From positions 1 to 11,999 of the forward strand of contig JAIORP010000176.1 of NCBI GenBank assembly GCA_021108075.1: a stretch of 11,999 bases of DNA, in the 5' to 3' direction. The position numbers and the translations under genes are program-made. The stretch's first letter is position 1, and each line of letters begins with the position of its first letter. The notes below the pieces were generated by a model, which ran no database searches, had not been told where the DNA came from, and saw nothing but the letters and a program-made list of their open reading frames with translations. Positions 1-11,999 of this stretch are shown here, in pieces. This stretch comes from Candidatus Omnitrophota bacterium. Its GTDB lineage: Bacteria; Omnitrophota; Gorgyraeia; Zapsychrales; Zapsychraceae.

Positions 1-214
1 TTCCATATTATCAATATGTTATGTAAAATAATTTTTGAACGTTGGGACAGTAGTGTTTTCATATAAATTTTGGGGGTATAAATTTATTATTAATTTAATT
101 AATCAAAAAACATCTCCATAAGTCTAACATTAAATCGTGGTATGTTCCAGTCTGTATTTCATCTTATGTACAGTGTTGGATGAATCGATCTGATTCATCT
201 CCTGGAGGAATTTT

Positions 215-241
215 ATGAAACGTTTGAGCCGTTTTTTATAA
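215..241 (+). other. 8-codon mini-ORF (MKRLSRFL*) with a consensus Shine-Dalgarno (GGAGGA, 5-nt spacer); candidate leader peptide/uORF
   Basis: 'ctcctGGAGGAattttATGaaacgtttgagccgttttttaTAA'. The ORF itself contains a small hairpin (aaacg-tttgagc-cgttt) followed by a T-run. No longer ORF follows in frame. Confidence 0.2.
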
Positions 242-896
242 GCTATTTTTTCATAATGTTAAAACTATTAGACTCAGCGGGGGATATTCCGTACAATATA
301 AAAAAAGACCGTCATGGTGTTTAACACCGTTCTGAAGAGGTGACGATTGTTGGAAAAGTAAAAGGAACGGTCGCGGATTTGAAGGCGATGATGTCAGAGA
401 CAGAAATAACGATAGAAAAAAATGATTGAGACAGAAGAAATCACTTATGTTTGACGTTATTTTCGATCCAGCCTTTAAAGTGAAATTGCCATAGTTCAGA
501 TTCGCGTGGGCATGTTATCATGACGTGTCTGTGCAGTCGTCTTTTTGAGAACTTATTCAGGTGATTGATCAGGAGGCCTTCTCTGGTCGAACGGGCGAGT
601 GTCCCGGACAGAATGAACTTCCGTATATTATTTATTTTTTATCCGATCTTATTCAGGAAAAAGATTTTGAGAGAATGACCCGAGTTTTTCGTGAATTTTT
701 AGGCGGGCGTACAGGCGGGCACAAAACAGGTTCAACCTTTATGGTTTTTTAAAAATGGTGGATAGCGGTCAAAATGAAATTATGATTCGAATGCATGGGA
801 TATGGTATGCGGGTTAGGATTATTTTTAGATTTTGACTAAAGAATTAAAGGATGCCGCTTTTCTTTTATCGTTTCCCATTATTTGTTCAGGATTTT

Positions 897-925
897 CTTT
901 TTCTAAAAGCATGTCATGTTATAAT
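897..925 (+). promoter_or_regulatory. Candidate promoter for the Nudix gene with an extended -10 (TGtTATAAT at 917-925) and a weak -35
   Basis: 'catgtcaTGtTATAATtttttt'. The consensus extended -10 lies 64 nt upstream of ATG 989. The -35 region (ctttttc at ~896-902) is poor, which an extended -10 can tolerate. Confidence 0.4.
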
Positions 926-945
926 TTTTTTAAAGAATTATTTCG

Positions 946-958
946 CCAGTTTAACTGG
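946..958. promoter_or_regulatory. 13-bp palindrome CCAGTT-t-AACTGG between the putative Nudix promoter and start codon; candidate operator
   Basis: Perfect 6-bp arms around a single central base, at about +15 to +27 relative to the predicted TSS (~932). Confidence 0.25.
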
Positions 959-988
959 TTTTTATGGGATTCATTTTAAAGAAATATT

Positions 989-1399
989 ATGGAAGCGACA
1001 ACAGTAGCCGCGATCATTTTTCGCACATATCATTCACGCAAAGAAATTTTATTGACCAAACGCAATGTTCCTCCTTATAATCATGATTGGTGTTTTCCAG
1101 GGGGGCATATTGACCGGGGTGAATCGGCTCAAGATGCTGTCATTAGAGAAGTTAAAGAGGAAACAGGCTTAGATATTCAGCCGACATTTTTATTTCTTTA
1201 TGAAGAGCGCATAAAAGAATTGAACAAGCATGACTGGTTAGCCGTTTACCTTGCGGAGGCGCAGGGTTCATTAGATTGTTCGGAGGCCGAAGTACAGGAC
1301 ATTCGTTGGGATACCATGCAAAAGGCCTTGCAGCGGTCATTGGCATTTTGCCATCACGATGTGTTAAAACGCTTTTTTGAGGAATATCCATGGTGATCA
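989..1399 (+). CDS. Nudix-family (MutT-like) nucleoside di/triphosphate pyrophosphohydrolase, 135 aa
   Basis: Complete ORF with a perfect Nudix box, GX5EX7REUXEEXGU: G-HIDRG-E-SAQDAVI-REVKEETGL. Size and N-terminal pattern (AAIIF...KEILLTKR...WxFPGG) are typical of small single-domain Nudix enzymes. Weak SD (aaagaaa) 6-8 nt upstream of the ATG. The ORF-track end 1396 is listed; the stop tga at 1397-1399 is included here. Confidence 0.85.
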
Positions 1400-1410
1400 A
1401 GTCCTCGGTT

Positions 1411-1427
1411 TCAAGGGCATTCCTTGA
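1411..1427 (+). terminator. Small hairpin (tcaagg-gcatt-ccttga) just after the Nudix stop, followed by T-rich sequence; weak candidate terminator
   Basis: 6-bp stem and 5-nt loop at 1411-1427, followed by 'cgataaaattgttatttttg'. There is no contiguous U-tract immediately 3' of the stem, so termination would be at most partial. Confidence 0.25.
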
Positions 1428-1465
1428 CGATAAAATTGTTATTTTTGTGTTTTACGTCTTTGGAC

Positions 1466-1492
1466 TTTACAAAAATAGCGATAAATTATAAT
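1466..1492 (+). promoter_or_regulatory. Candidate sigma-70/sigma-A promoter for the CII-like/NfeD/flotillin operon (TTTACA-15-TATAAT)
   Basis: -35 TTTACA at 1466-1471, 15-nt spacer, perfect -10 TATAAT at 1487-1492. The predicted TSS is ~1499, about 26 nt upstream of the first possible start codon (GTG 1525). Confidence 0.45.
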
Positions 1493-1524
1493 TTACAGGT
1501 ATGCTTTAAAATTTTATCCTTAAA

Positions 1525-2127
1525 GTGAACGTTCAGCTTGCCGAAAGTTTTATGACCGGATTTTCGCAAGCAGTTGCTTTGTTTGGCCAAACAAAGCCGA
1601 AAAAGGAGGGGGGAGGCGCAACCTTGGATGAATCTTATCAAGTACTCAAAAAGGCTATTGATGCGGTTGGTATCAAGAAAGTCGCGGTTGAATTAGGACT
1701 ATCTACTTCTTTATTATACAAGTGGTGCCAACGTTCGGAAGACATTAATGAATATCAATCCGCCAGCGGAGCAGCTAATCCTTTAGACCGTCTTCAGAAA
1801 TTGTATGAATTGACGAATGACTCGGATATTATCAATTGGCTGTGCCAGAATGCCGATGGGTTTTTTGTCCCAAATCCTACGATTGATAAGAAGAAGCGGG
1901 GACTACACGTGGTTGAGAATATGCAGGGAATGATTCGTGAATTCTCAGAAACTCTTGATACGATTATAGATTGCTACAATAATGGGAATCGTATTGATTC
2001 GGATGAATCGAAACGGATCCGGGCGAAATGGGAAGAGTTAAAACAATTTGGAGAGTTTTTTGTCAGCGCTTGTGAAAGCGGCAAGTTTGATAAGAAGCCG
2101 TCTAAAGGAAAAACAAAAAGGGGGTAA
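1525..2127 (+). CDS. HTH-containing putative regulatory protein (Cro/CII-like helix-turn-helix, 'VAVELGLSTSLLYKWCQ'); possibly phage CII (186 CII / P4 cII-type) family; start codon uncertain
   Basis: Open frame of 200 codons followed 3 nt later by the next gene. The motif (A/V)xxLG(L/V)SxSx(L/V)(Y/S)xW is a classic Cro/CI/CII-type HTH. The downstream segment 'LDRLQKLYELTNDSDIINWLCQNADGFFVPNP' resembles, from my memory of phage 186 CII, the region just after the HTH in CII/CP76-type proteins. Start options are GTG 1525 (no SD), ATG 1552 (weak SD) or in-frame TTG 1624 preceded by a very strong SD (aaggaggggggagg at 1603-1616, 7-nt spacer). Confidence 0.6.
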   Translation: MNVQLAESFMTGFSQAVALFGQTKPKKEGGGATLDESYQVLKKAIDAVGIKKVAVELGLSTSLLYKWCQRSEDINEYQSASGAANPLDRLQKLYELTNDSDIINWLCQNADGFFVPNPTIDKKKRGLHVVENMQGMIREFSETLDTIIDCYNNGNRIDSDESKRIRAKWEELKQFGEFFVSACESGKFDKKPSKGKTKRG

Positions 2128-2130
2128 AAA

Positions 2131-2715
2131 ATGGATATATTTGCAAATGCTACTCCTTTGGAGAACGCGTTTTGGGTTTGTGCTTTGGGAGGAACATTTT
2201 TTTTCATGATTCGGTTTGTTCTGATGATGGTCTCGGGCGCCGGAGGTGAAGCCGAAGGATTGGATGGCGCAGAAGCTGATGGTGGTGGTTTTGATACGGA
2301 CGCAACCTTTCAATTTATCTCCATCCATACGCTGACGGCTTTTGTGATGATGTTCGGCTGGGCCGGGTTAACGGCTTACCGGCAGTTTCTGTTGTCCGCT
2401 GGTTTGTCTATTTTTATCGCTTTTTTGACAGGCGGACTTTTTATGTATTTAACGGCGTTTTTATTAAAGGCGTTAAAAGGATTAAGCAGCCGTGGTGGGA
2501 CTTTTAATATCAGAGATTCCATTGGGTTGAGAGCGAATGTGTATCAGATGATTCCGGCTGACGGACGGGGACGCATCCATATTGCCCGCGAGGGAACGAA
2601 TACCGTTGAATTGGATGCGGTCTCGCATGACAAGAATGAAATTTCTTCTTTTAAGACGGTTGAAATTATGGAAGTGGTTGATGGAAAAACAGTTTCTGTC
2701 AAAATAATCTCGTAA
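2131..2715 (+). CDS. NfeD/YqiJ-family inner-membrane protein (N-terminal TM helices and Gly/acidic loop, C-terminal OB-fold beta-barrel), 194 aa
   Basis: ATG preceded by SD aaaggggg with 6-nt spacing; the SD lies inside the 3' end of the upstream gene, suggesting translational coupling. Hydrophobic helices (FWVCALGGTFFFMIRFVLMMV; ISIHTLTAFVMMFGWAGLTAY; LLSAGLSIFIAFLTGGLFMYLTAFLL) flank a Gly/acidic stretch (GAGGEAEGLDGAEADGGGFDTDA) typical of YqiJ-type proteins. The C-terminal ~75 aa is a soluble beta-rich domain like the NfeD OB-fold. It sits immediately upstream of a flotillin gene, the canonical NfeD-SPFH pairing. Confidence 0.8.
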   Translation: MDIFANATPLENAFWVCALGGTFFFMIRFVLMMVSGAGGEAEGLDGAEADGGGFDTDATFQFISIHTLTAFVMMFGWAGLTAYRQFLLSAGLSIFIAFLTGGLFMYLTAFLLKALKGLSSRGGTFNIRDSIGLRANVYQMIPADGRGRIHIAREGTNTVELDAVSHDKNEISSFKTVEIMEVVDGKTVSVKIIS

Positions 2716-2754
2716 GTTTGTTTTAAATGTCACTATACTAAAAGGAGAACTGAT

Positions 2755-4167
2755 ATGAACTTATTGGTCGTTAGTGTGTTGGTTGGGGCGTTCTTTTTTG
2801 TCTCCATTTTAATGTTTTTTGCCAGCTGCTATAAGCGTTGCGCGTCAAACCAGATCATAGCGATTTACGGAAAGGTCGGAAAAGAACAATCAGTAAAATG
2901 TTTTCATGGCGGGGGTGCGTTTATTATCCCTCTTATTCAAGACGCGAAATTTCTTGATTTGACACCGATGACGATTAGTATCCCGCTCAAAGGGGCGCTG
3001 TCGTTTCAGAATATCCGTATTAATGTGCCGAGCACGTTTACGATTGCGATTGATACGTCTAAGGAAGCGATGAACAATGCCGCTGTCCGTTTGCTGGGAT
3101 TAACAAGTGAGGAGGTTGAACGCATGGCCTCAGAGATAATATTTGGCCAATTGCGTTTAACGGTCGCGTCATTAAACATTGAGGAAATCAATCAGGACCG
3201 TGAGCGGTTCCTTCAGGCAATCCGTAATAATATTGAGCCGGAATTGAGAAAAATCGGTTTAACCCTTATTAACGTTAATATCACGGATATCACGGATGAA
3301 TCTGATTATATTGAGAGTATCGGAAAGAAGGCCGCATCCACTGCTGTTAATCAAGCCAAAATTGATGTGGCTGAACAAGAAAAAAAGGGGGATGTCGGAG
3401 CATCTGCCGCGGAAAGGGAAAGGCGTATCCAGGTAGCCTCATATAATGCCGAAGCCGTTGAAGGGGAAAACACGTCTAAGGCCAAAGTTGCCAGTTACGA
3501 TGCTGACTTGGCTGAAAAAGAAGCGGAAGCCGGACGCCGCGGGGAAGTCGCTGAACAGAACGCAGTCGCCGAAATTCAGAAAGCCAAGGCCCTGGCCGAA
3601 ATAAAGCGTTTGGAAGCTGAGCAGATTGTTCCGAAAGAAATTGATAAGCGAAAAGTTGAGATTCAGGCTGACGCGGATGCCGAGAAACTTCGTCGGGAAG
3701 CCAAGGGTAAGGCGGACGCGATCGTTTCTGTTAAAACCGCGCAAGCCGAAGGTATTCAGAAGGTGCTGGACGCTAAAGCCGAAGGTTATCATCGTCTGGT
3801 CAATTCTTGCGGGGATAATGCGAAAGACGCGGCTACTATGTTGCTTGTTGAAAAGTTAGAAGAAATCATTAAGTTGCAGGTTGAAGCGATCCGTAACATC
3901 AAAATTGACAAAGTGGTCGTTTGGGATAGTGGTCATGGGGAAAAAGGCAGTTCAACAGCTAATTTTATGAGCAGTTTGGTCAAATCATTACCGGCCTTAC
4001 ATGATGTGTCTGCCATGGCCGGGGTGGAATTGCCGGATTATTTAGGTAAAATTGTGGATGATGCAAAAATCAAAGGGGTCAAAGAAACCCGTACGCGAAC
4101 ATCAGCCCCGGCGAAACCACAGAAAGAAGGTGACGCCTCATCCCAGGATAAAGGGCCATCTAAGTAG
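2755..4167 (+). CDS. floT: Flotillin-like SPFH/band-7 protein (FloT / YqiK family), 470 aa
   Basis: Perfect SD aaaggaga at 2741-2748, 6 nt before the ATG. The N-terminal TM/hairpin (LLVVSVLVGAFFFVSILMFFA) is followed by an SPFH domain (IIAIYGKVG...GGGAFIIPLIQDAKFLDLTPMTISIPLKGALSFQNIRINVPSTFTIAI...) and a long Ala/Glu-rich coiled-coil region (AEQEKKG...AEKEAEAGRRGEVAEQNAVAEIQKAKALAEIKRLEAEQ...). The C-terminal flotillin signature 'KVVVWDSGHGEKGSSTANFMSSLVKSLPALHDVSAMAGVELPDYLGKI' resembles the B. subtilis FloT / E. coli YqiK C-termini. Confidence 0.9.
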   Translation: MNLLVVSVLVGAFFFVSILMFFASCYKRCASNQIIAIYGKVGKEQSVKCFHGGGAFIIPLIQDAKFLDLTPMTISIPLKGALSFQNIRINVPSTFTIAIDTSKEAMNNAAVRLLGLTSEEVERMASEIIFGQLRLTVASLNIEEINQDRERFLQAIRNNIEPELRKIGLTLINVNITDITDESDYIESIGKKAASTAVNQAKIDVAEQEKKGDVGASAAERERRIQVASYNAEAVEGENTSKAKVASYDADLAEKEAEAGRRGEVAEQNAVAEIQKAKALAEIKRLEAEQIVPKEIDKRKVEIQADADAEKLRREAKGKADAIVSVKTAQAEGIQKVLDAKAEGYHRLVNSCGDNAKDAATMLLVEKLEEIIKLQVEAIRNIKIDKVVVWDSGHGEKGSSTANFMSSLVKSLPALHDVSAMAGVELPDYLGKIVDDAKIKGVKETRTRTSAPAKPQKEGDASSQDKGPSK

Positions 4168-4199
4168 TTTTTATTGTTAAAGTTTGATTTGAGAGTAAA

Positions 4200-4239
4200 T
4201 GAAAAGCAGCTGTTTTTGATAAAAAATAGCTGCTTTTCA
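4200..4239. terminator. Long, nearly perfect A/T-rich inverted repeat (about 18 bp per arm, loop 'gata') 33 nt after the flotillin stop; probable bidirectional terminator, or a protein-binding palindrome
   Basis: aaaagcagctgttttt-gata-aaaaatagctgctttt: 16 consecutive pairs with one G-U, extended by flanking g-c and t-a pairs. The 3' arm ends in uuuu. The stem is A/U-rich, so stability is moderate. Confidence 0.5.
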
Positions 4240-4342
4240 AGGTTATTTTAGCGAAGATAATTTTCTAGGAATTATTAAATAAATTAATATATAATTTAAT
4301 TTAAAACTATATTTTCTAATAGTTTGCGGAAAAATAGTTCTC

Positions 4343-4371
4343 TTGACATTATTTATATAAAATGCTATATA
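4343..4371 (+). promoter_or_regulatory. Candidate promoter for the giant gene (TTGACA-17-TATATA)
   Basis: Perfect -35 TTGACA at 4343-4348, 17-nt spacer, -10 TATATA at 4366-4371. This implies a ~280-nt 5' leader before ATG 4659. Other weaker A/T-rich -10-like sequences lie closer to the gene, so the TSS is not certain. Confidence 0.4.
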
Positions 4372-4415
4372 TTTATAGGATGAAAGCGTTTCCAAGATTT
4401 GGCGTTTTTCAATTT

Positions 4416-4431
4416 ATTGAAATCATTCAAT
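4416..4431. promoter_or_regulatory. Inverted repeat ATTGAA-atca-TTCAAT embedded in direct repeats of TTCAATTTA (4408-4416, 4426-4434); candidate operator in the leader of the giant gene
   Basis: Seen directly: 6-bp perfect arms with a 4-bp spacer, overlapping two copies of TTCAATTTA spaced 18 bp apart and a third partial copy (acaatttta at 4435-4443). Confidence 0.3.
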
Positions 4432-4658
4432 TTACAATTTTATTTTCATTATTATGATTAAGTCAAAAATCACCAATTTCGACCTATCTATATCGTCGGT
4501 CTATTCATCTACTCCCCGCCAAAGAAAAACATCGTATCATATTAAATACCAACAATTTACATTAATTCGTTTTTCCATTATTTTTTATTCCGTTACGGTT
4601 TTATACATATATATTATTAATAGATTCATCCTTTTTTAAAACAGGGGGACAAAAGGTC

Positions 4659-4781
4659 ATGAGTATTAACACTTTTAAAGCAAATTCAAATTTACCTCAT
4701 CGCGTATTATCTGTTTTTGTTAGCTTGATTTTCATTTGCAATTTTGTGATGCCTCTATCAATGGTTCAGGCGCAAAGTGCT
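4659..4781 (+). other. Predicted Sec signal peptide of the giant protein (~38-41 aa, extended n-region)
   Basis: MSINTFKANSNLPHR (basic n-region), VLSVFVSLIFICNFVMPLSMV (h-region), then VQA|QSA|G with small residues at -1/-3. Confidence 0.6.
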
Positions 4782-7700
4782 GGCACGGTTCTAGGTTTAC
4801 CAGAACCAGGCAAAATGGTCGAAATGACTGACGCCTATGCTGCACCAGCTGTCATTGGATTGGCCATTCACGCCGATGATCCTTTGGAATTTGATTTTAT
4901 TTTGGACATGGGCGAAGAAACACTTGATGATGCTAATATCAGGTCCGTTTCTGAAAAACTCATTAAATATTTTCTTGCCGGGCTCACAGTTCCCCCTGAA
5001 GATCTGTGGGTCAACTTATCGCCATATGAACAAGGCAAGATCATCCCTAACGCGTTGGGTGATACGGAAATGGGCCGTGATTTGCTCGCGCAGGATTATG
5101 TCCTTAAGCAAATTTCCGCGTCCATCATGCACCCGGAAAAAGAAGTTGGTGAGCAGTTTTGGAACAAGATCTACGAAAAGGCATTAGAAATTTATGGTAC
5201 GATCGATATTCCGACCAACACTTTCAACAAAATTTGGGTTATTCCGGACGAAGCTTTTGTCTACGAGTCAAATGGTGTTGCTTATGTTGTTAATAGCCAT
5301 TTGAAAGTCATGCTTGAAGAAGACTATCTTGTCATGAAAGAAAACATGGACAGCGATGAGTTTGGAGCTCAGGACATTGAGGATGCAGATGTGGAAAGAA
5401 TTAACAAGCTCTCGACGGACATTTATCGGGAAGTTTTACTGCCCGTTATTGAGAAAGAAGTCAATGAAGGCAAACTTTTCGCTAACCTTCGTCAAATTTA
5501 TAACTCCATGATCCTCGCCTCATGGTATAAGGAAGCGTTGAGGGAAAGCATTTTAACGCGGGTGTATGCCAATAAGAATTTAACGTCAGGGATCAATGTG
5601 AGTGATGTCCTTGTTAGCAACAAGATTTATGAGCAGTATGTTTCTTCTTTCGAGAAAGGCGCGTACAACATCCTAAAGAAAGAATTTGACCCGAAGACAA
5701 AAGGGATAATCACCCGACGCTATTTTTCCGGCGGTTTTTACGGCGGAGGAATTGAGCGTGAAGTCGGCAACAAGATGGCCCGCAGTTCTTCGACGAACTT
5801 AGTCAGCGAATTTACAACAAACCAGTCAGACGTGAAAGTTACATTCAGGGATAGTTTGGCGGCAACAAATTTATCGCCCCGTAACAAGGCTAAATTGTTT
5901 TCCGCGATGACGGACTTGGCCAAGCAACAACCCGGTGTTTTTACGAACCAAAAACGCTTGTCGAATGCCTTGCAACAACGGTTGCCAGCCATTAATTTTA
6001 CTCCGGAAGTTATGACAGCGATTAACGATGTTGCCAAAACACAGTTGACGAAAAAGATCAGCAAAGATTTTACTCCGCAACTGGAGCGTAACATTGAAGT
6101 ATCCTCGTTACCGCAGCCTCAAAAAATTGAAATACGGCAAACTGTTTCAGCGATCGCTAAGTCCGTTCCTTTTGCTGTTGCGAGCAGTGAGTCTGTTTTG
6201 GCTGATGAACTCATTAAACGTGGGGTCTCGCCGCAAACCGTTAACCAGGCCCGTACCCAGGGTGTTTTAGCGCGAGTGGTCACTGACTACAAGGCTGTCT
6301 CAAATAAAATTAATCAGGCTAATTTGGCGAGTTTACCGAAACAACGTCAGACGCAGGTTATTAATTTTATGGATAAGTTAGAAGATAAAAGAGAAGATAA
6401 AAGGCTCATGCGCGTTAACACAAAATTAAGTGAGTCTCAAAGAACAGGCACCGACGGAGCGATGTTGATGGCGATGGCTCCTGCGGCATATGCTGATGAT
6501 TACAGCGTTAATGAAATCGTCGGGGCTTTAGAGCAATCGCGACAATCACCACGGACCCTGGAGACACGATTGGTTCAATCAGGGTATACTCCGCAACGTG
6601 CCGCTGTTGTTGTTGAGGCCGCGCAAAGTTTTTACAACAGCAATGAACAGGCCATTAGAACGGCAAAAACACCGGAAGATTTAATTGTTTTAGCCGTTAA
6701 TGATAATCGTCTGGACTTTCGGAACATTGCACCGATGATCATGAATCCGAGTTTTGTCTCCTCCGCCCAGGTGTTGCCGGATTATTCAAACAAAGCGGCC
6801 ATCATGAACGCGGGTTATCAGCAAACAATGGGTAATGCCATGAGTTTAGATGACGCTTCCATAAAGCAAAGTCTTATGGATACGGGCATGCCTGAATCAA
6901 CTGCGTCAAAGAAGGTGAAAGACTGGAACACGTTTAAAACACGTCAGCCCGTCGAAGTTCAAAACCGGCTTTCTTCCATGACCCTTCCTGAAGTGTTGAC
7001 GATTGCACCAACGTCAGCGACTCCGGTTGTGTTAGACGTTTTTTCAGCCACGTCTTCAACAGGTTCAACGTCTGAAATCGGCAGCATGTCCAGACAGATA
7101 TCACGTGATGCTTTCGCGCATACGTTTACAATGTCACAGCAAAGCATTGAAAGCGGATTAATGCTGGCAACAGATAGCGCGGACACGGCACAATCGACAG
7201 CACAGCTATTTAAAGACGTTATATCCCGTCCAGGGGCGGAAAGGGCCTTTGTCGGCGCGGATACCATGCCGAAGTTTATCAGCAACATGATTTCAGAAGG
7301 AGTGATTAAACCTAATGAAGGGAAACAATTAAAACCAATGCTGGAAGCAAATTTTCAATCTTTTTCTGCCGCTCAAGCAGACACACAACCAATGCTTACC
7401 ACCGGTGTCAGTTTGGAACGAAAAGCCATTGACACCATCAAGGCCAATATTTCTTCTCCGACTGTGATCGCCAAAACAATTACTCCTGTTGTTGGTCGAG
7501 AAAAAGCCATTGAAATCTCAAATAAGATCGCTGCGAATGAATCAACCGTAAGGGCGATCGCATCATTACCGGATCTTGTTACGGCTATTCCAGAGACAGC
7601 GCCGTTACTTAAATCAGACGCAACAATTGCCCTGGCGATACAAAGTAAGGATGTGCATATCGCGGATATTGCCGCATATCAAACACGTCAAAAAGGATCA

Positions 7701-10700
7701 GCCGACATCTTCAGGCAAGTTGACAGCAAGTCTTATATTAGTTCTGCGTTGAGATCCGGATCATCTTCACTCTCATCCAGCCAAAAAGAACAAGTGGCTA
7801 ATTTTGTTGGTAAGCAGTTAAAAGACAACCCGGAATTAAAGCAACGGATTGTCAACCAGGGTATGGACGCATTAACGGAACTGGCCGCGCAACAACCAAT
7901 GGTCGCGCAATTGTTTAATGCCGACGTGACATCAAGACTCAATCAAGCTGCCCGCGGCAACAGAAGCTCCGAACAACAAGTTGCGATCGAACAAGTTGGC
8001 ATGGGAACGCTGACCCAATTATCAAGTGCGACAGCCGCGGATATCAGACCGATGGTCAGTAATATCAGCCAAAGGGTCGATCCGAAAAATGCGCCGTCTA
8101 GAACAAAGGAGATGATGAACGATGTTTCAGCCTTTTTGTCGTCACCAGAGGTTAAAACGGAAATGGCGGCCTTATCTCAAGGACGTTCTTCCGTTAGCAA
8201 TGTTTTGGATAAAGCCCCATCACCGCGTGTTAAAGAAACGATGGCATTGATTATGAATGATCCAGATATGTCATCAACCCTGGCTTCCCGTTCGGGGGTG
8301 CTACCACAAACAGTTGTCCGGGATGTCGTTTCTTTTTCAAATAAACAAGCAGCCAGTATAGTCAATACTGGTGATGTAAAGATATTCCAAAAAGCTTTAG
8401 CGAATGCGAATGTTCCTGTTCGTGATATTACAACATTAACGAACGTGATGGACCGCGTTGTGCTAAGCGGTACGCAAATATCACAGATGAGTGACCTGAT
8501 GAATGTTGCATCAACAGATACAGAAAGAATGGCAATTGTATCCTTGATGACGGATACAAAGGCCATCTCGTCATTAAGTTCAACAGCATCGAATTTGTCA
8601 AGTCGGATCGGGTTGCGTGATATCAATGCTCCGTCAAAGATCAACTTTTATGCCACGCAGGCCTTGAAGGATTTAGATGAAGACACGATGACGGAAGTTT
8701 TGCAAAATGTTGTTGAGACTCCGCGACAGGCAAGACAAATTGCCCGAACGGTTGTTGATATGCGGCAACGCGGTCGAATTACGGACAACACGTTAAGCTT
8801 ATCTGATGTTGTTTCCAACGCGACGTCAACGGCTTCAGCGAAGCAATTGTCGACGTTAGGGGATAAAAAGGTCCAGGTCGCGCTTTATCAAGCCGGACAG
8901 CTACAAAGCAACAGTACCTATACACCGCAACTGTTTGACGCGGCTCAGCGAACAGCCTTGCAGGTCGCGGTGAATATGGACCAGAATCAAGTGGAACAAA
9001 TGGTCACGCAAATAGCAAAGACGACCCTGCCGAACGTGAGCACTACTGATATTAAAAGGGCATCACAATCTCTCAGCCGCACGTTTGAAGGTCCTGAGTT
9101 TAAAGCCGCGTTATCCCGGGGAAAAGTTTCTTCCTTAAAGGATGTCGCCCAATATGCGTCTGACGGCGATAAAATTAATCTGGCGATGTTTTCTCAACCT
9201 GTGATAGTCAATGCGTTTGTTAATAAGGCAACCTCTACCGGCTCGTCAGACTATGTTAGCTTGGGCCGAATGGAGCTCGGAAGTTTTCAACAATTGCAAC
9301 AGATGAGTGGTCGTGATGTTCGGAATTTCATGATCGATAAAGGGGTTGATGCAACAACCGCACGTCAAATGGAAAAATCATTCTCGCCAGCTATCTTCAA
9401 GGGCGTCAGCAATGTTGGTGAGTTAACATCTAAAGTTGCTAACTTACCCGATATGCCGGAACAACAAAAACGTGACATCGTTCAAATCGCTCAGACAGCT
9501 GTTATTGGCATTGAAAACAAGAGTTTACCGGTGTCCGCTTCACAGCAATCAGCGATTGTTTCAAATACGTACCAGAAGGCCGTGACAGGCATCAGCCTTA
9601 ACCTTGATAAGCCTGAAATCATTCAAGCGAACTTGGTTGCTTCAGGTCTCAGCCCAATGCAGGCCATTAACACCGTTAATACCTTGAGTGATTTTGCCCA
9701 GTCACAAGCTGGTCAGGCGGCATTATCAACAGCTAAATCACCCATGGATTTTGTTATGCAGGCACCGCAGGATTTTCGGAAAGATTTAACGCCGATTGCC
9801 GATACCAAATTTACGGCATTGATGGCTAATGAAGCCCCGACATTAACAGCCCCGCAAATGGCTTCCGTCCGCACGTCTTACAAAACGGCTGGAAAGACAT
9901 TATCCTCGATATCCAGCACGAATGTTTCGAACTTCAAAGGTCAATTGGGTCGATCCGGTGCATCAAAGGCAGACATCGATATGACTGCCGATGCTGTTGT
10001 GGCGATCAACAGAAGCATGACTGCCATTGAACTGGATACCGCGACACCACAAACGTATATCGCTAAAGCAAGAACACCGCAGGAAGCCGTTGCGATGGTG
10101 AATGTCTTCAACAATAGTAAAGCGGTTGTCAGTTTGGCGTCTCAAAACATGAACATCTCTGCCGGTGAAGCCACTCAAATTTCCATAGCAAACCGTCAAT
10201 TGACATCAAACGCTTTTCAAGGTTTGGTTATGGATGGGGCGGCAAATATTCGTTCAAACGCGATCGGGGCTTTAAAAGCTTCGGGACAGTCCAGAGAGAT
10301 CGGGCGTGTTTCGGACGCGTTGAGAAAAGTGGAAGCCAGTCCGCAGGCAATGGCTCAATTTGTGCAATCAGGTTCTATTTCCAGATTACCTGAAATCGCT
10401 ATGGCGAATAATTTGGATGTGAATATTAATGACTTCAGCCCATTGATGGACCCTGATATCATGTCTAACCTCAGTTCCTCATTTGATCGCGCGACGTCAA
10501 ACCAGGCTTCATTGGCGCGTGAGATTATTGTTAATGACACCATTCAAGCGATGCCTAAACTGAAATCGAATGAAGTGCGCGACGTTGTCGTCAAGATTTT
10601 CGGAGAAAGCAACGCGGGTCAAGTTATGGCCAATTATGACAACTTTAAAAACACACCCGGTATTGGCCGAAAGATCCGGTCCGGCGCTTCGATGAATGAA

Positions 10701-11675
10701 GTTTTAGACTTTGTCGCCGAATCTTCACCTTCAGTCGTTCCTCAGATAGCCGTGATGTTGAACAGCCCGCAATTCGTTGAGCTAGCGGCAAAGACGTCAG
10801 GAAATATTTCTCCCGGCGTCGCGCGCAATACATTGGTTATGGAAAACGCGAGCGCGACAGCGACGTTTCAGGCATCTATCACAGAAAGAAATATGCCTAT
10901 TGTGAGCGCTGCGTTGACAGAAAACGGTTACAGCCGCAGCAATGTCAATGAGTTTAGATCAACGATGACGAACATTATGGATAGAGAAGGTGGTGCTGTT
11001 AATATCAGCAGCCCGGCAGACATTCTCCAATATGCCCGGACACCGCAGGAAGTACAGTCCTTAATGCCGATGACCAATTCTAAAGTTATCTCTTCTTTAG
11101 GTCGCAGGGCTATTGTGAGAAAAGCATCAATCGTGCAGAACATTGAATTTGAAACAGCAAGCCGTATTTCCATCACGAGTGAAACGGAGTTGTCTCGTCC
11201 GATCACTAAAGTTTACGGGGCGTCAGCCGCTCAAGAGAGTATTAATGCTTTAAGTCGTGTCAAGGCGAACCCGGCTAAAATGGCCCGTTTGCGTAGCATC
11301 ACAAATACGGCTGAATTAATGAACTTGGCTGATACTGATCAAGATGCTGTTGCTCTGGCACGTTTTGGGAATACAGCTGTTATGAATGAGTTCCTAAAAC
11401 CGATCATGAATGATCAGATTCGATTAGCCCGACAAAATAAAAAGGCAGCGACAGGGAAGAAAGGTGGTATCGACCTGAACCCGGTCTTACTGGATATGGA
11501 AATTCAACGCGATGGATCAGGTGTTCCATTACCTGTTAACCAGCAAATCCTGGATGATATTTTGATTGATGGTTTTTCACCTATTATCAATAATATTATT
11601 CCTTTAGGAAACGCGACAGGTATTCTGCATATTTCTTCACAGGTCAAAGGTGACTTGAGCCAGAAGCATAACTAG
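4659..11675 (+). CDS. Giant secreted protein of unknown function (2,338 aa): signal peptide, ~330-aa N-terminal globular domain, ~1,900-aa Cys-free S/T/A/Q/N/M-rich region with degenerate helical repeats
   Basis: Single uninterrupted 7,017-nt ORF with SD aggggga 9 nt upstream of the ATG. The N-terminus has a basic n-region (KANSNLPHR), a hydrophobic core (VLSVFVSLIFICNFVMPLSMV) and an AXA-like site (VQA/QSA). No Cys residues occur after the signal peptide. The motif (S/T)P(Q/E) recurs at helix starts (FTPEV, FTPQL, VSPQT, YTPQR, KTPED, YTPQL, ETPRQ, ARTPQE x2). There is a clear internal duplication: aa ~1804-1850 'ARTPQEAVAMVNVFNNSKAVVSLASQNMNISAGEATQISIANRQLTS' versus aa ~2126-2170 'ARTPQEVQSLMPMTNSKVISSLGRRAIVRKASIVQNIEFETASRISITS'. 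It is terminated by a strong intrinsic terminator. No LPXTG, SLH, choline-binding, autotransporter beta-barrel or RTX motifs were seen. Confidence 0.85.
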   Translation: MSINTFKANSNLPHRVLSVFVSLIFICNFVMPLSMVQAQSAGTVLGLPEPGKMVEMTDAYAAPAVIGLAIHADDPLEFDFILDMGEETLDDANIRSVSEKLIKYFLAGLTVPPEDLWVNLSPYEQGKIIPNALGDTEMGRDLLAQDYVLKQISASIMHPEKEVGEQFWNKIYEKALEIYGTIDIPTNTFNKIWVIPDEAFVYESNGVAYVVNSHLKVMLEEDYLVMKENMDSDEFGAQDIEDADVERINKLSTDIYREVLLPVIEKEVNEGKLFANLRQIYNSMILASWYKEALRESILTRVYANKNLTSGINVSDVLVSNKIYEQYVSSFEKGAYNILKKEFDPKTKGIITRRYFSGGFYGGGIEREVGNKMARSSSTNLVSEFTTNQSDVKVTFRDSLAATNLSPRNKAKLFSAMTDLAKQQPGVFTNQKRLSNALQQRLPAINFTPEVMTAINDVAKTQLTKKISKDFTPQLERNIEVSSLPQPQKIEIRQTVSAIAKSVPFAVASSESVLADELIKRGVSPQTVNQARTQGVLARVVTDYKAVSNKINQANLASLPKQRQTQVINFMDKLEDKREDKRLMRVNTKLSESQRTGTDGAMLMAMAPAAYADDYSVNEIVGALEQSRQSPRTLETRLVQSGYTPQRAAVVVEAAQSFYNSNEQAIRTAKTPEDLIVLAVNDNRLDFRNIAPMIMNPSFVSSAQVLPDYSNKAAIMNAGYQQTMGNAMSLDDASIKQSLMDTGMPESTASKKVKDWNTFKTRQPVEVQNRLSSMTLPEVLTIAPTSATPVVLDVFSATSSTGSTSEIGSMSRQISRDAFAHTFTMSQQSIESGLMLATDSADTAQSTAQLFKDVISRPGAERAFVGADTMPKFISNMISEGVIKPNEGKQLKPMLEANFQSFSAAQADTQPMLTTGVSLERKAIDTIKANISSPTVIAKTITPVVGREKAIEISNKIAANESTVRAIASLPDLVTAIPETAPLLKSDATIALAIQSKDVHIADIAAYQTRQKGSADIFRQVDSKSYISSALRSGSSSLSSSQKEQVANFVGKQLKDNPELKQRIVNQGMDALTELAAQQPMVAQLFNADVTSRLNQAARGNRSSEQQVAIEQVGMGTLTQLSSATAADIRPMVSNISQRVDPKNAPSRTKEMMNDVSAFLSSPEVKTEMAALSQGRSSVSNVLDKAPSPRVKETMALIMNDPDMSSTLASRSGVLPQTVVRDVVSFSNKQAASIVNTGDVKIFQKALANANVPVRDITTLTNVMDRVVLSGTQISQMSDLMNVASTDTERMAIVSLMTDTKAISSLSSTASNLSSRIGLRDINAPSKINFYATQALKDLDEDTMTEVLQNVVETPRQARQIARTVVDMRQRGRITDNTLSLSDVVSNATSTASAKQLSTLGDKKVQVALYQAGQLQSNSTYTPQLFDAAQRTALQVAVNMDQNQVEQMVTQIAKTTLPNVSTTDIKRASQSLSRTFEGPEFKAALSRGKVSSLKDVAQYASDGDKINLAMFSQPVIVNAFVNKATSTGSSDYVSLGRMELGSFQQLQQMSGRDVRNFMIDKGVDATTARQMEKSFSPAIFKGVSNVGELTSKVANLPDMPEQQKRDIVQIAQTAVIGIENKSLPVSASQQSAIVSNTYQKAVTGISLNLDKPEIIQANLVASGLSPMQAINTVNTLSDFAQSQAGQAALSTAKSPMDFVMQAPQDFRKDLTPIADTKFTALMANEAPTLTAPQMASVRTSYKTAGKTLSSISSTNVSNFKGQLGRSGASKADIDMTADAVVAINRSMTAIELDTATPQTYIAKARTPQEAVAMVNVFNNSKAVVSLASQNMNISAGEATQISIANRQLTSNAFQGLVMDGAANIRSNAIGALKASGQSREIGRVSDALRKVEASPQAMAQFVQSGSISRLPEIAMANNLDVNINDFSPLMDPDIMSNLSSSFDRATSNQASLAREIIVNDTIQAMPKLKSNEVRDVVVKIFGESNAGQVMANYDNFKNTPGIGRKIRSGASMNEVLDFVAESSPSVVPQIAVMLNSPQFVELAAKTSGNISPGVARNTLVMENASATATFQASITERNMPIVSAALTENGYSRSNVNEFRSTMTNIMDREGGAVNISSPADILQYARTPQEVQSLMPMTNSKVISSLGRRAIVRKASIVQNIEFETASRISITSETELSRPITKVYGASAAQESINALSRVKANPAKMARLRSITNTAELMNLADTDQDAVALARFGNTAVMNEFLKPIMNDQIRLARQNKKAATGKKGGIDLNPVLLDMEIQRDGSGVPLPVNQQILDDILIDGFSPIINNIIPLGNATGILHISSQVKGDLSQKHN

Positions 11676-11699
11676 AGATTGTTTTGATTCAATTTAAAA

Positions 11700-11730
11700 A
11701 GCCTCCGCTGCGTAAGCGGGGGCTTTTTTT
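11700..11730 (+). terminator. Rho-independent terminator of the giant gene
   Basis: a-gcctccgc-tgcgtaa-gcgggggc-t forms a 9-bp GC-rich stem (one G-U) with a 7-nt loop, followed by a U7 tract (ttttttt at 11724-11730). It starts 25 nt after the TAG stop. Confidence 0.85.
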
Positions 11731-11999
11731 GGGATGAAAGATAAACGTCGGGAGCGGCTTCCCCGCGCCTGGAAAAGAATAAGAACGATATAAAAATAAG
11801 ATATGTTTTTACTGTGTTCAGGATTTCGGAACAGGGCAATGCCATCGGTAACAGGGTCTCGTATGAATAGCAGCACCGTCAACAGAGGATCACGTCTGAA
11901 CACAACCTGATTTTTGAAGTCATATTCCTGAGAAGTTTTTTGTTATACCAAATCCATTAATAAATTGTTCTATCTTAATTCTGAAAAGCAGAATTGGTT

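Follow-up and report, generated by a model that had tools for sequence, protein, structure and literature searches.

Short NfeD2 proteins are encoded with a flotillin in the B. subtilis yuaF-floT and E. coli yqiJ-yqiK operons, which belong to the SPFH2 operons (Hinderhofer et al. 2009, PMC2636767), and yuaFGI is dependent on sigma-W (PMC2636767). CII of phage 186, a 169 aa activator acting at promoter pE, is degraded by the membrane proteases FtsH and RseP; its half-life rises from 2.1 min in the wild type to 25.9 min when FtsH is missing (PMC7708051). It has no sequence relationship to the lambda protein of the same name (PMC7708051). In the lambda CII-FtsH(HflB)-HflK/HflC circuit there is a functional link between the unstable activator and membrane proteins of the SPFH family. 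A further protein called cII belongs to the three-gene gop-beta-cII region of satellite phage P4, in which gop (133 aa) and beta (355 aa) are accompanied by cII (264 aa) on the opposite strand in convergent orientation.

The locus described here lies in a stretch of 11,999 nucleotides from a Candidatus Omnitrophica MAG (JAIORP010000176.1:1-11999), referred to as the window. As in yuaF-floT and yqiJ-yqiK, a short NfeD-type membrane protein is encoded immediately 5' of a flotillin-like SPFH protein. However, neither of those operons starts with a transcription factor, and the window operon does (Table 1). From sequence comparisons we consider it probable that this is a chromosomal NfeD-flotillin operon under its own CII-type activator, controlling its own gene and SPFH operons. 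It is not a gop-beta-cII system.

Table 1. Features of the operon, numbered from the first nucleotide of the window
Feature	Position	Strand	Description and basis
Candidate operator of the gene-1 protein	1466..1492	+	7-13-7 inverted repeat TTTACAA-N13-TTATAAT; arms 1466-1472 and 1486-1492
Predicted core promoter	1492..1520	+	Promoter scan; -35 TTTACA 1492-1497, 17-nt spacer, -10 TATCCT 1515-1520
Gene 1	1624..2127	+	CII/CP76-family helix-turn-helix protein, 167 aa; probable start TTG 1624, maximal ORF 1525-2127
Gene 2	2131..2715	+	Short NfeD-type membrane protein, 194 aa
Gene 3	2755..4167	+	Flotillin-like SPFH protein, 470 aa
Terminator-like hairpin, operon end	4200..4239	+	Terminator scan; 18 pairs, 4-nt loop, T-rich tail

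The layout reported in an earlier note on this DNA was reproduced: three co-directional genes, gaps of 3 nt between genes 1 and 2 and 39 nt between genes 2 and 3, a G-rich SD for gene 2 inside gene 1 (2117-2124), and a terminator hairpin, which in the terminator scan has an 18-bp stem with a T run behind it. Both peptides quoted there, VAVELGLSTSLLYKWCQ and LYELTNDSDIINWLCQNADGFFVP, occur in the translation. Gene 1 probably starts at the TTG rather than at GTG 1525, because its homologues are 150-170 aa long and their alignment starts at about residue 34 of the maximal ORF, because GGAGG at 1612-1616 lies 7 nt 5' of the TTG, and because the predicted transcription start (~1527) falls downstream of the GTG.

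Gene 3 encodes an N-terminal membrane anchor, a Band_7 domain (Pfam, E=4.7e-28, residues 37-210) and a long Ala/Glu-rich coiled-coil region. It aligns with E. coli YqiK at 24% identity over 330 aa (E=5e-15), the alignment spanning both the SPFH and the Ala/Glu-rich regions, whereas its score against the NCBIfam FloT model (142 bits) is far under the equivalog cut-off of 700 bits. As judged by these scores gene 3 is flotillin-like and no FloT orthologue; the orthologue in locus L087 has Band_7 together with a weak match to PF15975 (Flot).

The gene-2 protein combines three TM helices with a C-terminal OB-like beta barrel (residues 134-192), which fits the short-NfeD plan of N-terminal hydrophobic helices followed by a five-stranded OB-like barrel; residues 38-55 form a disordered, acidic Gly/Asp/Glu loop. 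It gave no Pfam or NCBIfam match at E<=1, including to NfeD (PF01957). The barrel matches NfeD OB domains by structure with B. subtilis YuaF as the top match, the gene-2 family profile found YuaF in the PDB at E=0.01, and hhalign against a PF01957-positive NfeD gave E=0.0056 over the barrel. The protein had previously been assigned to the YqiJ type and not the YuaF type; this assignment finds no support, and similarity to E. coli YqiJ was undetectable by hhalign (E=0.57 over 15 columns) and by the YqiJ Pfam models. Gene 2 is NfeD-like by structure only. It lies directly upstream of an SPFH gene, and the pairing of genes 2 and 3 is kept in nearly all of the 68 metagenome loci with gene 2.

The gene-1 protein of the window scores 24.4 bits against Pfam PF06892 (Phage_CP76; E=3e-5), 1.6 bits under the gathering cut-off of 26 bits, yet 37 of the 38 aligned family members match this model at E<=1e-3 (best 5.5e-11). 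PHROG 101, annotated as 'CII-like transcriptional activator', matches at 2.7e-9, and weak Pfam matches to HTH_28, HTH_23 and HTH_Tnp_1 were also obtained. In the AF2 model (pLDDT 77) the HTH lies at the N-terminus and residues 96-151 form a helical hairpin in the C-terminal part; the basic tail is disordered, and it varies in the family alignment. Fold searches started from this model yielded nothing informative. Helices 17-24 and 28-34 of the model fall in the conserved segment 'LGLSxSLvYKW', which hhalign places on the HTH of 186 CII; the HTH and the 'LTxDs' segment align with 186 CII weakly (E=0.041). The description of gene 1 as a CII/CP76-type HTH protein is upheld by the profile matches, which place it in the Phage_CP76 (phage 186 CII) family. 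Its likeness to 186 CII includes a family-level sequence match, the N-terminal HTH and a similar size, about 160 aa here, while an invariant NPLDR motif and two conserved cysteines are particular to the gene-1 family.

A second difference from 186 CII is in distribution. Relatives of gene 1 at E<=1e-3 form 1084 clusters (50% identity), and in the genome collection the family is found in at least 589 species, mostly of the PVC group, spanning Omnitrophota, Planctomycetota, Verrucomicrobiota, Kiritimatiellota and Lentisphaerota. IMG/VR holds only 4 relatives, all distant, and tblastn gave 0 matches in 50,697 phage records and 0 in 72,556 plasmid records. No integrase or other phage gene was seen in the gene-1 contexts examined. 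The gene-1 family is chromosomal.

The locus had been proposed to be an anti-phage or abortive-infection module like P4 gop-beta-cII; in such a module the flotillin would be the toxin, the NfeD protein its antidote and the CII-like protein the switch. The phage-type fold of the regulator is indirect evidence for such a module, as is the situation in Kiritimatiellales, where gene 1 is fixed and an adjoining pair of genes 2 and 3 is present or absent. However, the PADLOC models identified P4 gop, beta and cll at 4.8e-70, 8.2e-188 and 3.2e-113, and none of the PADLOC models, these three included, matched any of the three window proteins at E<=1. P4 beta belongs to Pfam PF14350 (4.3e-56), a family absent from the window proteins; P4 cII has no CP76 or HTH match, and hhalign of the gene-1 family against P4 cII gave nothing significant (E=0.35 over 16 columns). 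Because no protein was matched by PADLOC, and because the P4 gene sizes and the orientation of cII differ from the co-directional genes of the window, we reject the identification as Rst_gop_beta_cll. The two loci share a three-gene make-up with one protein called cII, and there is no homology for any of the three. The surroundings likewise argue against a defence function. The neighbouring genes, also in other loci, have housekeeping roles (NUDIX, tig-clpP-clpX, mevalonate decarboxylase), the order NUDIX-gene 1-gene 2-gene 3-giant ORF is conserved in a 79%-identical relative, and GC content is flat (0.41-0.47) over the cassette and its flanks. With no phage, plasmid, defence or compositional signal around the locus, and with the family missing from phage and plasmid records, neither a defence-island context nor the horizontal origin suggested earlier finds support; the style of the locus had been called Gram-positive, which its host is not. 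We regard an anti-phage role as very improbable.

The neighbours of gene 1 provide the first link to membrane scaffolds. The sole gene-1 neighbour to recur across lineages is an SPFH gene, in most cases paired with NfeD, and SPFH/NfeD genes adjoin gene 1 in 15 of the 80 best genome loci. Two SPFH subfamilies and several architectures are represented: a flotillin type that is co-directional with gene 1; a divergent arrangement (L014, L081); a position 2.7 kb off on the opposite strand (L042); a short NfeD (PF01957) with a stomatin-type Band_7/Band_7_C protein, downstream (L009, L088) or upstream (L069) of gene 1; and the stomatin type alone (L010). Genes flanking the gene-1 loci that lack SPFH belong to 137 Pfam families, each seen at most 4 times. 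For about 80% of the gene-1 homologues no SPFH gene lies within 8 kb. Additionally, gene 1 is present in just 1 of the 48 gene-2-anchored metagenome loci with room upstream, so the link is facultative and lineage-restricted. The variable presence of genes 2 and 3 beside gene 1 in Kiritimatiellales likewise counts against a regulatory tie.

By these last counts, the majority of gene-1 homologues are without an SPFH neighbour and the majority of gene 2-gene 3 pairs are without gene 1. This would be expected if the adjacency were fortuitous, gene 1 being either a PVC regulator of general or unrelated function or the remnant of a domesticated prophage, and lying by chance beside a standard NfeD-flotillin pair in some lineages. 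A chance arrangement does not readily account for SPFH/NfeD alone recurring across phyla in independent architectures and with two SPFH subfamilies, nor for genes 1 and 2 being closely spaced or overlapping. That no context contained an integrase or other phage gene also counts against this reading. The same cis element, moreover, precedes NfeD-flotillin and Band_7 genes that are unlinked to gene 1. We consider a fortuitous adjacency improbable. The more modest claim of the earlier note, a flotillin operon that has an unusual regulator of its own, stands, and the recurrent SPFH linkage and the shared repeat strengthen it.

This cis element covers the stretch that had been taken for the operon promoter. 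The letters TTTACA-15 nt-TATAAT are indeed present on the plus strand, but the sigma-70 scan does not accept a promoter with so short a spacer, and the stretch is better read as a conserved inverted repeat followed by the likely core promoter listed in Table 1. Its arms are centred at -58 and -38 relative to the predicted start site, and its consensus across species is ATTACAA-N13-TTGTAAT. The annotated phage 186 CII site, ATGTTTG-N13-CAAACAT, has the same geometry of 7-bp arms and a 13-bp spacer, which sets the half-sites 20 bp apart, although the half-sites themselves differ (ATTACAA versus ATGTTTG). Further likeness to 186 lies in the placement of the candidate operator, just upstream of and touching the -35, with a -10-like hexamer 21-23 nt past the proximal arm. 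In 186 the element serves the lysogeny operon, whereas here it precedes the gene for its putative regulator and the membrane-scaffold genes.

The exact pattern TTAYA-N15-TRTAA was searched in 1.09 Mb of related loci and yielded 26 sites; after 23 of them a gene-1 homologue follows within 260 nt (binomial P=2e-36). The remaining three are ~60 nt ahead of the gene-2 start (L042), ~40 nt ahead of a Band_7 gene (L074) and ~50 nt ahead of a gene for a DUF4126 membrane protein (L076). Two gene-2-anchored loci without gene 1 (L105 and L107) have the full element, including the -10, directly upstream of gene 2. Of 28 motif sites taken from different species, 24 have a TAnnnT hexamer beginning 22-23 nt past the proximal arm, and the AT-rich arms are conserved even in genomes of 61-67% GC, where the spacers are GC-rich. 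The repeat is found 5' of gene 1 in many phyla as well as 5' of unlinked NfeD-flotillin or Band_7 genes. Some factor other than the gene-1 protein could bind it.

Were the gene-1 protein the binding factor, it might act as a repressor or autorepressor on a repeat abutting the -35, silencing the operon until some signal displaces it. Repression is common among HTH proteins that regulate their own genes, the -35 hexamer shares its first base with the proximal arm, and the Omnitrophota hexamers, TTTACA/TTAACA at -35 and TATCCT/TATACT at -10, could function unaided. On the other hand, the arms at about -38 and -58 lie upstream of, and not over, the core promoter, as they do for the activator 186 CII. 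GC-rich hexamers unlike TTGACA, for example GGGGCT and GGCTTG, occupy the -35 position in Kiritimatiellota, Verrucomicrobiota and Planctomycetota, as is typical of activator-dependent promoters. We consider repression rather unlikely.

In the activator reading, which we prefer, the gene-1 protein would bind the repeat as an oligomer, its half-sites near -38 and -58 being separated by two helical turns, for which 186 CII at pE is a precedent. It would then activate transcription of a single mRNA carrying gene 1 and the NfeD/flotillin pair and ending at the terminal hairpin, and in doing so would drive its own synthesis together with that of the pair. More speculatively, the complex that the regulator induces may in turn control the regulator's level at the membrane, given that 186 CII is a substrate of FtsH and RseP and that FtsH associates with SPFH cages; such feedback would report membrane state. 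The comparison with lambda is of this kind: a CII-type factor is genetically wired here to SPFH/NfeD genes. However, the SPFH proteins are of flotillin or stomatin types and not HflK/C, and an FtsH gene is absent from the window locus. Any coupling of the regulator to membrane proteolysis is speculative.

Carried one step further, the gene-1 family may be to the cell what the lysis-lysogeny sensor CII is to the phage: a CII-type factor that activates its own synthesis and whose abundance is controlled at the membrane. We put this forward tentatively and think it rather unlikely. FtsH/RseP-type proteolysis of the regulator might be gated by the SPFH/NfeD cage, or the cytoplasmic NfeD barrel might capture the regulator directly. 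If true, the cell would gauge the state of its membrane or of its proteostasis and match its supply of flotillin or stomatin scaffolds to it, and there would be an evolutionary reason for the readout of phage CII through FtsH and the SPFH proteins HflK/C. 

The recurrence of the regulator, and of the operator-like repeat, before flotillin-type genes across PVC bacteria points to an undescribed circuit for the control of membrane scaffolds.

The operon is laid out as mapped in the table below. ORF and terminator scans returned the three same-strand reading frames that the earlier note had described, with 3 nt between genes 1 and 2 and 39 nt between genes 2 and 3, together with the closing hairpin, and the peptide strings quoted there were found in the window ORFs. 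The physical observation therefore stands, and the earlier description is correct in large part. The window spans the first 12 kb of a metagenome contig of 16.8 kb (ENA ERZ26872899 NODE_565); in the NCBI record the locus belongs to a 'Candidatus Omnitrophica bacterium' MAG and bears locus tags K8S27_13610/13615.

Coordinates of features in and around the three-gene operon (window positions)
Feature	Position	Strand	Remarks
AT-rich stretch	1-988		GC about 0.34-0.35; no called gene
NUDIX gene	989-1396		immediately 5' of gene 1
Conserved inverted repeat	1466-1492		7-13-7 geometry
Predicted core promoter, -35	1492-1497	+	TTTACA; same pair picked by promoter scan
Predicted core promoter, -10	1515-1520	+	TATCCT; same pair picked by promoter scan
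Gene 1, maximal ORF	1525-2127	+	200 aa
Palindrome	1576-1597		perfect, 22 nt; just 5' of gene-1 SD
Gene 2	2131-2715	+	
Gene 3	2755-4167	+	
Terminator	4200-4239	+	terminator scan; 18-pair hairpin, T-rich tail
AT-rich stretch	4240-4658		GC about 0.34-0.35; no called gene
Giant ORF	4659-11675	+	2338 aa

The gene-1 start probably needs correction. All homologues begin at residue ~34-36 of the maximal ORF, a position that corresponds to a TTG at 1624 preceded by GGAGG at 1612-1616, and the equivalent TTG is also the start of the orthologue in the related locus L087. Transcription is predicted to start near 1527, which would rule out GTG 1525 as the start codon. The predicted 5' leader of ~97 nt contains the palindrome (GCTTTGTTTGG/CCAAACAAAGC); it folds no better than shuffled sequences (z=-0.53). 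A long leader is also found in L087, while other lineages have short ones.

At the family level, gene 1 is a member of the CP76/CII group, as the earlier note had proposed. The window protein itself falls just below the Pfam cut-off for Phage_CP76 (PF06892; 23.7-24.4 bits against 26), matches PHROG family 101, 'CII-like transcriptional activator', at 2.7e-9, and gives a weak NCBIfam match to YmfL. A search of 5.8 billion proteins returned 39 relatives of 150-170 aa, mostly already annotated as PF06892, and 37 of the 38 relatives scanned singly matched that family at E<=1e-3 (best 5.5e-11). The segment said to recall phage 186 CII was indeed aligned by hhalign along with the HTH ('LYELTNDS / LLTDLTEDS'), although the direct match is weak (E=0.041). 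In the AF2 model (pLDDT 77) the HTH is N-terminal and is followed by a long helical hairpin in the C-terminal part and by a basic tail that is disordered. An Asn-Pro-Leu-Asp-Arg motif (NPLDR, residues 52-56 in 167-aa numbering) is invariant in the gene-1 family, whereas it is not a feature of the 186 CII alignment. Two cysteines, C74 and C150 in the window protein, are likewise invariant or nearly so, and together with NPLDR they could make up a site that senses redox state or a ligand.

Gene 2 has an NfeD fold, as judged from its structural model. No match at E<=1 was obtained in Pfam, NCBIfam or PHROG; in the AF2 model (pLDDT 79.6) three helices lie in the membrane, an acidic loop is disordered and the C-terminal part forms a barrel of five strands. 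When the PDB was searched with the gene-2 family profile, YuaF was the sole sequence match (E=0.01), and hhalign gave no match between gene 2 and E. coli YqiJ. Gene 2 is thus classed with YuaF as a short NfeD, the opposite of the YqiJ-type assignment made earlier, which we reject. Gene 3 is an SPFH protein, matching Band_7 at 4.7e-28. With the FloT equivalog model, which requires 700 bits, it reaches only 142, and its identity to YqiK is 24%; it is therefore regarded as flotillin-like and not as a FloT orthologue.

The earlier note had likened the cassette to the cII-beta-gop region of satellite phage P4 and hence to an anti-phage module. With the P4 (NC_001609) proteins run against PADLOC and Pfam as positive controls, the PADLOC gop, beta and cll models recovered their P4 counterparts at 4.8e-70, 8.2e-188 and 3.2e-113, and none matched the three window proteins at E<=1. 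P4 cII lacks a CP76 or HTH domain, and hhalign of the gene-1 family against it, a comparison that the earlier note had itself proposed, detected no similarity. Nor do the gene sizes and order that the earlier note gave for P4 agree with the phage itself, in which gop (133 aa) and beta (355 aa) share one strand and cII (264 aa) is convergent on the other. Homology to gop-beta-cII is rejected. Nor do the surroundings look like a defence island: a NUDIX gene lies upstream and a giant ORF downstream, an order kept in a 79%-identical relative. Searching gene 1 by tblastn against 50,697 phage and 72,556 plasmid records gave no match, and IMG/VR held only four relatives (28-39% identity). The suggestion of horizontal origin fares no better, the GC profile being flat across the locus, and transfer of the cassette is likewise rejected. 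The defence interpretation is accordingly abandoned, which keeps the operon from being mislabelled as a defence system.

Several features of the flanks were recorded separately. The NUDIX gene is conserved in the 79%-identical relative, and two to three NUDIX paralogues cluster near the locus (in L006 at 704-1740, in L087 at 3064-3552 and 5885-6289). The giant ORF has an N-terminal hydrophobic segment and no Pfam match at E<=0.001; it may encode a lineage-specific giant surface or secreted protein, and two ORFs of 672 and 1648 aa occupy its position in L087. No Rfam family or tRNA was found in the window, its two AT-rich stretches included. The ~930 nt 5' of the NUDIX gene have no gene call in other contigs carrying the same stretch, and the ~420 nt after the terminator contain many promoter-like matches.

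Relatives of gene 1 are present in at least 589 species (one genome scanned per species), overwhelmingly Omnitrophota, Planctomycetota, Verrucomicrobiota (including Akkermansia MAGs), Kiritimatiellota and Lentisphaerota, and an exhaustive profile search resolved the family into 1084 clusters at 50% identity. The neighbourhoods of the best 80 gene-1 loci were searched with purpose-built profiles and stop-to-stop ORFs, longest-ORF calling being unsuited to the high-GC loci. SPFH/NfeD genes lie beside gene 1 in 15 of these 80. The flotillin-type trio occurs in Omnitrophota and Kiritimatiellales; gene 1 is divergent from the SPFH/NfeD genes in L014 and L081 (a Planctomycetaceae MAG and an Opitutae MAG), and in L042 the NfeD-flotillin pair is 2.7 kb away on the other strand. 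A second SPFH subfamily, a short NfeD (PF01957) with a stomatin-type Band_7/Band_7_C protein, follows gene 1 in L009 and L088 and precedes it in L069, with the stomatin type alone in L010. SPFH calls made by an iterated profile in L052, L060, L066 and L068 were ~660-aa ORFs ~2 kb downstream, probable coiled-coil false positives; the L052 ORF has no Pfam match, so all four were dropped. In the reverse direction, almost all of 68 metagenome loci found through gene 2 retain the gene 2-gene 3 pair, and gene 1 appears in only one of the 48 with room upstream. Linkage of gene 1 with SPFH/NfeD genes is recurrent, and from the two counts it is real but facultative and lineage-restricted.

Where no SPFH gene is present, the genes flanking gene 1 belong to 137 Pfam families, none seen more than four times, and the only other recurrent neighbours reflect clade-specific synteny in Kiritimatiellales. 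There gene 1 is divergent from tig-clpP-clpX (trigger factor, ClpP, ClpX), located on the minus strand ~0.1-4 kb upstream (L012, L015, L017, L019, L025, L027, L029, L031, L032, L039, L061), and the gene 2-gene 3 pair may or may not intervene between gene 1 and the gene for a mevalonate diphosphate decarboxylase. Loci L091-L093, from another lineage, have genes for an NfeD1b/Peptidase_S49 protease, for LemA and for a histidine kinase within 5 kb. The ClpPX and S49 neighbours could reflect a proteostasis theme or mere clade synteny.

Alignment of upstream regions showed that the stretch which the earlier note had called the promoter is better read as a conserved inverted repeat, (A/G)TTAYA(A/G)-N13-TTRTAAT, with the predicted core promoter just after it. 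Within the window alone the repeat is statistically unremarkable, its weight coming from cross-species conservation. Across 84 loci (1.09 Mb) there are 26 exact TTAYA-N15-TRTAA sites, 23 of them within the 260 nt upstream of gene 1 that make up 2% of the sequence (binomial P 2e-36). With up to one mismatch the repeat is found in 31 of the 84 loci, and ATTGCAA or TTGCAAT arm variants occur in further ones. The AT-rich arms are retained in genomes of 61-67% GC, where the spacers are GC-rich. In one Pontiella sub-clade (L015, L017, L019, L027, L029) the distal arm reads CTRTAAA, not ATTAYAA, with the proximal TTRYAAT-GG kept; since the half-site is nearly palindromic, the arms appear re-oriented.

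The same element precedes SPFH genes separated from gene 1. In L042, where the gene 2-gene 3 operon stands apart from gene 1, an exact site lies ~60 nt ahead of the operon's start codon; in L074 another lies ~40 nt ahead of a Band_7 gene (Pfam 4.4e-28) 4.7 kb from gene 1. Among loci anchored on gene 2, a complete element stands directly before gene 2 in L105 and L107, which have no nearby gene 1, and before gene 1 in L167. A further exact site, in the region 14292-15432 of L076, is ~50 nt before a gene that encodes a DUF4126 membrane protein of 362 aa; the distance to gene 1 is 5.8 kb, and this gene may also belong to the predicted regulon. A TAnnnT hexamer starts 22-23 nt past the proximal arm at 24 of 28 sites, which places the arms at a predicted -38 and -58 or thereabouts. 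A cis element at a fixed position is common to gene 1 and SPFH genes.

The geometry is identical to that of the 186 CII site annotated in the phage record (23435-23462), ATGTTTG-N13-CAAACAT, also a 7-13-7 inverted repeat. There a TAAAGT hexamer lies 21 nt past the proximal arm, and the annotated feature of the CII-dependent promoter pE ends about where a start site derived from that hexamer would fall. From the older literature, alongside the GenBank annotation, we take the 186 CII half-sites to be centred at -38 and -58. The 186 CII protein acts as an activator. Its half-life of 2.1 min lengthens to 25.9 min when FtsH is absent, and RseP cleaves it as well (PMC7708051).

The locus resembles known kinds of system, SPFH-NfeD operons and CII-type activators. 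In the model that we propose, the gene-1 protein would bind the candidate element and activate transcription, autoregulating its own gene while co-expressing the NfeD/flotillin pair, and would act in trans where the genes are apart. More speculatively, a feedback loop might be closed if the regulator were degraded or sequestered at the membrane. In our judgement the fallback reading of the earlier note is the right one: a dedicated regulator of CII type heads a flotillin operon. Comparison between species extends it with a conserved candidate operator and, across the PVC group, a predicted SPFH regulon. To our knowledge, little beyond sigma-W in Bacillus has been described for the control of flotillin, stomatin and NfeD genes in bacteria, and the function of SPFH/NfeD scaffolds is still debated. 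Full-text literature searches did not find a CII-like or CP76 protein tied to SPFH/NfeD, and neither the SPFH operon survey of Hinderhofer et al. (PMC2636767) nor a 2026 Pseudomonas SPFH study mentions a CII-type regulator.

CP76 'phage' regulators have a large chromosomal branch whose candidate operator keeps the geometry of the 186 CII site. With a dedicated, conserved regulator and a recognisable candidate operator, the regulon could be studied in PVC bacteria that can be cultured, among them Pontiellaceae isolates and relatives of Akkermansia, and the conditions that induce the regulator would reveal the purpose of the scaffolds. Proteolytic feedback, if true, would link the CII-FtsH-HflKC observation to a cellular circuit, and its demonstration would give the finding added interest.

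Follow-up and report, generated by a model that had tools for sequence, protein, structure and literature searches.

The giant gene and its expression signals

The window analyzed here, an 11,999-nt stretch of Candidatus Omnitrophota DNA, contains a single uninterrupted 7-kb ORF at positions 4659..11675 of the plus strand, on which all features described below also lie. The ORF starts with ATG and forms a complete CDS of 2,338 amino acids plus a stop codon, and its product is identical to protein P0001 (ENA contig NODE_224). A Shine-Dalgarno-like AGGGGGA, read directly at 4643..4649, is located 9 nt 5' of the ATG, and an intrinsic terminator composed of a 14-bp hairpin and U7 follows at 11696..11730 (dG -23 kcal/mol, z = -4.8), with equal stability reached in 0 of 200 shuffles. 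At 4200..4239 a terminator-like hairpin with an 18-pair stem and then a T-rich tail marks the end of the flotillin gene and sets the giant gene apart from it. We conclude that the 7-kb gene is real and intact and forms a transcription unit of its own; the initial annotation, which described one long ORF with a strong Shine-Dalgarno sequence, a strong terminator and the character of a self-contained unit, is borne out on these points.

The two genes are separated by an AT-rich 491-nt intergenic region (4168..4658), a putative leader that is 76% identical overall to the corresponding region of L002, a relative with 79% identity. Conservation is highest in a patch at 4301-4450 (82% identity to L002), inside which a near-consensus TTGACA box is found at 4344-4349. 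Promoter-like matches were not enriched across 4168..4658 (7 versus 4.3 ± 1.8 in shuffles), and no RNA element in this leader was matched in Rfam. By its sequence, this region is presumed to hold a promoter 5' of the giant gene.

Comparison with L002 shows that the whole length of the 2,338-aa protein is under strong purifying selection, with a dN/dS of 0.03-0.06 over the full length and of 0.02-0.06 in every segment. Along the middle region, termed the passenger below, pN is ∼0.08 versus a pS of ∼0.72. Synonymous divergence is lower in the N-terminal domain, where pS is 0.41 versus 0.72. In L002 the gene is split at the aa 1526 position by a +1-nt indel, and dN/dS is also 0.02-0.06 3' of this indel. 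The initial annotation had raised the prospect of an ORF split by frameshifts; in the window it is unbroken and constrained throughout.

A Sec-type leader precedes a predicted Cys-free mature protein

The first 38 residues (4659..4772) have the pattern of a Sec-type signal peptide, with a K/R-containing n-region, an h-region at aa 16-34 and the cleavage motif MPLSMVQA|QS at aa 31-40, and we predict that they function as one. No other segment reaches the transmembrane-level hydrophobicity seen here (KD 2.24). The same leader design is common to 186 members of the family described below: the n-region net charge is +3 (98% positive), and a Pro-Pro helix breaker precedes an x-A|Q site that resembles a signal peptidase I site. 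In the 2,338-aa protein the pattern likewise places the conserved x-A|Q site directly 5' of the N-terminal domain. Export would proceed by threading of the unfolded precursor through SecYEG, with removal of the leader after Ala38. Because no further transmembrane segment is present, the mature protein would then be soluble. The long signal peptide noted earlier thus corresponds to a 38-aa signal-peptide-like N-terminus ending in VQA|QS. The product had also been described as Cys-free and nearly devoid of Trp, which agrees with our counts: the sole Cys is residue 27, within the signal peptide, and four of the five Trp residues are in the N-terminal domain.

The N-terminal domain defines a large Omnitrophota family

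Downstream of the leader, aa 39-359 (4773..5735) form an alpha/beta domain that ends in an invariant YFSGG. This N-domain matches at least 118 members with 50-55% identity (BLASTP E 1e-110 to 1e-133), and HMMER E values range from ∼1e-121 to 8e-137, with 118 relatives among the matches listed. All 76 invariant columns of the domain are present in the 2,338-aa protein, as are the motifs LNLPxPG, KLIKYFLASLT, WVNLSPYE, TEMGRDLLAQDY, NTFNKIWIVP, LKVMLEEDY, EIEKEVNEG and RKYFSGG. A profile search retrieved the N-domain in at least 8,256 representatives of 50%-identity clusters, always as a single copy and always N-terminally. The family occupies at least 581 loci, with at least five paralogs in single MAGs. 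The genome loci listed belong to Candidatus Omnitrophota MAGs, except for some that bear only the label 'uncultured Planctomycetales' or 'bacterium', and by these sequences the family appears confined to Candidatus Omnitrophota, with several copies in a genome. The 2,338-aa protein is a full-length member of this very large paralogous family.

Scanned against Pfam and NCBIfam, the whole protein and 23 N-domains returned nothing beyond sub-threshold noise, and the N-domain had no match in the PDB by sequence in single-sequence and profile searches. Foldseek against the PDB returned no fold match (best TM 0.18). AF2 models were moderate overall (pLDDT 58-63); the N-domain reached 63 when modelled alone, and blocks of it reached up to 93 within the model of P0130, a short member. 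The initial annotation had called this domain unclassifiable, which holds with respect to Pfam, NCBIfam and the PDB; it is no orphan, since it defines a family of 8,256 representatives. The end assigned to the domain was placed correctly, with the invariant YFSGG at aa 355-359. Also supported is the earlier view that the family is apparently undescribed, as we found no description of the N-domain and C-terminal motif in the searchable literature, motif strings included.

A conserved motif near the C-terminus

A second family-defining element is located at aa 2267-2319 (11457..11615; KKGGIDLNPVLLDMEIQRDGSGVPLPVNQQILDDILIDGFSPIINNIIPLGNA), 19 residues from the end of the protein. This C-motif of ∼55 aa is conserved as GGIDLNP..LDLQIKRDGNGVPLP..GF.PVIINITPV.NLPLLLG, and the 2,338-aa protein carries the membership consensus GGIDLNP..LDLQIKRDGxGVPLP..GFxPVIINxxP. 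In pairwise BLASTP it matches the C-termini of 118 members (P0005: 57% identity, E 3e-17). Of 220 members, 185 carry it, in each case close to the C-terminus, and the residues that follow it (counted from the equivalent of aa 2316) number 29 in the median and 90 at most. In the 2,338-aa protein these end in a short polar tail (aa 2320-2338; 11616..11672) that is not conserved, tails being variable in sequence among members. The statement that the protein has no recognizable anchor had passed over this motif.

With a KD of 1.07 the C-motif is not hydrophobic enough for a transmembrane segment. Two amphipathic beta-like segments are predicted in it with high confidence in the AF2 model of P0130, in which the pLDDT across aa 641-700 is 81, 89, 68, 67, 84 and 68 while the flanks are at 30-40. 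A profile search with the C-motif returned only short ORFs, mostly probable gene-call fragments; several are on contigs of ∼0.5-2 kb and two start inside the motif. Two possible stand-alone C-motif ORFs were the only candidates from this search for use of the motif outside the family. Some C-motif-only ORFs lack a signal peptide and are located beside cytoplasmic two-component genes.

The passenger is lineage-specific, helical and strongly constrained

Between the two conserved modules lies an orphan passenger (aa 360-2266; 5736..11456) that is Cys-free, aromatic-poor and rich in S, T, A, N and Q. Searching aa 376-2265 against the 118 family members with phmmer gave no match, and a search of 5.8e9 proteins recovered nothing beyond P0001 and P0002. 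The 1,890-aa middle thus has a single, near-identical relative as its homolog in that set. The passenger is thus a lineage-specific segment of 1,900 aa that is strongly constrained and has no enzyme domain. Hydrophobic periodicity over aa 376-2265 has its maximum at 95-100 degrees (z ∼6) and a deficit at 155-160 degrees, the periodicity of amphipathic helices, which supports the helical character proposed for this region at the outset. The recurrence of an (S/T)P(Q/E) motif was likewise confirmed: [ST]P[QE] occurs 12 times from aa 376 to the end versus 1.7 ± 1.3 expected, a count reached in 0 of 2,000 shuffles.

The same region had been described as ∼1,900 aa of repeats, possibly a solenoid. 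What we observe is three weak pairwise ancient duplications and no clear repeat array. Smith-Waterman alignment pairs aa 544-784 (6288..7010) with aa 1580-1797 (9396..10049) at a score of 111, aa 1103-1310 (7965..8588) with aa 1947-2151 (10497..11111) at 124, and, most weakly, aa 1792-1899 (10032..10355; 'ARTPQEAVAMV...') with aa 2114-2232 (10998..11354; 'ARTPQEVQSLM...') at 74-80 (z ∼5); the shuffle null (mean 31, sd 6.3, max 65) was obtained with 120-aa windows and the three scores come from longer ones, so that the comparison is approximate. The third pair is the duplication of nt 10068 and nt 11034 that had been called unambiguous and ∼320 aa long; it amounts to a local alignment of ∼105 aa (score 74, z = 5.2). 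Jackhmmer seeded with the duplicated segments did not grow beyond pairs; it recovered aa 1580-1797 as the partner of aa 544-784 and did not recover the partner in the third pair. As BLASTP of the protein against itself gave no match and Jackhmmer yielded pairs only, we rejected a repeat array. No HEAT, ARM or TPR alpha-solenoid was matched in Pfam and self-comparison revealed no short period and no tandem unit of 30-50 aa. The region thus belongs to no recognizable repeat or solenoid family, and the middles of other members are unrelated to it.

Passengers and neighborhoods of other family members

The passengers of different members are mutually unrelated. Many are of cytoplasmic type, including hexokinase, PGI, PGK, PGM, UDP-glucose pyrophosphorylase, response regulators and radical SAM, and further types comprise radical SAM/B12, DnaJ, REC, GGDEF and a sigma-54 activator. 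The passenger of P0207 retains its own Tat-like leader and lipobox.

When the ORFs of the upstream 3 kb were clustered at 78 family loci, no neighbor was conserved in more than six loci. The largest cluster is on the opposite strand, and its identifiable members are trp-biosynthesis-like. Tandem family members are present at 13 or more of the 78 loci, at which no secretion or injection genes are conserved beside the family members. We considered the flotillin gene as a conserved partner and rejected it, as these loci show only tandem paralogs and incidental synteny. Neither the two genes downstream on L001 nor the two upstream ORFs of unknown function gave a useful Pfam match or a PilZ.

A proposed exported envelope protein with a shared handle

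A complete member of the family consists of a Sec-type signal peptide of ∼36-40 aa, one domain of ∼320 aa, an unrelated passenger and one motif of ∼55 aa. We propose, with a probability of roughly 0.55, that the 2,338-aa protein is a Sec-exported envelope or surface protein in which the conserved ends are a shared handle and the helical middle is a lineage-specific structural or contact element. Together, the N-domain and C-motif would provide this handle, by which every member is docked, sorted or assembled at a single envelope location or machine, while each member's specific function would be supplied by its passenger. The C-motif may dock onto the N-domain by a beta-strand, a possibility that would agree with its high-confidence pLDDT in the AF2 model of the short member. 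An extracellular coat or a part in host contact has been suggested for large Omnitrophota proteins (PMC10066038; bioRxiv 10.1101/2023.11.21.568195). The non-enzymatic helical passenger is most likely an elongated structural, spacer or contact element in the envelope or coat of a host-dependent nanobacterium, and the adhesin, matrix or scaffold function suggested in the initial annotation is plausible. Two observations argue against an envelope protein: the passengers of many other members ordinarily depend on the cytoplasm and are hard to reconcile with a simple periplasmic or surface site, and leaderless C-motif-only ORFs adjoin cytoplasmic two-component genes.

Those same cytoplasm-type passengers behind canonical Sec leaders could instead indicate an effector delivered to prey or host, which we consider unlikely. 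Here the conserved ends would be a translocation module that carries the variable middle across the envelope of the attached host, where cytoplasm-type passengers would work and the helical passenger would act inside or on the prey. Omnitrophota have been proposed to live as predators or parasites, and secretion and pilus loci lie close to their giant genes (bioRxiv 10.1101/2023.11.21.568195; PMC10066038); the layout of conserved flanks and a variable center is present. However, the argument is purely by analogy, the neighborhoods described above hold no conserved secretion or injection genes, and the 2,338-aa protein has neither a pore-forming or amphipathic membrane-insertion segment nor an identifiable effector domain.

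Also improbable is that the N-domain and C-motif are the two halves of a hitherto unrecognized, phylum-wide sorting and assembly system for an extracytoplasmic coat or for export to prey. The halves would then dock either inside a single chain or, head-to-tail, from one chain to the next, and the invariant Gly-Gly on the passenger side of each module (YFSGG / passenger / GGIDLN) may be a processing site. Thousands of passengers would be exported, complete glycolytic and glycogen-metabolism enzymes among them, and new passengers would be captured by recombination at the conserved coding ends. The reduced pS of the N-domain and the Tat-like leader and lipobox of P0207 point to such capture.

A protein held at the inner membrane by an uncleaved N-terminal anchor, with its bulk on the cytoplasmic face, is decidedly unlikely. 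Such proteins would organize metabolism and signaling along the membrane in cells of very small size, and the 2,338-aa member would be a non-enzymatic scaffold or spacer. This would suit passengers that are overwhelmingly cytoplasmic-type enzymes and response regulators as well as a leaderless C-motif-only ORF that adjoins histidine kinase and REC genes, and a 2026 preprint makes the case that long Omnitrophota proteins in many instances have an inner-membrane anchor and cytoplasmic content (10.64898/2026.06.07.730766). The leader itself argues otherwise: given its n-region charge the positive-inside rule predicts N-in/C-out, and Sec leaders that are cleaved typically have such a Pro-Pro helix breaker and conserved small-x-Ala|Gln site. 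The mature part of the 2,338-aa protein also has no Cys and no cytoplasmic domain.

We give still less credence to head-to-tail assembly, in which donor strands of the C-motif would enter the N-domain of the next molecule in a pilin-like strand exchange. Varied passengers would thereby be polymerized into a coat or fiber, with the 2,338-aa member as a long helical spacer and stand-alone C-motif ORFs possibly serving as caps. Each protein has exactly one N-domain and one C-motif at its extreme ends; the conservation of both modules across paralogs and the phylum is unusually strong, as would be needed for all members to fit one another, and the two predicted beta-like segments of the C-motif could act as donor strands. 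This scheme is nevertheless inferential throughout and has no precedent in the phylum, and any docking could as well be intramolecular. Finally, a pseudogene or assembly artefact, as the split L002 copy and a middle region with no homologs elsewhere might suggest, is effectively refuted by the low dN/dS everywhere, including past the L002 indel, and by the unbroken ORF, the intact family modules and the gene's own Shine-Dalgarno-like box and terminator.

Comparison with known systems

In MARTX toxins, conserved N- and C-terminal regions that are thought to be a delivery device flank variable central domains. The family resembles them in having conserved ends around a modular, highly variable middle, but MARTX toxins use type I secretion without a Sec leader and have glycine-rich repeat flanks and a cysteine-protease domain, none of which is present here, and there is no sequence similarity. 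The family also resembles T9SS cargo and autotransporters, which combine a Sec leader and a variable passenger with a conserved element at the C-terminus that decides envelope fate. It differs from these in that the C-motif is ∼55 aa with a variable tail and matches neither Por_Secre_tail nor the autotransporter beta-barrel, and neither system has a conserved 320-aa N-terminal domain. No autotransporter, T9SS, LPXTG, SLH or choline-binding feature was matched in Pfam or NCBIfam at E ≤ 0.1, and the 2,338-aa protein has no C-terminal transmembrane segment with a basic tail. LapA/RTX adhesins, to which the adhesin idea of the initial annotation corresponds, are likewise giant and Cys-poor, and in them a long extender links an N-terminal module to a C-terminal signal, both conserved. 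In contrast to these, the 2,338-aa protein has no RTX nonapeptide repeats (HemolysinCabind/RTX had no match in Pfam) and no Ig-like (BIg/Cadherin-type) extender repeats, carries a Sec leader instead of using type I secretion, and has a middle that is helical rather than beta-rich.

The closest parallels are from the same phylum, in the Omnitrophota giants and archaeovorins (West-Roberts et al. 2023, bioRxiv 10.1101/2023.11.21.568195; Seymour et al. 2023, PMC10066038; 2026 preprint 10.64898/2026.06.07.730766). The giants have a predicted N-terminal signal peptide and then an N-terminal region 'lacking identifiable domains', and the passengers of our family (PGM, PPDK/PEP-utilisers, REC, HEAT, radical SAM, NUDIX, methyltransferases, starch synthase) match their reported repertoire; these papers contain no description of the ∼320-aa N-domain or the GGIDLNP... 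motif. The giants are 10,000-30,000 aa or more compared with 2,338 aa here, and the defining archaeovorin set of ≥30,000 aa has many transmembrane helices whereas our protein has a single hydrophobic segment, the leader. The glycosyl transferase, methyltransferase, glycosyl hydrolase, peptidase, SAM-dependent methylase and NUDIX domains of archaeovorins are absent from the 2,338-aa protein (Pfam/NCBIfam), but archaeovorin-type domains occur in other members of the N-domain/C-motif family.

Omnitrophota are ubiquitous, uncultured, host-dependent nanobacteria whose oversized proteins are known but not understood. The N-domain and C-motif, which are unmodelled in curated databases and undescribed in the literature searched, bracket thousands of unrelated proteins behind canonical Sec leaders. 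What looked like an orphan gene can thereby be assigned to a family, with a passenger that has diverged fast yet is under strong constraint. The conserved modules could be used for antibodies or tags, for searches for partner machinery and for family-wide HMMs in annotation. The family and the giants share one puzzle, namely cytoplasm-type enzymes predicted outside the cell, and the conserved modules provide a concrete handle on where such enzymes in large Omnitrophota proteins work.

The giant gene is intact and constrained

The giant protein, the 2,338-aa product of the ORF at 4659..11675 (+), belongs to a family of Omnitrophota proteins, has the architecture of that family, is under constraint along its length, and carries an export-type leader (aa 1-38) and an N-domain (aa 39-359) ahead of a helical orphan passenger (aa 360-2266) and a C-terminal motif (C-motif, aa 2267-2319). 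The 7-kb ORF reported in the initial annotation is indeed a single unbroken frame of 2,338 codons, and an identical protein (P0001) is found on a 13.9-kb ENA contig. A 79%-identical relative, the JGI contig L002, is colinear with the window from the flotillin gene onward. Codon-wise comparison of the giant gene with L002 gave pN 0.03, pS 0.41 and dN/dS 0.053 for the N-domain, and pN 0.06-0.10, pS 0.66-0.77 and dN/dS about 0.02-0.06 for the remaining segments. Since synonymous change is saturated while non-synonymous change is ~8% over the 7-kb frame, we conclude that the gene is functional and not the pseudogene that the initial annotation had considered. L002 has a single additional A at the aa 1526 site (L002:6560-6640, window about 9236), which divides the ortholog into two called ORFs of 1,559 aa and 548+ aa. 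Because the frame past this base is equally constrained, the extra A is probably either an error of sequencing or a frameshift lesion that arose very recently.

The N-domain DNA (4773-5783) is 89% identical to L002 versus 77-80% elsewhere (5784-10879 compared), with roughly half the synonymous divergence (pS 0.41 versus 0.72). Gene conversion among paralogs, or RNA- or codon-level constraint on this conserved 5' module, could produce the low value.

The giant gene is also delimited as a transcription unit of its own, in line with the earlier proposal of a self-contained unit. The flotillin gene upstream ends in a terminator-like hairpin at 4200-4239 (+), beyond which come 491 nt of AT-rich intergenic DNA; an AGGGGGA box sits 9 nt 5' of the ATG, and a 14-bp hairpin with U7 (dG -23 kcal/mol, z -4.8) lies 3' of the stop codon. 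The best-conserved part of the intergenic region (4301-4450, 82%) holds a near-consensus TTGACA box at 4344-4349 and a TATATT-like box ~19 nt further downstream. This pair, which is not among the matches listed by a generic promoter scan, is a plausible candidate promoter that would give a 5' leader of ~280 nt. No Rfam family matched anywhere in the window.

The upstream genes in the window encode flotillin, NUDIX and HTH proteins, the flotillin being related only distantly to FloT (142 bits versus a cutoff of 700). Two small ORFs lie 5' of the flotillin gene (1525-2127 and 2131-2715); one gives a weak match of phage CII/HTH-like type, whose E value of 5e-5 does not reach the Pfam cutoff, and the other, of 194 aa, has no match whatsoever. 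Genes 3' of the giant gene on contig L001 gave no informative match and no PilZ.

The N-domain defines a very large family

The N-terminal domain had been called unclassifiable, which is correct insofar as Pfam, NCBIfam and PDB sequence searches return no match, but it is by no means unique. In 5.8 billion proteins searched there were at least 2,174 matches, all of which except the near-identical pair are confined to aa ~1-360, with ~50% identity and E values of 1e-120 to 1e-137. HMMER, run exhaustively with a profile of 23 sequences, detected the domain in 8,256 representatives of 50%-identity clusters, 6,606 of them at E <= 1e-30. Among 150 matches listed, each protein has one copy of it, beginning no further in than about residue 100 and mostly near residue 35-40. 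Scanning one genome per species confirmed at least 581 family loci; the 80 listed come from Candidatus Omnitrophota MAGs, from MAGs with the generic label 'uncultured Planctomycetales', or from two entries named plain 'bacterium', and single MAGs can hold five or more copies.

In the N-domain alignment 76 columns are invariant, and many of these hold polar residues. AlphaFold2 (AF2) modeled the domain alone as an alpha/beta fold with moderate confidence (pLDDT 63, pTM 0.62), and within a short family member blocks of it reach pLDDT 93. Foldseek comparison of the model with the PDB gave no convincing fold match (TM <= 0.18).

Family members share a Sec-type leader

The segment preceding the N-domain follows one common design in 186 family members: an n-region of net charge +3 (positive in 98%), a 15-aa core of mean KD 2.3 followed by a Pro-Pro breaker, and a site (S/V/Y)-x-A|Q a few residues ahead of a conserved LNLPxPG. 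From this pattern we infer a classical Sec/signal-peptidase-I leader. In the giant protein aa 16-34 is the sole segment with transmembrane-level hydrophobicity (KD 2.24; next best 1.41), and the protein would be exported by Sec with cleavage after Ala38. The Cys-free, nearly Trp-free composition noted earlier is confirmed in that the single Cys is residue 27, within the leader, and four of the five Trp fall in the N-domain.

A conserved motif ends the protein

In BLASTP alignments with 120 proteins, aa ~2267-2320 of the giant protein matched the extreme C-terminus of nearly all subjects as a second hit at 45-65% identity. The initial annotation had seen no recognisable anchor and overlooked this motif, whose consensus is GGIDLNPxLLDLQIKRDGNGVPLPxxQQPIxxMxIxGFxPVIINITPVxNLPLLLG. 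The C-motif occurs in 185 of 220 family members, invariably at the protein end. The tail behind it varies in sequence, is polar or acidic, and has a median length of 29 residues and a maximum of 90. Most members that lack the motif are comparatively short sequences, possibly truncated. The C-motif matches no known sorting domain in Pfam, and its KD of 1.07 in the giant protein is too low for a transmembrane segment. The smallest members that are complete span 681-750 aa, so the architecture comprises leader, N-domain, passenger of at least 270 aa, C-motif and tail.

When AF2 modeled P0130, a member of 731 aa, the C-motif (aa 641-700) had pLDDT values of 81, 89, 68, 67, 84 and 68 between flanks of 30-40, a predicted pattern that supports a structural role. 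The C-motif may dock onto the N-domain, the only other well-folded part of this model, which would fit the pLDDT. An invariant Gly-Gly lies on the passenger side of both modules (YFSGG ends the N-domain, GGIDLN starts the C-motif), and these borders could be hinges or processing sites.

The C-motif is also found apart from the N-domain. An 80-aa ORF containing little else and having no signal peptide is conserved on two contigs (L083:6001-6243 and L084:869-1111), directly 3' of histidine kinase and stand-alone response-regulator genes. A ~290-codon stop-to-stop frame ending in the C-motif, again without the N-domain (e.g. L081:1-911, L082:1-882), occurs on 13 contigs; for three that were listed, ~640-670 nt separate the gene from a contig end, where an upstream repeat could have broken the assembly.

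The passenger is an orphan helical region

Residues 376-2265 gave no phmmer hit against 118 family members, and among 5.8 billion proteins matched only P0001 and P0002; passengers are unrelated between family members. This region has few aromatics, is rich in S/T/A/N/Q and is near neutral. Its hydrophobic periodicity has a maximum at 95-100 degrees (z about 6), with depletion at 155-160 degrees, indicating amphipathic alpha-helices. The recurrent (S/T)P(Q/E) motif previously described holds up, with 12 occurrences past aa 375 versus 1.7 expected (0/2,000 shuffles).

Internal similarity of the passenger is real, if modest, with 5.7% of 120-aa window pairs above the 99th percentile of the shuffle null. 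Three long pairwise duplications score 111, 124 and 80 versus a null maximum of 65, an approximate comparison because that null comes from 120-aa windows. What had been called a clear 320-aa duplication spans only about 105 aa (z 5.2) and is the weakest of the three. None of the duplicated segments grew to a multi-copy repeat in jackhmmer. In what it observed in the sequence as a whole, the initial annotation was largely right, its errors being the 320-aa duplication and the missing anchor.

Passengers and neighbors across the family

Precomputed and new Pfam scans show passengers strongly biased to sugar-phosphate/glycogen metabolism (UDP-glucose pyrophosphorylase, PGM, PGI, PGK, hexokinase, aldolase, GAPDH, PEP-utilising enzymes, isocitrate lyase, starch synthase) and signalling (REC, GGDEF, HEAT). 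Radical SAM/B12, DnaJ and methyltransferases also occur, and many members have no recognised passenger domain. Either P0037 (1,502 aa) or P0081 (3,991 aa) has a precomputed hit to PF18962, which we take to be the T9SS-type C-terminal sorting domain (Por_Secre_tail); the other has a very long precomputed list with many P-loop NTPase-type families and, presumably, methylmalonyl-CoA mutase and carboxyl transferase. These hits indicate highly heterogeneous passengers. In P0207 (749 aa), residues about 470-495 of the passenger hold an internal Tat-like motif plus lipobox (SRRNFLKAAGGLLFLSFLESC), and it looks as if a whole exported lipoprotein gene, leader included, had been captured between N-domain and C-motif.

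In the upstream 3 kb of 78 family loci, 13 had a second member immediately 5' in the same orientation, with the C-motif as its 3' end, which indicates tandem paralog arrays. The remaining recurrent neighbors occur at 3-6 loci apiece, numbers too low to point to a partner. Genes for flotillin, NUDIX and HTH proteins, not conserved beside family members at these loci, were rejected as partners.

Proposed role and relation to known proteins

We favor the view that the giant protein is an elongated, non-enzymatic envelope, coat or contact element, in which N-domain and C-motif would be a handle shared across the family. Cytoplasm-type passengers elsewhere in the family, together with leaderless ORFs consisting of the C-motif only, argue that more than simple surface display is involved. 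Delivery of the protein as an effector into prey is unlikely, and a scaffold on the cytoplasmic face, for which the leader would have to stay as an uncleaved anchor, somewhat more so. Head-to-tail polymerization is the least probable of these. The giant protein is a new, atypical member, set apart by its orphan helical passenger, of a very large Omnitrophota family, and its main interest lies at the level of that family, which is unrepresented in the curated databases searched and undescribed in the searchable literature.

N-domain and C-motif strings do not occur in searchable literature, and neither module is described in two preprints (10.1101/2023.11.21.568195; 10.64898/2026.06.07.730766) or in Seymour et al. 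2023 (PMC10066038). Both preprints present the paradox that domains of the kind found in the passengers are predicted to be extracellular (10.1101/2023.11.21.568195; 10.64898/2026.06.07.730766). The Archaeovorin/long Omnitrophota proteins that they describe have the same domain repertoire as the family passengers. The giant protein is a variant within the already known kind of large, exported multidomain proteins of Omnitrophota.
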